Of a stretch of 64,000 bases of DNA, positions 1 through 64,000 are shown one piece after another (the stretch's first letter is position 1; the number at the start of each line of letters is the position of its first letter). A program made the position numbers and the translations under genes. The notes under the pieces are model-generated. The model did not search any database. It was not told the origin of the DNA and saw only the letters and a list, made by a program, of their open reading frames with translations. The stretch covers positions 42,381 to 106,380 of IMG/VR virus record IMGVR_UViG_3300014205_000187; one strand, given 5' to 3'. This stretch comes from a virus. Its lineage: Duplodnaviria; Caudoviricetes.

Positions 1-1
1 T

Positions 2-109
2 AGAGCCATTGAATCAATAGAACCGGCAGGCAAAGGTCTTTGTCAGTGTATTAAAGTTTCTGCTCCTGATGGATTGTTTGTGATAAATGACTGTATAGTA
101 ACCCATAAT
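2..109 (+). mobile_element. C-terminal end of an intein (blocks F/G) in helicase Walker A
   Basis: RAIESIEPAGKGLCQCIKVSAPDGLFVINDCIVTHN followed by +1 Thr (110-112), the expected Thr of the GKT motif. Confidence 0.9.
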
Positions 110-1561
110 ACCAGGGTAGCGATTCACTGGCTAGAATACCTCATAAAACGTAAACGCGCTCGTTTGGTTTATGTAGCAGCTCCTCTGACCGTTCTTCACG
201 TATGGGTTGAAAACTGGCATAAATGGGCTAAAAATCCTGTTGTATTTCTCGATCTGCATGAAACAGGTTCCGCAGGTCTCAAGATGGCGCAGAAATTAGC
301 TGACGAAGGCAATGTAGTTATTTGTCTAGTCAACTACGAAGCCTCCTGGCAGATAGGGTATAAATGGATTAAACACACCAGGGGAGATGAGACAGTCCGT
401 ATTCTCGAAAAAGTAGAAACCTCAATGTCTGATCTTCGCTGGGATGTTGGTATTCTTGATGAGTCTACAGCTATCAAAACACCAGGCTCCAAGGTCTCCA
501 AGTTTTTCAGACGCAAGATGGCTAAAAAGACTCGTTATAAGATGGTGATGACAGGCACAGCTTATACAAAACGGCCTTTAGATGTGTGGGCGCAAGTTAC
601 CTTTGCAACTGGAGATGAAGTTTTTCCTTCAGCATTTTTACCGTTCAAACTGGATTATTCTATCCCTCATCCTACTATTCGAGGAGCCACTATAGGTTAT
701 CGAAACCTAAAAGACATGGTAAAGAAACTGGCTCAGGTAGCTGTTTTATTGAAGAAAAAAGATGTCCTTGATCTGCCTCCTTTTGTCCATGAAACCAGAG
801 AAATTGAACTCTCTGCCCGATCTCGAAAGATATACGATGACTTAAAGGAAGACCAGGTGGCCGAGATCGAAGCTCTTATCGAAGAGTGGGACGCTTATAA
901 AGAAGGCCAGAAATTACTCGATTCTCTTGATGAAGATGCTTTAGCTGATGTTGTTATACCTGAGAAACCCAAAATAGTGACAGCGATGCACATTTTCACT
1001 TCGATACGAAAGCTCATACAGATAACCTCTGGTTTTGTGTACCCCGATGTCGATGATGATGAGCCAGAAGTAACTCCGGCTCCCGTGGTGCTCGGTAAAG
1101 AAAAACTGGATATAGTCCTGGACATTTTGGACAATAGAGATAGTCCAACAGTCATAGTTACACAGCTTGACCAGGAAGAAGTAATGCTGGCAGCAGCTAT
1201 AAAAAAGAAGTTTGGATACACTCCAAAAATCTTAAACGGTTCAGTGAAAAAAGCTGAAGCTCGATATAAAATGATTGCGTCTGCGGCTGAAGATCGTGCA
1301 TTTATCGTTAAAGAATCGGTAGGTGCAAAGGGTGTTGACATGTGTTTTGCGGACATGATAGTATTCTTCAGCCACACTTACGATACTGAAGATTATGAGC
1401 AAATGATGTCTCGTAATCATAGGGGTGTTCAAACAAAAAATGTAACCTACATGCACATCCTCTGCAAGAATACCATTGACGTAAAAATCATGCGTTCCCT
1501 CGAAAGAGACTTGAATCTGGCGGCATCCATCGAACGTGATTGGAGGCAGTTATTTGAGTAA
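2..1561 (+). CDS. SNF2-family (SF2) helicase, 5'-truncated by the window edge, intein-containing
   Basis: Frame open from base 2. Walker B ILDEST, motif III MTGT, C-terminal helicase motifs (GAKGVD, QMMSRNHR). The N-terminal part is an intein C-terminus ending IVTHN/T. Confidence 0.9.
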   Translation, partial: RAIESIEPAGKGLCQCIKVSAPDGLFVINDCIVTHNTRVAIHWLEYLIKRKRARLVYVAAPLTVLHVWVENWHKWAKNPVVFLDLHETGSAGLKMAQKLADEGNVVICLVNYEASWQIGYKWIKHTRGDETVRILEKVETSMSDLRWDVGILDESTAIKTPGSKVSKFFRRKMAKKTRYKMVMTGTAYTKRPLDVWAQVTFATGDEVFPSAFLPFKLDYSIPHPTIRGATIGYRNLKDMVKKLAQVAVLLKKKDVLDLPPFVHETREIELSARSRKIYDDLKEDQVAEIEALIEEWDAYKEGQKLLDSLDEDALADVVIPEKPKIVTAMHIFTSIRKLIQITSGFVYPDVDDDEPEVTPAPVVLGKEKLDIVLDILDNRDSPTVIVTQLDQEEVMLAAAIKKKFGYTPKILNGSVKKAEARYKMIASAAEDRAFIVKESVGAKGVDMCFADMIVFFSHTYDTEDYEQMMSRNHRGVQTKNVTYMHILCKNTIDVKIMRSLERDLNLAASIERDWRQLFE

Positions 1562-1811
1562 TTGTCCTGCCAAAATCACTATCGTTGACAATGATGGCAA
1601 CGAGTTCGAGTGTCCAGGTAGAGTTTACTTTAACGGTAAGATTCTATGTGTGCATAATGAACAGAGATTGCTTGTTGACCCTGAGTGGTATTACAAAAAA
1701 GACCCTAAACGATTGATGGTCTATAAAGTGGGAAAGTGGAGTATGTTTAGGATAAAATCGGTTTTTCTGGATAGTAAAGCTGTCCGTAAAACAGGCATAA
1801 ATACCAGGTGA
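1554..1811 (+). CDS. hypothetical protein
   Basis: ORF overlapping the helicase stop; start uncertain (TTG 1554 or 1536). Confidence 0.6.
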   Translation: MSNCPAKITIVDNDGNEFECPGRVYFNGKILCVHNEQRLLVDPEWYYKKDPKRLMVYKVGKWSMFRIKSVFLDSKAVRKTGINTR

Positions 1812-1836
1812 CAAGCCTGATCTTATGGCCTATAAT
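1808..1836 (+). promoter_or_regulatory. sigma70-like promoter
   Basis: GTGACA-N17-TATAAT upstream of AAGGAGG RBS and the 1879 ORF. Confidence 0.7.
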
Positions 1837-1878
1837 TTGTAATGGTGGATAATCACCAATAAGGAGGACACGATTAAG

Positions 1879-2892
1879 ATGAGTGAGGACAAGGTGCTGT
1901 TGAAACTTCCGTCCGCTCAAAAGATGGAGCAAATACGCGAGATTCTGGAGGATGATGAAGACTGGCGTTTTGGCCGTCCCAAGATAGACGGAAAAAAACC
2001 CAGGTTCGAGCTTCCGGCTCCTACAAAACAAGACCCGGACGAAGTGGAAATCGCCAAGTCATTCTACGGCGTGGTTCTGCTTGCTCGTAAAAACTTCTAC
2101 CAGTCCGAAGAGGACAAGGAGAAGGGTAACGAGCCGAAGGAGAAACGGGCACTTTATATCCTTCGTGCCGGAAAGTATATGCCGGAACTGCTGTACGTCA
2201 GCCCGACTGCACTTCGCAATTGGAAGTTCTTCGCCAAAGAATGTCGTGATCGAGGCATCGATTACTTCAGCGTTATGTGCGAGTTCGCTGCCGAACAGGT
2301 CACAGGCAAAGCCAACGGTTATACCTGGTCGAAGCCTACGTTCAAAATCTCTCGAACTTTGACCGAAGATGAACTGGCTCACGTCATGGACATCAGAGAA
2401 TTGGTTCTCGGTAGAGTCAAGGAGTATGAGGACAACTCAGAACTCGACAAAGCCGAGGATGAGGCTCTCTCTGTGGACAGAGTTCGCAAGGATGATGAGG
2501 ACGATCAGGAAACGCATTCCAAGAAGTCTCGGGGCCACGTTGAGGATGATGACGATACCCCGCCTGCGCCGGTCAAAAAGAAGAAGAAACCGGCTGACGA
2601 CGAAGACGAGGAAGAAGAGAAGCCCAAGAAGAAGCGCAAGCCCGTCGAGGATGACGAGGACGAAGAGGAAGAAAAACCCAAAAAGAAGAAAAAGCCCGTA
2701 GAGGACGACGAGGACGAGGAAGAGGAAAAGCCCAAGAAAAAGAAAAAGCCTGTCGAGGATGACGAGGACGAAGAGGAAGAAAAACCCAAAAAGTCCAAAG
2801 GCAGGGCTGGCTATCCCGACCTCGATGACGACGAGGATGAAGAGCTGACAAAGCCCAAGAAAAAGAGTAAGTCTGTCGAAGACGACGACTGA
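1879..2892 (+). CDS. putative ssDNA-binding/annealing protein with long charge-segregated C-terminal tail
   Basis: Strong RBS and promoter; globular N-terminus, then Lys/Asp/Glu repeats and an acidic C-terminus; lies between helicase and polymerase. Function inferred from context. Confidence 0.45.
   Translation: MSEDKVLLKLPSAQKMEQIREILEDDEDWRFGRPKIDGKKPRFELPAPTKQDPDEVEIAKSFYGVVLLARKNFYQSEEDKEKGNEPKEKRALYILRAGKYMPELLYVSPTALRNWKFFAKECRDRGIDYFSVMCEFAAEQVTGKANGYTWSKPTFKISRTLTEDELAHVMDIRELVLGRVKEYEDNSELDKAEDEALSVDRVRKDDEDDQETHSKKSRGHVEDDDDTPPAPVKKKKKPADDEDEEEEKPKKKRKPVEDDEDEEEEKPKKKKKPVEDDEDEEEEKPKKKKKPVEDDEDEEEEKPKKSKGRAGYPDLDDDEDEELTKPKKKSKSVEDDD
2575..2795 (+). repeat. coding tandem repeat of KKKKKPVEDDEDEEEEKP-type units (about 4 copies)
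   Basis: Visible directly in protein and DNA. Confidence 0.9.
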
Positions 2893-2986
2893 TACCCTCG
2901 CTCGATTTGAGTTCCGATTGGCCTGGAGTGGTAGTAAAATTATGCTCCAGGCCGCTTTTCATTCTTATAGATAGGGTTGTTTATTT

Positions 2987-5596
2987 ATGCGTAATCCAGA
3001 ATGTGATCGATGTTCGTTCGGCTTAAATAGTCCCAAAGTTCCCAGGCATATATGTTTAATGCCTGCGGTCAAAGATATTCCTGAAGTAGAAGTAGTCCTT
3101 GTAGCCGAACAGCCTCCTATGCAGGATGACACGTATGGTCGCATATTCTCTGGAAAAGGTCTGACCGAAATACGCACTTTTTTCGATCAGAATAATATAC
3201 CTACTTATTGCACTTTCGCTTTGAAATGTGCCCGTCCCAATAAGGACACCAAACCTGAAGGAAAACATGTAAAGGTTTGCGCTCATGGCTACAATTCAGC
3301 AACCAAAAAAATCGACCAAGAAGGGTATTTATCTCAAGAACTCCAGCACGTCAAGCCCAAGCACATTATCACTTTCGGCAGTAACGCCCATTATGGAGCT
3401 ACAGGTAAAAAGTGCGCGGCTGAAAAGTTTGGTGGTCGTTACTTTGATGAGCGACTTAACGCATATATCTACCCTACTGTCCATTGGATTCAGACGCTTT
3501 ATAATCAGCAAGTCAAAGACCAGATGTGGGCGCATTTGCGTCAATTCGTGGATTGGATTAACGGAGAAACTGAAGATGTGGGCTTCAGTCCACGAGTCAT
3601 CGTGGCAGACTCACTCAAGTCGCTTCGTGCTGTACGAAAAAGAATTAGGGCCGCTGGAGGAGTGGTGGCCGTGGACACGGAAACTGACGGCCTTAATCCA
3701 TTCCTTGAAAACAAGCATGTCCGGTCTATTCAGTTTTGTTGGGACCCCGATTTTGGTGGTGTATTCGTTCCTCTTATGGTTGGGGAGAACTGCTATTACA
3801 CTGACCAGGATAACCCGGCTGAGTTCTGGACTGAAGAATCCCTCGAAGAAGCTGTAGACATCATCAGAGACATCTTAGCGGAGAGCCAGTGCATCTGGCA
3901 TAATGGAAAGTTTGATCGATTATGGCTGCATGAGTGGGGTAAACGAGAGTTTGATAAACCCATAGAAGCTCCCAACATATACATGGATACGATGCACGTT
4001 GCTCATCTTATCAACGAGAATCGTATCCTCAAACTCAAAGTGCTCATAACCTCGGAACTTGGTTATCCAACTTACGACATCGCAAACAAACTCACCAAAA
4101 ATATGGATGAGTTGATACCTTATGCTGCGCGTGATACCGTGGCAACTCTTTTACTGGCTCAAAAATATGTAGGTATCTTAAAAGATTCTGATAAAAAGAA
4201 ACTGAGACGACTCTATGCCAAGCTCATCCGAAAAATGGATGGGCTATTCACTAAGATGGAGCTTCGAGGCTGGCCGGTTCACAAAAAGACTGTAGTGAGA
4301 CTTCTGGAGGCCATAGACACTGAAGTAGAGCGTGTAGAGAAAGAACTCTATGATATTCTGGAAAAAGAGGGCATAGAAGTTCCTGACAAAGCATTCAGCA
4401 GTCCTCAAAAGATGGCTCGTATTCTCTTCGATGATTTGAAGTATCCGCTCAATCCCGATAAACGAATAGCCTACACTCCTACCAAAACTCGATCTACAAA
4501 AAGCGATGCTCTCATCCATCTCAAAGGAAGACCCTTCGTTGACAAGTTTTTAGAGTGGCGTGGTCTTATGAAAACACGGTCAACGTATGTTGAACCTATG
4601 CTGATGTTTGCTGAGAGTCGAGGTCGAATAAGCACCAGTTATAGACTTACTGGAGCTGTGACAGGTCGCACAGCGTCCGGCAAAGAGAGTCAGGAATCCT
4701 CCACCAGCAGCAAAAAAGATAAAAGTGGAATGAACCTACAAAATCTCAATTACTCAGTTTATGGGCCTGAAAAACTCTCTGTAAAGCACTGCATACGCGC
4801 ACGAAAAGGATGGTCAATAGTCGAGGTAGACCTGTCTCAAATAGAACTTCGTATTACGGGTGAAGTGTCGAAAGACCCTCTTTTCTTACGATCATATCAG
4901 GAAGGTAAAGACATTCATGCGATTCGTGCTATGAGGATTCTCCACTTAGATGAAGATGGTTGGGCTGCGCTTCCTAAAGCAGATCAGAAAAAAGCCAGAG
5001 GAAATGCCAAGCCGGTCAACTTTGGATTTATATATGGGATGCAGGCTGCCAAGTTCAAAGTATACGCTCTTACCGATTATGGCGTAGACTTTTCTATGGC
5101 TGAATGCAATCAAATTAGAAACAAGTTTTTTGCTGACCACACCGGCCTGGAGCCGTGGTATGGAAAACAAGAACGTGAAGCTATACGGTTGGGGTATGTG
5201 GAGAGTTTATCTGGTCGGCGGCGACATCTACCGAATATCAAGCTAGACCCTGATACCGGCAGAGAAGCACGAGCCAAATACAATGAAGCAATTCGTATGG
5301 CTGTCAATACACCTGTTCAAGGTTTTGCCAGCGATCTTAAACTAATGAGTCTTATTGAGGTGGACAGCTTTTTAGATGAGGAATGGGGGTATCTGTTTGG
5401 CGAGGTTCACGACTCTATTCTTCTTGAAGTTCGAGATGATAAGGTAGATGAGACAGTAAGAAAAACCCTCAAAGTGATGGAACATCCAAGAATACTGGAT
5501 GAACTGGGTATCACTCTTACCGTGCCGATATGCGCCGAGGCTAAAGTTGGTGTAAGTCTCGCTGAAGCCAAGGAGTATGTTCCCAATGGCTCTTGA
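2987..5596 (+). CDS. polA: family A DNA polymerase with N-terminal uracil-DNA-glycosylase-like domain and 3'-5' exonuclease
   Basis: Exo motifs VDTET, HNGKFD, YAARD; polymerase motifs DLSQIELR, KPVNFGFIYG, VHDSILLE; N-terminal CxxC, AEQP, LKCARP resembling family-4 UDG. Confidence 0.95.
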   Translation: MRNPECDRCSFGLNSPKVPRHICLMPAVKDIPEVEVVLVAEQPPMQDDTYGRIFSGKGLTEIRTFFDQNNIPTYCTFALKCARPNKDTKPEGKHVKVCAHGYNSATKKIDQEGYLSQELQHVKPKHIITFGSNAHYGATGKKCAAEKFGGRYFDERLNAYIYPTVHWIQTLYNQQVKDQMWAHLRQFVDWINGETEDVGFSPRVIVADSLKSLRAVRKRIRAAGGVVAVDTETDGLNPFLENKHVRSIQFCWDPDFGGVFVPLMVGENCYYTDQDNPAEFWTEESLEEAVDIIRDILAESQCIWHNGKFDRLWLHEWGKREFDKPIEAPNIYMDTMHVAHLINENRILKLKVLITSELGYPTYDIANKLTKNMDELIPYAARDTVATLLLAQKYVGILKDSDKKKLRRLYAKLIRKMDGLFTKMELRGWPVHKKTVVRLLEAIDTEVERVEKELYDILEKEGIEVPDKAFSSPQKMARILFDDLKYPLNPDKRIAYTPTKTRSTKSDALIHLKGRPFVDKFLEWRGLMKTRSTYVEPMLMFAESRGRISTSYRLTGAVTGRTASGKESQESSTSSKKDKSGMNLQNLNYSVYGPEKLSVKHCIRARKGWSIVEVDLSQIELRITGEVSKDPLFLRSYQEGKDIHAIRAMRILHLDEDGWAALPKADQKKARGNAKPVNFGFIYGMQAAKFKVYALTDYGVDFSMAECNQIRNKFFADHTGLEPWYGKQEREAIRLGYVESLSGRRRHLPNIKLDPDTGREARAKYNEAIRMAVNTPVQGFASDLKLMSLIEVDSFLDEEWGYLFGEVHDSILLEVRDDKVDETVRKTLKVMEHPRILDELGITLTVPICAEAKVGVSLAEAKEYVPNGS

Positions 5597-5897
5597 AAGC
5601 AGCGTTCGCGCCCTTATAATAGCCTATCTAAAGCATCTCAAGTATTGCACTTTTGATACTATCTGCGGAAACGAGTTTCAAAAAAGTGTTCCAGACATCC
5701 TGGTTTGTTACAAAGGAAGATACATAGGGCTGGAACTTAAAGCTCCTGATGGTAGTTTGAGGCCAGGACAAAGAATAAAACTTCGTAGAATACAAAAAGC
5801 ACAAGGAATAGGTGAAGGAGTAAGAACTCTTGCCAAAGTCAAAAAAATCATCGCCTGCATCGACGAAGGTAGACCGTGGGAAAACACCATCTACTAA
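5586..5897 (+). CDS. VRR-NUC domain nuclease
   Basis: VPDILVCYKGRYIGLELKAPDGSLRPGQ signature. Confidence 0.85.
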   Translation: MALESSVRALIIAYLKHLKYCTFDTICGNEFQKSVPDILVCYKGRYIGLELKAPDGSLRPGQRIKLRRIQKAQGIGEGVRTLAKVKKIIACIDEGRPWENTIY

Positions 5898-6711
5898 AAA
5901 AGTTGAGATATTCCATTTAGGGTATTCCAGAGTAGCTCAGTTTGAAGACTGTCCTAGAGCATTCAAGTATACCTATATAGACGGTCTACGTACTCCTGGA
6001 AGTATGGCTATGCGTCGAGGAAATGCTTACCACGCTGCTCTTGAGTTCCTACTTCAATGGAAGATTGACCATAAGGGTCAGTTATTTCCTCTCGAAAGAG
6101 CGGACAAACTAGCCATTCGTTGTGCCAAAAAAGAAAAGCTCACCGACGCCGAAATCTACCGTGTCATAGATGCTGTTCGTTTTTACCACTCTGAGATGTA
6201 TGCTCAACATAATCCGCTTTGTGTAGAAGAGTCTTTCAAGATTGTTCGGGGCGGCATCGAAATCACCGGCAGAATCGACCTTATTCAAGAGATGCATGGT
6301 AAACTGTGGGTTATTGACCACAAGTTCAGCTACGATAAATGGGCCGAACCCAGAGCCAAATACGGCTGTCAGCCTATCATATATCAGTGGGCTGCTCTCG
6401 ATTATTTGTGTGATCGATACGGTATGGAGTTTGGGGGTTTTGCTTACAACATTATTCGATTATTCCCTTCACCACTTATTCAGGTAATCGAGATCGAAAA
6501 AATACCTCAATGGGAATCTGATTGGTGGGAAGAACAAATCGAAGCAACAGCCAAAGTTATTCAGGCAGGCTATCTTCCAGCCAGACCAGGAGACAAACAA
6601 TGTTCCTGGTGCGGTCACAAAGAACTCTGCCAACCGGCTATATATAAAATAAAGCTCTCAGATCAGGGTGTAGTTGAGAGCACAGACATTATGGATTTTG
6701 AGGATTGCTAA
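5830..6711 (+). CDS. PD-(D/E)XK (RecB/Cas4-like) exonuclease
   Basis: YSR..FEDCPR, RGNAYH, GRIDL..IDHK, C-terminal CSWC..C; true start uncertain. Confidence 0.85.
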   Translation: MPKSKKSSPASTKVDRGKTPSTKKVEIFHLGYSRVAQFEDCPRAFKYTYIDGLRTPGSMAMRRGNAYHAALEFLLQWKIDHKGQLFPLERADKLAIRCAKKEKLTDAEIYRVIDAVRFYHSEMYAQHNPLCVEESFKIVRGGIEITGRIDLIQEMHGKLWVIDHKFSYDKWAEPRAKYGCQPIIYQWAALDYLCDRYGMEFGGFAYNIIRLFPSPLIQVIEIEKIPQWESDWWEEQIEATAKVIQAGYLPARPGDKQCSWCGHKELCQPAIYKIKLSDQGVVESTDIMDFEDC

Positions 6712-6712
6712 C

Positions 6713-9133
6713 ATGCCTTATACAAAACAAGAAGCATTAGAAGCCAGCTTGACTTACTTTGAGGGTGATGAGCTGGCAGCAAAAGCATTCGTGGACAAGT
6801 ATGCTCTGCATGAAAATGACATGTATTTTGAGCGTACACCAAACGAAATGCACTGGAGATTGGCTAATGAGTTCGCTCGAATTGAGCGCAACTACCCGAA
6901 TCCTTTAAGCGGTGTGGATATTTTCCAAGCTCTCAAAGGATTCAAAAAAATAGTACCGGGCGGTTCTCCGATGTCGGGCATAGGAAATCGTCACGCAGTT
7001 ATTAGTCTATCTAACTGTGTAGCTGTTGAAAGTCCTAATGACACTCTTTCCTCGATCTACGCTAAAGGTAGAGACCTGGCTAACCTGTTCAAACGACGCT
7101 GTGGAGCAGGCATAGACATCACCACACTGCGTCCAGACGGCTCTCCAGTATCCAACTCGGCTAAGACCTCGACGGGAGCCTGGTCATTTGCTGACCTGTA
7201 TTCATATATAGCAAAACACACGGCTCAACAAGGTCGTCGGGGTGCTTTGATGATAACCCTGGATGTCAGCCATCCTGACATATACAAGTTCGTTACCATG
7301 AAAGCTGATATGAAATGTGTTACCGGAGCCAACATATCGGTTATGATAACTGACGCATTTATGAAAGCGGTCAAGGCCGACGATTGGTGGTTCCTTCAGT
7401 TTAGACCCAGTGCAATAGAAGAAACGATGAGACCTGACGGCACGTTAAAGTTTCCTATCAGCAAGGTCAAAGCGCGAGAGCTGTGGAATCTGATCTGCAA
7501 AACAGCCACCGAAACAGCCGAACCAGGAATCATTTTCATCGATAATTACCGGCGTAATCTTCCTCTTGATTACTATCCAGAGTTCAAATCTGTCTGCGTC
7601 AATCCATGCTCCGAGATACTCTTATCAGCTTACGACTCCTGCCGTCTGCTTTCCCAGAACCTTAGAGGATTTGTCATCAATCCTTTCACTCCCGAAGCCA
7701 ACATAGATATAATAGACTTCAAAAAGCATGTCCATATAGCTATGAGGCTCCTGGATGATCTGGTTGATCTGGAGATAGAGTGTCTTCAAAACATAGTAAA
7801 AAGAGCAGACACCGAAGATGAGCGTATTTTATTCGGTAAAATGGAAAATGCTGCTCAAAGAGGTCGTAGAACTGGTCTTGGAACTCATGGTCTGGCTGAC
7901 ACTCTTGCTGCTTTGAATCTACGATACGATGATTCAGGCACAGCCAGAGATGTCATTCGAGAACTCTACGCTATGTCCAGAAACGAAGCATATAGAGCAA
8001 GTATTCAACTTGCTGTTGAACGTGGAGCTTTCCCTGCTTTTGATTGGGAAGTGGAAAAAGATTGTCCGTTCATCACGCAGTTACCCGAAGATATATACGA
8101 TATGATGAAGCATTGTGGCCGGAGAAATGGCGCACTTCTCACAAATGCTCCGACCGGCACAGTTTCGATAATGAGTCAAACATCATCAGGCATAGAGCCT
8201 GTATTCGATAACTATTATATGCGAAGACGCAAAGTAGCTGAGTCTGATGGCTACGATTTTAGAGGAGAAGATGGAGAATACTACCAGAACTATCAGGTAG
8301 CCAACCATAACCTCCAGCAATACTTCGATATTACGGGCAAGACCGAGATTCCTGATTTATTCGTAACAGCCAACGATATTGACTGGCATGAAAGAGTCAA
8401 GATTCAAGGTATAATACAGGAATACATCGACCACGGTATATCGTCCACTATCAATCTGCCCCGAGGTACGGAAGTAGGGATAGTCCAACAGCTTTATGAA
8501 GAGGCGCATGAGTGCGGTCTCAAAGGACTCACAGTTTACGTGGACGGCTCCAGAGATGGAATCCTGGTTCGTAATCCCGTTAAAGAAGAGGACTGGAGTA
8601 TCAGACCTGAAGTGCTTCCTTGTGAGATATTCCATGCCAATGTTCAACGTGGAGGAGAAACTGAACAGTTTATCATTCTGGTCACTACCAGAGATTCCCT
8701 GCCGTATGAGGTCTTCGGAGGCAAAGCTGAGTTCCTCGATCTGCCAAAATCTTATCAATATGGAAAGATGACTAAGATCGCAAGCAAACCAAAAAATCGA
8801 TATGAACTCGAAGCTATCAATGGCGGGGAACCTGTCATAGTTCGAGATATTGGAATAGCGTTCAGAAACAATGAATACTCAGTTGTAAGTCGTCTCGCTA
8901 CTATGGCTCTACGCAGTCGAACATCTGTGATAAAAGTTGTAGATCAGCTTCTCAAGGAGCCTGATTCCAACCTTTTCACGTATACGAAGGTCATAGCCAG
9001 GGTGCTGAAAAAATATATCACTGAGGGAGAGCGGTCTTCTTTACGCTGCCCTGAGTGTGACTCCAAAGATTCTCTCAGATTTCAGGAGGGTTGTTTCGTG
9101 TGTACAAATTGCGGGTTTACGGGGTGCTCATAA
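6713..9133 (+). CDS. nrdJ: class II (adenosylcobalamin-dependent) ribonucleotide reductase
   Basis: LSNC, RRGALM, GANISV, NPCSE, APTGTVS, ISSTINLP, KGLTVY, C-terminal CxxC..CxxC; no beta-subunit gene nearby. Confidence 0.92.
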   Translation: MPYTKQEALEASLTYFEGDELAAKAFVDKYALHENDMYFERTPNEMHWRLANEFARIERNYPNPLSGVDIFQALKGFKKIVPGGSPMSGIGNRHAVISLSNCVAVESPNDTLSSIYAKGRDLANLFKRRCGAGIDITTLRPDGSPVSNSAKTSTGAWSFADLYSYIAKHTAQQGRRGALMITLDVSHPDIYKFVTMKADMKCVTGANISVMITDAFMKAVKADDWWFLQFRPSAIEETMRPDGTLKFPISKVKARELWNLICKTATETAEPGIIFIDNYRRNLPLDYYPEFKSVCVNPCSEILLSAYDSCRLLSQNLRGFVINPFTPEANIDIIDFKKHVHIAMRLLDDLVDLEIECLQNIVKRADTEDERILFGKMENAAQRGRRTGLGTHGLADTLAALNLRYDDSGTARDVIRELYAMSRNEAYRASIQLAVERGAFPAFDWEVEKDCPFITQLPEDIYDMMKHCGRRNGALLTNAPTGTVSIMSQTSSGIEPVFDNYYMRRRKVAESDGYDFRGEDGEYYQNYQVANHNLQQYFDITGKTEIPDLFVTANDIDWHERVKIQGIIQEYIDHGISSTINLPRGTEVGIVQQLYEEAHECGLKGLTVYVDGSRDGILVRNPVKEEDWSIRPEVLPCEIFHANVQRGGETEQFIILVTTRDSLPYEVFGGKAEFLDLPKSYQYGKMTKIASKPKNRYELEAINGGEPVIVRDIGIAFRNNEYSVVSRLATMALRSRTSVIKVVDQLLKEPDSNLFTYTKVIARVLKKYITEGERSSLRCPECDSKDSLRFQEGCFVCTNCGFTGCS

Positions 9134-9134
9134 A

Positions 9135-9710
9135 ATGCCGTTAATTATTGGAATTGCAGGTAAAAAACGCTCAGGAAAAGACACTGTGGCGCAGATGATT
9201 ATCGACAACGCGCAAATGGTCGGAGTCAAAGCTGTGCGTCGTGCAATGGCTGATCTGCTCAAAGAAGAGTGTGCCTCGCTGGTGTCCTCTACAACTGGCA
9301 GAGATTATAAAACAGTTCTCGAAGAGATGTATCGAGACGAAACCAAAGAACGGTATCGCTTATTACTCCAATTTTGGGGGACCGAACTTCGCCGGGAAAT
9401 GTGCGACAAAGATTATTGGGTCAATGCCATGAACCTTTGGATAGCACGTAACTGTGGTCCTCAGCAGATTGTGGTCATTCCAGACATTCGATTCCCCAAT
9501 GAGATTGAACTCGTTAATCTGCTGAATGGCTATAACTTCCTGGTTTTTCGTCCGGGGCTTGAAAACTTCGATACGCACATCTCGGAAACAGCTTTGGACG
9601 ATTATACTGCGTGGGCGGGGACGTTCATGAATGACCAGGGACTTCCTGAGCTGGAGAAACTGGTCAGAGTTACTCTGGTTGATTTGATTGATCGTGTCTG
9701 GGGTCATTAA
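9135..9710 (+). CDS. deoxynucleoside monophosphate kinase
   Basis: GKKRSGKDT P-loop, RLLLQFWGTE, PDIRFPNE, HISE. Confidence 0.9.
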   Translation: MPLIIGIAGKKRSGKDTVAQMIIDNAQMVGVKAVRRAMADLLKEECASLVSSTTGRDYKTVLEEMYRDETKERYRLLLQFWGTELRREMCDKDYWVNAMNLWIARNCGPQQIVVIPDIRFPNEIELVNLLNGYNFLVFRPGLENFDTHISETALDDYTAWAGTFMNDQGLPELEKLVRVTLVDLIDRVWGH

Positions 9711-10133
9711 GTGCGAACAGCTATTCTGCCAGCAAAAGCTATGATACTGGCGCGTGGCAAGTTTCAGGCATTCGAGCTGGAGCCTGGAGACCTCATACAA
9801 GCGTATGACTATAATGCTCGGCGTCCAGTAATGGCAGCAATATCGACAAATACCCCAGTCGAACCCGTCAAAAAGATTCTGGCTCCGGTGCTTCAGTTCA
9901 AAATCATACCATTTTCGCTGGTAACAAAAGCTCTGACTCCACAAGGAGAAAAGAGTCTGGCTGACGGTGCTCGACAGTTCATCGGATACTGCAACAGTAA
10001 TCCTACCAAACTGCTTATACGCACGATAGACGCTCTTATAGAGTATGATGAAATGGTAGATGCTGTACAATTAATGTGGGAATGGCCGCAATATATCTGG
10101 GTCGAAGGAATCTTAGTTGGGATTGACGCATGA
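9711..10133 (+). CDS. stand-alone Hint (intein)-fold-like protein lacking splicing residues
   Basis: ILPAKAMILARGKFQAFELEPGDLIQAYD resembles block A; KALTPQGEKSLAD resembles block B; VDAVQL..YIWVEGILVG resembles blocks F/G. Confidence 0.55.
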   Translation: MRTAILPAKAMILARGKFQAFELEPGDLIQAYDYNARRPVMAAISTNTPVEPVKKILAPVLQFKIIPFSLVTKALTPQGEKSLADGARQFIGYCNSNPTKLLIRTIDALIEYDEMVDAVQLMWEWPQYIWVEGILVGIDA

Positions 10134-11728
10134 CGCACGACATAATAAATCAACTAACTGCCATATATATTCGTGACCCTGACGAAGGCGAAGCCATAGC
10201 CAGAGAGTTCGGACTCTGGGAATCTTTATACGAGAGTGTGTTTAAGCCTCTTCTACGGCAAGTATGTTACGAAGACGTAAATCGCTTCATCGAGTATATT
10301 TTCGTAGACCCTGAAACTCGTGGAGCTGTTGAACAGCAAGACTTTCACGAAGAGTGGCAGCAACTCATTACTGACCACGATAGAGTTTTAATCGCTGCTC
10401 CCAGAGGTCATGGAAAGTCCTATCAAAACATTGGTAGAGCTATATGGGAGCTTGGCCGCAATCATAACCTGAGAATTAAAATCCTTGGTTCAGGTGACGA
10501 TAAAGCCAAAGAAATCCTCGGTCTCATCCGAGAGAACATCGCAAAAAACCCCAAAGTTCAAGAGATATTTCCTACTTTACAAATTGATGTTGCCAGAGGA
10601 GATACTCAGACCAAGTTCTTCGTGGTGCGCGACATCATGCAAAGAGACGCCTCGGTCGAAGCCTCTGGTGTTCTATCGGCTGGTGCTGGTGGTCGTGCAG
10701 ACTTACTTATCTGCGACGACGTTGTAGACCTCAAAAACTCCGTTATCAATCCGGTTCTGCGCGAACAAGTCATCAACGCTGTCAAAGAGACCTGGTTCTC
10801 TCTGGTATCTGCTTCAGGTAAAATTGTCTGGATATGCACACCTTACCACGTTGCCGATGCCAGTCATAATCTCAGAGACACTGGAGTATTCAAAGTTTGG
10901 TGGACTCCAGCTATCACAATCACTCGACATTTTGATGATGACGGCAATGAGATCATCGATGAAGAGACTCAACAGCCAAAAGTCACAAAGACTATCCTGT
11001 GGCCGGACAAATGGAGTGAAGAAAAACTCAAAAAACGTGAACAGGAAGTCGGTTCGAGAGTTTTTGCCCGACAGTATCTTCTCAATGCAATGTCGGACGA
11101 TGAACGCACATTCCCTGAAGTCTCCCTGGAAAAGAGTTTTGATCGAACGAGACGTTACATTGGCGAAGATATTGACCCTGAATGGCCTACTTTTGGTGGC
11201 GTAGATTTGGCTTCAGCTCTGGGTAAAAAGAATGCCTGGACAGTTATCTGGACTCTGGCAAGAAGTCCTCATGACAATCGATTATATCTAAAAAATCTGT
11301 ATCGAAAACGAATGAAGTTCCCGGAAATAATGAGGACTTTGAAAGAACAATATCTGGAACAGCACTGGCAGCTTTGTCTTGTGGAAAACAATCAATTCCA
11401 GCAAGCTGTTATCGACGCCGCCGAAGAAGTCGATAAATCAATACCTATCGAATCGTTCACCACGGGCATCAATAAAGCTAACGAGTTAGTTGGATTACCA
11501 GGTATGGCAGTAGCTTTTGAGAAATCTCAGTTTGCGATACCTGCGGCTTTATTTCCATTGGACCCTGACGATACATCACCTCTTGCTATTTTGATGAATG
11601 AACTTCGGACACATCCAGGAGGAGAGTTCAGTGATACTGTTATGGCTCTTTGGTTTGCTTGGATAGCAGCCCAAAGAAGCAGTGGTGACTTTGAGGACGC
11701 CTATATGGAAGCTGTAAAGTCTATATAG
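10130..11728 (+). CDS. terL: terminase large subunit
   Basis: APRGHGKS Walker A, LLICDD Walker B, RNase H-like GVDLA..VENN..DTVMALW. Confidence 0.93.
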   Translation: MTHDIINQLTAIYIRDPDEGEAIAREFGLWESLYESVFKPLLRQVCYEDVNRFIEYIFVDPETRGAVEQQDFHEEWQQLITDHDRVLIAAPRGHGKSYQNIGRAIWELGRNHNLRIKILGSGDDKAKEILGLIRENIAKNPKVQEIFPTLQIDVARGDTQTKFFVVRDIMQRDASVEASGVLSAGAGGRADLLICDDVVDLKNSVINPVLREQVINAVKETWFSLVSASGKIVWICTPYHVADASHNLRDTGVFKVWWTPAITITRHFDDDGNEIIDEETQQPKVTKTILWPDKWSEEKLKKREQEVGSRVFARQYLLNAMSDDERTFPEVSLEKSFDRTRRYIGEDIDPEWPTFGGVDLASALGKKNAWTVIWTLARSPHDNRLYLKNLYRKRMKFPEIMRTLKEQYLEQHWQLCLVENNQFQQAVIDAAEEVDKSIPIESFTTGINKANELVGLPGMAVAFEKSQFAIPAALFPLDPDDTSPLAILMNELRTHPGGEFSDTVMALWFAWIAAQRSSGDFEDAYMEAVKSI

Positions 11729-11793
11729 TCACCCATTTTGACGTTGAATCTGGTATTATATACAAACATTGTGCTATACTGGGGGCAATAATT

Positions 11794-13563
11794 ATGGCTA
11801 CTCCAATTGGAACATACGCAAGTTCGACAGGCAAAGATGATCTCATAAGTGCGCCTTTCTGGGCTAAAAAGCTCGGTAGAACATTCAAGGCTCTCTTTAA
11901 CCCAGATTCCCCTACAGCTATGCACCCTGCCTCTGAACCTCGTGACTCTCTGGTCATGACAGGTTTGACCAATGCAGATTCTCTAGCTTCTATGGCTAAT
12001 GCCTGGAGAGTCCATCAAACTCGAAAATCTGTCTATCAGGACATCGAACGGATGGATTCTGAAGATGAGATGGTGGCAACAGCTCTCGATATTATAGCCG
12101 ACTGTTCTGTATCTTATACCGATACCAGCGGATTCCACTTCAAGATTCGATCTGATGATGCTGAAACTCAAAAAGTACTCCACGCTCTCGAAAAAAGACT
12201 CGATCTGCACAATGAGATTTGGCAAATATGCAGAGATATGGTGAAGAATGGTAACGATTTCCGAGAAGTGGTCATAGATAGACAGACAATGAAGATCGTT
12301 GCGTTCAAACAGACCATCTCTTATCAGATATACCCTAAAACCAACAAACGTGGAGATAAGCTGCCTGGCTGGGTAGTCAAAGAAGACGGCGACATCTACA
12401 TGTCCAACGGCAAAGAATTGGAGCTTGAGGAGTGGCAGATTTGTCCATTCATCTTCGGTTCCAAAAAAGGTTTCCTGGCATCCCCACCTCTTGCGGCTGC
12501 TCGTAGAAACTGGATTCGTCTGACAAAGATGGAAGATGGTATGGCTGTAGCTCGACTTATCAGAGCTTACGACAAAATGGTTCACAGGATTCCGGTCAAG
12601 CCCGAAATGCCTGTAACCGACATCATGAATCGAATCAGGATGTATAAAGACAGCATCAGCAAGAGGAGAATCCTCGACAGCGATGGTATGATGACGCAGG
12701 TTGACAATAACCTGGACGTTCAAACAGACTTTTATCTGCCGGATGACGGCTCCGGTCGAGGTGGAGTCGATCTACTCTCAGCAAATAACACTCAGCTTGG
12801 AAACTTGAATGACATTATTTATCATCGAGAAAAACTCCTCACCCGTCTTCAGGTTCCTATCGCATATTTGCAGATCACCACGGCTCAGAAAACTCACATA
12901 GCTTCTGGAGCATCGTCTCAGAAAGCCGATGTAGAGATTCAATTTGCTCGTATGCTTCGACGTGTACAGCGTCAACTTCTCAAAGGAATCCATCGACTTT
13001 GTGATCTGGAATTGATGCTCAATGGTATTACTCCTGAGCGTGGTAGCTACAAAATCGAAGTCACTGAGATCAATACTGTAGACCTCAAAAAAGATGCCGA
13101 CATTGAACTCACTTATGCTCAGGCAGCCGTGTTCTTCGTGGAAGCGTTCGGAGCACTACCTCCTGAACTCATCGCTGAAAAGTTCATGCATCTTGATAAC
13201 GATCAGCAAAAACTTCTGGATACATTCCTGAAAACCAGCGGTGCCAGACTCACAGAGGCCAAGATTAAAGGGGCTGAAGCTGCTGGACAGCCTAAACCTG
13301 CTCCTGGGTCTGATGCTCTACCGAAAAAAGGCACTGGAAACTCTACAAAAAATAGAGCAGCCAGGAGTGGAGAACAAAAAGGCACCAAACAAAGTATCCC
13401 TCTGGAAGCCTTTGTTGACGTTATGTATGATCTCGCTGAGGGCATAAATGAAGACTTCAGAAATCAAGGCATAGAAGTCCCTGAGTTGGACGAAAGCCAT
13501 AGGAATGTGATTCGAGCAAACCTGGCCTCCATAATTCAACGCGATAATTTGGTTCTTGAGTAA
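11794..13563 (+). CDS. portal protein, T4 gp20-like
   Basis: ALDIIAD, ARRNWIRLTKMEDGMAVARLIRA, DFYLP, LNDIIYHREKLLTRLQVP; follows terL. Confidence 0.88.
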   Translation: MATPIGTYASSTGKDDLISAPFWAKKLGRTFKALFNPDSPTAMHPASEPRDSLVMTGLTNADSLASMANAWRVHQTRKSVYQDIERMDSEDEMVATALDIIADCSVSYTDTSGFHFKIRSDDAETQKVLHALEKRLDLHNEIWQICRDMVKNGNDFREVVIDRQTMKIVAFKQTISYQIYPKTNKRGDKLPGWVVKEDGDIYMSNGKELELEEWQICPFIFGSKKGFLASPPLAAARRNWIRLTKMEDGMAVARLIRAYDKMVHRIPVKPEMPVTDIMNRIRMYKDSISKRRILDSDGMMTQVDNNLDVQTDFYLPDDGSGRGGVDLLSANNTQLGNLNDIIYHREKLLTRLQVPIAYLQITTAQKTHIASGASSQKADVEIQFARMLRRVQRQLLKGIHRLCDLELMLNGITPERGSYKIEVTEINTVDLKKDADIELTYAQAAVFFVEAFGALPPELIAEKFMHLDNDQQKLLDTFLKTSGARLTEAKIKGAEAAGQPKPAPGSDALPKKGTGNSTKNRAARSGEQKGTKQSIPLEAFVDVMYDLAEGINEDFRNQGIEVPELDESHRNVIRANLASIIQRDNLVLE

Positions 13564-14325
13564 ATGATTGAGATTATCAACGGTGACTGCGTGGCCGAGA
13601 TGGAAAAACTCGGCAAACAATCTGTCAATTGCATAGTCACATCTCCCCCTTACAACTTCGACATCAACTATAATGAATACGATGATGGCATGCCCCGAGA
13701 CAAATACTTAGACTGGCTCGTAGACGTGGCTCATTCGATGCACAAGGTCTTAACCAAGGATGGCAGCATCTTTCTAAACGTAGGATTCAAACCCACAGAC
13801 CCCTGGTTGCCTTATGATGTCTTAAATGTGTTTAGACGCACGTTCTACGCTCAGAACCAGTTCATCTGGGCCAAAAGTGCCTATGTTCCTCAAGCCAAGA
13901 AAACCTATGGACATTTTCGTCCACTCAACTCTCCACGATTCGTTAATCGATGCTGGGAGTTTGTTTTCCATCTCACCAGAACCTCTGATGTCGTTCTTGA
14001 TCGATTGGCTTTAGGAGTTCCTTACGAAGATAAAAGCAACAAGCGTCGTTGGAGTAATCCTGATGATCTTCGATGTCGAGGAGATGTATGGTTCATTCCT
14101 TATGAGACAAAACAGAAAAAGGGTAAACATCCGGCAACATTCCCGCCGAAGTTGGCGATGTATGCTTATGCTCTACATGGTCTTGACCGAATAGAGCTTG
14201 CGATGGACCCGTTTGTTGGAGAAGGAAATAGTGCTGTGGCCGCTAAAAAATTGGACTTGAACTTTGTTGGTATCGACATCGACTCTTTATACTGTGAAAT
14301 AGCGAGAAAAGCTGTAAAAGGCTGA
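13564..14325 (+). CDS. amino-DNA methyltransferase (N4-C/N6-A, beta class)
   Basis: TSPPY catalytic motif precedes HPATFP and DPFVGEG SAM-binding motif. Confidence 0.92.
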   Translation: MIEIINGDCVAEMEKLGKQSVNCIVTSPPYNFDINYNEYDDGMPRDKYLDWLVDVAHSMHKVLTKDGSIFLNVGFKPTDPWLPYDVLNVFRRTFYAQNQFIWAKSAYVPQAKKTYGHFRPLNSPRFVNRCWEFVFHLTRTSDVVLDRLALGVPYEDKSNKRRWSNPDDLRCRGDVWFIPYETKQKKGKHPATFPPKLAMYAYALHGLDRIELAMDPFVGEGNSAVAAKKLDLNFVGIDIDSLYCEIARKAVKG

Positions 14326-14374
14326 TAAAGAATACGCCCCTTCCTCATCAGCCTTTTACATCGTCACCAACCAA

Positions 14375-14464
14375 TTATGTTATTACGAGTTTGTACTTAC
14401 TGATAAAATAGGTGATTAGGACACCTACCACAAATCCTACTGCACCAGCTCCCAGATAATACAT
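14375..14464 (-). CDS. 29-aa single-TM peptide MYYLGAGAVGFVVGVLITYFISKYKLVIT
   Basis: Below the ORF-track cutoff; RBS GAGGTGA and extended -10 TGTGCTATAAT immediately upstream on the minus strand. Confidence 0.6.
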   Translation of the reverse strand: MYYLGAGAVGFVVGVLITYFISKYKLVIT

Positions 14465-14541
14465 GATGCTCACCTCAAGCACATTATAGCACATTCAATA
14501 AAAAACACATCAGTAGTAATACCTGTTTTGTCTGAAATGGG

Positions 14542-14570
14542 TTGACAGTTAATTATCTATCCATTATACT
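14542..14570 (+). promoter_or_regulatory. consensus sigma70 promoter
   Basis: TTGACA-N17-TATACT upstream of the 14610 ORF. Confidence 0.85.
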
Positions 14571-14609
14571 GAAAATGTAGAACAGACATCTAACTAGGAG
14601 GCAACAAAA

Positions 14610-15641
14610 ATGAAAAGCAGAGTCGAATCACAGTTCGTTCAGCACGGAGATATTGGAGCCGTTTATGGCGGCACCATCGTTGATAACTCTTTGAGCATCG
14701 ATGAAGCTCTCAAAGAATCTGGTCTCGACTGGGAAGTCGGTGTCGATAGAGTCAGAATGGCAAAGAAAACAGGTGGCAAGGTTATTCCTGGATTCTTCGC
14801 CACGTATCGAATGGACACCGGAGACCCGCTCGGAATTGTTAAGACACGATACAATCCGGTGCAGAATCGTGATGCCTTTGCATGGTTGAGATACATTATC
14901 GGTGTAGACGGAGCCTGCGTCACATCTGCCGGTGCGCTGCACAAAGGCCGATACACTTGGGTCTGTATAGACCTTGGTGGATTTGATGTCTTGCCTGAAG
15001 ACGCTGTTCGGAAACGCATGCTGATTCTCAACTCACATGATGGTTCCTCGAATATCCTGGTGCAGCTCCTTCCTCATAGGATAGCTTGCCAGAACATTTT
15101 GAACTTCTCGTATGGAGTCAAAAAAGGTGACGGAGACGAAAACTATGGAGGCGGCAGCGACCCATTCAAGATTCGTCACACTGGCACAGCGATGATTAAG
15201 CTGTCTGAAATCCAGCGAGTCATCGGGGTAGCCAATACAAACTTCGATAGAGTTCAGGCATCTTTCGAGGCATTCAAATCTACTACTGTCACTCCAGAAC
15301 AAAACGATGCTATCATCTATGCCGCTCTGGGAGTGACAGACGAAGATCGAAACCTGTACAATGCCGGGGAGTTTGAGAAGACTCCTCAGTGGGTCAATCA
15401 CTTCGGTCTTATCAACGATGTCATCGAAAAAGGCCCCGGCTCTGACATCAAAGGTGTCCGAGGAACGGTCTGGGGAGCATTCAACGGCATCAACAGCTAC
15501 TTCGATCATATCCGAACTGTCAGAGGTTCTGAGAAGAATCCTGACAACGCCATCGAAAGCAAGTTGATGGGTCACTCGGCGAAAATGAAGGTCAAAGCAT
15601 TCGATGCCTGTCTCAACGCCGTCGAGATTCTCAAAAATTAA
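14610..15641 (+). CDS. DUF932/DUF945-family phage/plasmid protein
   Basis: SGLDWEV, RYNPVQNRDAF, SAGALHKGR, NSHDGS, RIACQN, KIRHT, RGTVWGAFN; own promoter and terminator (moron-like). Confidence 0.85.
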   Translation: MKSRVESQFVQHGDIGAVYGGTIVDNSLSIDEALKESGLDWEVGVDRVRMAKKTGGKVIPGFFATYRMDTGDPLGIVKTRYNPVQNRDAFAWLRYIIGVDGACVTSAGALHKGRYTWVCIDLGGFDVLPEDAVRKRMLILNSHDGSSNILVQLLPHRIACQNILNFSYGVKKGDGDENYGGGSDPFKIRHTGTAMIKLSEIQRVIGVANTNFDRVQASFEAFKSTTVTPEQNDAIIYAALGVTDEDRNLYNAGEFEKTPQWVNHFGLINDVIEKGPGSDIKGVRGTVWGAFNGINSYFDHIRTVRGSEKNPDNAIESKLMGHSAKMKVKAFDACLNAVEILKN

Positions 15642-15659
15642 CCCCGCCGCATACGTGTA

Positions 15660-15696
15660 AAAAGGCCAGGTATTCAGTTGAATATCTGGCCTTTTC
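15660..15696 (+). terminator. intrinsic terminator
   Basis: AAAAGGCCAG(GTATTC)..(GAATAT)CTGGCCTTTT hairpin. Confidence 0.8.
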
Positions 15697-15796
15697 TGCG
15701 TACCCCTCAGAAAATTATTTCATGTGGACAGTCTAACAAGTTGACTATCTGTTAAAGTAGAACCAGCGACTTTACAGAAGCGAGGTCAGACACATC

Positions 15797-18700
15797 ATGG
15801 CGAGACTCCTTGCAAAACCGAAGTCCCGGCTTTTGGTCACTCAAGTGGCTAAGAGAAAGGATGTAAGTCCTGATACGGGAGAAAAGAAATACGGTGATGT
15901 CAAGTTCGCTGACCCGACGAACAGTAAGTATCCGATAGACACTAAAGAACATGCAAAAGCGGCCTGGAGTTACATCAACAAGTCTAAAAACGCTGCTAAA
16001 TACAGCGCGTCAGACTTGAAGGGAATCAAAAGTCGCATTAAGACCGCTTGCAAAAAGTTTGGTGTTGAAATCTCTGCGGACGAACAGGCAGTCTTCGAGC
16101 ATGACCCGATGATGGAAGTGACTCAGAGCCACTACTACATCGATGGAAGCTATGAAGACCACTGCTCCAAAATCTCGGCAGCTTTCAAGCAGTGGCGTAG
16201 GATGGAAGAGTATTGGGATTATAGGTGGGCCAATATCCTTGGTATTACCGATACCTCGATCTACTTCTACACTACCGACTGGGATTCCACAGAGCCGGAA
16301 TACTTCGAGATTGGCTACTCTGTTGAAGGTTCAAAAGTAGTCATAAACGGTGAAGTCCAACGGGTCGATGTAAAACTCATGGTTGACACTCTGGCTGTGC
16401 CTGATGACGATGATGAGTCGAGCATACAAGGGGACGACACACAAACCGGAGAGGAGCAGAAACCGATGGAAACAAAACAGGATACAGTGCCCGATGAGTC
16501 GGCCATCACTGATGCTGCGGTTGCGGCCCCTGCTCAAATTGGCAGTCCTGCGCCGAGTGGAACTGGCAAGAAAACCGATGCTGAGACCAAAGGTTCTTCC
16601 GTGGAAGACCCTGCCGCCGATGCTAACAGCAATAAACCGGCAGATCACAGTGACGGTGAGGGGGCCAGCGAAGAGGCTGCCGATGGCAGCAGCAAAACTG
16701 CCGTGAAAGAAGCACTCGATACAACGGCACCGGGTTACAAGGGTGAACCGGCTGGCACCGATGGAACTCCTGAACCTTACGCTGGTCAGTCTGACAAGCG
16801 AGAAGCTCAACAGGGTGTTCCTTACGATCAGGCCGGACAGTCGATGTGCTACATCCAGAAAGTCGAAAAGACTACTGGAGCTGATGGCAAAACCCTCATG
16901 AAAATGCAGGGTATCGCCACCAGAGGCGACATCGTAAACAAGGTAGGCCAGGTCTACCCGTTGAGCGTTTGGGAGAAGAATCTCCCTGAGATGAACAAGC
17001 AGGCTGCGAACGGCAAGTTCATCGGAAAGCTCGAACACCCAGAAATGGAACAAGGCTTGGTAGATACCGCTATCAAGTTTGACCGATTTTACCTCCAGGG
17101 AAGTGACGTGTGGTTCGAGGCTACCGTCGTTCCCACGGAACCTCACGGTAAAAACCTCCAAGCTCTGCTCGAAGCTGGAGTTCAGGTTGACATGTCCACT
17201 CGTGGATATGGCACGTTCGCAATGCAAGATTGGCGTGGCACCGAGCGGCCCGTCATGCAAGATGACTTCGTTTGCACAGCTATCGACGCTGTGTGGCACG
17301 GAGCATCTTCCGGCTCTGGCGTGAAGTCCACTTCTTACCAGAGCGACCCTAATCTCGAAAAAGGAGAGCAAAAACCAGTGGAAACCAAAGACACCACCAC
17401 TCAATCCGATGTTCAGGTAAAGGCTGCTGCAATCAGAGCCAGTGCCGAACTCAAACAGACTAGGGCCGCTCTTCTGGGCGATGCCGGTCTGAACGAACTG
17501 GGAATGAAGGCTTACCAGACTGCACTTGATAAGTGCGATAGTCTGGAAAACCTCATCGTTACCAGTGAGACGCTGCTTCCGCACCTTCAGGCTACATTCC
17601 CTGCGGCCACAGGTGACGCTCAGGAAGTGACCCAGAGCGCAACTTACAGTCCTACATTCTTCAAAAAGCAGAATCAGGAAGAGGCTGCTCCGCAGAACGT
17701 GGGCGAATTGCTTGACCGTATGGTAGCCGATCTGCCGGACCATTACGAAGGTCAAGCCGTCAATCCCAATTTGCCGAGCCACTTCAGCTCCCCTCGGGCA
17801 GCGTGTAAGAGGCTCATGGTCAATATCGCACGGGAACAGCAAGGTTCATTCTCCGGTCGCAACGCCGCTCTCGGCCTCTTGGCTCTTGAGCAGGGCAAGA
17901 TTGACCGGGCGCAGGATATTCTCTTGCAAAGCCTCGCAACCGGCGCAACCATCGCTGATGGAAACGCTGATGGTGGTGGTGCTCCTTTGAGCAACTACCT
18001 CATCTTCCCGTTGGTCAGACGTGTATTCCCCATGTATATCATGGGTATGATCGCTAGCATCCAGCCGCTCGACAGGCCGGAAGGTAAGATTTTCTTCCTC
18101 GATCAGTACCGTGTAGACGGTTCTGCTAACGAGACAAGAATCGACCTGAACACTTCGAGCAATCCGTTCAATTCTTCGTTTGCTGACAACGCCACTGAAG
18201 GTTCGGCGGCTATGCAGATGAGACTCCGCTTGACGAGTGCCCTGGTTCAGGCGCATACCAAGAAATTGGGCGCGTCCTGGTCACTCGAAGAAATGCAGGA
18301 TTTGAGAGCCTACCACGGTCTCGATGCTGCACAGGAGCTTCTCGGAGGCGTCGCTCGTGAGATGGCTTTGGAGTGGAACAAGGAAGTCCTGGACGACATG
18401 CTGGCTCAGGCTACAGCGTCCGCTTTGACCTTCGGAACTACCATTCCGGCTACTGGGTTTACTCAGCAGAAGGATTGGGACGAGTATCTGTGGGTCTACC
18501 TCAACAAGCTCGATTCGGCCATTTTCTCAAAGAGAAATGGGGCTATGACTCACATCATAGCTGGCGTCGATGCTGCTCTCGCAATGAGCAAGTCCATGCG
18601 CGGCGTCTTTACGTTCAACGCCAACGATGATGGCGTTGATGGAGAGATTTATCCGGGAACCACGTTCTACGGAACAGTCTCTATCCCTGGTGCTGGTAAG

Positions 18701-18961
18701 TATAAAGTTCTGAGAACGAACTTCTGGTCTACCGGCACGACAAACGGCTCGAAGATTCTTGGTCTCCGCAAGGGTGCCGAGTGGTCTGATACGCCGTACA
18801 TCTGGGCACCATACACCGACTATGTGACTCCGATGCTTACTGACCCGGCTGACTTCAGCCAGAAGCAGGGCATCATCAGCAGAGCCGCAAAGAAGGTCGT
18901 GGTCGCAGACGCGATGGGGACCATCACCGTCAACAGCGGCGTGGGCGAGCTTGTCAGCTAA
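15797..18961 (+). CDS. capsid polyprotein: DUF6582-like N-terminus + T4 gp21-like prohead protease + scaffold + T4 gp23-like major capsid protein
   Basis: KYPIDTKEHAKAAWSYI; protease NKVGQVYP/GKLEHP/MSTRGYG/IDAV; capsid PLVRRVFP, IQPLDRPEG, WSLEEMQDLRAYHGLDAAQEL, WAPY. Confidence 0.9.
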   Translation: MARLLAKPKSRLLVTQVAKRKDVSPDTGEKKYGDVKFADPTNSKYPIDTKEHAKAAWSYINKSKNAAKYSASDLKGIKSRIKTACKKFGVEISADEQAVFEHDPMMEVTQSHYYIDGSYEDHCSKISAAFKQWRRMEEYWDYRWANILGITDTSIYFYTTDWDSTEPEYFEIGYSVEGSKVVINGEVQRVDVKLMVDTLAVPDDDDESSIQGDDTQTGEEQKPMETKQDTVPDESAITDAAVAAPAQIGSPAPSGTGKKTDAETKGSSVEDPAADANSNKPADHSDGEGASEEAADGSSKTAVKEALDTTAPGYKGEPAGTDGTPEPYAGQSDKREAQQGVPYDQAGQSMCYIQKVEKTTGADGKTLMKMQGIATRGDIVNKVGQVYPLSVWEKNLPEMNKQAANGKFIGKLEHPEMEQGLVDTAIKFDRFYLQGSDVWFEATVVPTEPHGKNLQALLEAGVQVDMSTRGYGTFAMQDWRGTERPVMQDDFVCTAIDAVWHGASSGSGVKSTSYQSDPNLEKGEQKPVETKDTTTQSDVQVKAAAIRASAELKQTRAALLGDAGLNELGMKAYQTALDKCDSLENLIVTSETLLPHLQATFPAATGDAQEVTQSATYSPTFFKKQNQEEAAPQNVGELLDRMVADLPDHYEGQAVNPNLPSHFSSPRAACKRLMVNIAREQQGSFSGRNAALGLLALEQGKIDRAQDILLQSLATGATIADGNADGGGAPLSNYLIFPLVRRVFPMYIMGMIASIQPLDRPEGKIFFLDQYRVDGSANETRIDLNTSSNPFNSSFADNATEGSAAMQMRLRLTSALVQAHTKKLGASWSLEEMQDLRAYHGLDAAQELLGGVAREMALEWNKEVLDDMLAQATASALTFGTTIPATGFTQQKDWDEYLWVYLNKLDSAIFSKRNGAMTHIIAGVDAALAMSKSMRGVFTFNANDDGVDGEIYPGTTFYGTVSIPGAGKYKVLRTNFWSTGTTNGSKILGLRKGAEWSDTPYIWAPYTDYVTPMLTDPADFSQKQGIISRAAKKVVVADAMGTITVNSGVGELVS

Positions 18962-18981
18962 TCCTCGCGGGTCATATCGCT

Positions 18982-19022
18982 AAAGAAAAAGGCTCCCTGG
19001 AAACAGGGGGTCTTTTCTTTTT
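18982..19022 (+). terminator. intrinsic terminator after capsid gene
   Basis: GGCTCCCTG-GAAA-CAGGGGGTC followed by a T tract. Confidence 0.8.
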
Positions 19023-19044
19023 CATTTATGCTATAATGAGAGCT

Positions 19045-19248
19045 ATGAACAGGTATGTATTCAATTCGGGCAACGCTCCTATCCAGTTTGCTGGTCGCTC
19101 AATTCCTGCCAGAAATTATTCAACCTTAACTGCTGAAGAAGAGCAAAGATTTCGAGCAGGTTTAGTTGAAGTAGCCATCGAAGGTGACGAGCAATTCCCG
19201 GACCTGTGGGTACGGAATACCCCAGAAAGAATACCCAATCCATTATAA
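19045..19248 (+). CDS. hypothetical protein, probably leaderless
   Basis: TGCTATAAT ends 7 nt before ATG 19045. Confidence 0.6.
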   Translation: MNRYVFNSGNAPIQFAGRSIPARNYSTLTAEEEQRFRAGLVEVAIEGDEQFPDLWVRNTPERIPNPL

Positions 19249-19261
19249 GGAGTTTACGAAC

Positions 19262-19627
19262 ATGGCAACTGTAGGTACTAATTTCCAAGACGCAATTAGA
19301 GACATAACCAAGTGGATAGCTGCGGCTACTTCCAAGGTTATCGAACTCACAAAAGCGGGTTCAACAGATGAGGCAGCTTTGCTGTTGGCAGACATCAACG
19401 AAGTCGAAACGACTTACTTGAACGTCATCAACAGTTTCCTGCCTACCAAACCCATTGAGCCTGTGCCTTCCCTTTGGAACCTTGGGAAGTTTGTCACTTG
19501 GCTGGCAAGGAACATTTCCTGGCTGAATGTCCTGGTGGTGTTGACATCAGATGTCAATCCATTCGATGAAGCCAAGGCTCTGGCTCGGGCTGTTGCAACA
19601 AAATGGGGCTTTGCTGTCCCGAAATAA
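19262..19627 (+). CDS. hypothetical protein
   Basis: AAGGAG RBS before ATG 19262. Confidence 0.65.
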   Translation: MATVGTNFQDAIRDITKWIAAATSKVIELTKAGSTDEAALLLADINEVETTYLNVINSFLPTKPIEPVPSLWNLGKFVTWLARNISWLNVLVVLTSDVNPFDEAKALARAVATKWGFAVPK

Positions 19628-19670
19628 TCTTATCTGGGGTATTCCACTATCAAAATATAAGGAGGTCACT

Positions 19671-20579
19671 ATGCGTTATTGGATGCTCGTAATACTCTTG
19701 TGTTTTGCTATGCCTGCAATAGGAACACTTGATAAATTGCCTAAGTCGCATGATGCTCATGTAGCTGTAATCACCAAAGAAAAAAGTCGTGTGCCTGAAG
19801 AGCCTGATTGGTCTACCAGATCGGGCACAATCAAATACGCTCTTACTCAAAAAGACAATACCAGGCTGACCCTGGACGCTGTGACAGTTTCAAGTATCTA
19901 CAAAGAGCCTCAAAGCTATTTTGTGATTCGAGACTGGTATATAAATAGTCCTCCTATAATTGTTAATCTGACTGCGCCTGTCAAACTTTTACCTGGACAA
20001 ACCATCGACATTACAGGCACCCTTAAAACACTGTCTGATGGACGAAAGATACTTGAGTACCCAACTATCTTAGGTTATACAGATCGAAAAGGTGTTCTAT
20101 TAACTCATGGTGGGCCTTTAACAAAAGGCACATGGGCTATGACTCCTTGGCCGTATAAACAGCAATTAGCTTCTGTAAGCGTTCCAAAAATACCAGTAAG
20201 TAGTGGAGTGGCCGCTTACAGAGCCCCAGAAACCCTAAAAACAGCCACCATGCCTATCGAAGATATAAAAACGTATGATACTGTGGCAGAATTACTTAAA
20301 GCTGCACCACCTGAAGGTCAATGGATTCGATTAAGAAATAGAGGAGTATACACTTCAGCCTCCGATGATTTAGGTCATTATGTAGTCGCTACCGATGAAA
20401 AAGAAGATGACAAAATGATCTTGATCTACACCACTACAAAACCTAAATCCAAAATGTCAAAACTGGCCCGTGTCATAGGAAAGATTCATCTCATAAAGGA
20501 TATACGAGTAATCGTTACAGACACCGGACCGAGTTTTGATGCTCAATTAGGAACCGGCTCAGTATGGGTCATAGACTAA
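19671..20579 (+). CDS. secreted OB-fold-like protein
   Basis: AAGGAGG RBS; signal peptide MRYWMLVILLCFAMPA; OB-like PGQTIDITGTL. Confidence 0.6.
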   Translation: MRYWMLVILLCFAMPAIGTLDKLPKSHDAHVAVITKEKSRVPEEPDWSTRSGTIKYALTQKDNTRLTLDAVTVSSIYKEPQSYFVIRDWYINSPPIIVNLTAPVKLLPGQTIDITGTLKTLSDGRKILEYPTILGYTDRKGVLLTHGGPLTKGTWAMTPWPYKQQLASVSVPKIPVSSGVAAYRAPETLKTATMPIEDIKTYDTVAELLKAAPPEGQWIRLRNRGVYTSASDDLGHYVVATDEKEDDKMILIYTTTKPKSKMSKLARVIGKIHLIKDIRVIVTDTGPSFDAQLGTGSVWVID

Positions 20580-20589
20580 GGAGGCTTTC

Positions 20590-21711
20590 ATGCGAAGATT
20601 AACATATCTACTACTCCCTTTACTTATTCTGTGTAGTCTGGCTTCTTATGCACAGTTTGAGTCTCCTCCTGGTGGAGGTGGAGACCCGTTTCCAAATACT
20701 CCTCCTGAAACACATTCAATAAATTGGGCGAAGACAATAGCCGATGGCACAGCTTTACCCGATACTGTTTCAGATAAAGTTGTCACGCGCACATATCCAG
20801 GTTGGAGTTATTTTTATATATCTGAACCTGGCAGAAGTAGTGGTATTCGCGTTGAATCCCCCGCATGTCCTGACCCTGGAGACACGATAACTATTGTCTC
20901 GGGCACAATGGCTTCTGCTGGGGATGAACGCTATATTGCTTCAGCTTCTTATACCATCACTTCTCATAATACGTTTCTCAAACCTCTTGGGATGACCAAT
21001 AAAACATTCGGAGGGGGAGACTTTTTATACGACCCAGGCCCTCCTATAACTGGTCAAAAAGGTTTCTGGGATGGCTCTGGTCTAAATAACACAGGCAACC
21101 TTGTCAGAGTATACGGCAGAGTCACCGAGATAGATGCCCGTCCAATTCCTCTTTACTGCTTCATTGATGATGGCTCCGGCGTAGACATGGCTATAGACCT
21201 GGAAGTATCTCCAGGGCAAGCTATTCCTTTCACTTATCAAGTTGGAGATTATATCGCTGGAATAAATGGTATAAGCTCTATCATCACTGTAGATGATTGG
21301 ATGGTTAGAACCTTAAAACCTTCAGCTCCTACTGTGGTTTTAGCCAAAAATGTAGGACAAGCAGACCCCGCACATAAAAAACCAATTAAGTTTACAGCCA
21401 ATTTCAGTGAACCTGTTACAGGTTTCACTAATACCGATGTACATTTATCTGGAACAGCGCAACCAACATCATGCACTGTAACAGACAATGGAGATCACAA
21501 AACTTACATAATCGAAGTATCTATTGCCAAACAAAATGGCACAGTAGTTATTCAGGTTCTTTATGGAGCTGCCACAGGAGTAGACAATAATCTAAGTTTG
21601 GCTGCTCCAATGAACAGTTCGCTTACCTATCAGGGTTACATTCCTTTTCGTGTTATCAATAAAAGATTAGGCGTAGGGACAGGTAGATACCAACGAAAAC
21701 CGCTAAAATAG
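20590..21711 (+). CDS. secreted protein with Armatimonadota-type surface domain and Ig-like domain
   Basis: Signal peptide; KVVT..YFYISEPGRSSGIRV..PLGMTN..GGGD..GLNNTGNLVRVYGRVT..IDDGSG; Ig-like FSEPVTGF. Confidence 0.65.
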   Translation: MRRLTYLLLPLLILCSLASYAQFESPPGGGGDPFPNTPPETHSINWAKTIADGTALPDTVSDKVVTRTYPGWSYFYISEPGRSSGIRVESPACPDPGDTITIVSGTMASAGDERYIASASYTITSHNTFLKPLGMTNKTFGGGDFLYDPGPPITGQKGFWDGSGLNNTGNLVRVYGRVTEIDARPIPLYCFIDDGSGVDMAIDLEVSPGQAIPFTYQVGDYIAGINGISSIITVDDWMVRTLKPSAPTVVLAKNVGQADPAHKKPIKFTANFSEPVTGFTNTDVHLSGTAQPTSCTVTDNGDHKTYIIEVSIAKQNGTVVIQVLYGAATGVDNNLSLAAPMNSSLTYQGYIPFRVINKRLGVGTGRYQRKPLK

Positions 21712-21729
21712 ACTGAGAGGTAATAACTG

Positions 21730-22818
21730 ATGACTTCTATACAAGGTCAAATATCCTGGCTACCTGGTCTTCTACAAAGCAGTGAAGATGGTTCTGGACT
21801 AACAGGGGTGCTTTATAATGCGTCAGGTCTTGTAATTACATACCAAAAATTAGACGGCCCGGTAGTAACCAAAACTTTAACGGCTGAGGATTGGGTTGAA
21901 GGTATTGACGGTTCGTATAGTATTAAGTTTTCAGCAGCAGAACTTGATACTTTAGGGCTTTTTAGCTATTGGATGGAATATCCCACCTCAACTACATACC
22001 CAGGAGCCGTTACAGTTATCGTTCCTATCCCTACGGATGTGGCAACAGAAACCGCTCTTGATGCCGTAAAAACAGTCGTAGACGCTCTTCCGACTGATGT
22101 AGCCTCATCTGGGTCTGTAGCTGCTGTAAAAGCTGTTGTAGATGCACTCCCAACTGATGTAGCCACAGGAACCGCTTTATCTTCAGTAGGCAATACTGTA
22201 AACGATATAAAAACGGCTGTGGACGCTCTGCCAACAGAAGTAACCGTAAACCCAACACCTGTAAATGTGAATGCCGGAGCCGGTTTTTCCATGAACGCTA
22301 CTCAGCGACAAATCACATGGCTCCCTGTTCGATTGACAAAAAGCGCAGACAATACCGGATTAACAGGTATCACTTTCGATTCTATAACTGTGACCTATCA
22401 AAAATCTGGTGGGGCAATAACTACAAAAATCATCGCTGTTACAGACTGGTCAGAAGGCACCGATGGTTCTTATAGTATTCGGTTTACATCTGATGAACTT
22501 GACACCCGAGGACTTTTCCAATACTGGGTCGCTCAAGCAGCGGCTCCCACGTACGCGGGTGTGGCTCAAGTAACCGAAGCCAATTCTGGTCCAGGATTTA
22601 CAGAGCGCACAGCTCGAATACTCATCAACAATCAGCCTATCGAAGGTGCTGAAGTCTGGATTACCACAGATGCAGCCGGACTTGATATAATTGCTGGAGT
22701 CAAACGAACCAATGTCTTAGGCATCGTGGCATTCAATCTGGATGCCGGTACATACTGGATTTGGTGGCGCAAAGCTAGAGTCCTTCAAGACAACAAACAA
22801 GCATGGACGGTAGCATAA
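21730..22818 (+). CDS. putative virion/neck decoration protein with duplicated domain
   Basis: Two copies of GLTG..TYQK..DWxEGxDGSYSIxF..ELDTxGLFxYW separated by PTDVA..VDAL repeats. Confidence 0.55.
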   Translation: MTSIQGQISWLPGLLQSSEDGSGLTGVLYNASGLVITYQKLDGPVVTKTLTAEDWVEGIDGSYSIKFSAAELDTLGLFSYWMEYPTSTTYPGAVTVIVPIPTDVATETALDAVKTVVDALPTDVASSGSVAAVKAVVDALPTDVATGTALSSVGNTVNDIKTAVDALPTEVTVNPTPVNVNAGAGFSMNATQRQITWLPVRLTKSADNTGLTGITFDSITVTYQKSGGAITTKIIAVTDWSEGTDGSYSIRFTSDELDTRGLFQYWVAQAAAPTYAGVAQVTEANSGPGFTERTARILINNQPIEGAEVWITTDAAGLDIIAGVKRTNVLGIVAFNLDAGTYWIWWRKARVLQDNKQAWTVA

Positions 22819-22819
22819 A

Positions 22820-23599
22820 ATGACAGACTTAGATATTAACGGTCAATCAGTAGCAACGACCGGCGTAACAATCGCAGATGTAAAAGAAGAGTTGGAACGC
22901 CGTAAGTTTCCTTCTATTCTGACAACTGATGATTATGTCGGAATCCTTAATGCTGCCCTACGAGAATTGAATAGGTATTCACCTATGTCAAAGTTCGTAG
23001 GATTTACGACTGTAACGAACATTCAGGACTATTACATATTTGACCCCGCCAATGCAACTACTTTAGGAGTGGCTGCCGGAGCTTTAGACGTTGTTGATGT
23101 ATGGTGGTCTCCAGGAGGAGACTGGTCGAGTTTGAACATCTATTCTCCAGGCTGGATAATGTTGGCTCAAATGGTGGTATTCACAGGTTCATTCTTCCAT
23201 CAACCGAGTCAAATGATGACGTTGAGACAAAAACTCGACAGTTGGAAAACACAGTTTGGCTCTCAAGGTTTCGATGTCATTGGCCCTGTAGGAGCTGCCA
23301 CATCGATTCTTAGACTATACCCTGTGCCAAAATCTGAAGCCAATGTCATTGTAGAATGCAGAATGCCATATACCCTGGTCGATATAATAGACAGCGTAAA
23401 CGACATCTTTATGCAGTGGGTTGAGTACTACACGTCCGATGCTTTGGCTAATCTATACGCTACAACAGCAGGAGTAGACTTGCTCAACTTTGCTGACAGT
23501 AAAGAAGCCATGAAATACTGGGAAGGTAAAGCTCAACGATACTATACTCGTGCTTTGAACTCTCAAGCAGGTATGCAGGGTCAGGTAATGCGAGGATAA
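22820..23599 (+). CDS. putative head-tail adaptor/neck protein
   Basis: Position and LRLYPVP motif. Confidence 0.5.
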   Translation: MTDLDINGQSVATTGVTIADVKEELERRKFPSILTTDDYVGILNAALRELNRYSPMSKFVGFTTVTNIQDYYIFDPANATTLGVAAGALDVVDVWWSPGGDWSSLNIYSPGWIMLAQMVVFTGSFFHQPSQMMTLRQKLDSWKTQFGSQGFDVIGPVGAATSILRLYPVPKSEANVIVECRMPYTLVDIIDSVNDIFMQWVEYYTSDALANLYATTAGVDLLNFADSKEAMKYWEGKAQRYYTRALNSQAGMQGQVMRG

Positions 23600-23600
23600 T

Positions 23601-24059
23601 ATGCAGCCAGGCAGCAAAGAAGCCATATTTAGAGCCAGAGTGCTTGAAATACTTGGGGCACTTGCTTTACAGTGGCCGTCTCTTTCGGTCACTGTTGATT
23701 TGTGGCGTCCAATGGTAATAAGCCATACGGCTGACGAGTATTCTGATGCCACGGTTGAACGCTGGATTCGTCTCGGAGAGTCTGTTCCAGCGTTCTTTGT
23801 TGAAAGTCAAGAACGCTGGTTTGAAAAAGATGTCGGTATTATCCGAGAAAATCAAAATTGGGTTATTATACCTGGTGGTTATGAGTTAGAGCCGGACGAC
23901 CATATAATCTTAAAAGGACGCCCTTGGATGGTTATTAAAGCAGCCGAACAAGCAGGTATATCTAAAATACAGGTAGACTTGCAAAAAAGTAGATTTGTGG
24001 CTCCGGCCAGAACTGAAGCTGTAAATCGTTTACTCGGAATAAAGGTATTGATCGCATAA
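23601..24059 (+). CDS. putative head-closure protein
   Basis: Position and size; ELEPDDHIILKGRPWMV is stopper-like. Confidence 0.45.
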   Translation: MQPGSKEAIFRARVLEILGALALQWPSLSVTVDLWRPMVISHTADEYSDATVERWIRLGESVPAFFVESQERWFEKDVGIIRENQNWVIIPGGYELEPDDHIILKGRPWMVIKAAEQAGISKIQVDLQKSRFVAPARTEAVNRLLGIKVLIA

Positions 24060-24553
24060 TGCCCGGCGCACAAGTCCGAATCAATGTCAAATGGAATAAA
24101 CTTTCAATGGCTCATGTGCTTCAGCAAATCGAAGAAGGGGCTGTTGCTACTCTTGCTCAGGTTAGACCAGAAGTTGAAGAGATAATTAAAAAGTCATTTG
24201 GTACGGAGTATTATACGCTTAAACAATTGGCTCAAATGGGGTATCCTTATTCGGATAGACATGGAACTGGACGCCCTGGAGGTCTTCCTGCTGGCGTAGT
24301 TAATAGACACAAAGGCGAGTTTTATCAAGGATTCAAAATCAGATTAACCAAGACCGAAAAACGAGTAGGTCTTTATGTCACCTTGGAAGGTGGTAGAGCT
24401 GAAGAACTTGGAGAAAAGCTCTTACACGGAGACCCAGAGCATCACATGATGGGTAGACCGTGGGATACTCATTTACGAAAACAGCTTGGAACCTTGCGTC
24501 CTGTCATAGAACAACTGGCAGGAAAATATCTAAGAATACGAGTTAAAATCTGA
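24059..24553 (+). CDS. putative tail-completion (HK97 gp10-like) protein
   Basis: Position; basic protein with HGD..MMGRPW motif. Confidence 0.5.
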   Translation: MPGAQVRINVKWNKLSMAHVLQQIEEGAVATLAQVRPEVEEIIKKSFGTEYYTLKQLAQMGYPYSDRHGTGRPGGLPAGVVNRHKGEFYQGFKIRLTKTEKRVGLYVTLEGGRAEELGEKLLHGDPEHHMMGRPWDTHLRKQLGTLRPVIEQLAGKYLRIRVKI

Positions 24554-25731
24554 TGGCTAATATAGTTGCGGCTAAAACAGGAAATTGGTCAGACCCTACC
24601 GTGTGGGTAGGAGGCGTACTGCCTGGAGCCAATGATATTGCTATAACCGATAATTATACAATCACAATAGATCAAAATGTCACATGCACAAAGTTAAGCA
24701 ATGAGGCTGTTAGTGGTCATGGTTCTGGACATTATGAGCTTGTAGGCACTATGGATTGTGTAATAAACGCCATTATTGAAAGTTATCCTGCGGCTGGAGT
24801 ATGTTTACAGATTTACAGTGCCGGTCTTACGACTATCAATGGAAATTGTCTTAATCAAGCCGTTCGGGTAAATGCTGCTTTGGCTGTTGTAGTAGTTAAT
24901 GGTAATGTTATTGGTGGTATAAATCTCAGACATTATGGCATATCCGCTACACAAGGCCAACTTACTGTAAATGGGTATGCTAAAGGAGGTACAGGTCTTG
25001 AGGCTGTAGGAGTCTACAATTTAACAAGTAAAGTTTATGTAGAACGTGCTATAGGAAATGATTATGGGCCTGGAGGTATCAATTCTTCTGCTGTTGGAGT
25101 ATCTGGAAATGGAGGAATAACAGCCAGTATAGAAACATTCGTTAAGTATCTTCAATGGGGAACCTATGGGATGTGTCCTGTTTCTGGAACTATAAAAATG
25201 GTAAGAGATGATACCAACGAAGCTCTTTTAAGAGACAGCACTGATGGCAGTGAGATAGCTCTTACAGTGGCTTCAACTACACCTGAACCAGAGCCTACAC
25301 CAACTCCGACTCCTGATACATCTGGGTCTAATCTGATAAGCTCGTTCTTTAATTATATCAGAGGTAAAATAGCTCTGGCTTCATGGTTCACAGATCAAGG
25401 ATTCACGAACCAGACTGTTTATCGACAGTTTTTACCCCAAGTCAAAGACCCCAATTTTCCTTGTATCACTTTCGGTTTAGACCCTGAAAAACGAGAAGTT
25501 TTTGCTACTATCGATGATACTACCCTTTACATCGGAGTGCATACAAAAACATTCACTGCAACCGAGTTTGTGGCTAACAGTATTAAAGACCTGCTCCATA
25601 AACACCAGTACTCAGATGATAACCTAATTATCTATAAATGTCTGTTTACTGGGGGTTCCCCTATGCCTATGTTTGATAAGGCTCTCAACATCTGGGAAGT
25701 TGTCCTGGAGTTTGAGTGCTCTGTCGGGTGA
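24553..25731 (+). CDS. putative tail terminator fused to an N-terminal beta-rich domain through a Pro/Thr linker
   Basis: TGNWSDPTVW start, Gly/Asn beta repeats, PEPEPTPTPTP linker, about 130-aa C-terminal domain (FPCITF..IKDLLH) just before the tail tube gene. Confidence 0.55.
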   Translation: MANIVAAKTGNWSDPTVWVGGVLPGANDIAITDNYTITIDQNVTCTKLSNEAVSGHGSGHYELVGTMDCVINAIIESYPAAGVCLQIYSAGLTTINGNCLNQAVRVNAALAVVVVNGNVIGGINLRHYGISATQGQLTVNGYAKGGTGLEAVGVYNLTSKVYVERAIGNDYGPGGINSSAVGVSGNGGITASIETFVKYLQWGTYGMCPVSGTIKMVRDDTNEALLRDSTDGSEIALTVASTTPEPEPTPTPTPDTSGSNLISSFFNYIRGKIALASWFTDQGFTNQTVYRQFLPQVKDPNFPCITFGLDPEKREVFATIDDTTLYIGVHTKTFTATEFVANSIKDLLHKHQYSDDNLIIYKCLFTGGSPMPMFDKALNIWEVVLEFECSVG

Positions 25732-25900
25732 TTATTCTCCCGGATAAATCCGAGAGCTTCTAGGCTTTCACCAAAGACTGTAATCCCAGTCTTAGAATGT
25801 TAATTGCGGCGTTGGTGTCTCTGTCTAAAGACAACCCACAATTAGGACAAAAATGCCACCTCTCTTTAAGAGGTTTTTTAGCTCTAAAACCACAAGCTGA
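25708..25900 (-). ncRNA. predicted TnpB omega/reRNA (scaffold in tnpB 3' end and right end; guide CCGACAGAGCACTCAAACTC)
   Basis: Established TnpB reRNA architecture; 5' boundary is only approximate. Confidence 0.6.
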
Positions 25901-26857
25901 ACAATCTTGTGATGTGTAGGCTGGGTTCACACTTAGTAATATCCTACCGGCACTTTCAGCCTTGTTAGTTAATACTGAGCGGAATTGAGTCCAACTTGCA
26001 TCAGAAATCGATTTAGCTAAACAACGATTCAAAAGCATATTTTTAGTGTTGAGTTTTTCGACTATCAAAACATCATTTTCATTAACTAACTTTCGAGAAA
26101 GTTGATGAACAAAATTATGTCTACGATTTCTAATTCGTTCATGCACACGAGATATTACTTTTTTTGCTCTGCATCTCTCTTTAGAACCTTTAGGCTGCTT
26201 GAAAAGTTTTCTTTGACTTTTGGCGAGAGCCTTTTCTTCCTTGCGAAAAAATCTTGGATTATCAATAAACACGCCATCAGAGAGTGCAGCAAACTTTTCA
26301 AGTCCTACATCTATTCCAATAGATTTGCTTGTTAGTGGCAGAATCGCAGGTTCAACCTCACAAACAAAACAGACAAACCATTTGTTATTCTGTCTTCTGA
26401 TGGTGCAGGTCTTGACAATCCCGGTAATAGGTCGATGCAGTTTAATCTTAACACTACCAATCTTGGAGAGCTTGATCTTATTCTCAGAAACAGACCAACC
26501 AGATTGAGGATAAGTAAAAGAATCATACCAGTCTCGTCCTTTGAGTCTGGGATACCCAGGATTCTCTCCTGCTTTAACTCGGCGAAAAAATGCTTTGAAA
26601 GCAAGATCAACTCGCACGGCGACATTTTGAAGAACCTGAGAATGAACACTCTGAAGTTTTGTCCATGTTCCTCTAAATATCTGGAGCTTTCGTGCTTGAG
26701 CATAATAAGTAAGTCCTTTGCCCGAAAACTCATAAGTATCTTGTCTATCTGCAAGCATCCAGTTATACACATGACGGCATACATCCAGAGTTTGCTCGAA
26801 AGAACTAATCTGAGTCTTAGTCGGATATAGCCTATATTTTAAGCAAACTGTTTGCAT
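25760..26857 (-). CDS. tnpB: RNA-guided endonuclease TnpB (365 aa)
   Basis: KYRLYPT, GYPRLK, RuvC IGIDVG / IVEKL / DRDTNAAINI all intact, zinc ribbon CSAC..CPNC. Start at MQTV (26857). Confidence 0.95.
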   Translation of the reverse strand: MQTVCLKYRLYPTKTQISSFEQTLDVCRHVYNWMLADRQDTYEFSGKGLTYYAQARKLQIFRGTWTKLQSVHSQVLQNVAVRVDLAFKAFFRRVKAGENPGYPRLKGRDWYDSFTYPQSGWSVSENKIKLSKIGSVKIKLHRPITGIVKTCTIRRQNNKWFVCFVCEVEPAILPLTSKSIGIDVGLEKFAALSDGVFIDNPRFFRKEEKALAKSQRKLFKQPKGSKERCRAKKVISRVHERIRNRRHNFVHQLSRKLVNENDVLIVEKLNTKNMLLNRCLAKSISDASWTQFRSVLTNKAESAGRILLSVNPAYTSQDCSACGFRAKKPLKERWHFCPNCGLSLDRDTNAAINILRLGLQSLVKA

Positions 26858-26863
26858 ACAAAT

Positions 26864-26892
26864 AGTGTAACAAGTAATTGCTAAAAATGCAA
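26864..26892 (-). promoter_or_regulatory. tnpB promoter giving a leaderless mRNA
   Basis: TTGCAT-N17-TACACT, ending 6 nt before the ATG. Confidence 0.6.
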
Positions 26893-26995
26893 GAAAAGAA
26901 TAAATCTTTCTAAGTGGACAGGTATTCAGGTCTCCAATAATGTAAGCTAGTATCAGGCATACATTCGAGACTTTAACGAAAGGGGACACACGACG

Positions 26996-27595
26996 ATGCC
27001 GATTCAAAATAAAAACAACATCCACTTGGGTCTCGGCAATCTTGAGTTGGGAGTATACACGAACGATGTATTCTCCACTTATGAAGATGTCGGTGCTATC
27101 AAATCCGAACTCAATATCACTCACACCAGAGAGGTATTGGACTTCGAGAGTGGTCGTCCTCTGGTAACTATCCTCCAGGAAGTCATTCGAGAAAGAGTCG
27201 TCGTCACCGGCACTCTTGCAGAACTGACAGTGGCATCGCTGAAGATGGCTCTAGGCCAGGGTAACATCACAAGCGGCACCATTCCAACATTCCTTGATGG
27301 TTCCAGCACGGCCCTGAGTGGCACTCTGGCGGCAGGATTGACCGCCGTGGTGAGTGGCAACCTGCTCAAGTTTGGTGGAACTCCCACACACGCTTACGTG
27401 GGTCTGCGATTTACTCACGTCAAAGCAAACGGCAAGAGACACATCTTTGAAGGCTACAAAGCCAGTCCCAACGGAGACCTGGCTCTGCCGTTTAGAGAAG
27501 CTGACTGGAACCTATATCAGGTCAGTTTCCGCTTGCTGGCTGACACAACCAAAGCGGCTGGAGAACAGTATTACCAGTTCCTCATCGAACAGTAA
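26996..27595 (+). CDS. major tail tube protein
   Basis: IHLGLGNL..DVGAI, TGTLAELT..LKMALG, FRLLAD; precedes chaperone and tape measure genes. Confidence 0.8.
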   Translation: MPIQNKNNIHLGLGNLELGVYTNDVFSTYEDVGAIKSELNITHTREVLDFESGRPLVTILQEVIRERVVVTGTLAELTVASLKMALGQGNITSGTIPTFLDGSSTALSGTLAAGLTAVVSGNLLKFGGTPTHAYVGLRFTHVKANGKRHIFEGYKASPNGDLALPFREADWNLYQVSFRLLADTTKAAGEQYYQFLIEQ

Positions 27596-27625
27596 AGTTG
27601 CAGCACAGCAAATCTTCATGGTAGT

Positions 27626-27661
27626 ATGTAGCTGGTAGACAGGTAATTCTACCAGCTACAT
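27626..27661 (+). terminator. 14-bp hairpin after tail tube gene, containing the 16-bp operator motif
   Basis: ATGTAGCTGGTAGA-N8-TCTACCAGCTACAT; includes CAGGTAATTCTACCAG. Confidence 0.65.
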
Positions 27662-27688
27662 CTATTTTAAGGAGGCAACAAAAACATT

Positions 27689-28195
27689 ATGGGAGCTAGT
27701 GAGTTTAAGTGGGATGATAATGCTTTAATCCCGGACAGTGTGGAAGTGACTTTCCAAAGCAAGGATGATGACAAGTTCAAGAAAGAGAAAGTCACATTTT
27801 ACGAGTTCCCCCGGCTGACTCTCGTTGAGTTTGTCACAGAGTCGATGGATAAGAAGTTCATCGAGATCGATGCAGAAACAGGTCAGCCCAAAAGAGATGA
27901 AAATGACATCATCATTCGGCGTCCATTCGGAGACGTAGCTGACGAACAAGCCGAGCTGCTTTTCAAGTATCTCGCAAAAGCCAGTAGAGATGTCAAAGAC
28001 ATCGGGTTCTTTAGAGACCTGGACCTCACATCGAAAGGCATGTATGCTCTCGTAGACATGCTTTTGTCGATAAACCATCTCAATGAAATCCTGGCAACAG
28101 GGGGAAACTGGTTGATGCTTCCGACTGTGAGAGAGATGTTGTCGGGAGCGGAAAAAGTCGTATCAGAATCCCAAAAACCGACTTTGCAAGCATAG
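27689..28195 (+). CDS. tail assembly chaperone (gpG-like)
   Basis: Between tail tube and tape measure; contains an in-frame slippery site. Confidence 0.8.
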   Translation: MGASEFKWDDNALIPDSVEVTFQSKDDDKFKKEKVTFYEFPRLTLVEFVTESMDKKFIEIDAETGQPKRDENDIIIRRPFGDVADEQAELLFKYLAKASRDVKDIGFFRDLDLTSKGMYALVDMLLSINHLNEILATGGNWLMLPTVREMLSGAEKVVSESQKPTLQA

Positions 28196-28434
28196 TTGAA
28201 ACCCTTACAGATCGAGGTTGGAGTGTTGAATATACTCTTACCTTAACGTGGAGACAGACATCTCTCCTTTGGGAGCGTTATTGGGAACGCAAGGTCTGGG
28301 ACATCGAAGTTGCTATAATAACCAATCCTCTGGCTGGTGGAGGAAGTGAAGAAAACGAACCAGCAATAGATGCAACGACAGATGATGGATTAGCGATGAT
28401 GGAAAGCTCAGGGCTGCCCGTCAAGAGGATATAA
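28102..28434 (+). other. -1 programmed frameshift (G GGA AAC) and gpGT-like extension
   Basis: Heptamer at 28102-28108; the -1 frame is open to TAA 28432-28434, 3 nt before the tape measure start. Confidence 0.8.
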
Positions 28435-28437
28435 ACT

Positions 28438-31400
28438 GTGTCAATCGCTATAGGAACCTCCATAGACCTTACTGGAGCTGCTACAGGACTGGGGCAGCTT
28501 ACCTCAATGGTCGATACTGCGGTTGCTAACATGAACCGCAAAATGATGTCGGCTTCTGCTGGTATAGCTGCCCCTCTTGGTATTGGTGGTCCCAAAGTTG
28601 GACAAATAGCTAACGAGATGGAGAAGATGGTCGGTCTAACCGGGCGTCTAAACCAGGGTCTCGACCGAATGACCACTCTCTTCGCAGGAGGGCTTGGATT
28701 TGGTATAGCTCTTGGAGGTATAGGTCTATTTACGGCTGCTCTCACCAGGTCTATCGAAAAAGCCAGAGAGTTCCAAACCGCTCAGATTGCTATCGCTGCT
28801 ACCATTCAGTCAGCTTATAAAATAGGCCCACCTGGGGGCAAAGTAGACTGGACTACAAGCACCAATCCTGTTGATCGTGCTAGAGCATTTCAGGTAGCTC
28901 AGTTAGAAGCCTCTAAACTCAACTCAGAGATCATTCGACGCCAAGCTAAAAACATCCTCACATACGAGGAAGAACTTCAGGCTTTCCAATCGTCTCTCGC
29001 TCCTGGTGCTCGTAAAGGTCTCAGCACAAAACAAGTCTTAAACATATCCGAACAAGCTGCTATCGTTGCTAAATCCATCGGTCTACGAGGTGAAGAAATT
29101 GCCAACGCCTCCAGACTACTCATGGGAGGTGGCGTTAATGTAGCCAGGTCTACGATTGGTCGTGTTCTCGGTGTATCTAACGCCGATATTACAGGTAAAA
29201 CCGGGCCTGAGTTCGAGAAGTTTATCAACGAACGCCTCAAAGGTTTCAAAGCCGCTCAACAGCCATTTGCCGTGTCCATCGAAGGTATCATGTCCACTCT
29301 ACAAGCTCAATTGGACGTATTCCTGGCATCTGTCGGCGACAAACTGATGAAACGAATCTCCGGTTCTATCCAGAGCTTAGGTAAAACTTTAGAAGGTCCT
29401 GGAGCTGAAAAGTTTGGAGATATGCTTGCTGATCTATTCGAGTCCGTGGCAAAAGGTATCGAATCCATAGCAAAATCTCCAGCTATTCCGATGATAATGA
29501 AGTTCATCAGTTTCTTGGCTTCTAACGGAGACAAGATTGTTATAGGGATAGCTCTCATGGCTCTCATGGGCGTTATCACAAAAGTTGGTGGGACCCTAAA
29601 AACTCTTGTAGGATGGTTCGGTGAGGTTGCTGTTGCGGCTTCTTCTGCTGCCGGAGCCGTTGATGGTCTTGCTATGGCTACGAACTCCATAGGGGGCACT
29701 GGAGTGGCAATGGCTGGACGAGGTGGTAGAGGTGCTGCTGGACGTATGACGACAGCCAGTGAAATAGCCACAGCAGCCGAAGCCGAAGTTATAGCCGCCA
29801 ACAGAGCTGCTGAATCCGCTTTTGTGAGTGGCAAATGGGGCGGTGGCAAAGGTAATGTGGCAGCCGGAGCCAGAGGCGCATTCCGTGACCCTACAACAGG
29901 CAAGTTTATCAGTAAGAGCGAAGCTGCTTTAAGAACCAGTAGAGGTAGAGCTTTGGCTGGTGAAGTTCAGATGGACGCATTCTCCAATGTTCTTGGAGCT
30001 GACTATCTTACTGGAAAGATTCCCGGTGTCATGGGGCCTATGCAACAGGCCACACTAAGAGAAAGAATTGTAAAAACATTCGGCACCGAAGGAGCTATGG
30101 CTAAGAAAATGCTGGGTCTTGCCGAAACGAACCCAGCAATGGCTACAAAAATAATGGGGGCCATGTCTGTCGGCGGCAAGATGGGTCAATCTGCTCTAAA
30201 GGCTTTCATTGGCACTCAAATTGCTGGTATGGTTCTGCCCGAAAAAATAACGGGTAGTGCTGCCTGGGACATCGGAACAAACGCCTTTATTGGCGGTTCA
30301 GCGATTAAACAGCTTCTCCCTTCTATAGGCATGGGAACTCTAACAGGTGCCGGTGCGACACTGGGAACAGGGGCCGGTGCTCTTCTTGCTGGGGGAGGTG
30401 CTGGAGCTGCCGCCGCTATCAGTTTACCTTTAATTGCTGCAATCGGAGGAGGTCTTATCGGCACCAAGATTCGTCAAAGTGTGTGGAGTGGTATCGATGA
30501 GCCAGGTACAGCAGCTAAGATAGCAGCCGGACGAAAATGGCAAGAAAAACAGATTCCTTTAGCGGTCAAGCATGAAGACCTTCTGACCCGTAAAAGAGAA
30601 ATTGAAAAAGCAATTAAGTCTGGAGGTGGGTTTGAACGCGAAACACCAAACGAAATGCGGGCTTATAACCCACAACATTGGCTTGGTGACACCACTTTCG
30701 GTTACATGGAAGAAGGCTTCGGCACTACAAAAGAAAAAGGCACTGGATTTTCTCCTACACAACTAAAAAAATCCCTTGCCTATATAAACGCCCAACTCAA
30801 AGACACCGAAGAAGTTCAGAGAGCTGTTATCACATCTAATGCTAGAGGCGATATTGTTAAGGGTATTATAGCAAAATCGCAAACACTCCAAACCTCTGCT
30901 TCTCTTGGTTGGGGTGTTCTTCGACAAAAACAAGATATTGAATCCAGGCGTATGGCCGAACAGGCCAAACTTCTTGAACTATACAATGCGCCTGATACAG
31001 GGATACCTCTCGATAAAGACCTGAAAACCAAATTAACTTTAGACTACTTCACTAAAGGAACCGCACTTAACAAACAGTATGGCGGTAAAAAATTATCTGC
31101 GGCTGATATGGACAAAGCTCTTACTGGAGCCGGTCAAGACCTCATGTATCAGCGTAAAACCAGAGAAATAAACGAAAAGTTTGCAAGTGAATCCCTTATC
31201 GCTGATATGCAGCGTAAACAGCTTATAGGTGGAGCTGGTCTAAAAACAATCGGACAAGAATATACATTAGGTAGACAAGCCATTGAGATTCAAATGGCTC
31301 AGTCTAAAGGCACTCTTGGAGCCGACTATAAAGCTACTCTGAATAAAGCTCTACATGCATTTGATGTCCAGTTCAATAAACCTCTAAAAGAGATTGAACA

Positions 31401-32460
31401 ACAAATGGGTAATCTTCAGCTTGGAGTATCGAGTCAGCACGTTGTTGAAGCAGCTCAACTCGCTTTTAAGGCTGTCAGAGCCAAAATTAAACAGGCTGTC
31501 CAGTTATTCAAAGAAACTGGAGAAGGTATGACTCCAGAACAAGGACAGCAGGCTCTCAGAGAGCAGGAAGCTCAAATGAAGGCCGATGTCTACAAAGCTA
31601 TGGCATCAAAACAGTTTGCTCTTGGAACCACTCCAGAAGCACGTATAATGAATGCTGCCATCTCTGAAGTAGCTCAACAGGGTTTCGCTAACAAAGGTGA
31701 AATGTTCAAAGCCAAAGGTTTCGATATGTCATCCGGCATGACCAGCAGCTTTGCTCAAATAGAAGCGTTCCGAAGAAGTCCTGGAGTCACGGCTCCGATG
31801 GTCAATCAGTTCGCTCAAGACAGTATCAACAACAATATGATACAAATGCAGCGAAGAATAGAAGATGCTCGGGCACAGCAGGAACAGAACGCTCTTCAAC
31901 AGAAATATGCCCCACTTCAAACAGCTCAAGCAGAAATGGGTGTAAAACAGGCTCAATTCGGAAAAGATCAGCGAATGATGACCTTGACCGATTATGACCA
32001 GGCTCGTTGGGCTACCGCTGAAAGAGAAGTTCGTTATGAAGAGGCTCAAAAACGAGGTCCGCAAACCTACGAAGATATAAAGAAAAAAGTTCAAGAAGGC
32101 TTCGATATACAAAAACAGCAAGATGACATGGCTATCCAGGGTGCTCAGGCAAACAAGGAAGGTGTGGCACTTCAGCAGAAGATAAATGAACGTCTAACTA
32201 AACGGCTTGATTATGACCTGGGAAAACTGGAAAAAGACTATGCCAGAGCTGTTGAAATGGCTACCGCCTATCTCAGTAGCATGGGTAAAAAAGGTGGTGG
32301 AAACCCCACTAAATCCGGCAAATCTGAAGAAAGCGAAGGTCCGGCATTCGACATCACTATCAATGGTGGTGGTTTCACCGAAGCCGATGTAGATAAATGG
32401 ATACCTCGTATCAGAGAGAAATTATGCCAAGAAGCAACTCGGAGCGGGAGTAGGAAATAA
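28438..32460 (+). CDS. tape measure protein
   Basis: 1340 aa, Ala/Gly-rich helical, hydrophobic segments, canonical position. Confidence 0.9.
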   Translation: MSIAIGTSIDLTGAATGLGQLTSMVDTAVANMNRKMMSASAGIAAPLGIGGPKVGQIANEMEKMVGLTGRLNQGLDRMTTLFAGGLGFGIALGGIGLFTAALTRSIEKAREFQTAQIAIAATIQSAYKIGPPGGKVDWTTSTNPVDRARAFQVAQLEASKLNSEIIRRQAKNILTYEEELQAFQSSLAPGARKGLSTKQVLNISEQAAIVAKSIGLRGEEIANASRLLMGGGVNVARSTIGRVLGVSNADITGKTGPEFEKFINERLKGFKAAQQPFAVSIEGIMSTLQAQLDVFLASVGDKLMKRISGSIQSLGKTLEGPGAEKFGDMLADLFESVAKGIESIAKSPAIPMIMKFISFLASNGDKIVIGIALMALMGVITKVGGTLKTLVGWFGEVAVAASSAAGAVDGLAMATNSIGGTGVAMAGRGGRGAAGRMTTASEIATAAEAEVIAANRAAESAFVSGKWGGGKGNVAAGARGAFRDPTTGKFISKSEAALRTSRGRALAGEVQMDAFSNVLGADYLTGKIPGVMGPMQQATLRERIVKTFGTEGAMAKKMLGLAETNPAMATKIMGAMSVGGKMGQSALKAFIGTQIAGMVLPEKITGSAAWDIGTNAFIGGSAIKQLLPSIGMGTLTGAGATLGTGAGALLAGGGAGAAAAISLPLIAAIGGGLIGTKIRQSVWSGIDEPGTAAKIAAGRKWQEKQIPLAVKHEDLLTRKREIEKAIKSGGGFERETPNEMRAYNPQHWLGDTTFGYMEEGFGTTKEKGTGFSPTQLKKSLAYINAQLKDTEEVQRAVITSNARGDIVKGIIAKSQTLQTSASLGWGVLRQKQDIESRRMAEQAKLLELYNAPDTGIPLDKDLKTKLTLDYFTKGTALNKQYGGKKLSAADMDKALTGAGQDLMYQRKTREINEKFASESLIADMQRKQLIGGAGLKTIGQEYTLGRQAIEIQMAQSKGTLGADYKATLNKALHAFDVQFNKPLKEIEQQMGNLQLGVSSQHVVEAAQLAFKAVRAKIKQAVQLFKETGEGMTPEQGQQALREQEAQMKADVYKAMASKQFALGTTPEARIMNAAISEVAQQGFANKGEMFKAKGFDMSSGMTSSFAQIEAFRRSPGVTAPMVNQFAQDSINNNMIQMQRRIEDARAQQEQNALQQKYAPLQTAQAEMGVKQAQFGKDQRMMTLTDYDQARWATAEREVRYEEAQKRGPQTYEDIKKKVQEGFDIQKQQDDMAIQGAQANKEGVALQQKINERLTKRLDYDLGKLEKDYARAVEMATAYLSSMGKKGGGNPTKSGKSEESEGPAFDITINGGGFTEADVDKWIPRIREKLCQEATRSGSRK

Positions 32461-32462
32461 CA

Positions 32463-32876
32463 ATGGCTGTCTCAACCGTATACCTGGACAATATACAGCT
32501 CGATATAGACCCAGAGCAATACATACCTCTCGGCGGTCGGCGTCGTGGTTCGATTCATCGACTCATCGACGGCGGCACAGTTTATCAAGATCGAGGCATA
32601 AACGAAACAGATTTGAGTATTATGCTGAGTGGTAAGTTCACAGACCTTACAACCCTTAAAGCCATTTATGCCATCTACCGTAAAAAAGGGTATGAGTTCG
32701 TGCTCAAAGACTTCAAAGACTGTGAGTTTCTGGTAGTCTTCACTCCTGGAGTAGAATCGTTCAGAGCTGCGCCTTTATACGGTTCAAACAGAGGATGGTC
32801 TTATCAGATCATGTTATCCGTCGTATCCGTACAAAAGTGGTTTTCTACATCTAGTGGATTTCCCTCTGACACATAA
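32463..32876 (+). CDS. putative distal tail protein
   Basis: Directly after tape measure; RLIDGGTVYQ hairpin-type motif. Confidence 0.55.
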   Translation: MAVSTVYLDNIQLDIDPEQYIPLGGRRRGSIHRLIDGGTVYQDRGINETDLSIMLSGKFTDLTTLKAIYAIYRKKGYEFVLKDFKDCEFLVVFTPGVESFRAAPLYGSNRGWSYQIMLSVVSVQKWFSTSSGFPSDT

Positions 32877-32893
32877 TATGCTATAATGCGTCC

Positions 32894-33044
32894 GAGGCAA
32901 GTAGTATGGTGGACACTCAATCGAGACTTTTCATCTGTGAAAAGATACGCAACACGCTTTCGATAGCGTATAATACAATCAAGCCGTTCAATAGAGTCTC
33001 AATATGTGCCTGACGCCGGATTAAAACCCCGGCGTCTTCGTCTA
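32894..33044 (+). ncRNA. candidate tmRNA/tRNA-like structured RNA (alternative: 35-aa ORF plus terminator)
   Basis: TGCTATAAT promoter at 32879-32887; nested helices and a T-arm-like 3' hairpin. Confidence 0.35.
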
Positions 33045-33055
33045 CTTGAGAGAAG

Positions 33056-33787
33056 ATGCCTAATAGACCTACAGCCATTTTAACCGAAGCACAGGTTGTT
33101 GAGATTCTGGATTTACTGAAAGTCAAAGTATCTCACCAAAATATAGCTGATCGATATGGCGTCTCAAAAAAGTCTATCTCTCGCATAGCCACTGGAGAAA
33201 CATGGAGAGATATATCTCTCCGATATGGTCTACAAACACCTCCATCTCAAACCATAATTCCAGTCATTAACCTTGTTCCCATCCCTACCGAGTTTTGTGA
33301 TCTCCTGGATGAAATAACTGCTGTTAAAAATCACTTTGCCTTATCTTTCACTCATCCTCTTTATTGGGGTCAATTTTCCAGTTGGGATGGAGTCCATTCA
33401 ATTGTAAGCGATGGTTACATCATCTGGGAATCTCTTGATCTCTACAACTATGCCAAGCGTTTATCTGATACCAAGATAATTGGGTATCCAGTATGGTCCG
33501 AAAAAACTGAAGAATTACCCACTTTTGAACTGGAAGATTTTATGACTCAACCCGTTGGTGATAAGTTTACAGTCAACAGTGGGGGAGGCGATATAGTAAA
33601 ACTCGTATCCTCTAACAAAGAGTTGTTCATCAGAGCAAAGTATGTTACAATGGCTATACGAATGAAGCTCGATATTAGAGAAGCGCAAACTAATGATAGT
33701 TTTGTTTATCTAACTAAAAACAAACCCAAAGCCACAAGTGACCCAATGCCTATTGTAATCGCTTGTGCAACGGTATTGAATGATTAG
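33056..33787 (+). CDS. HTH-containing protein
   Basis: LTEAQVVEI..IADRYGVSKKSISRIATGETW. Confidence 0.7.
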   Translation: MPNRPTAILTEAQVVEILDLLKVKVSHQNIADRYGVSKKSISRIATGETWRDISLRYGLQTPPSQTIIPVINLVPIPTEFCDLLDEITAVKNHFALSFTHPLYWGQFSSWDGVHSIVSDGYIIWESLDLYNYAKRLSDTKIIGYPVWSEKTEELPTFELEDFMTQPVGDKFTVNSGGGDIVKLVSSNKELFIRAKYVTMAIRMKLDIREAQTNDSFVYLTKNKPKATSDPMPIVIACATVLND

Positions 33788-33799
33788 GAGGCAACAATC

Positions 33800-34018
33800 A
33801 TGGATAACATTACCGTAACTAAAGAAGAGGAAGTAATTTCCACACGAAAACGCTCAGAGGCGAATGAAAAGAAAATAGTCGTTCTCAAGGCGTTCTTAGA
33901 CATCATCGGTGAAGAGGATGTCGATACGTTCTTTCTTTCCACTCTTCAGACCGCAAAAGAACGTGGTTATAATCTCCAAGAAGAGCCTGAAGCTCTACTT
34001 CAACGGTTCCAGGTTTAA
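33800..34018 (+). CDS. hypothetical protein
   Basis: GGAGGCAAC RBS. Confidence 0.65.
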   Translation: MDNITVTKEEEVISTRKRSEANEKKIVVLKAFLDIIGEEDVDTFFLSTLQTAKERGYNLQEEPEALLQRFQV

Positions 34019-34024
34019 CGCCTC

Positions 34025-34642
34025 ATGGGTAGTAATTATAAAATTATTCTTACCCCAAGCCAATTAGCTCATATCAAAAATCGATACGAACATGACAGAG
34101 CTACGGCGGCTGTAATATCCCGAGAGTTGGAAAACATATCTCCTCAAATAGTTTTACGTGCCCTCAAAGACTTAGGCATTAAACGCTATAAAGGAGGTCG
34201 AAGGCGCGGACAATACCCTGTAAACGCTAAAGGTTATAAGAAATGTGTTGATTGCGGTGAGACTAATCTAGCTGAAACACATTTCTTTCCTGCAAAAGTC
34301 AGCTCTGATGGTTATACTGTACGGTGCAAATCATGTCATCAAAAGATGAATAGGCACTTAAAACTAAAACGTGAGTTTGGCCTTACTTTGGCAGAATACG
34401 ATATTTTACTTGAAAATCAAAAAGGAGTCTGTGCTATCTGTGGCATGGCAGAAACTAGACAAGTTAGACACCAAAAAATCTATCATTTAGCGGTTGACCA
34501 CGACCACGCCACAGGAAAACTCAGAGGACTACTATGTTCTCGGTGTAATAAATTACTTGGAGCACTCAATGACGATATAGGTATTTGTAAAGCTATCATA
34601 GCTTATCTAACTCATTGGAGAAAACAACATAATGCTCCATAA
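34025..34642 (+). CDS. endonuclease VII-type HNH homing endonuclease
   Basis: QKGVCAICG..LAVDHDHATGKLRGLLCSRCN. Confidence 0.9.
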   Translation: MGSNYKIILTPSQLAHIKNRYEHDRATAAVISRELENISPQIVLRALKDLGIKRYKGGRRRGQYPVNAKGYKKCVDCGETNLAETHFFPAKVSSDGYTVRCKSCHQKMNRHLKLKREFGLTLAEYDILLENQKGVCAICGMAETRQVRHQKIYHLAVDHDHATGKLRGLLCSRCNKLLGALNDDIGICKAIIAYLTHWRKQHNAP

Positions 34643-35615
34643 ACCCTATATACTTGTTGTTCGTCAACTTGGAGGCATCGGCGACGTGCTCATGATGTCA
34701 TGTTTGTATCGGGGACTCCGAGAAACTTACCCAAAACATACAATCAAACTCGTAGCTCCTAGTATATACCTGGGAGGCGCACTCATCGATGTCGCCGAAC
34801 ATAATCCATTTATAGATGAGATTCACATTATAGAGCCTTACGATTGCACTACTCAACACACAAAAGAAGTATGGGCCAAATACTTTGAAAATGCACCCAA
34901 TATCGAAAATGAACTTATATGGAAAATGGCTGATAAAGCCTTTGATATGAATACTCCCTGTGTAGATTTCGAGTGGAACACTAATAGTATAGATAAACCT
35001 CGATACCAGGTATGGTGTGACGCCGCTAATATAGTGCCCTCGTCTTATGCGCCTGTATATAAAATACGCCCTGATGAACTGGCTGAGGCTAAAGGATATG
35101 CTGCCGAACACTGGGAAGGAAAAAAAGTTGTTGGAGTTGGACTGGCAGCCGCCGACAAGAAAAGAGCACTCGGATTAGGAAAACTTGAAGATATTTGCCA
35201 CATGCTTCAACAAGCTGGAGTGCATCCAGTTACCATAGACCCCACTTGTAAAATAGATGGAGTTGACTACCTAATTAACAAAAGAATCCGTGAACTGATG
35301 CCTCTAATGCACTGCATGGATACCGTAATCTCTGTAGATTCAGGACTCCTACACATGGCAGGCACAGTCGGCACCCCTGTTATAGGCGTTTTCGGACCCA
35401 CAGATTATCGAATGCGAATGGGTAATTATTTGGGAAGTGCCATAGATAGCCGACAATTGATGCCCTGTACTCCATGCTGGTATGGTTATCCCTGCACCAA
35501 AGATGATGGTCGGCACGGTATTAAACCTTACGAATGCCTAAATAAGATACAGCCTGAAGTCGTCGTAGAAGAGACGCTTAGATGGGTTTTAGACAGTAGA
35601 AAAGTTGACCATTAA
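34632..35615 (+). CDS. glycosyltransferase family 9 (heptosyltransferase-like)
   Basis: GGIGDVLM, NPFIDE, SVDSGLLHMA, GVFGPT, CTPCW..CL..I.PE.V. Confidence 0.9.
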   Translation: MLHKPYILVVRQLGGIGDVLMMSCLYRGLRETYPKHTIKLVAPSIYLGGALIDVAEHNPFIDEIHIIEPYDCTTQHTKEVWAKYFENAPNIENELIWKMADKAFDMNTPCVDFEWNTNSIDKPRYQVWCDAANIVPSSYAPVYKIRPDELAEAKGYAAEHWEGKKVVGVGLAAADKKRALGLGKLEDICHMLQQAGVHPVTIDPTCKIDGVDYLINKRIRELMPLMHCMDTVISVDSGLLHMAGTVGTPVIGVFGPTDYRMRMGNYLGSAIDSRQLMPCTPCWYGYPCTKDDGRHGIKPYECLNKIQPEVVVEETLRWVLDSRKVDH

Positions 35616-35645
35616 CATACTAGACTGTGCTATAATGGAGACACT

Positions 35646-36011
35646 ATGGCTGCAAACCTCGAAATACAAAATGATGTAGGGGATGCTATTACCTCTTATA
35701 ACTTCGGAGCCGTAAATGGTGGAAGCTATGAGGAAGTTCGACTATCAATCGAAAATATAGGTGACACTTCTGCTTCTTCAGTTCAAGTAGCTGTTCAACG
35801 CCTCGCTCAAAACGATGGCATAGATTTTGCCTCTCTTGCTTTAGATGTCGCAGGTAATCCAGGAGTTTATAGCGCAAGTGCTCTGAATCTTGGGACCATT
35901 GCGGCTAATATAACGACATATTTTTGGGCCAAAGTAACTGTCCCTACCGGCACAACCCCGGCAGGGAACCCAAGACAATTCGACATTATCGCAACGTACA
36001 CAGGAACATAG
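35646..36011 (+). CDS. putative virion structural protein (Ig-like)
   Basis: Beta-rich; own promoter TTGACC..TGTGCTATAAT. Confidence 0.55.
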   Translation: MAANLEIQNDVGDAITSYNFGAVNGGSYEEVRLSIENIGDTSASSVQVAVQRLAQNDGIDFASLALDVAGNPGVYSASALNLGTIAANITTYFWAKVTVPTGTTPAGNPRQFDIIATYTGT

Positions 36012-36611
36012 ATGCCTAATCAACATTGTTTAACGGAAATATCAGAAGAAGATCGTGAATCAATACTTGAATACTATAAAACAGGTATTGGTGTAGATAC
36101 TCTAGTTAAACGGGGTCTTAGTCCTTACGGGCATGTGGTCACACAACGAGTAATACGTGAATCCAAAATACCAAAAATGCCTCGCGGCAATCAGGTTCAT
36201 TACAAACCTAAGTGTCCTGATAATAAGGTATGCCCTCGTTGTAAACTTGAAAAACCAAAGGAGGCGTTTGGAACACACTGCACCAATAAAGATGGGTTAA
36301 GATCGCATTGTAGAAAATGCCGTACTGAGATGGAAAGACCTGGAGGTATACGCCGACATCATGGAATTAGCCTTGAAGATTATGATATGATGTTTGCTAA
36401 ACAAAAAGGTCTCTGTGCTTGTTGTGGAAAACCAGAAACTTCAAAGAAACGAAAAGATAGGTGCAGTTTATCTATAGATCATGACCATAAAACAGGCAAA
36501 GTAAGACAACTTCTTTGCCATCGTTGTAATGTTGTCCTTGGGTTGGTCTATGAAAATCCGACCCTGTGTGAACTGTTGAGAAGCTATATTCTCAAACATA
36601 AAGAAAGGTAG
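36012..36611 (+). CDS. endonuclease VII-type HNH homing endonuclease
   Basis: QKGLCACCG..LSIDHDHKTGKVRQLLCHRCN. Confidence 0.9.
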   Translation: MPNQHCLTEISEEDRESILEYYKTGIGVDTLVKRGLSPYGHVVTQRVIRESKIPKMPRGNQVHYKPKCPDNKVCPRCKLEKPKEAFGTHCTNKDGLRSHCRKCRTEMERPGGIRRHHGISLEDYDMMFAKQKGLCACCGKPETSKKRKDRCSLSIDHDHKTGKVRQLLCHRCNVVLGLVYENPTLCELLRSYILKHKER

Positions 36612-36620
36612 GGTAAAGCC

Positions 36621-37124
36621 ATCCCAGCTAGTTTTTCGTGGTCCCAAACAATAGGTGCCCCTGCTGGAACACGTCAAGATTTAGGTTCGTCCGGGAATCT
36701 CATGAATTTCAAAAACGTCGATTCAATAGGCACCAGTGACTATTCTCAGTACCCAGTGCCAGCAGGTAGTAACTCTTACGAGGTTTGGCTACAAGCTCAT
36801 TTTACGGGAACTTTCAACTCGATCTATGATTTGAGGTTCTGGATGAGCACAGACTTCAGCCCCAACACAGGGCTGACCGTCAAAGTGAAGGCCAATCAGC
36901 AGTCCTACAATCAGCCCTCCAACGCAACGTCCTCGATTGCAACATCTACCATTAGCACGAGTGACCCTGGAACAGCAAACGTGAGTGTGGCTGGAAATCT
37001 TACCAGCTCTATCACTACGTCCGGCTATACAGACTATATCGTGCTTCAGTTGCAAACAACGACAGCGGCTCCGGCTGGTGATACGAGTTTGGCTACATTC
37101 AGTCTCTCATATATCGAGACCTGA
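36621..37124 (+). CDS. putative virion structural protein; start probably upstream of ATG 36702 (ATC 36621?)
   Basis: Frame open from 36612; Ser/Thr-rich; YTDYIVLQLQ..PAGD motif. Confidence 0.55.
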   Translation: MPASFSWSQTIGAPAGTRQDLGSSGNLMNFKNVDSIGTSDYSQYPVPAGSNSYEVWLQAHFTGTFNSIYDLRFWMSTDFSPNTGLTVKVKANQQSYNQPSNATSSIATSTISTSDPGTANVSVAGNLTSSITTSGYTDYIVLQLQTTTAAPAGDTSLATFSLSYIET

Positions 37125-37155
37125 TACCGTTTTATTCTAATTATTAGAGGCAACA

Positions 37156-37947
37156 ATGATTCAAAACGCAACACAAGTAGTAGACAGTGCCGACAAACTT
37201 GTGGAGTTCAGAGACGACCTGCGACAACCAAAAATTGTTTTTGGTCGTTGTGCTTTAACAGGTGAATGGGGCAAGTGCGTGGCTCTCGATCTTGGAGACA
37301 TCTGTATTCAGGCTCCAGATACAGAGAACGGTGTCACAAAAGATGAAGAAACTGGAGAGTTTACTTTTGAATACTGGAAGCCAGTTACATTTGAGAATCA
37401 AATAACCCTCAGTGAATCTGGTTTGAAAATGATCTTGGCGTATGCGGAATCCCAAGATAATCCCATCCCATCTATATCTCCAGAATTGCTGTATAAATGG
37501 CAGGTGAGTTACGATGACGGCTCTGCTCTTACTCAATATAGATTCAACCCAGAAACAAGCCAAGAAGAAGAGGTCAACTCTAAAGAAATCGATTTTGCGA
37601 GAATTGCTCAACTTACGGTACTTCCTCGGTACCCTGGGGACACTACCCTGCCAACTTTTACACTCGTAAAAGAGACAGGTAAGTTTTTCAAAGACGGCTC
37701 TGAAATCGATCTCATGTATGATGGAGCTTATTTACCCGAGGCAGATATTGTCTATGCACGAAAAATGACACATACCTGGGGGTCTCAGATTAACGGGCTT
37801 GACCGAGGAATTACGACTACGCATACAACAGTTTTGCAACTATTAGGTTGGAAAGTAGGAGGTCTTAAAGGTCCCGGACCCGGCTGTATCATTGCAATAG
37901 ACGATAGAGGGAATTGGAGACCTTGGGAATACGAGTATGGCGACTGA
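37156..37947 (+). CDS. hypothetical protein (tail region)
   Basis: GAGGCAAC RBS; WQVSYDDGSALTQY. Confidence 0.6.
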   Translation: MIQNATQVVDSADKLVEFRDDLRQPKIVFGRCALTGEWGKCVALDLGDICIQAPDTENGVTKDEETGEFTFEYWKPVTFENQITLSESGLKMILAYAESQDNPIPSISPELLYKWQVSYDDGSALTQYRFNPETSQEEEVNSKEIDFARIAQLTVLPRYPGDTTLPTFTLVKETGKFFKDGSEIDLMYDGAYLPEADIVYARKMTHTWGSQINGLDRGITTTHTTVLQLLGWKVGGLKGPGPGCIIAIDDRGNWRPWEYEYGD

Positions 37948-38521
37948 TTTTCCAACCAGTTTAGATACCTTATTAAATCCAACAGCATCAGACCCGTTGG
38001 ACAACGATACTCCAGGGTTAAAACACGCCACACAACATGACAACGCTAACGATGCTATTGAAGCTATTGAAGCTAAAGTAGGTATCGATGGTTCTGCTGT
38101 AGCAACCAGTCTCGACTACAAAAGTCGCAATGGCAGCTTTATACGAAAAACAGAGAATGTGGCAACTGATAGTCTGGCATCTGCGGCCACAGATAATACT
38201 AAAGTATTATCAATAGGTAAAGGTTGTCTTTTAGTCAAACTGGAGACCGATTATCCTGCCTGGGTTCGTATATATTCATCTCAAGCTGCTCAGACAGCCG
38301 ATGCCAGCAGAGCCAGGACAACTGACCCTACAGCAGGGGCAGGAGTGCTGCTAGAGGTCATCACAGTGGCCGGAGCGTTGGCTGTAGGATTGTCTCCAGC
38401 GATAGCCGCTTACAGTCTTGAAGCGTCTCCAGGAACCACTTTATACATTACAGTGACAAACGATGATACCGTCAGCCGAGTAATTACAGTCACCGTGACT
38501 GTGATTCCTATTGAGGGATAA
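37937..38521 (+). CDS. putative tail fibre-associated protein
   Basis: FPTSLD..HATQH.NANDAIEAIEAKVG N-terminus typical of phage fibre proteins. Confidence 0.6.
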   Translation: MATDFPTSLDTLLNPTASDPLDNDTPGLKHATQHDNANDAIEAIEAKVGIDGSAVATSLDYKSRNGSFIRKTENVATDSLASAATDNTKVLSIGKGCLLVKLETDYPAWVRIYSSQAAQTADASRARTTDPTAGAGVLLEVITVAGALAVGLSPAIAAYSLEASPGTTLYITVTNDDTVSRVITVTVTVIPIEG

Positions 38522-38523
38522 AT

Positions 38524-39390
38524 ATGGCTAACACTAATACTTTTCAACAGGCTCCTACCAATACTACAGACGCCACTTTTAGACTCTGGGGAAAGGCTCT
38601 CTCTGACGCTTTTGCAGCTGTAGGCTTGGTTAAAGATACCGATGCTTCTCAAATCGATTGGGCTACCGTACTAAAACCTGGAGCCGGTGCTACTTTTATG
38701 GGTTATGAAATATGGAGGTTCGATGATGCTCTTCAAGCAACATGTCCTGTGTATTTCAAAATCCAATACGGTAGTGGTGGGGTTGCTACTTACCCAGCTA
38801 TTATTCTTCAAGTAGGTCAGGGGTCAGATAATGCCGGTAATCTTTTAGGAACCAAATCTACTGCAAATACTGTAGCTTCAGGAGCCGCAAACGCTACTTC
38901 TTATAGTTGTTTTATAAGTAGTGATAAAAGCCGTGTAAGTATAGCCATGTTTACAGGGTCAGCAGGTAATATACCCTGGGGATTTTATATTGAACGCCTT
39001 AAAAATGACAGTGGAATCAACATAGCCACAGGAGTAAATATAGTCACATGCAGCACTGTAAGCACAGCACAATATCTTCCGTTGTCTGGTGCTGCCTATC
39101 CTGCTACTCCTATGGCGACCCCGCAAAGTGCTTTACCTTCTACAGGTCAAGCCAGTTATGGAAATAATATAGGTGTGTTTCCTATCTATCCTAATATCGG
39201 GTATGCTGGAAATCCCGATCTAGGCGCAATGATCTATTTCACAGGAGACATATCTGCACCAGGGTCTATGCTTACTGTAAATATCTATGGAGCAGATCAT
39301 ATTTATGTGACGTTAGGAGCCAACACCGGCTCAACATCTTCTTATAATGGCAATTCAACATCTCATAGTTTAGCTTTCAGGTATGAATAA
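38524..39390 (+). CDS. putative virion structural protein
   Basis: GYEIWRFDDALQATCPVYFKIQYG; tail module context. Confidence 0.55.
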   Translation: MANTNTFQQAPTNTTDATFRLWGKALSDAFAAVGLVKDTDASQIDWATVLKPGAGATFMGYEIWRFDDALQATCPVYFKIQYGSGGVATYPAIILQVGQGSDNAGNLLGTKSTANTVASGAANATSYSCFISSDKSRVSIAMFTGSAGNIPWGFYIERLKNDSGINIATGVNIVTCSTVSTAQYLPLSGAAYPATPMATPQSALPSTGQASYGNNIGVFPIYPNIGYAGNPDLGAMIYFTGDISAPGSMLTVNIYGADHIYVTLGANTGSTSSYNGNSTSHSLAFRYE

Positions 39391-39566
39391 TGGCAACTCA
39401 AACCACCACAGGAAAATCTAAAATAGCCGGACGATATATAGGCGGTCTAAGCAACGTCAGTAAAATGGCACGAGTAACTCGAATCATAAATGTAGGTATT
39501 CGAGTATCTGGTGGAGGCAGCGCACGTCCTACTTCTGGACAAGTATGGCCTAGAGGAGTGAGTTAG
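39390..39566 (+). CDS. 58-aa basic protein ending RPTSGQVWPRG
   Basis: TAATG coupling with the upstream stop; fills the gap exactly. Confidence 0.6.
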   Translation: MATQTTTGKSKIAGRYIGGLSNVSKMARVTRIINVGIRVSGGGSARPTSGQVWPRGVS

Positions 39567-39570
39567 TAAG

Positions 39571-40443
39571 GTGATCTACAATGAAGCTGATCTACTTTAC
39601 AACGCCAATATAAGCTATAACGGTAATCTTAATGTAACCGTTCAATCTTTCGGTGCCAAAGTCAGAATCATAGCCCAACAAACCAAGACCCTTTCTGCTC
39701 AATCCAACATTCAGTATAATAGAACTACTCCGATTTTCACTGCTCAAAGTAGAATCTTAGCTCAACAAACCAGAACTCTTTCAACACGATCACGCCTTAA
39801 AAAAACCATAAACCAGTCAATCGGTGCTCACAGCTTTATACGAGGCTATCAACTCAAAACCTTAGTTGCAAAAGCAAATATCCAAGTAACTTACCACTTC
39901 ACCGCCAAAGGACGAGTCAATCCCACTATTTCTGGTCGAGTCCGTATTCTGCGATACCAGGGCTGGCCTATAGTGGAAACCGAAGACCCTGGATATTTCT
40001 TATTCACAGACACCAGACTTTATAGTAGAGCCAACATATACCGATATTTAGCTCAACCCACATATCTTCTTCGAGCACTTGGAAGAGTGACATACGCAAA
40101 GACCTTGGAAATGACGGCTAAAGCACGAATTAACACCGGACAGAAACTCTCTATTCGTGCCAATATCCTACCGAGATTCTTTTCAACCCATGTTACTGCT
40201 CAATTTAGCATTCAACGAGTGGTAAGTAGCTCCGTTCGTATGGTATTCTATATGCAGGGACTCTACACCGGGCAAACTCTTACAGCAAAAGCTCGAATAG
40301 TGAAAACCAGCCAAACCAGAGTAACTGGACATTTCATGGTCCCGACACAGCCTGTTTTGATAAACAACATTTTAAGTATAGATGACCCTGTAACAATGGC
40401 TCGGTCGAAACAAACACTTTCGCTTCGAGCAAGGATAGTCTAA
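39571..40443 (+). CDS. Arg-rich repeat protein (TLxAKARI-type repeats)
   Basis: About 14-aa periodic repeats visible in the protein. Confidence 0.6.
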   Translation: MIYNEADLLYNANISYNGNLNVTVQSFGAKVRIIAQQTKTLSAQSNIQYNRTTPIFTAQSRILAQQTRTLSTRSRLKKTINQSIGAHSFIRGYQLKTLVAKANIQVTYHFTAKGRVNPTISGRVRILRYQGWPIVETEDPGYFLFTDTRLYSRANIYRYLAQPTYLLRALGRVTYAKTLEMTAKARINTGQKLSIRANILPRFFSTHVTAQFSIQRVVSSSVRMVFYMQGLYTGQTLTAKARIVKTSQTRVTGHFMVPTQPVLINNILSIDDPVTMARSKQTLSLRARIV

Positions 40444-43076
40444 TGGCAGTTATCGATCTTCAACGAAATCATGTAGGTATACAAACTTTTGAAACCAAGT
40501 TCGGTGAAAATCTTATGGCCGGGCGTGGTAGTTTTTTACAACACACAGACGGATATATGTACTGTGTTTTTGCGCGTAATATAACTGACTATCCTTTTGA
40601 AAGATTACTTTTTTATACTCGATCAAATGATGATGGAGTTACATGGTCTGATGCTGTCCAACTTACACTTTCAGGAGTTGGAAATTGGGATGACGAACCT
40701 TCTATAGCTCAACTTGACCCTACAGATATAGACTCCGAAATAGCAGTAGTCTATCGAAACGGGTATTATGATGATGGGCCTCAAAATACTTATGACTACA
40801 TACGACGATTTACATTTAATAAAGAAACTGGAGAAGCTACATCTCCGTTTGACGCTATATCAACAGGAAGTGGCGCAGACGGCTTATTTTTAAGTTTAGT
40901 AAAGTTTTACTGGGGTTGGAAAGTTTTTGCTTTGAATGCCACTTTCAACAATGCTAGGTCTATCATAGTCTATACTACTACTCAATTTTTTACAGATAAT
41001 GCATGGACACAAAGCTCGTTAAGTAATGAGTTTCCTATAAGCAGTGAAGCTCTAGGAATGAGTATTAAAACTCTTTCAAATGGGCACTTAATGATGGTTA
41101 TTACTTATAGAACAGCTTTGAACGGTCTAGCCGCTATAGGGGGTATATCAAATCTTCCAAGTGGTATACTTCGTTGTGATGTGGGTGTTAAGTTTTCTGA
41201 CGATGAAGGTGAGACTTGGACAGCTATTCAAAAACTTACTAATTATACAGGAACAACTAATTTAGATTTAGTAGGAACCGACAGTGTAGCTTCTGCTGAT
41301 TTTACTCAATTATCTGACGATAAAATAGCTGTCGGATACCAAGAACACACTGCACCTCAAGTTATAAATGTAAATACTGCTCTTGCAATGACTGCATCTG
41401 GATATTCTAAAGTAGCTTATTACCACACTGCAAAAAACGCTTTATTTTTAGCCGGGGGGGGAGCCTTAGACGGCAATGAAACTAATGCCGGTGTATTTTA
41501 TGTAGATTTAACTAACCAAACAGTTCTTAGATTATGTACAACCAGCAGTCCTGCTTTATGGAAAAATGGTGTAAACTTTCTGGATGTAAGTCCTGACGGT
41601 AATTATTTAGCTATAGGACTTAGAACAGGAGGTATACACATTATAGACATCAGTGCCTCTGACCCAGATGACTGGGTTAGTGTTAAAGAATTGAGAACTA
41701 CATCGTCTCCTGCTGTTTTGTCAGACAGCATACACATGATTCGTTGGGTCAACAACGATCAGGTAGCTTTTACCTACGTTACCCAACAAACATACTGTGG
41801 TGGTATTTATAAAATCAGTACAGATACTATTACAGCTATAAATATATCGGGGGGTAATACTAATCAATCGTTTGTTACTCAAAATAATCATATAATAATA
41901 ATAACTAACTCTTATATTAGAAAAATAGACCCCGATACAGGTAGTATACTTTATTATCTAAACACTACTTTTATACAACTAACAGATATTTACTACGATT
42001 CAATCCTAAATTATTATATAGTAAGTAGGTATGACACTACTATTTGGATTGAAGATACTGGCAGCGCATTCAATCAACTTCTATACTATGATTCTACTAC
42101 AACTCCTAAAATTATAAGAAACTATGGTATAGGTTACATAAATGGCCGTGGTATTGTTTTTGCAGCCGGAATGACTGCACTACACGCAGGGTATCGTTTA
42201 GCATGGTTAAGTAACTTTAATTCTTCTTTCCAAGGATGTAGAACATGGGTCAATGACCTTCATTTAGGAGAAAACTTCGATACTGGAATGAATCTTCAAT
42301 TCGCCAGAGACATCAAACCGGGTTGGCTATGTTTAGGGTCTTCTTCTCAGTACATTTTCTTAAACCTATACAAAACAGGTAGACTTAGATATGGGGTATT
42401 TACCTATGACGCAGTGAACAAAACCCTTATTACTAGCGGTGTAGATTTCTATGATGTATGTAATGAAATCAAATTAAGCACCGATGTGATTAACCGGCTT
42501 CAATTTCCTGCAATGGGGCGAGATGCTGATGATCGCATATATTTTTATATATCTAAGTTTAACGTATACAGCGATGGTAACGAGTTTGCTGCTCTTATAG
42601 GAACTGTAGACCCTGATGTAAAAAAAACTACCATGATGGCTCGTATTTTAAGTAATTACACGGCTCCTATGCAAAGTAGGACTCGAGTACGCAATACTTA
42701 CACCGTCAACTTAGACGCTCGAATGCGAATAGTTTTCGCTCAGTGCATCAAAGCCAAAGCTCGAATAGTTCCAGTAAACGTGGTAACAATGACAAGCAAA
42801 GCAGCCATTCAAAACTGGAAATCGAACATAGTTGTAGGCAGTTTTAATGTCCAGCAAACAGGCAGAACAGCTACTATAAGATTGCAATTCTGGTCAAACA
42901 CTGGCTATAATAGTTTTCAGAGTCTCCAGGCCAAAGCTCGTATTGTGAAAACTTCTACATGTCGAGTCACCGGCCATTTCATCATTCCGGCTGTAGGACT
43001 TGGTAATCTAATCAACTTCTCCGGGGTATCTAAGTCTAAACAGATACTATCACTGAGAGCATGTATAAGTAAATGA
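40443..43076 (+). CDS. putative receptor-binding protein: Asp-box beta-propeller plus C-terminal AKARI repeats
   Basis: Asp-boxes SNDDGVTW and SDDEGETW; VSPDGNYLA; C-terminus paralogous to the 39571 ORF. Confidence 0.6.
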   Translation: MAVIDLQRNHVGIQTFETKFGENLMAGRGSFLQHTDGYMYCVFARNITDYPFERLLFYTRSNDDGVTWSDAVQLTLSGVGNWDDEPSIAQLDPTDIDSEIAVVYRNGYYDDGPQNTYDYIRRFTFNKETGEATSPFDAISTGSGADGLFLSLVKFYWGWKVFALNATFNNARSIIVYTTTQFFTDNAWTQSSLSNEFPISSEALGMSIKTLSNGHLMMVITYRTALNGLAAIGGISNLPSGILRCDVGVKFSDDEGETWTAIQKLTNYTGTTNLDLVGTDSVASADFTQLSDDKIAVGYQEHTAPQVINVNTALAMTASGYSKVAYYHTAKNALFLAGGGALDGNETNAGVFYVDLTNQTVLRLCTTSSPALWKNGVNFLDVSPDGNYLAIGLRTGGIHIIDISASDPDDWVSVKELRTTSSPAVLSDSIHMIRWVNNDQVAFTYVTQQTYCGGIYKISTDTITAINISGGNTNQSFVTQNNHIIIITNSYIRKIDPDTGSILYYLNTTFIQLTDIYYDSILNYYIVSRYDTTIWIEDTGSAFNQLLYYDSTTTPKIIRNYGIGYINGRGIVFAAGMTALHAGYRLAWLSNFNSSFQGCRTWVNDLHLGENFDTGMNLQFARDIKPGWLCLGSSSQYIFLNLYKTGRLRYGVFTYDAVNKTLITSGVDFYDVCNEIKLSTDVINRLQFPAMGRDADDRIYFYISKFNVYSDGNEFAALIGTVDPDVKKTTMMARILSNYTAPMQSRTRVRNTYTVNLDARMRIVFAQCIKAKARIVPVNVVTMTSKAAIQNWKSNIVVGSFNVQQTGRTATIRLQFWSNTGYNSFQSLQAKARIVKTSTCRVTGHFIIPAVGLGNLINFSGVSKSKQILSLRACISK

Positions 43077-45172
43077 GCACTCTGAATATAGAGCAGGTTA
43101 AAATCACTGACAATATCTCCGAAAGAGCCAAAACATGCACAGTACTTCTGGCTCCTGAAGAACGAGTACCTGCTCCCACGGCTGAGTTTTCATACCCTGG
43201 TGATGTTCTACAACTCACCGGGACATCCATTCGACCCACAGGAACAGTTATCAATATCGATACCAGTTTCGGCTCTGTGCCCTCTCACACTATTTTTAGC
43301 GGAGCCATTGAAACGATGGATGATTTGACAGACCCAGACAAGTATAACTACACCATCGTATTATCGAACACACCGGCCAACCAAAAACATCGAAACAAAA
43401 TAACGAAGATATACAACCAACAAAGCTATCCAAACTGTCCTGCTGACATGACCACAGTTCATGCCATCATAAAAGACTGCTGCCGGATAGCCGGTATACC
43501 CTTCGGTCGATGTGATCTGCCTAATTTGAATGTCTGGGGCACGTTCGAGGTCATCCGAAAAAACCCCGCAGAGGTCGCCGAAGAACTTTGTCAACCGTTC
43601 AATCTATTCGAGTATCGGCATTACTTCGTTCGTATAGACGAGACCAACGGGCTTTCCGTCATCGGTATAGACTACACCGAAGGTGGCAAAGTTACAAACA
43701 CGTATGCTCTCCAAAATATCGAAAACTGCAATAGAAGTTATGAACGCTATATGCCTGAAAACAGACTCGGAGATGGAAATATAATCTTAACCGGCTGCGA
43801 TGTTTATGGTGAAGACCCTTACATTACAACAGTCATAAATAATGATACTCTCGGAGACGAAAATACTAGACCTGCGGACAAAATTGGTATTTCAGTCTGC
43901 ACCAAAGAATATACCCAAGATTCCAGAAATGTGGGAAATCCTGAAAATGGTGGCTCTGGATTAGACCAGTATAGCATCACCACAACTATTATAGAGTTCG
44001 TTATCCAAGTAACTGTAGAAGCTACCTGGGATGCCATAATGGGTTGGTGGACATACCCCAGTATCCCTCCAGACGGCACTATCGATAGTTTGATCGTGGC
44101 TCTTTCAACAGGTGAGGTGAAGTCTGTCAGTATCATGGAATCCAATGTAATCTCTTCTCATGAAGAACAGTGGTCATCAGCCGGAGCCGCAGACCCCAGC
44201 AGTGGTGGGGGATTACTTCAAACCGTAGATACTTCTATTTTTTATGAACAAAAACGCTTTCCTCGGCATATTTATAAAGCCACGGACTACATCGCTCATG
44301 TGCCTATAAGAGAGGAAGTTTTAACCTGCGTCTATCCGAAAAATGAGGCTTACACAAGAAACCTGTCAAAAAGGTATTACAACTATTCTGATACCGGAGT
44401 CCATATCGGGACCACAACTCAGTTGTATAACAATCTCAAAGGTAGTTGGATACTGGTTTCTACGCAAACAAATACAGAAAACTCACCTTCTTTGACCAGT
44501 GCAGCTCTCCAATACGCAGCAGATCAACAAGCACAAATCGCAGAAGAATTAGACGCTGCTCAAGCTGCGACTGCCAACAATAAAAAAACATTCACTATTC
44601 TGCCTACAAGTGTGGGAGATAATAACGCATTCAATGGTCAGCGTAGAGCAACATTCTCTGTTATCGGCAAACACAAGCTCATTAACGGCATTCCTCAGCC
44701 CATCACAAACATACCAGCGCGTGTAGGGCAGACCAATCTTACCGGAAAATATGGTGCGCCGCTTTCATCTTATCCAATGAAAGCCAGTAGTTTACCTACA
44801 TGGGTAACAAGTCTCGGTCTTACTTGGTTATCCAATCAGTATAGACAACTTCCAGGAAACACGATTATAGACCCTACATCAGCTCAATTTGAACAAGAAC
44901 AAGCTGAACGAAACGCTTTTCATATCAGTGTGCCTTGGATGGATTTGGCCGGACTCCAATATCTTTGGGGAATGTGTCTGCGTCAACGCGCTCTCGAACA
45001 TCTAAGCCCATATTGGGATAAAGTCAAAGCCACATGCTCTATCGATACCAGCCCAACTGCCGGAGAATCTCTAGTGGTTCAAGGTAGTGGAGGCATCTGC
45101 GAAATCGCAGAACATATCTTAACCGAAAATGACGCTATAACGACTGTGGCTGTAAAAAGACTCATCGTTTAG
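43073..45172 (+). CDS. putative tail-tip hub protein
   Basis: IFSGAIE, AIIKDCC.., hub-like organisation; position. Confidence 0.45.
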   Translation: MSTLNIEQVKITDNISERAKTCTVLLAPEERVPAPTAEFSYPGDVLQLTGTSIRPTGTVINIDTSFGSVPSHTIFSGAIETMDDLTDPDKYNYTIVLSNTPANQKHRNKITKIYNQQSYPNCPADMTTVHAIIKDCCRIAGIPFGRCDLPNLNVWGTFEVIRKNPAEVAEELCQPFNLFEYRHYFVRIDETNGLSVIGIDYTEGGKVTNTYALQNIENCNRSYERYMPENRLGDGNIILTGCDVYGEDPYITTVINNDTLGDENTRPADKIGISVCTKEYTQDSRNVGNPENGGSGLDQYSITTTIIEFVIQVTVEATWDAIMGWWTYPSIPPDGTIDSLIVALSTGEVKSVSIMESNVISSHEEQWSSAGAADPSSGGGLLQTVDTSIFYEQKRFPRHIYKATDYIAHVPIREEVLTCVYPKNEAYTRNLSKRYYNYSDTGVHIGTTTQLYNNLKGSWILVSTQTNTENSPSLTSAALQYAADQQAQIAEELDAAQAATANNKKTFTILPTSVGDNNAFNGQRRATFSVIGKHKLINGIPQPITNIPARVGQTNLTGKYGAPLSSYPMKASSLPTWVTSLGLTWLSNQYRQLPGNTIIDPTSAQFEQEQAERNAFHISVPWMDLAGLQYLWGMCLRQRALEHLSPYWDKVKATCSIDTSPTAGESLVVQGSGGICEIAEHILTENDAITTVAVKRLIV

Positions 45173-45181
45173 GAGATACCG

Positions 45182-45382
45182 ATGGCACAAGAAAATCAGT
45201 TAATAGACTATGGAACTGTTATCGGATTCGATGAGCACAATCCGAACTTTGCCATCATAAGTGACGGCTTTTTTCAGGTTAAAGCATTCGTGCCAAATCA
45301 ACATGATGTACAGGCATTCAAAAGCTACCTGGTATACAAAAGAGGTAATACTTATTATCTAGGAGCCGAGGTTTCAACATAA
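45182..45382 (+). CDS. small tail-tip protein
   Basis: AGGAG RBS; coupled to the next gene. Confidence 0.55.
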   Translation: MAQENQLIDYGTVIGFDEHNPNFAIISDGFFQVKAFVPNQHDVQAFKSYLVYKRGNTYYLGAEVST

Positions 45383-48300
45383 TGTCTGCCTGCGCTGAGT
45401 TTGAGTGCTTTATCTGTAATATCTGCAAAGAAGGTCGTCCCACTCCTGCGCCTGACTCCGACCATAAACTTCAAAAAACCGGCAAAAATGAAAATGAAAG
45501 TGTCCCGTGGCAGTGGGCCGATGCTCTTCTGGTGTATGTCCTCGGTAAAATTGCCGATGTCCAAGATAAACAACTCGACATCTACAGCGGGGTCAACGGG
45601 TATCATATACGCACAATTCCTGGAAAACGATGGCGTCAGCCTATTATGGTGGGAGCCGGAGCCAGTCTTGTGGTCGTCGTAGATCGTTTTGAAGACTATG
45701 ACCAACTTCGTTTCACTGATGAGTATGGAGGAGCCACAACAATCGGGTTTGATTCAGACGGGTATCCTTTGGACTCTGTGCAGTGGGATACCTTAACAGA
45801 TTTGTACACCTATAACATCCCTATCGGTTATCGAGTCTCAGGCATCTCTATCACGTCCTGGGGTATGTGCATCGCCAATATACAAGGTGTTGACGGCAAA
45901 GCCACGTTCATAATGATCGATGCCACGGGACATTGTGGATTAGAGTCTGTTTTCAAAACGCACGATCAAGGTCTTATAAACTTCAAAGACCCTTATTGCA
46001 ACCTGGGACAAATACTTGGTCCTAGCTGCCAACTAAGCCATAACCCCTCTGAAGATATGTTCTGGAACCTCTGGTTGGTCTCAGGTGTCGAAGATAACGC
46101 TGTGATGGCCGTAGACAGCATCACAGGCGAGGTTAAGGGGCTTCAGGGACTTCCCACGTCTCCAACACCGATGAGTGCCGTCTTCAGTAACAACATTATC
46201 AGCGTCTTATGCGGAGAAAACGGCGTAGGAAGCGTTTTGTACAGATTTAACGTAGACCCTAAGCACGGAGCCAATCAGTTCATCTTACGTGGCGCAGAGA
46301 GCACTCCAGGCCCCACAAACCAAACAATAACTTATGCCCCGTCCTTTCGAGACGACCCTAAACAAGAGAGTCTGCCCGAAAGCAAGCTACCTAAGTACTT
46401 AGAAAAAGCTGCTAAAATAAATGAATCCAGCAAAGTTGAGGCTGTTCCCTCTACATTCGAGGATATTCCTCGTTATCCTGACGGTAAATCGTCTCAAACA
46501 CTCAACGAAGATCGGGTATCTGCGACCACTACTATCGCTGCACCCATGTATGACAATCACAGCGTAGATGCCACCAAGATCGATCTTCCCGCAGACCTGG
46601 GAGTTCTTCAAATCGTAGGAGCTTATGGCACCATTGCAGAACTTTTTGATCGTGGTGGCGACCCCACAAAACCCATTTTTCGTCTTGTTCATGGCACAAG
46701 TTATGATTTTATCGTTGATGGTGGGTTTTCTTATGGCTGTTCGACCTCCAGTGGAGAGTTTCAAGGTGTCACAAATGGTCTTATAGGAGAATCGATAGCT
46801 GTAGACAAAAAATACACTTTAGGCACTCTAAGAGGTCTCGATGTTAAAGCTGCGCTCATCGACAGTAACACTGGAAATATCATATTCAGAGAGCCAAAAC
46901 CTCAATCAACATATCGAGTTTATGGAGGAGATTATCCTGCTCTCGACCCTTATATCAGCACCATACAACCTGAGATAGATGCTATTCAAGACGACATCAA
47001 CAGACTCACCGGCGAAATGCTGGAAGCTGAATATGATGGCATGGTCACGTATGCTGCCGATTTACAGTCTGAAATAATAATCAATCAGGCGTGGAAATCC
47101 AAACTACAGGCTCGATTAACAGGTACCAGCGATGTGCTGCGCTCTGGATGTACAAACGACACAGAGGCCATCCTGGAAGTCGTAGACGGCATAGAACGTC
47201 TGGAGACGAGTCCCTGGCTCTCTCCGTGGCTGGACCCTAAACGCAGCACCCCTGGAGGCTCTCCAATAGCAGCTTTCGGAGCCACACCAACAACTTTAGA
47301 TGATTTCTGGACTTGTTTCGTCAGAAAACCCAGTAGTCCAAAACAAGTCACCTTGGCTCTTATGCGTAGAAACTGGAGTAGAGTATATACTGAACCTGGA
47401 GATATTACAGACACTTTACTTCCTGAATGGGTATCTAACAACGTAGACCCTATCCAAGAAATAGGCAATTATCAAATGTTTGTCTCTCCAAGAACACCTA
47501 CAATGTTGACAGAGTATCCAATTCAATTTAATTATACATCTCAAGGAGGCTTTTATCCTCTCGGATTTCCCACAAGTAAATACTCTAATTTTGATCGATA
47601 TAGAGAAGAGATTTCCAGTCTGAATACCTTTGACGAGGAGTATCAACGACTCATAACAGCAGAACAAGCCAAACCTGAAGCTGAACAAGATACAGCTTTA
47701 ATAACTCGATACACCGCTTATATAGCTGAAAATGCCACACGCAGAGCACAATTAAATATCTGGTTAAGTGGAACCAAAGTAGAAAAGGATTTCTATCATA
47801 TTTCACGAAGAACTCTAACTGCCACTTTTCCAAAAATAGATATATCTACAGGGCAAACTCCTGATACAGAAACAGGAATATGGAGTATCACAGACCCTAT
47901 AACACCTGTTTCTGCATCTGAAGCAGCCGCAAATAAATGGAAAACTATAGCTGTCGGCACTGATCTCACAAAAAAACGAGGCTGTGTTATTGAACCGGGT
48001 CCGTATGCCTGGATTGCCGTGGCTATCAATCTCAGAGCTGACAGTATGCTTGGACAAGAATTATGGTTATACCCAGAGGCTCGAAGAAACGGTCTGGGTA
48101 TTAAAGTTGGCGCACTAGATTATGAAAGTATGCACCCTGGGTATGTCAGTGCTTTTGGCATTAAAGGAGGCGGTATATATTGTGCTGGATGGCGAGCATC
48201 ACAGTATGGAGAAGGTGCATGGGCATTCTGGGAGTGGGGTGTCGATTTTGGAGGAGCTGCTGTTGACGAAACCTCCCCGGCACATATTCAATTGGCGGCT

Positions 48301-48828
48301 CCTTCAGATGCAAAAGAAACTCTTCTAGCTGACATTGCATCAAACACAGGCACAATGTACGATGAATACTTTGCAGCCCGACGCTATTACATAGCCAGAG
48401 CACCTTTAAGCTCTGTTCGTGTATGGTTTAGAATGACTCATCTCGCCAAAGACGTTTTTCGTGTAGGCTATAGAACTATTTTCTTTGATAGAATCTCATC
48501 TAACGAACTCTTATGCCCCGCAATGGACCCTGGATACTATGCAGGGCATAATTGTGTAGAAGCTCTTTGTGGTAATGTAACTTGTCCAAGTCAAATGTTT
48601 GGTTTGTCTGGACACCTTTATAGAACAGACCCCACATACTCTGAGGTTTATACGCCTATCATGGAAGGTCAAGCTATCTTTACTTTACCTGAAAATCCTT
48701 ATGCAGATTTGGGTTTAGCTTATGGCGCAGTGTGGAAACTTAATGTTACATTCAACCTGAACAACAATGTCAGAGGTTTTGATATTCCACTGCTTCCAAA
48801 CTCTTCTCGAATAGCAGGTCAACGCTAA
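45382..48828 (+). CDS. large tail-tip/central fibre candidate
   Basis: 1148 aa; Cys-rich N-terminus and coiled-coil inserts; position. Confidence 0.45.
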   Translation: MSACAEFECFICNICKEGRPTPAPDSDHKLQKTGKNENESVPWQWADALLVYVLGKIADVQDKQLDIYSGVNGYHIRTIPGKRWRQPIMVGAGASLVVVVDRFEDYDQLRFTDEYGGATTIGFDSDGYPLDSVQWDTLTDLYTYNIPIGYRVSGISITSWGMCIANIQGVDGKATFIMIDATGHCGLESVFKTHDQGLINFKDPYCNLGQILGPSCQLSHNPSEDMFWNLWLVSGVEDNAVMAVDSITGEVKGLQGLPTSPTPMSAVFSNNIISVLCGENGVGSVLYRFNVDPKHGANQFILRGAESTPGPTNQTITYAPSFRDDPKQESLPESKLPKYLEKAAKINESSKVEAVPSTFEDIPRYPDGKSSQTLNEDRVSATTTIAAPMYDNHSVDATKIDLPADLGVLQIVGAYGTIAELFDRGGDPTKPIFRLVHGTSYDFIVDGGFSYGCSTSSGEFQGVTNGLIGESIAVDKKYTLGTLRGLDVKAALIDSNTGNIIFREPKPQSTYRVYGGDYPALDPYISTIQPEIDAIQDDINRLTGEMLEAEYDGMVTYAADLQSEIIINQAWKSKLQARLTGTSDVLRSGCTNDTEAILEVVDGIERLETSPWLSPWLDPKRSTPGGSPIAAFGATPTTLDDFWTCFVRKPSSPKQVTLALMRRNWSRVYTEPGDITDTLLPEWVSNNVDPIQEIGNYQMFVSPRTPTMLTEYPIQFNYTSQGGFYPLGFPTSKYSNFDRYREEISSLNTFDEEYQRLITAEQAKPEAEQDTALITRYTAYIAENATRRAQLNIWLSGTKVEKDFYHISRRTLTATFPKIDISTGQTPDTETGIWSITDPITPVSASEAAANKWKTIAVGTDLTKKRGCVIEPGPYAWIAVAINLRADSMLGQELWLYPEARRNGLGIKVGALDYESMHPGYVSAFGIKGGGIYCAGWRASQYGEGAWAFWEWGVDFGGAAVDETSPAHIQLAAPSDAKETLLADIASNTGTMYDEYFAARRYYIARAPLSSVRVWFRMTHLAKDVFRVGYRTIFFDRISSNELLCPAMDPGYYAGHNCVEALCGNVTCPSQMFGLSGHLYRTDPTYSEVYTPIMEGQAIFTLPENPYADLGLAYGAVWKLNVTFNLNNNVRGFDIPLLPNSSRIAGQR

Positions 48829-50111
48829 TGATAACCATAACGTATAATCAACTTGGAGAAAATGTTGATACTGAACACGTCGGCCTGGTATCTCGACTTG
48901 AAGGTCTTACAGGGCCTAGAGAACTTTATGGACTTGACCAGCCTATTAACATATTAGATATAATCGATCATGTAAGTCTTGATGATGGTCTTATATGCTT
49001 TGAGTATCTGTCTAACTCTTTCTCCACAAAAGTGTCTATAGCTATAAATTGCTTAAAAGCTCATACTTTACCGTGGTCTAAAGTTTTTCCCGGTGATACA
49101 CGTATGTTAGACCTTATCAACAGTATTGACTTATACTACCAGTCAAAAGATATTGTTCCTGTGCCTAAAACAGATTATTGTGGGGATGCAATACCTGGTT
49201 TTTATGGAGTCATACCTATCAATCAAATAACAGATTCTTTAGCTTCTATAGTAGCCTCTGTAAATGCTCAAAATACTGTAGGTGTTGTATACTGGCACTA
49301 TTTTTATGCTTTGAAAACTTCTCCTTGGACTCAAGAAGAAATTGATGCTGCCAACGCTCCAGCTTTAGTAAGTGGAGAATACGAGTATATGACCACAGGC
49401 GGTCTTAATGTTACAGACCCTACTATACTGACAGCCACAAACCTTCACAGTTATACACCGCAACAGATTGATGAAGCTCTTTTAAGAGACCCAGATTTTT
49501 ATCTAAAAGATTCCTATCTATGGGATAGTCAAATCGACCCCGGTTATGCTTATCCTTGTCTTGTGCGACGCCGTATTTTAATGGGTATAGACGACCAAAA
49601 CGATCTTATAAACTACTTCACTCTAGCTGTACAGGACATAGCAAACATACTTCAAATAGTCATTGACATGGTTTTATACGATGCAGGAGACCTTACTCCT
49701 ATAATTATTGGAATACGAAAATATATGTGGGAGTATGAGACAGGTAGACGCCTTGAAATGGCATCTCTTTTAGCACGAATGAATGACATAAAACGAGGGT
49801 TTTTGTGCGGTCCAACCGGAGACCCTATATCTGCAACTTACGAACAGCAGCTAATAGATGCCGGTCTTAATGCCAGAGCAGGTTTTATGCGAAACTCTGT
49901 TATCATAAACTCTTACGATACAAACATGGATGGAATACTAAGTGACGCAGAACGCACAGCTTTAGAGAATGGTGCTCGGGCACTTATGGTAGCTACTCGG
50001 GCAGCTCTTGGAACACAAATATACAATCAACTTTACGCTGAAATGGTGGCCTTACCAACATTAAGTAGTGGACAATCTCTTGTGGACGTGCTAACACCCT
50101 ATCTTTTGTGA
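48828..50111 (+). CDS. hypothetical protein with EF-hand-like loop
   Basis: DTNMDGILSDAE. Confidence 0.5.
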   Translation: MITITYNQLGENVDTEHVGLVSRLEGLTGPRELYGLDQPINILDIIDHVSLDDGLICFEYLSNSFSTKVSIAINCLKAHTLPWSKVFPGDTRMLDLINSIDLYYQSKDIVPVPKTDYCGDAIPGFYGVIPINQITDSLASIVASVNAQNTVGVVYWHYFYALKTSPWTQEEIDAANAPALVSGEYEYMTTGGLNVTDPTILTATNLHSYTPQQIDEALLRDPDFYLKDSYLWDSQIDPGYAYPCLVRRRILMGIDDQNDLINYFTLAVQDIANILQIVIDMVLYDAGDLTPIIIGIRKYMWEYETGRRLEMASLLARMNDIKRGFLCGPTGDPISATYEQQLIDAGLNARAGFMRNSVIINSYDTNMDGILSDAERTALENGARALMVATRAALGTQIYNQLYAEMVALPTLSSGQSLVDVLTPYLL

Positions 50112-50138
50112 TAGAATACAAATCTGAGGTTTCTTGTA

Positions 50139-50546
50139 ATGAAATTGGTTAAACACATAGGCAACATAATCTTTCGTACAGACACCGAATACACTGAGTT
50201 TCTTCTTGGAATGGTATCCATCATTACAGGGATTTGGCTGTTCATACCTTTTGCTGAAACCTATTTCCAAAGAGGTCTCGGTTCAGCCGCCAAACCTGAG
50301 TTGTGGGGCACTCTTCTGTTATTCTCAGGACTTACCAAGTTTATAGGAGTTCTACGAGGTAGACTCAGTTTCAGACAAACCTCATGCCTTATTGCTACTT
50401 TTGTCTGGGTATTTATTTCTGTGGTTTTTTTAACTGAAGACCCTTCCGTATGTACCGTGGGCCAACCGTTAGCTCCGATAATGATAGTGCTAGGCTTTTT
50501 TAATGCTCTAATCTATATCAAACTACGGTTGGTGCCACGCCCATGA
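50139..50546 (+). CDS. 4-TM membrane protein, holin candidate
   Basis: Four hydrophobic segments at the end of the tail module. Confidence 0.5.
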   Translation: MKLVKHIGNIIFRTDTEYTEFLLGMVSIITGIWLFIPFAETYFQRGLGSAAKPELWGTLLLFSGLTKFIGVLRGRLSFRQTSCLIATFVWVFISVVFLTEDPSVCTVGQPLAPIMIVLGFFNALIYIKLRLVPRP

Positions 50547-50863
50547 ATCAATGGCTTACTCCAATTGCAATTGCCGGTATTACGACGATTCTGGTTAATC
50601 TCGTCTCTACTATACTCTCGGCAAAACTCCAAAATAAACAGATAACTGTCTCTGATTCAGCTTCCTTTAGACAAAGCCTTGTTGATCGAGAAACCACGCT
50701 GGTGGGAGAGATTCAATGTCTGTCTGATAAGTGCAGAGAGCTTGAAAAAGACCTCCACGATGCCAACTGTAAAATCGTAATGCTGGAAAAGGCTAAAAGT
50801 GAGCTTGAAATTGATCTGCTACATCTAAAGGCAACAATAAATGAGAAAACCGATATTCAATGA
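50543..50863 (+). CDS. N-terminal TM plus coiled-coil protein (lysis-associated candidate)
   Basis: Hydrophobic N-terminus and heptad C-terminus. Confidence 0.45.
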   Translation: MNQWLTPIAIAGITTILVNLVSTILSAKLQNKQITVSDSASFRQSLVDRETTLVGEIQCLSDKCRELEKDLHDANCKIVMLEKAKSELEIDLLHLKATINEKTDIQ

Positions 50864-51071
50864 ACAAGGCAACGAAGTTGAAGACTTCTCTAAATACTGC
50901 CCCGTGTGTGGAACCACTGACATCGAAAAAGGTGAAATGACCGGACCCGATTTCGATGAAAAAGGCTGGTTCTACGCTCACCACTTCACATGCAAAAACA
51001 AAAAGTGTAAGCATACCTGGATAAACAAAGTAATCGTAGCTGGCGGCGGCATGGTCGCCAAGTATCGATAA
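50841..51071 (+). CDS. zinc-ribbon protein
   Basis: CPVCG..CKNKKC. Confidence 0.6.
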   Translation: MRKPIFNEQGNEVEDFSKYCPVCGTTDIEKGEMTGPDFDEKGWFYAHHFTCKNKKCKHTWINKVIVAGGGMVAKYR

Positions 51072-51125
51072 TCCAGTATTTGTACTAGGCTGACAAGCCT
51101 TTAAGGATTATGCTATACTACCCGT

Positions 51126-51509
51126 ATGAATGCTCTCCTACTTGTTTGGACATTCATGTTCTCTGGACAGCCTACTGTGGTTGTGTCGAAGAACGATGTC
51201 TGGCACACAGGACAAGTCACGACGTATGCCGCAAAGTTTGAAGGACGACGCTGCGCTGATGGTAGTCGTTTCAGTCATAAACGTCTGATTGTAGCCTGTA
51301 GAGGTGGCTCGTTCGGTCGCCGGATTGAACTCAGATACGGTAAAAACGGACGTGCCATCGTCAAAATCGCTGATCGTGGAAGACTGCCTATGCACAGATC
51401 GAACAAATGGCAGTTCGACACGACCAAAGCCGTTGCCAAAAAACTTGGTTTATACAGAATACACAGAGGAAAGACCGACCGCACAGTAAAATGGAGATAC
51501 ATCGAATGA
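51126..51509 (+). CDS. RlpA-like (DPBB) lytic transglycosylase, endolysin candidate
   Basis: TTYAAKFEGRRCADG, VKIADRG, FDTTKAVAKKLG; hydrophobic N-terminus; leaderless after TGCTATACT. Confidence 0.75.
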   Translation: MNALLLVWTFMFSGQPTVVVSKNDVWHTGQVTTYAAKFEGRRCADGSRFSHKRLIVACRGGSFGRRIELRYGKNGRAIVKIADRGRLPMHRSNKWQFDTTKAVAKKLGLYRIHRGKTDRTVKWRYIE

Positions 51510-51802
51510 TTTATACGTGGCATTTCTGGCTGAACGCTATTATTTTGGGGCCTCTTTTCTGGCTCATACTCTTATGTATCGGCGGTTTTGGCCTCAGACA
51601 ACTCAAAGCTATCTCGACCTGGTATTTTGGCCTGCCGATAAATCAGTGGCCTGCTATGTGTCTTCTGGTCATAGCTTGCAAGGTATTGAAAAGCAAACGC
51701 TATTGTCATTTCATGACGTATGACGGACGATTCTGGCTCTCCCCCAATGTTGATGGGTTCAAGACCCCAGATTTGTCTCCTGTAGAAATCACACCGAAGT
51801 AG
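51506..51802 (+). CDS. membrane protein
   Basis: ATGA coupling; hydrophobic segments. Confidence 0.5.
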   Translation: MIYTWHFWLNAIILGPLFWLILLCIGGFGLRQLKAISTWYFGLPINQWPAMCLLVIACKVLKSKRYCHFMTYDGRFWLSPNVDGFKTPDLSPVEITPK

Positions 51803-51821
51803 ACGAAAGGAACAATATCCA

Positions 51822-52085
51822 ATGGAACCAAAAACTTTTGCTGAAGTATTGAAAGGTGCCACACCCTCGGACGCCAAGATCGAGACATTCAAGAATCGTA
51901 TTCTCGCTCACGGTGAAGTCCAGGTCAGAATGACCTCCGGCCAAACGCACAGCATTCACATGGGCGATCACGGTGATGTGGCTCCCGGTCTCATCACCTA
52001 CAAAGACAACACGGGCACGATTCACAACCTGTTCGTGGACCAGATCGAGTCTATGTGGACACACAAAGGCTATCCAGAAGGATAA
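51822..52085 (+). CDS. hypothetical protein
   Basis: AAGGA RBS; phage-like codon use. Confidence 0.65.
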   Translation: MEPKTFAEVLKGATPSDAKIETFKNRILAHGEVQVRMTSGQTHSIHMGDHGDVAPGLITYKDNTGTIHNLFVDQIESMWTHKGYPEG

Positions 52086-52087
52086 GC

Positions 52088-52279
52088 ATGGCCGTCAGCA
52101 AAGAACTTCTCTATGACCTGATTAAGACGTGCTTTATGGTGCAAAAAGGCTCCTGTCCGGGCTGTATGCACTATGTCGAGTGCATCAAACTGGCAAAACG
52201 TATGGGGCTTCCTTACGATGATCGATGGGAGCCGGATGAGAGGCAACATGTTACCGGAAATCATCATCGAAACTCCTGA
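52088..52279 (+). CDS. small Cys-rich hypothetical protein
   Basis: CPGC..C; AAGGA RBS. Confidence 0.45.
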   Translation: MAVSKELLYDLIKTCFMVQKGSCPGCMHYVECIKLAKRMGLPYDDRWEPDERQHVTGNHHRNS

Positions 52280-53435
52280 ACTTCAGTCCAAGAATGTTCG
52301 GGGGCAGATCAAATACTGGCAGGCTTATGGCATCAAAAAAGACGACGGTAAGTGCTATTATTACACACTCTGCTGGCATCAGCTTGAGAACAGCGAGACC
52401 AGTGCCAGAACCACCAGTGAACTCAATCAGGTCGTAGGCAAGAACAGAGGCCGGTCTAACGAGACCTCAGACGAAGAGCAGCTCATCTTTGAAGTGGGCG
52501 TCCTCGAACGTAAGAAACGTGAAGAGGGCTACCACGTCGAAGGTGAAGAACCTACCCTGGTGCTGTCTCTGCCCATGTTGGCGTACAAATACCCCAAAGA
52601 AGGTTCAAAACTCAGATTTCCATGTTATGCACAGCCAAAACTCGATGGTTTTAGATGTGTAACTAACTCTGAACTGTTCTGGACTCGAAAAGGTAAACTC
52701 TATCCCTCTGACGTGGTTTCACAATTCAGCTTCGACACCAACGGCTTGATACCTGATGGTGAATTGATGCTGCCCCCCGATTATCCCTTCGAGCAGGTCA
52801 AATCAGCCACGGCCAAGTTCAACAAAGAACTGACCCCACTGCTCCAATATCACATCTTCGATTGTGTGCCTGATGGTGAGCAAATGTCTTTTGATATGAC
52901 CTTCGAGCATCGTTACAAATACTACATGGAGATGCTCAAACAGGCCAAAAACACCGGGATTTTGCCGGATAACGTATTCCCGGTAAAATGCACTATCGTC
53001 AACAATGTCGAAGAGGCCGAAACTTTGCTCATGAAGTCCCTCAGACTCGGTTATGAGGGCATTATGCTCCGCAACATCGACGGCATATATTCGATCAATC
53101 ATCGGAGCCGAGATTTGTTGAAGTTCAAGTTCTTGGACACCGTGGGAGGCATGATCGGCTTCGAGGACGCTGAGTTCGAGGTTGTAGGCTGCAAAGACGG
53201 TCGTGGCCGAGAATCTGGAGCCATAATCTACACCTGCGTGACCTCCGATGGCACAAAGTTCGATGTCAGACCCGAAGGCACCATAGAAGAACGTCGAATG
53301 CTGTACACGGGTTTTATACACGAAAGGTTGTTTCCTGTCGGTCATAAACTCACAGTGAGGTATCAAAATCTCTCAAAATACGGGGTACCGAGGTTCCCTG
53401 TCGGCATTGCTTTCAGGAGTGAAGATCATACATGA
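52248..53435 (+). CDS. ATP-dependent DNA ligase
   Basis: QPKLDGFRC, DGEL, IFDC, EGIMLR, LLKFK, VPRFP; N-terminal WGR-like region. Confidence 0.93.
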   Translation: MLPEIIIETPELQSKNVRGQIKYWQAYGIKKDDGKCYYYTLCWHQLENSETSARTTSELNQVVGKNRGRSNETSDEEQLIFEVGVLERKKREEGYHVEGEEPTLVLSLPMLAYKYPKEGSKLRFPCYAQPKLDGFRCVTNSELFWTRKGKLYPSDVVSQFSFDTNGLIPDGELMLPPDYPFEQVKSATAKFNKELTPLLQYHIFDCVPDGEQMSFDMTFEHRYKYYMEMLKQAKNTGILPDNVFPVKCTIVNNVEEAETLLMKSLRLGYEGIMLRNIDGIYSINHRSRDLLKFKFLDTVGGMIGFEDAEFEVVGCKDGRGRESGAIIYTCVTSDGTKFDVRPEGTIEERRMLYTGFIHERLFPVGHKLTVRYQNLSKYGVPRFPVGIAFRSEDHT

Positions 53436-53875
53436 AAACACGCTATGTAGTTGGTTATTTGTTTAATAATGACGGCACCGCCGTCATTCTTCTTCGTAAA
53501 ACTCACCCTGAGTGGCAGGCTGGAAAGTTGAACGGCGTCGGCGGCAGAGTCGAGGAAAATGAGACTCCGGCTGCCTGCATAGAAAGAGAGTTCCTGGAAG
53601 AGACCGGAGTTCCATGTAACCAGTGGCAGTTCACCATACACCTCGAAGGTCCCGATTTCATAGTTTTCTACTATCGAGCTTACTCATCGGCTCTGATACA
53701 AGCGGTAATGGGGCAAAAATCATATCCGACCGATGAAAAACCGGAACTTTGGCCCATATCTCTGCCAACAGGCGATCTTGTCCGCAATGTTCCCTGGACG
53801 ATGAACCTGTCCAACGATAAAGACGGCGTATATTTTCCTGTAGAAGTGAAAAATCGTGGCACACAAAGCATGTGA
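53432..53875 (+). CDS. Nudix hydrolase
   Basis: GGRVEENETPAACIEREFLEETG. Confidence 0.92.
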   Translation: MKTRYVVGYLFNNDGTAVILLRKTHPEWQAGKLNGVGGRVEENETPAACIEREFLEETGVPCNQWQFTIHLEGPDFIVFYYRAYSSALIQAVMGQKSYPTDEKPELWPISLPTGDLVRNVPWTMNLSNDKDGVYFPVEVKNRGTQSM

Positions 53876-54041
53876 CGGCGCGAAAATAAATGGCAGTGTG
53901 CTGGAAAATCTGAGAATAGCTAAAGGTGTCTCCACGCACATACGACGCATAGAAAAAGACGAAATAAACAGCGTGAACGATACGCTGATCGACTCCTTGG
54001 CAGCGTATCTTGGAGTAAATAGGATGGTTTTGACGTGTTAA
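53856..54041 (+). CDS. small Xre-like HTH protein (possibly degenerate)
   Basis: LENLRIAKG..IRRIEK..LAAYLGV. Confidence 0.45.
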   Translation: MAHKACDGAKINGSVLENLRIAKGVSTHIRRIEKDEINSVNDTLIDSLAAYLGVNRMVLTC

Positions 54042-54229
54042 ATGTAAAAATAGGCACCTCGGCCAATGGTCAATCAGTTTTCAAACATCACAAAATCTTT
54101 CTCGACGGAGCCACAGGGATAGCCTTGAAGTCTATCGATCAGGATTTCCTGCTTGTAGGTATCCTGGACGCAAAAGGAAGACCTTCTTTTACACAAAAGT
54201 GGCCGTGGGATAAGGTATTTTCTATATAA
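54035..54229 (+). CDS. hypothetical protein
   Basis: ORF in a packed operon. Confidence 0.45.
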   Translation: MLNVKIGTSANGQSVFKHHKIFLDGATGIALKSIDQDFLLVGILDAKGRPSFTQKWPWDKVFSI

Positions 54230-54247
54230 AAGAATAAGGAGAAGTAG

Positions 54248-54472
54248 ATGTCAGTTAAACAAGTAACTATCATAGAGTGCGACGGAGTTCTCTGTAACAT
54301 CGACGGTATTCTTCCTAAAAGAATAATGGTGCCCGAGGGCGGTCAGGTACAGATGGCTATAGACATCGCACGGGATAAAGATGGCTGGAGATTCACACCG
54401 ATCTGTGAAGACCCCGACGATGACGGCATAGTCACCGATATTCATTGTCTTTGTGGAGGCTGCAAAGAATGA
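54248..54472 (+). CDS. small Cys-containing hypothetical protein
   Basis: AAGGAG RBS; IECDG..C..CGGC. Confidence 0.65.
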   Translation: MSVKQVTIIECDGVLCNIDGILPKRIMVPEGGQVQMAIDIARDKDGWRFTPICEDPDDDGIVTDIHCLCGGCKE

Positions 54473-54669
54473 ATCTACTCAAAAAACTTTTTGGTGGTAA
54501 AGATAAAAGTCTATTTAACTTCACTCTCGGCAGCTTTGAATGTCATGTCACGATCTACGGCCAACCGACAAGTTTGAACTCGATTCAAAAAGATCAAATG
54601 ACCACGGCTATCAAGACCGCTTTCTCCCACGCCCTCGAAGCTCATATCAAAGAGGGTAGTGGTTTATGA
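54469..54669 (+). CDS. hypothetical protein
   Basis: GGAGG RBS; ATGA coupling. Confidence 0.55.
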   Translation: MNLLKKLFGGKDKSLFNFTLGSFECHVTIYGQPTSLNSIQKDQMTTAIKTAFSHALEAHIKEGSGL

Positions 54670-55076
54670 AAATTGTCGCCAGTTCTGGTTGTTTTGACGT
54701 AATTCACCCTGGTCATGTTCGATTGTTTGCTCGAATGAAAGAGCTGGCCGGAGATGACGGCATAGTGTTACTGTTCGTCAATGTCGATGCCTACATTGTT
54801 CGAGTTAAGACGCGAAAGCCCTTAATATCCTTAGAAGATCGCCTAGAGGTCTTGACCTCTAGGCGCGATGTTGACGTGGTTATCTCTTTTAGAGCTAATA
54901 GCCCGTGTCACATGATCGACGTGGTGAGACCGGATATTTGGGTCAAAGGAATCGAATACCGGGGGGTTAAAATCCCCGAGGCAGCGGTAATCGAAGCATA
55001 CGGCGGCGAATTGGTCTTTGTTGACGTGGGGTATGCTGGTCACTCGTCCGATATTCTGAGAGGAGTTGGTGGATGA
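54666..55076 (+). CDS. HldE/RfaE domain II-like nucleotidyltransferase (ADP-heptose synthase type)
   Basis: GCFDVIHPGH, RPDIWVKGIEY, IPEAAVIEAYGG, HSSDIL. Confidence 0.8.
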   Translation: MKIVASSGCFDVIHPGHVRLFARMKELAGDDGIVLLFVNVDAYIVRVKTRKPLISLEDRLEVLTSRRDVDVVISFRANSPCHMIDVVRPDIWVKGIEYRGVKIPEAAVIEAYGGELVFVDVGYAGHSSDILRGVGG

Positions 55077-55369
55077 GTGATTGCTCTGCGTCTAGCAAGG
55101 ACCAGGGGGAAGAGCTGCTGTGCATCTTTTTTCCCGATAGAAGCACCTACCAGGCTGGCAGAAACAGGGGTAGAGAGTGTCTTGGCTGCCTGGTAGTCTT
55201 TGAGACTTACACCCAGGCCAAACTTTTTATATCAGCTCTTGAGAAACCGGGTGCGACCATTAAACCCATGCTTCGTGGTGAACTGGTTTCTTTGTGCAAG
55301 AAACGTGGTGTCGAAGCTCTCATGGTGATCGAGGACCCGAGACACACCAGGTACGAGTTCATTCTTTGA
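55073..55369 (+). CDS. hypothetical protein
   Basis: ATGA coupling. Confidence 0.55.
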   Translation: MSDCSASSKDQGEELLCIFFPDRSTYQAGRNRGRECLGCLVVFETYTQAKLFISALEKPGATIKPMLRGELVSLCKKRGVEALMVIEDPRHTRYEFIL

Positions 55370-55557
55370 AAGAGAAAACTCGTATCTGGTCTATACTTCG
55401 CCCCCATTTCTCCGTCAACTTAACCACATTCTATGTGTTCATACTATGTACTTTATGTTTCCTGCTTAACAACGCCCCAGAGCAGCTTATTTTCATTGTT
55501 AATTGGGTTTTCAACTTCTATATATGGTGGTGGGGGTTTTAGAACCTGAGTTATATT

Positions 55558-55696
55558 GTTAAATAGGTTTCTAGGTATACGTGATCTCCATGATCTCATG
55601 GTTTCAGAGTTACCAAGAATTATTATTCATAATAAGAGTTGAATAGGTTTATATGTAGACGTTGTTTCCATGACCTCGTGCTTTTGGGTTTACCAC
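55558..55696. repeat. two degenerate direct repeats with about 80-bp period
   Basis: AATAGGTTT..ACGT..TCCATGA.CTC.TG.TTT..TTACCA at 55558 and 55638. Confidence 0.6.
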
Positions 55697-55764
55697 AGCG
55701 TACAGGGTGCAAGGGTAGCACCCGCCCCTCGTACAATTACCGGGGTGTGGGGGTTTGCACGACC

Positions 55765-55812
55765 CTGGTAGAAATACCAGCAGGTAATTGTACCAGCTAG
55801 TAAAATTACCTG
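55765..55812. promoter_or_regulatory. three abutting copies of the 16-bp C(T/A)(G/A)GTA-N4-TACC(A/T)G motif
   Basis: CTGGTAGAAATACCAG CAGGTAATTGTACCAG CTAGTAAAATTACCTG. Confidence 0.7.
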
Positions 55813-55843
55813 CTTATCTATAGGTCACAAATTAGACCATAAA

Positions 55844-56296
55844 TCACTCCTTTACTTCATACATGTCAACACTCAACAATATACGTCTATACTCTGAAAC
55901 TATGTCCGATAATATGTTGATTATGACTTTATCTTTAAGTTTCTTGCCTGATGCCAATTCCCTGAGCAATTGCCTTGAGAGTTGTTTAGATGTCTGGAAG
56001 TGATGAGCGGCCATGAACACCTTAGCATCATAAGCAGGTAACACACGGGGCAATTCGTCAATAGCCAATAGGTACTTTGCAAAGTACAACCTGTTAGCTT
56101 CGGTCTCATTCTGCCATGCCTTGTAGTTGCTATAATACGGCTTGCCTGTAAGCTCGCATATAAACCGCTTAGGCGTCGATTCCTGAGCGTTTAAGAACTC
56201 AATGGACTCTAACGCTATGCCGTTCATTCGTACGACCTTGTTGAGAGCGTTTACAATACTTATCTGTTTACGTGCTAACCTAGTTGCCATGACCAT
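55844..56296 (-). CDS. hypothetical protein (cassette array)
   Basis: ORF downstream of a repeated promoter. Confidence 0.65.
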   Translation of the reverse strand: MVMATRLARKQISIVNALNKVVRMNGIALESIEFLNAQESTPKRFICELTGKPYYSNYKAWQNETEANRLYFAKYLLAIDELPRVLPAYDAKVFMAAHHFQTSKQLSRQLLRELASGKKLKDKVIINILSDIVSEYRRILLSVDMYEVKE

Positions 56297-56320
56297 ATAC
56301 CCCACTTGATTATATATCTA

Positions 56321-56366
56321 ATTATACAAGCACATATCGTGCCTTGTCACCTGTCAAAAGTACTAG
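56321..56366 (-). promoter_or_regulatory. cassette promoter 1 (16-bp motif + GG-N10-GC + TATAAT)
   Basis: GGCACGATATGTGC at 56343-56330. Confidence 0.7.
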
Positions 56367-56370
56367 GATT

Positions 56371-56556
56371 TCAACATTCACGCTCAAGCCCATAATGCGG
56401 CGTGAATCTATAGCGTATACCCTTAGATGATACAAGATGATATACATCAGGCTTATAATCCCCTGGTGTAAGCTCTATAGAGCTAACTGTGAGTGTCATA
56501 AACCCCACTCTGACTGTCTTACCCACTTCCCATGCCTGTTTGCTATGCTGTATCAT
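56371..56556 (-). CDS. hypothetical protein
   Basis: GAGGG RBS; SKQAWEVGKTVRVGF. Confidence 0.65.
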   Translation of the reverse strand: MIQHSKQAWEVGKTVRVGFMTLTVSSIELTPGDYKPDVYHLVSSKGIRYRFTPHYGLEREC

Positions 56557-56569
56557 TGTATTCCCTCTC

Positions 56570-56683
56570 TTACTTATTAAATAAGTGCTGTATGCTTGAG
56601 ATTGTTCCCCATGCGCCATAGATCAATGGCGATATGAGAATTATTAAACCGAACAATTTGACTTTCCAATTCATGTTAGACAT
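56570..56683 (-). CDS. 37-aa membrane peptide
   Basis: GGAGG RBS; MSNMNWKVKLFGLIILISPLIYGAW.. Confidence 0.55.
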   Translation of the reverse strand: MSNMNWKVKLFGLIILISPLIYGAWGTISSIQHLFNK

Positions 56684-56747
56684 TGTATGTATCCTCCGTT
56701 TTTGCTTATAATAGATTATTCCATACCCTACATGCGCCCATCCTGTA

Positions 56748-56942
56748 TTAAATACCTGTTTTGCGTAGTTCTTCGATAGGCATGTATTTTACAGTCCGAT
56801 TCTTCGACTTTTGCAGCATGGTCACTTTTCTAAGCAAGTCTTGAGCTGAAATAGTATCCAAGTATTCCCCTTTAGAGTTTGAAATACTAGCCCAATGCCT
56901 GTTATCAGCACTATGGTAAAGCTCATAATAGTATGTTTCCAT
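56748..56942 (-). CDS. hypothetical protein
   Basis: AATTGGGGGAT leader. Confidence 0.6.
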   Translation of the reverse strand: METYYYELYHSADNRHWASISNSKGEYLDTISAQDLLRKVTMLQKSKNRTVKYMPIEELRKTGI

Positions 56943-56972
56943 GTGATTATCCCCCAATTGAATACCTATATA

Positions 56973-57018
56973 ATTATACTTGCAAAAATCGTACCCTGTC
57001 ACCTGTTAAAAGTACTAG
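56973..57018 (-). promoter_or_regulatory. cassette promoter 2
   Basis: GGTACGATTTTTGC at 56995-56982, then TATAAT. Confidence 0.7.
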
Positions 57019-57067
57019 GATTTCCATATTCGAGTCGTTATCCATATAAGCACTTTCAAAACTGTAT

Positions 57068-57241
57068 TCATGATAATCCCCCTTTATGCTTGATAGGGAC
57101 ATTGAGAAGTAAAACATCGTACCCGAATAAGCATGGCGATATGAACGCATAACGATCATACATGCTCATGGCACGTTTAGCGATTCTCATGGCCGTTATG
57201 CCGTCTATGTTCGACTTTGTAGCTTGAATCGTGAAAAACAT
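57068..57241 (-). CDS. 57-aa hypothetical protein
   Basis: AAAGGAG RBS; below the ORF-track cutoff. Confidence 0.5.
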   Translation of the reverse strand: MFFTIQATKSNIDGITAMRIAKRAMSMYDRYAFISPCLFGYDVLLLNVPIKHKGGLS

Positions 57242-57465
57242 CGGCTTTACTCCTTTGCTCTTATAATAGGTTGTTCCATGTATGCAGAGGATTTCACCAA
57301 GTAAAAATACCAGGTTTTTGAGGACACAAAGTACTAGCTAGTACTTCAACTAGGATTGTTGGAGACCTAGTAATTGTACTAGGTATGTTCACATGTAGTG
57401 AACTAAGTGGCGAGTCAAGCGGCGTACATAGTGTTTGTTACTGCTACTGCCAAGCCGCAGCTATA

Positions 57466-57765
57466 TTATGCTACTGCTGCTGTTTTGACGGCCTTTATTT
57501 GATGATACCACGGTCTTACACGGAATCTGCAACCTGTTTCAGGGTCTATGAAGTCAACGCATACAAAACTTGTAGGATTGCCAGGAGTATGATGTACCAC
57601 AGGAACATTGACACTGGCAACAATCCCAACCATGCCAGGTTGAACCAGGAACGAATGAGCTTTAATCCAGCATCTTTCCTTTGGGTATGGCCTTCCGAAG
57701 TGTTCCCCATAAATAGCTTCGGTCAAAGTAACTTGCATACCGATTGCCACATTCTTCTTCTGCAT
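57466..57765 (-). CDS. hypothetical protein
   Basis: GAGGAGG RBS. Confidence 0.6.
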   Translation of the reverse strand: MQKKNVAIGMQVTLTEAIYGEHFGRPYPKERCWIKAHSFLVQPGMVGIVASVNVPVVHHTPGNPTSFVCVDFIDPETGCRFRVRPWYHQIKAVKTAAVA

Positions 57766-57863
57766 GGTTAAAGTTCCTCCTCACAATCGCATTCATACCA
57801 GAACTCTCCACAACCAGCACATATTCCGGCTTGTATAGACCTGCCACATGTGCGTGTCGTTTC

Positions 57864-58046
57864 CTAATTCCGATAATCAAACTCGACTTTTCCCACCATG
57901 TTTCCGTTGATGTCACGAACACCATGATGATAAGAACTTGGTAAACTTTCCTCAAGATCGTCGGCAATTTGTCTGAGCTGCCGAATACACTCAGCATGAT
58001 CGCTTGCGCTGTTTTGATTACCCAGTTTCATTGTGAGTTTATACAT
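57864..58046 (-). CDS. hypothetical protein
   Basis: AATTGGAGGGTATC leader; RDINGNMVG motif. Confidence 0.7.
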   Translation of the reverse strand: MYKLTMKLGNQNSASDHAECIRQLRQIADDLEESLPSSYHHGVRDINGNMVGKVEFDYRN

Positions 58047-58087
58047 ACTGATACCCTCCAATTAAGTATACAACTAACTGTATACTT

Positions 58088-58132
58088 AGTATAAGGCACA
58101 ATACGTGCCACGTCCATAGGTATAAATACCAG
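58088..58132 (-). promoter_or_regulatory. cassette promoter 3
   Basis: TGGCACGTATTGTGC then TATACT. Confidence 0.75.
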
Positions 58133-58181
58133 GATTTTTCTGGGAAAAAGTACTAGCTAGTACTTTAGAGGGGTGTGGGTA

Positions 58182-58231
58182 AAAGACCCACTCTGCGAGT
58201 GAGGCAACATCAACTCGCAGAGTGGGTCTTT
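58182..58231 (-). terminator. 19-bp perfect hairpin terminator
   Basis: AAAGACCCACTCTGCGAGT-N12-ACTCGCAGAGTGGGTCTTT. Confidence 0.8.
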
Positions 58232-58257
58232 GCTATTTTACAATACTCAGCTCTGTT

Positions 58258-58524
58258 TTACCTGTCCTTTGGAACAAAACGAGCTTTGAACTCAGCTAAC
58301 TCCACGACATACAGCCGGTAACTTTCCTCGATCATGGCGGCATCGGCATCAGGAAGCATGGAGCTTATCAAACCAAACCCGCCGACTTCGTATATTCGCA
58401 GTAGGTCTTTTTTGCCGTCTACATCGCTAATAAGCGGATGAGTTTGATATACCCGATGCACAATATCCCATTCTTCATCGGTGATATAGTGCTTTATTGC
58501 GCGTTCCCACTCTGACTTCATCAT
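58258..58524 (-). CDS. hypothetical protein
   Basis: ATGA-coupled to the 58521 ORF. Confidence 0.65.
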   Translation of the reverse strand: MMKSEWERAIKHYITDEEWDIVHRVYQTHPLISDVDGKKDLLRIYEVGGFGLISSMLPDADAAMIEESYRLYVVELAEFKARFVPKDR

Positions 58525-59285
58525 GACTGCACCACCAAACTGACATAGCCGCCTTCACCCTCGGCCATGTATGCTTTTACCAAGTTCAATTTACGCTTGG
58601 CGAAGAACTTACGAAGAACGCTTCGCACGTTGTACGGCTCTTCTCCTTGCGCTATTTGACGTTCCATCATTCCCCACACTAAACGAGGATTGCCAAACGG
58701 AACTTCGGCGAATGCTTGATGAAACAGAGTAGGTACGAAACTGTTTTCCCGAAAGTGCATCAGGTAGTGATCGAACATAAGCTCTTTATGCCCTTGAGCT
58801 TCAAAACGGCATCCCCAACAATCGGCATCGGACACTTCGGGAAGTCCATTCCGCATGATATGCGCGGTATAAGCGGTTATGTACCGACTTACCATGCGGT
58901 CAATTCTCTTTTTAGCCTTTTCAACTTCCTCTGCATCGTACTTGCTCTTGGAGACAATCTCAACATCGGTTTCAGTAACTCGTACCTGTATACCGTCTTC
59001 AAACATTCCCAGGTTATCCCCTGCATGGTAGATGTACCACAAACCGTTATCCTGCCAGATATTGAAAACAGGTAACAACGTGTTAAATCTATCCTTTGTG
59101 GTAGCAGTTCTAAAACCGCCGGAATTGAGGGTATACGTGCCATCAGACTCTATGCGGATAATATCAGTATCCCAGAACCGTACAATGAGCGTTTCCCCCT
59201 CTAAACGTAAAACTGTGTTCCTTGCTAACTTCTTACTCGCACCACGCGCTTTGTCGAGTAGCATACGCCCTTCTTGATAGTTCAT
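58521..59285 (-). CDS. hypothetical protein
   Basis: KLARNT..LNSGGFRTATTKDRFN; GGAGG RBS. Confidence 0.75.
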   Translation of the reverse strand: MNYQEGRMLLDKARGASKKLARNTVLRLEGETLIVRFWDTDIIRIESDGTYTLNSGGFRTATTKDRFNTLLPVFNIWQDNGLWYIYHAGDNLGMFEDGIQVRVTETDVEIVSKSKYDAEEVEKAKKRIDRMVSRYITAYTAHIMRNGLPEVSDADCWGCRFEAQGHKELMFDHYLMHFRENSFVPTLFHQAFAEVPFGNPRLVWGMMERQIAQGEEPYNVRSVLRKFFAKRKLNLVKAYMAEGEGGYVSLVVQS

Positions 59286-59324
59286 GACTTCCTCCGTTAA
59301 TTGAATATATGCTTAACTACATTA

Positions 59325-59370
59325 AGTATACTTGCAAGAATCGTACCTTGTCACCTGTTAAAAATACTAG
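59325..59370 (-). promoter_or_regulatory. cassette promoter 4
   Basis: GGTACGATTCTTGC then TATACT. Confidence 0.75.
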
Positions 59371-59435
59371 GATTTGAAACGAGGTCTATTTTACAATACC
59401 ACACGAAAGTACTAGCTAGTACTTTCTTTTTATAA

Positions 59436-59477
59436 AGAAAACCTGGTAAAATTACCAGCAGGTAAGATTACCAGGCC
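59436..59477 (-). terminator. terminator built from two tandem 16-bp motifs
   Basis: Minus strand CCTGGTAA..TTACCAGG followed by TTTTCTTT. Confidence 0.7.
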
Positions 59478-59481
59478 ACTA

Positions 59482-59691
59482 TTACTGCTGTATCTCGAAC
59501 AACTCCAACTTACGGATAGCGGCGACCTTGTTCTTTACCCCAAGTTTGCCATACACATGGGCGATATGAAAGTCAACTGTTCGCTTTGACAAATAGAGCT
59601 TTTCGGCGATGTCCTTAGACTTCAAACCGTCTGCTACCAACTCCATGACTTCTCGCTCTCTTTTCGTCAATTGTACCGTATCTGTTGCCAT
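59482..59691 (-). CDS. stand-alone LuxR/GerE-type HTH protein
   Basis: LTKREREVMELVADGLKSKDIAEKLYLSKRTVDFHIAHVYGKLGV. Confidence 0.92.
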   Translation of the reverse strand: MATDTVQLTKREREVMELVADGLKSKDIAEKLYLSKRTVDFHIAHVYGKLGVKNKVAAIRKLELFEIQQ

Positions 59692-59773
59692 GATAAGCTC
59701 CTTTTAGTGTGATGTTGCTTCAACTACGTTCGATTTAATCAGATTTCAATGCACTTCTGCTAAAACTACGTTT

Positions 59774-60310
59774 TTACACGATGTCCCACACAATAGACGT
59801 TTTCCACGTAAAACCGTATGAGAAGTCATCTTCCGTGAACTTCGCTTCGATGTCGCATAGAGTCTGGTTTCCATGATCGTTGGTGACAATGACACTTTTA
59901 GGCAGTTTGCCATCTTCAACAAGCATGGTATCCAGCTCTGACAAGTCGGATACTTCGTGAAGTGTTCCCTCTCGAATGTCTTCACGTATAGAGTCATCGT
60001 CAACCCACACCCCATAATCAGCAGCGTCGCCAGGATGGGTACCAAAGTAGGTGTACGACGGGCAATAATCGTAAAGCATATTCATGAGTTCGTCAACTAT
60101 CTCAGACAGACAATTAACAATATCATCTAACTCCAGAGTCGAATGGTTTGTTCGTTTGCCGTCTAAGTAGTTGAAGTACTTCCGATTAGCCCAATGGTAC
60201 GACTTTGCCCGTTTAGGGTCTACACCCCCCAAAATCGCCATAAAGCTGGGTATCAAGTCTTCTTCAAGCATAGTGCCCGATGATACAGAACCTAATTCTA
60301 AAGTTTCCAT
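59774..60310 (-). CDS. hypothetical protein
   Basis: Cassette leader; YFGTHPGDAADYGVW. Confidence 0.75.
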   Translation of the reverse strand: METLELGSVSSGTMLEEDLIPSFMAILGGVDPKRAKSYHWANRKYFNYLDGKRTNHSTLELDDIVNCLSEIVDELMNMLYDYCPSYTYFGTHPGDAADYGVWVDDDSIREDIREGTLHEVSDLSELDTMLVEDGKLPKSVIVTNDHGNQTLCDIEAKFTEDDFSYGFTWKTSIVWDIV

Positions 60311-60340
60311 GCAGATACCCTCCAATTGAGTATATACCTA

Positions 60341-60385
60341 AGTATAAAGCATAAAACGTGCCGTGTCACCTGTAAAATATACCAG
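60341..60385 (-). promoter_or_regulatory. cassette promoter 5
   Basis: GGCACGTTTTATGC then TATACT. Confidence 0.75.
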
Positions 60386-60440
60386 GATTTAAGTATTTAT
60401 ACTTCCTGCCACAAGTACTAGCTAGTACTTTCTTTTTATA

Positions 60441-60485
60441 AAGAAAAGCCTGGTAATTCTACCTGCATAGTAAAATTACCAGGCC
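60441..60485 (-). terminator. terminator built from two tandem 16-bp motifs
   Basis: GCCTGGTAATT..AATTACCAGGC followed by TTTTCTTT. Confidence 0.75.
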
Positions 60486-60492
60486 GCTGCTG

Positions 60493-60909
60493 TTACACCC
60501 ATTTATGCCGCAGTGCGTACCCGCCATCCGAATGCTGATGTGGGGTATAATCACGGTCGCCGTTGCTGTGATCGTTTGACGGGCAGCTCTTACCTATACA
60601 CTCGAAGTTATCTTTGAAAAGTGTTCGGCTGAGAGAATAAACCACATGAAAGCCCATGTCCATTCCACAGCCTGAAACGCTCAAACATTCACGCTTATCA
60701 TTGAACCGTTCGCCGATTGCTTTACCCACCAAACGACTAATCCACTGAGGTACATTGTCACTCATATAGTAAACATCTATACCCCTACTCATACCACTCT
60801 GAGACCTATACCGAAGAACCGTATACACAGTGTCACCAGGCTTTAAGACCTGCCGTAAATGCTGTATAGCTTCTTGTCTCTCAGCTTCTTTATCGCTCTT
60901 TATCGACAT
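60493..60909 (-). CDS. hypothetical protein
   Basis: SQSGMSR..VSGCGMDMGFHVVY motif seen in small phage proteins. Confidence 0.75.
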   Translation of the reverse strand: MSIKSDKEAERQEAIQHLRQVLKPGDTVYTVLRYRSQSGMSRGIDVYYMSDNVPQWISRLVGKAIGERFNDKRECLSVSGCGMDMGFHVVYSLSRTLFKDNFECIGKSCPSNDHSNGDRDYTPHQHSDGGYALRHKWV

Positions 60910-60951
60910 GCAGATACCCTCCAATTAGTTGTATAACTAAGTCTATACCTA

Positions 60952-60996
60952 ATTATAAGCAATAAACGTGCCAAAGTCTATTGGTAAAAATGCTGG
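60952..60996 (-). promoter_or_regulatory. cassette promoter 6 (perfect sigma54 consensus)
   Basis: TTGGCACGTTTATTGC then TATAAT. Confidence 0.8.
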
Positions 60997-61101
60997 GTTT
61001 TCAGGGATTTTACTGAAGTATAAAGTACTAGCTAGTACTTCACACAGGCACAAAACAACCTGGTAAAATTACTGGGTAGTAGTTTTACCAGGCCGCTGCT
61101 G

Positions 61102-61749
61102 TTACTGCTGCAATGGCAATGATATTGTTAATACATCGGGTTCGACATCGGAGAATGTCTCTTTAAGAAGTTCGACAAGATACTCATCTTTATAACTTCC
61201 TTCAAAAGAGTCATATTCCATAATCGCTTCAGCGACAAGAGCCTTGACCATTTCCTCATCTTCGGGTTCCGGTCTATAGAATCCATTGTCGTCAAGCAGT
61301 CGCAGTATATGCGCCGCTTCAGCCATCTTACTGACATCCCACTTCGCCCAATTATCATAAGCGTTGTTTGCCTGCTCCAGTTCACGAGCCATCATGTCCT
61401 CTTCATCTATCACCAGATGCCCATGCCATCGGGTATACATGAACAGCTCATGCAGGCATTCCATAGCTTTGCGGGATGTAGTCTTGACCATGATATGGTC
61501 ATACCAACCTACAGCCCAATGACTTGTATGCATGGTCTCAACGTACTTCGGAGCTGCTTTCTTGAGTGCCCGTAAAACTGCATAATAGTTCGACTGCTCT
61601 AATATGTCCGAATCACGATGCAGTCCGAACGGCGCGAATCCCCAGACTTTCAGGTCAAGCTCACCGGAATACATAAAGTTCCTCGGCTTGGTAAGCATAG
61701 CCTCTTTGAAACCTTCGATAGTCTCATACTTCTTGGTGTCCTCTATCAT
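61102..61749 (-). CDS. hypothetical protein
   Basis: HRDSDILEQSNY, SHWAVGW. Confidence 0.75.
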   Translation of the reverse strand: MIEDTKKYETIEGFKEAMLTKPRNFMYSGELDLKVWGFAPFGLHRDSDILEQSNYYAVLRALKKAAPKYVETMHTSHWAVGWYDHIMVKTTSRKAMECLHELFMYTRWHGHLVIDEEDMMARELEQANNAYDNWAKWDVSKMAEAAHILRLLDDNGFYRPEPEDEEMVKALVAEAIMEYDSFEGSYKDEYLVELLKETFSDVEPDVLTISLPLQQ

Positions 61750-61753
61750 GCTG

Positions 61754-62164
61754 CTACTCCTCTAAGGCATTCGGATAAGGTGGGAGAGTAAAAGGTGGTT
61801 CATTGCATCGGTAGTATTCCATGATACCTTCCCATGCTTCATCATACTCATCAGCTTTACAGCGTTGAGTGGGTAGGTTCGTAACATTCTTAACATCCTG
61901 AACATGCATATAGTCTACAGGGTTTGTAGACACTGCCCATGCCTGCTGAACTTCCTGCTCTACTTCGTCATTGTTTTCGTCATATACCCGAATCACTGCC
62001 TGTAAAGCATGAAGTTCATAAGACGGCGTGAACTCGCAAAGATGCCAATGGATATTCTCATTATAGAGGTATATACCATATATAGCACCTCCGGCCTTCT
62101 CTACAAGTTCAGCATCCCAATACTCGGTCTCATCTATAACTAATACTCTCGGCTTGATATACAT
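61754..62164 (-). CDS. hypothetical acidic protein
   Basis: AATTGGAGAGTATC leader. Confidence 0.7.
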   Translation of the reverse strand: MYIKPRVLVIDETEYWDAELVEKAGGAIYGIYLYNENIHWHLCEFTPSYELHALQAVIRVYDENNDEVEQEVQQAWAVSTNPVDYMHVQDVKNVTNLPTQRCKADEYDEAWEGIMEYYRCNEPPFTLPPYPNALEE

Positions 62165-62205
62165 GATGATACTCTCCAATTGGTAAGACAACTAAGTCTA
62201 TACTT

Positions 62206-62251
62206 AGTATATCGCACATTCCGTGCCAATGGGAATTGGTAAATATACCTG
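62206..62251 (-). promoter_or_regulatory. cassette promoter 7
   Basis: TTGGCACGGAATGTGC then TATACT. Confidence 0.75.
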
Positions 62252-62469
62252 ATTTCAAAAACGAGGTCTATCTTACGCTACCTACATGAATTACTAGCCA
62301 GTACTTTCTTCCCGCAAAACCATCCCCGTATTTCTACGGGGGTGATTTATTAACGATCAAGACAATCCCCACTGCTGCTGCTACTGCTGTCCAGAATGTA
62401 ACGTCCATACCGAATGCAGGATATATCCAAACAGCGCATACAGCCGCTAGAATAACGACCAGAGCCGCC

Positions 62470-62853
62470 TTAGTCAATGCAATGCTCTGGCAGCTCGGCG
62501 TCAAACTCGCTTGCACAGTGAGAGCAGGTCAACTTCTGAGTAGCCGGATAATCGCACATCGTATTGAGCGTTTCACATATCGGACATTCCCATTCATAGC
62601 CCGATGCTACCACGTCTACGCAGCCACTCCATTCAACCGTGTCGGACACTTCGTTAGCTTCAAAAGTGCCATCTTCGTACTCATACTCATCCATGTTCCA
62701 TACTATACGAGCATCCGTGGTCGTAAGTGTTCCATCGGCTATCATTTCCTCGACAAGAGCTTGAGCCGCTTCCTCATTCTCAGCTTCTATAAGCACCTTG
62801 CCGGTCATATAGCCATGCTTCTCGACATCTACAACATACCGAATTGTCTCCAT
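62470..62853 (-). CDS. acidic zinc-ribbon protein
   Basis: AAGGAGG RBS; WECPIC..CSHC. Confidence 0.7.
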   Translation of the reverse strand: METIRYVVDVEKHGYMTGKVLIEAENEEAAQALVEEMIADGTLTTTDARIVWNMDEYEYEDGTFEANEVSDTVEWSGCVDVVASGYEWECPICETLNTMCDYPATQKLTCSHCASEFDAELPEHCID

Positions 62854-62863
62854 GTATTCCTCC

Positions 62864-63055
62864 TTAACCTATATCGAAAACATCAGTAGCGTCAAAGTAT
62901 CCCTGAAACTTGTGACCACACTTCTGGCATATCAAATGCTTTCGTGCAGTCTCATTGTCGAAGTTGCACATGGTATGATACTCACCACAATCAGGACATT
63001 CCCATTCAAACCTCGCTATGATGACATTCACCCTTTCGAGTCGTTTTTTACTCAT
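62864..63055 (-). CDS. zinc-ribbon protein
   Basis: WECPDC..CQKC. Confidence 0.65.
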   Translation of the reverse strand: MSKKRLERVNVIIARFEWECPDCGEYHTMCNFDNETARKHLICQKCGHKFQGYFDATDVFDIG

Positions 63056-63297
63056 CGTGCATCCGTCCAGACTGTACCATCGTCATGCAGGTCAAGAACC
63101 TGCCCGTCCAGTTCTCCGGTAAGACCCGCTTCAAGCATACCTGTAGCGATATTCTCAATACAGCCATGCTCAACTGCGATAGCTTCGCCAAGTGTTTGAC
63201 GATCTTCGGGTAAATGTTCCTCAACCCATTCCTGAGCTTCAGGGGTATTCAGGAACAAAAGATAAATGGTACCGTGATTATTGATTCTAAAGTCCAT
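63052..63297 (-). CDS. hypothetical protein
   Basis: NHGTIYLL..AQEWVEEHL..IAVEH. Confidence 0.7.
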   Translation of the reverse strand: MDFRINNHGTIYLLFLNTPEAQEWVEEHLPEDRQTLGEAIAVEHGCIENIATGMLEAGLTGELDGQVLDLHDDGTVWTDAR

Positions 63298-63298
63298 T

Positions 63299-63697
63299 TT
63301 ACACCCCTAACTTTCGATAAGCACACAGCTCACCACTCGGATGGTAGCGAACCGTGATACCTTTTGTGAATGCGGTCTCAGTGTCGGGTACGATTCCCTC
63401 ATGATCAGCACATTCCGCTAAAGCATCAGCAATGGCGTTCCCGATTTTAGCCTGCACTCCACGATAAGTACTCACAGGTTCAGAGTATTCCAATTCCACA
63501 CTGAACTTACTCGACTGTGAACCTTCCTCAACACGCTCTACGGTGAAGTCTTCCAAACCATCAGGCATGACTTCTACCTCGTTGGCAAAGCTGTCAAAGA
63601 GGTCACAAACGCCATCTACGGCCTTCTGACGTTCCTCCTCCGTCAAGTCACGTTGAAAGTTCAATTCGACTGTGACATTGACAACATTTCTTTCCAT
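63299..63697 (-). CDS. hypothetical acidic protein
   Basis: AATTAGGAGGTATC leader. Confidence 0.7.
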   Translation of the reverse strand: MERNVVNVTVELNFQRDLTEEERQKAVDGVCDLFDSFANEVEVMPDGLEDFTVERVEEGSQSSKFSVELEYSEPVSTYRGVQAKIGNAIADALAECADHEGIVPDTETAFTKGITVRYHPSGELCAYRKLGV

Positions 63698-63728
63698 GTT
63701 GATACCTCCTAATTAGTTATCCTACTAA

Positions 63729-63773
63729 AGTATAACGCATAAAGTGTGCCCTGTCTGCTGGTATATTTACCAG
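63729..63773 (-). promoter_or_regulatory. cassette promoter 8
   Basis: GGCACACTTTATGC then TATACT; CTGGTATATTTACCAG upstream. Confidence 0.75.
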
Positions 63774-63831
63774 ATTTCAAAAACGAGGTCTATCTTACGA
63801 TACCACACGAAAGTACTAGCTAGTACTTCTA

Positions 63832-63999
63832 TCAGGTAAGGGCAGGACTTGATACATCCTCCAAGACAAACTCCAATGCCTTCTCAGCCGTCTTCTCATC
63901 GGTTCCAGGCCATTCTTCCTGAACCATAGATACAGTAGGAAAACGGCGTACTTTTACGTTGACCGCCGGATGAGAATGTCTAGCAGGATTATCCCTATG
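63832..63999 (-). CDS. 3' end of a hypothetical gene running off the window
   Basis: Open frame ..PAVNVKVRRFP..ALT* ending next to the palindrome. Confidence 0.5.
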   Translation of the reverse strand, partial: HRDNPARHSHPAVNVKVRRFPTVSMVQEEWPGTDEKTAEKALEFVLEDVSSPALT

Positions 64000-64000
64000 A

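Follow-up and report, generated by a model that had tools for sequence, protein, structure and literature searches.

An 18-bp palindrome, AAGTACTAGCTAGTACTT, recurs between the small early genes of this phage, and we propose, with about even confidence, that it is a DNA-level recognition site for a putative dimeric, sequence-specific protein that would serve only the early-gene class in this phage family. We infer binding by a protein, the sign of the regulation and the identity of the binder. Within the window, by which we mean the whole 64,000-nt stretch analysed, a recount of the sites confirmed the six exact copies and one degenerate copy that a sequence-only reading had reported. The shuffle expectation is 0.03, and seven matches were reached in 0 of 100 shuffles. 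The block and its copies are as follows.

55844..64000, minus strand: block holding about 20 small genes, most without a known function, and running over the record junction to genome position 858
55791..55802: 12-bp core with one mismatch, TACCAGCTAGTA, lying at the block's far end, with no promoter after it
57329..57346: exact 18-bp palindrome, followed by a promoter of a different type that precedes gene 57068-57241
58148..58165: exact 18-bp palindrome, centre to promoter GG 47 bp
59407..59424: exact 18-bp palindrome (22 bp counting flanks), centre to GG 68 bp
60413..60430: exact 18-bp palindrome, centre to GG 59 bp
61023..61040: exact 18-bp palindrome, centre to GG 59 bp
62289..62306: degenerate palindrome with two mismatches, centre to GG 70 bp
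63811..63828: exact 18-bp palindrome, centre to GG 69 bp

The 106,380-bp record ends where the window ends, and its 123-bp terminal overlap indicates a circular assembly. Across the circular junction lie two further exact palindromes (genome 289 and 465) and a second one-mismatch copy of the 12-bp core (genome 337). All nine palindrome copies are confined to a single 8.8-kb minus-strand block, with none in the remaining ~97 kb of the 106-kb genome. At one of the two mismatches of copy 62289, contigs from run X3 carry the consensus letter (62291 T>G). The exact conservation amid diverged flanks described earlier also holds within the phage: information content falls steeply beyond the 18 bp, and the adjoining 30 bp have diverged. 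Outside this phage, the exact 18-mer has one match among 185,579 species genomes, and its metagenome occurrences are unrelated single copies only.

Four related metagenomic phages, with ligases 41-47% identical where compared, share the anatomy of the palindrome. In the homologous block, the 12-bp core TACTAGCTAGTA occurs exactly in 26 copies in G001, 12 in G003 and 8 in G007, and G002 has 11 copies of TACCAGCTGGTA, changed symmetrically in both halves. A symmetric base change of this kind would preserve a hairpin stem, too. The outer triplets vary between phages and, in G001, between copies (mostly TTA...TAA); the inner 12 bp are invariant. A census of four whole genomes (the window phage, G000, and G001-G003) showed no other palindrome anywhere near as common as these in any of them. 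Judged by sequence comparison, retention of the core in three relatives together with a symmetric two-sided change in the fourth argues for a site that is probably recognised through its twofold symmetry.

Along the direction of transcription, the order is the terminator hairpin of the previous gene, the palindrome and then a repeated promoter. The cassettes, with a terminator hairpin, -35/-10 boxes and an AATTGGAGG ribosome site, are repeated at least 10 times in the block. Their elements in the window include the following.

58182..58231, minus strand: strong terminator-like hairpin belonging to the upstream gene; transcription would meet it immediately ahead of palindrome 58148
59442..59475, minus strand: terminator-like hairpin with arms CCTGGTA/TACCAGG, preceding palindrome 59407
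60447..60485, minus strand: terminator-like hairpin and T run, preceding palindrome 60413
62324..62341, minus strand: terminator-like hairpin, preceding the degenerate palindrome 62289
58085..58137, minus strand: promoter cassette with -10 TATACT, GG-N10-GC and, further upstream, a GGTA-N4-TACC box that has its centre near -44
59323..59375, minus strand: promoter cassette built likewise, GTGACA and TATACT being separated by 18 bp
60338..60390, minus strand: promoter cassette built likewise, GTGACA and TATACT being separated by 17 bp
60949..61001, minus strand: promoter cassette of the same build
62203..62255, minus strand: promoter cassette of the same build
63726..63778, minus strand: promoter cassette of the same build
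56319..56371, minus strand: promoter cassette without palindrome, its -44 box holding the 9-nt palindrome half CTAGTACTT
56971..57023, minus strand: promoter cassette without palindrome, its -44 box likewise holding CTAGTACTT

The CYRGTA half-site recurs in the palindrome, in the -44 box and in the stems of the terminators. Promoters of the GG-N10-GC/TATAAT type with a ribosome site are limited to the early block in all five phages, and nearly all of these block promoters have a palindrome 38-91 bp upstream (38-62 bp in the window phage). Some palindromes are paired or stand at block ends, without a promoter. The distances given earlier for copies 58148, 60413, 61023, 59407, 63811 and the degenerate 62289 (39, 51, 51, 60, 61 and 62 bp, in that order) were reproduced, our centre-to-GG values of 47, 59, 59, 68, 69 and 70 bp being the same plus 8. 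If transcription is assumed to start ~7 nt past the -10 box, the palindrome would be centred between about -65 and -110, beyond the upstream edge of the polymerase footprint.

The sequence-only reading had also proposed spacing by helical turns, and this is partly upheld. Over the five phages, palindrome-promoter distances form a ladder with a period of ~10.3 bp (R 0.55, p about 0.0002-0.007). The 31 de-duplicated distances give R 0.55 at 10.25-10.5 bp with p about 0.0002, and the 21 distances collapsed per genome give p about 0.007, with R at most 0.39 at other periods; these p-values are optimistic because the palindrome copies are related by duplication. Spacers in G003 are unrelated in sequence, and their lengths are kept at 49-50 or 58-60. 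The commonest distance classes of G001 (64-66 and 77), however, are out of phase with the rest.

In the mechanism that we propose, the palindrome would sit in an untranscribed gap reaching from the terminator of one small gene to the next promoter, a position that would exclude simple occlusion as the mode of action. A bound dimer would most likely communicate, along one helical face, with the promoter complex, either by direct contact in the manner of class I activators or by a bridge to the GGTA-N4-TACC box near -44, which is made of the same CYRGTA half-site. By both routes, all early cassettes would switch together, and a protein bound behind each terminator would insulate adjacent cassettes. 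Because the G001 promoters are already consensus, we lean slightly toward shut-off or insulation as the effect of the binder.

The putative binder could be phage-encoded or a host factor. The phage-encoded candidates include two in the window.

59482..59691, minus strand: stand-alone GerE/LuxR-type HTH protein of 69 aa, candidate binder, present in two of the five phages
33056..33787, plus strand: core protein of 243 aa with an N-terminal HTH, candidate binder, present in all five palindrome-bearing phages at 47-63% identity

G002, G003 and the complete G007 lack the GerE-type protein, and a further candidate, an HTH plus zinc-ribbon protein, is present in four of the five phages and absent from G007. 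Only the 243-aa protein, among the HTH proteins found, occurs in all five, which weighs little because it is a core gene; its structure model is poor (mean pLDDT 49). Across the five phages, none of these candidates showed a convincing link to the palindrome. That result would suit a global regulator of the host, such as one of the CRP/FNR/NtcA type, exploited to fire the early genes on entry, a reading that we nonetheless regard as unlikely. GTA-N8-TAC lies inside the palindromes of G000, G002, G003 and G007, and those of G002 contain TGTA-N8-TACA, which we take to be the NtcA consensus; the distance ladder, moreover, resembles that of class I CRP sites, for which such ladders are classic. 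Conservation, however, runs the wrong way around: an NtcA or CRP site would keep its outer GTA/TAC or TGTGA/TCACA arms and vary in its inner spacer, whereas here it is the outer triplets that vary around an invariant core, and the exact 18-mer is essentially absent from the species genomes searched. A host enhancer-binding ATPase, activating GG-N10-GC by looping from the palindrome as an upstream activating sequence on the correct helical face, is very improbable. GG-N10-GC, often as TGGCAC-N5-TTGC, is invariant at -24/-12 spacing in all block promoters of the five phages, its spacing to TATAAT varying over 1-3 bp; the distances are helically phased; and the G002 palindrome fits the low-information TGT-N10-ACA, presumably an activator-site consensus. 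The promoters are nevertheless not demonstrably of the sigma-54 type that the earlier -24 element would imply, and this framing is weak. Sigma-70 -35/-10 boxes, which a sigma-54 promoter should lack, are present: a TATAAT-like -10 box lies 1-3 bp past the GC in every copy and G001 has a perfect TTGACA at 18-bp spacing, so that sigma-70-type recognition suffices. The Sigma54_activat profile (PF00158), run on the phage genomes, found nothing above cut-off in any of the five (G000-G003 and G007); one sub-threshold match in G007 falls in a protein that we take to resemble RuvB, an AAA+ branch-migration helicase. The site, at 38-91 bp from the GG, is also nearer than typical enhancers, and we know of no phage whose first genes depend on an activated enhancer protein of the host. 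It would likewise be a very long shot that the whole early programme runs from dual promoters, in which a sigma-54-type -24/-12 element is nested in a sigma-70 promoter and the phased palindrome is the enhancer for a host activator or an unrecognised phage one; if true, this would be the first phage family with early genes gated by host sigma-54 enhancer machinery. A recombinase core site, which the sequence-only reading had offered as its alternative, is unlikely because no recombinase gene was found, with neither tyrosine (PF00589) nor serine (PF00239) recombinases matching in the five genomes.

Two further explanations dispense with a DNA-binding protein. The palindrome might work as an RNA hairpin in read-through transcripts: it could back up the terminator, mark a site of processing or compete with a second hairpin that involves a flanking CYRGTA half-site, only one of the two forming at a time. 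The 18-mer folds as a 7-9 bp hairpin of -8 to -10 kcal/mol, the G002 change keeps the loop-closing pair (T-A to C-G), the plus strand of copy 59407 scores terminator-like, and in 15 of 25 G001 copies a CYRGTA word lies exactly 4 nt upstream, where alternative pairing with the left arm is possible. Much stronger T-run terminators (-20 to -35 kcal/mol) precede the palindrome, however, so it is probably little transcribed; a hairpin could differ from copy to copy wherever paired changes compensate, yet each genome carries identical copies; and phasing with the promoter has no RNA explanation. An RNA function is, we think, improbable. As an intrinsic terminator in itself the palindrome was rejected, its stem being A+T-rich and a T run following only one or two copies in G000 and none in G001, G002, G003 or G007. 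The other explanation, unlikely though not far-fetched, is that the palindrome has no dedicated reader and is a conserved piece of a terminator-promoter cassette, like the PeSL (promoter-early stem-loop) cassettes of T4-type phages; the palindrome copies would supply homology for recombination by which early-gene cassettes are gained, lost and reordered, and the palindrome may have originated where two CYRGTA-N4-TACYRG hairpin units adjoin. The early block is hyperplastic, as is the region that holds PeSL cassettes: its roughly 22 ORFs in the window phage include only one with a homologue in three relatives and six with a homologue in just one, and gene order differs from that of G002. Relative to the window, the run X3 contigs show an 876-nt insertion 19-31 nt from palindrome 63811 and a co-existing form without one whole cassette, 60496 to 61135. 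Terminator stems, -44 box and palindrome are all made from one half-site, and the PeSLs share the general build and role of these cassettes (PMC4122927). Homology alone, however, leaves unexplained the exactness of 12-18 bp beside 30 diverged bp, the retention of the core between phages with such dissimilar ligases, the symmetric change in G002 and the roughly 10-bp ladder of distances. Most contig junctions at palindromes are accounted for by the genome-289 and genome-465 copies, and both real indel breakpoints lie near a palindrome but outside it.

Under the preferred reading of a protein-bound site, the PeSL cassettes are still an instructive parallel, since they are likewise repeated terminator, promoter and ribosome-site modules, set between small early genes without known function where the genome is hyperplastic (PMC2839356, PMC4122927). 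The phage analysed here also places a stem-loop, a sigma-70-like promoter, a ribosome site and a start codon between small genes, and in both systems the promoter is near-consensus sigma-70-type and gene content and order vary among relatives. The PeSL stem-loop, however, is the G+C-rich terminator itself and varies in sequence between copies, whereas the window phage has a separate terminator hairpin and then an extra palindrome that has no loop, does not vary from copy to copy, is conserved in distant relatives and is helically phased with the promoter. The analysis yielded no sign of mini-circles or of recombination at the palindrome. A dedicated operator in PeSL cassettes is not described in PMC2839356 or PMC4122927.

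If one protein does read the palindrome, it would control about 20 early genes as their master switch in this uncultivated phage family, which comes from landfill and groundwater; most of these genes have no known function, and they plausibly serve host take-over. Palindrome DNA would then offer a direct handle on the regulator and help to define the early regulon, and the shared site would help to explain how self-contained gene cassettes stay co-regulated during shuffling.

A symmetric operator as long as the 12-bp core is known from KorA of plasmid RP4, a 101-aa HTH dimer with a GerE/sigma-4-like fold that binds a 12-bp symmetric operator at seven promoters (PMC2665229). This operator, OA (RP4/RK2, IncP), resembles the palindrome in its symmetric 12 bp, its central TAGCTA and its presence at many promoters of one mobile genome, and it serves coordinated global control, in which KorA has KorB as its partner and OA cooperates with a second operator at set centre-to-centre distances (PMC2665229). 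In the window phage, too, several promoters of the one replicon carry a 12-bp site of perfect symmetry. The outer triplets of this site are TAC/GTA instead of the GTT/AAC of OA. The KorA family (PF16509) had no match above cut-off in the phages and one sub-threshold match (14 bits), to the 243-aa protein of G001, and a ParB/KorB-type protein was not found. OA sites overlap or abut the promoter, unlike the palindromes, which lie ~40-60 bp upstream of the -35 position.

Short operators repeated many times in the short intergenic gaps of a phage, so that a single regulator has genome-wide control, are also familiar from the stoperators of cluster A mycobacteriophages (for example, L5) and the scattered C1 operators of phage P1, which are asymmetric, orientation-dependent and bound by a temperate prophage repressor. 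The palindrome, in contrast, is perfectly symmetric, is restricted to one early block and belongs to phages without an integrase.

The palindrome that the sequence-only reading had picked out is real and lies far from chance: six exact copies of the 18-bp AAGTACTAGCTAGTACTT and one degenerate copy are present in the window, against 0.03 matches expected from shuffles. The 106,380-bp record of this phage (G000) has a 123-bp terminal overlap, indicating a circular assembly, and two further exact copies lie just past the record junction, with none in the other ~97 kb. Every copy falls inside one block of about 20 small genes, whose proteins have almost no family matches except for a 69-aa GerE/LuxR-type HTH protein. 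Within G000, the information content of the aligned copies drops abruptly beyond 18 bp, which bears out the earlier claim of exact conservation amid diverged flanks.

Palindrome copies and small-gene block in G000
Window 55844 to window end, then to genome position 858, minus strand: small-gene block
Window 57329, 58148, 59407, 60413, 61023 and 63811: exact 18-bp perfect palindrome
Window 62289: seventh copy, two mismatches
Genome 289 and 465: exact palindrome, past the record junction
Window 55791 and genome 337: 12-bp core with one mismatch

The palindrome is composed of exactly two words, CTAG and GTAC, that are under-represented in the whole genomes of G000 and three relatives (G001–G003): CTAG 2- to 7-fold (94 seen and 402 expected in G000) and GTAC about 2-fold. 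The variant form in G002 loses its CTAGs.

The units of the block share a common anatomy on the minus strand. A gene stop is followed by a hairpin resembling a strong terminator (often with a T run and arms reading CCTGGTA/TACCAGG), then by the palindrome, a spacer of 10–35 nt with variable sequence, a GGTA-N4-TACC box centred near -44 with A and T runs on its flanks, a -35-like GAC word, GG-N10-GC, 1–3 nt and TATACT or TATAAT; about 25 nt after this -10 box, each unit has a AATTGGAGG ribosome site and an ATG. As RNA, the palindrome folds into a weak hairpin (-8 to -10 kcal/mol), and the terminators that precede it reach -20 to -35 kcal/mol. Two palindrome-free promoters in G000 have a -44 box that holds the full 9-nt half of the palindrome. 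A second promoter type, TGGAAYAAYCTATTATAAG, occurs with the same upstream box in two cassettes (window 57255-57300 and 56695-56740), one of which comes after palindrome 57329.

These promoters had been read as carrying a -24 element and an enhancer of the kind used with sigma-54. The GG-N10-GC part of that reading stands as a real, invariant pattern, but each promoter also carries a -10 box, and the G001 consensus is TTGACA, an 18-nt spacer containing TGGCAC-N5-TTGCA, and TATAAT. Judged by these boxes, the sequence of the block promoters suffices for sigma-70-type recognition. In none of the five phages did a sigma-54 activator domain score over the cut-off, and the enhancer framing is not supported. 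GG-N10-GC itself, often as TGGCAC-N5-TTGC, is found in every early-promoter spacer of the five phages (window 56321-63750 in G000), at a distance from the -10 box that differs by 1–3 bp; in G001 a perfect TTGACA precedes it and a perfect TATAAT follows. Candidates for its reader are sigma-54, a repressor or a phage factor.

Four related metagenomic phages were recovered from IMG/VR by ligase and methyltransferase alignments; single early proteins used as queries found no relatives. Ligase identity to G000 is 41–47% in G001–G003, and methyltransferase identity is 54–65% in all four. The G003 genome is rated 94% complete, yet a region corresponding to about 32 kb of G000 (genome 38–70 kb) is missing from it, and with it the polymerase, reductase, terminase, portal and capsid genes. 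Further afield, no cultured phage came near: the block and 20 kb of the window had no blastn match among GenBank phages, and the large terminase reached at most 29% identity to cultured phages by tblastn, giving no clue to the host. Distant matches at 30% occur in 140–208-kb phages, and a 24.7-kb ENA contig encodes a 58% homologue.

The small-gene block recurs in all four relatives beside the same core genes, and its anatomy is unchanged. We censused perfect palindromes de novo in the whole genomes of G000–G003 and searched G007 by pattern; the runner-up palindrome of each census has 3–5 copies.

Palindromes of the five phages, with distances (bp) from palindrome centre to promoter GG
G000: AAGTACTAGCTAGTACTT, 8 copies; distances 47, 59, 59, 68–71
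G001 (98 kb): TACTAGCTAGTA, flanks vary, 26 copies; distances 38, 49, 49, 57, 64–66 (eight copies), 77 (three copies), 79, 81, 89
G002 (114 kb): TGTACCAGCTGGTACA, 10 copies plus an eleventh copy of the core; distances 50, 50, 58, 59
G003 (IMGVR_UViG_3300037067_010411, 92.6 kb): GGTACTAGCTAGTACC, 12 copies; distances 49, 49, 50, 58, 59, 60
G007 (112 kb, complete): GTACTAGCTAGTAC, 8 copies of the 12-bp core, flanks slightly variable; distances 48, 52, 62, 72, 91

Because the 12-bp core is present in G000, G001, G003 and G007, it persists at a divergence where other intergenic DNA cannot be aligned; in G002, the sole variant, both palindrome halves are altered in concert. GG-N10-GC/TATAAT promoters with a following ribosome site are confined to this block in all five phages, and nearly all of them have a palindrome 38–91 bp upstream. 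The extra palindromes form pairs 28–62 bp apart or lie promoter-less at both block ends. In IMG/VR, the exact 18-mer occurs only in the phage's own record. It also turns up in one Alkalihalophilus contig and, as a single copy each, in 13 metagenome contigs; blastn and tblastx showed no relationship between these and the phage, so the matches were set aside as chance. A literature text search for the motif returned unrelated primer matches only. Between the paired palindromes 289 and 465 of G000, L005:307-464 (genome positions outside the window) is made up of repeats of the GCCGCAGC type. The four relatives have similar GCYGCR repeats after paired palindromes or gene ends, and such repeats may encode short Ala-rich peptides.

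The six palindrome–promoter distances reported earlier were reproduced exactly once the reference point was allowed for. In G003, spacers of one length class have unrelated sequences, which argues for selection on spacer length rather than inheritance by shared descent. Across 31 de-duplicated distances, the Rayleigh R is 0.55 at a period of 10.25–10.5 bp and ≤0.39 at periods outside 9.5–11.5 bp, with p about 0.0002 against uniform, or about 0.007 with distances collapsed per genome (21 values), for palindrome copies that are related by duplication and a reference point picked after the data were seen. Helical phasing between palindrome and promoter is moderately supported. The two distance classes most frequent in G001 do not share the phase of the remaining values. 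Comparative evidence partly supports the proposal that a protein binds along one face of the helix.

Three phage HTH proteins are candidate readers of the palindrome.

Candidate HTH proteins
GerE-type HTH protein, inside the block: G000 and G001 (2/5 phages), absent from G002, G003 and G007
HTH_58 plus CxxC..CxxC zinc-ribbon protein, about 110 aa, first block gene: 4/5 phages
Window 33056-33787, 243-aa core protein with N-terminal HTH: 5/5 phages, 47–63% identity

The GerE-type protein was rejected as a universal binder on its distribution. The HTH plus zinc-ribbon protein is the only block protein common to four phages, and its candidacy is weakened because it is missing from the complete G007. 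A tblastn search with it gave no match, and Foldseek with its model gave generic HTH matches only, with E above 0.1. Presence of the 243-aa protein in all five phages proves little about palindrome binding because it is a core gene; its family has about 60 members, all on metagenomic contigs (the longest about 92–115 kb, a size like that of these phages), and roughly ten further 100–115-kb contigs encode it, among them contigs of 99.9, 100.7, 103.8, 112.3, 113.0 and 114.8 kb. Its structural model (mean pLDDT 49) is too poor for a structure search. A Pfam scan of 28 mostly conserved proteins (60–263 aa) found no DNA-binding domain beyond a weak HTH_23 in the 243-aa protein, zinc ribbons and two endonuclease VII domains, and no protein passed the cut-off for the ParB or KorA families. 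A recombinase core site had been offered as the alternative to a regulatory site, and it loses ground here, as no tyrosine- or serine-recombinase gene was found in the phages. A host factor is a possible reader, but CRP/NtcA-type sites show the reverse of the conservation pattern seen here, where the inner 12 bp are invariant and the outer positions vary, and the 18-mer is all but missing from 185,579 species genomes.

In each of the four phages that have it, the HTH plus zinc-ribbon gene is immediately preceded by a densely packed array of repeats, both direct and inverted; the repeated word is 12–24 nt long and differs in every phage.

Repeat arrays upstream of the HTH plus zinc-ribbon gene
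L005:880-1110 (G000)
G001:78250-78900
G002:104950-105250
G003:45780-45960

Such an array is a likelier and more natural target for this fast-diverging protein than the palindrome, and it could be a replication origin or an autoregulatory operator set co-evolving with the protein. The gene lies ahead of the opening palindrome pair in these four phages and has no counterpart there in G007, where the first gene after the pair encodes a 325-aa AAA+ ATPase (L138:8933-9910 = G007:108933-109910) that presumably resembles RuvB in sequence.

The best-supported reading is that the palindrome would act as a DNA-level operator of a putative dimeric protein marking the early class, given its position between terminator and promoter, its poor quality as a terminator, its exact conservation, the symmetric change in G002 and the helical register. 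Because the site is upstream of the polymerase footprint, a bound protein would have to act either by contact on the same helical face or by way of a short bridge, and the -44 box would be the obvious bridging partner because the same CYRGTA half-site builds both. As to the sign of regulation, we lean slightly toward timed shut-off or insulation because G001, with its consensus promoters, would have less need of a pure activator. KorA of RP4 is a small HTH dimer that acts at many promoters through a 12-bp symmetric site (PMC2665229), and the palindrome shares the central TAGCTA of that operator.

Among the relatives, gene content of the block is almost wholly different and gene order is shuffled, and the block behaves as do the hyperplastic regions with PeSL modules of T4-type phages (PMC4122927). 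The early cassettes look like a PeSL-type variant that carries a dedicated, family-conserved candidate palindromic operator. Variation can be seen in X3, a landfill metagenome that holds 88% of the window's sampled words: its contigs have an 876-nt insertion at 63847/63859, beside palindrome 63811, and a co-existing form without one cassette (60497-61134; between 60496 and 61135). X3 also reads G at 62291, bringing the degenerate palindrome nearer consensus. Most apparent joints at palindromes are mapping artefacts of copies outside the window; "deletion" and "inversion" ends there correspond to sequence flanking the genome-465 copy and were discarded as evidence for recombination.

Outside the block, the structural region holds two endonuclease VII (HNH-type) genes, at window 34025-34642 and 36012-36611. 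The first encodes a protein whose N-terminal part is similar to the early-block HTH plus zinc-ribbon protein. Beside the second is a conserved gene (window 36843-37124) of 93 aa here and about 167 aa in relatives, which may have been split by the insertion. Two DNA methyltransferase genes, of the N6_N4_Mtase and MT-A70 families, lie at window 13564-14325 and L005:11286-12017; the MT-A70 methyltransferase is 59–70% identical across the four aligned phages (G000–G003).
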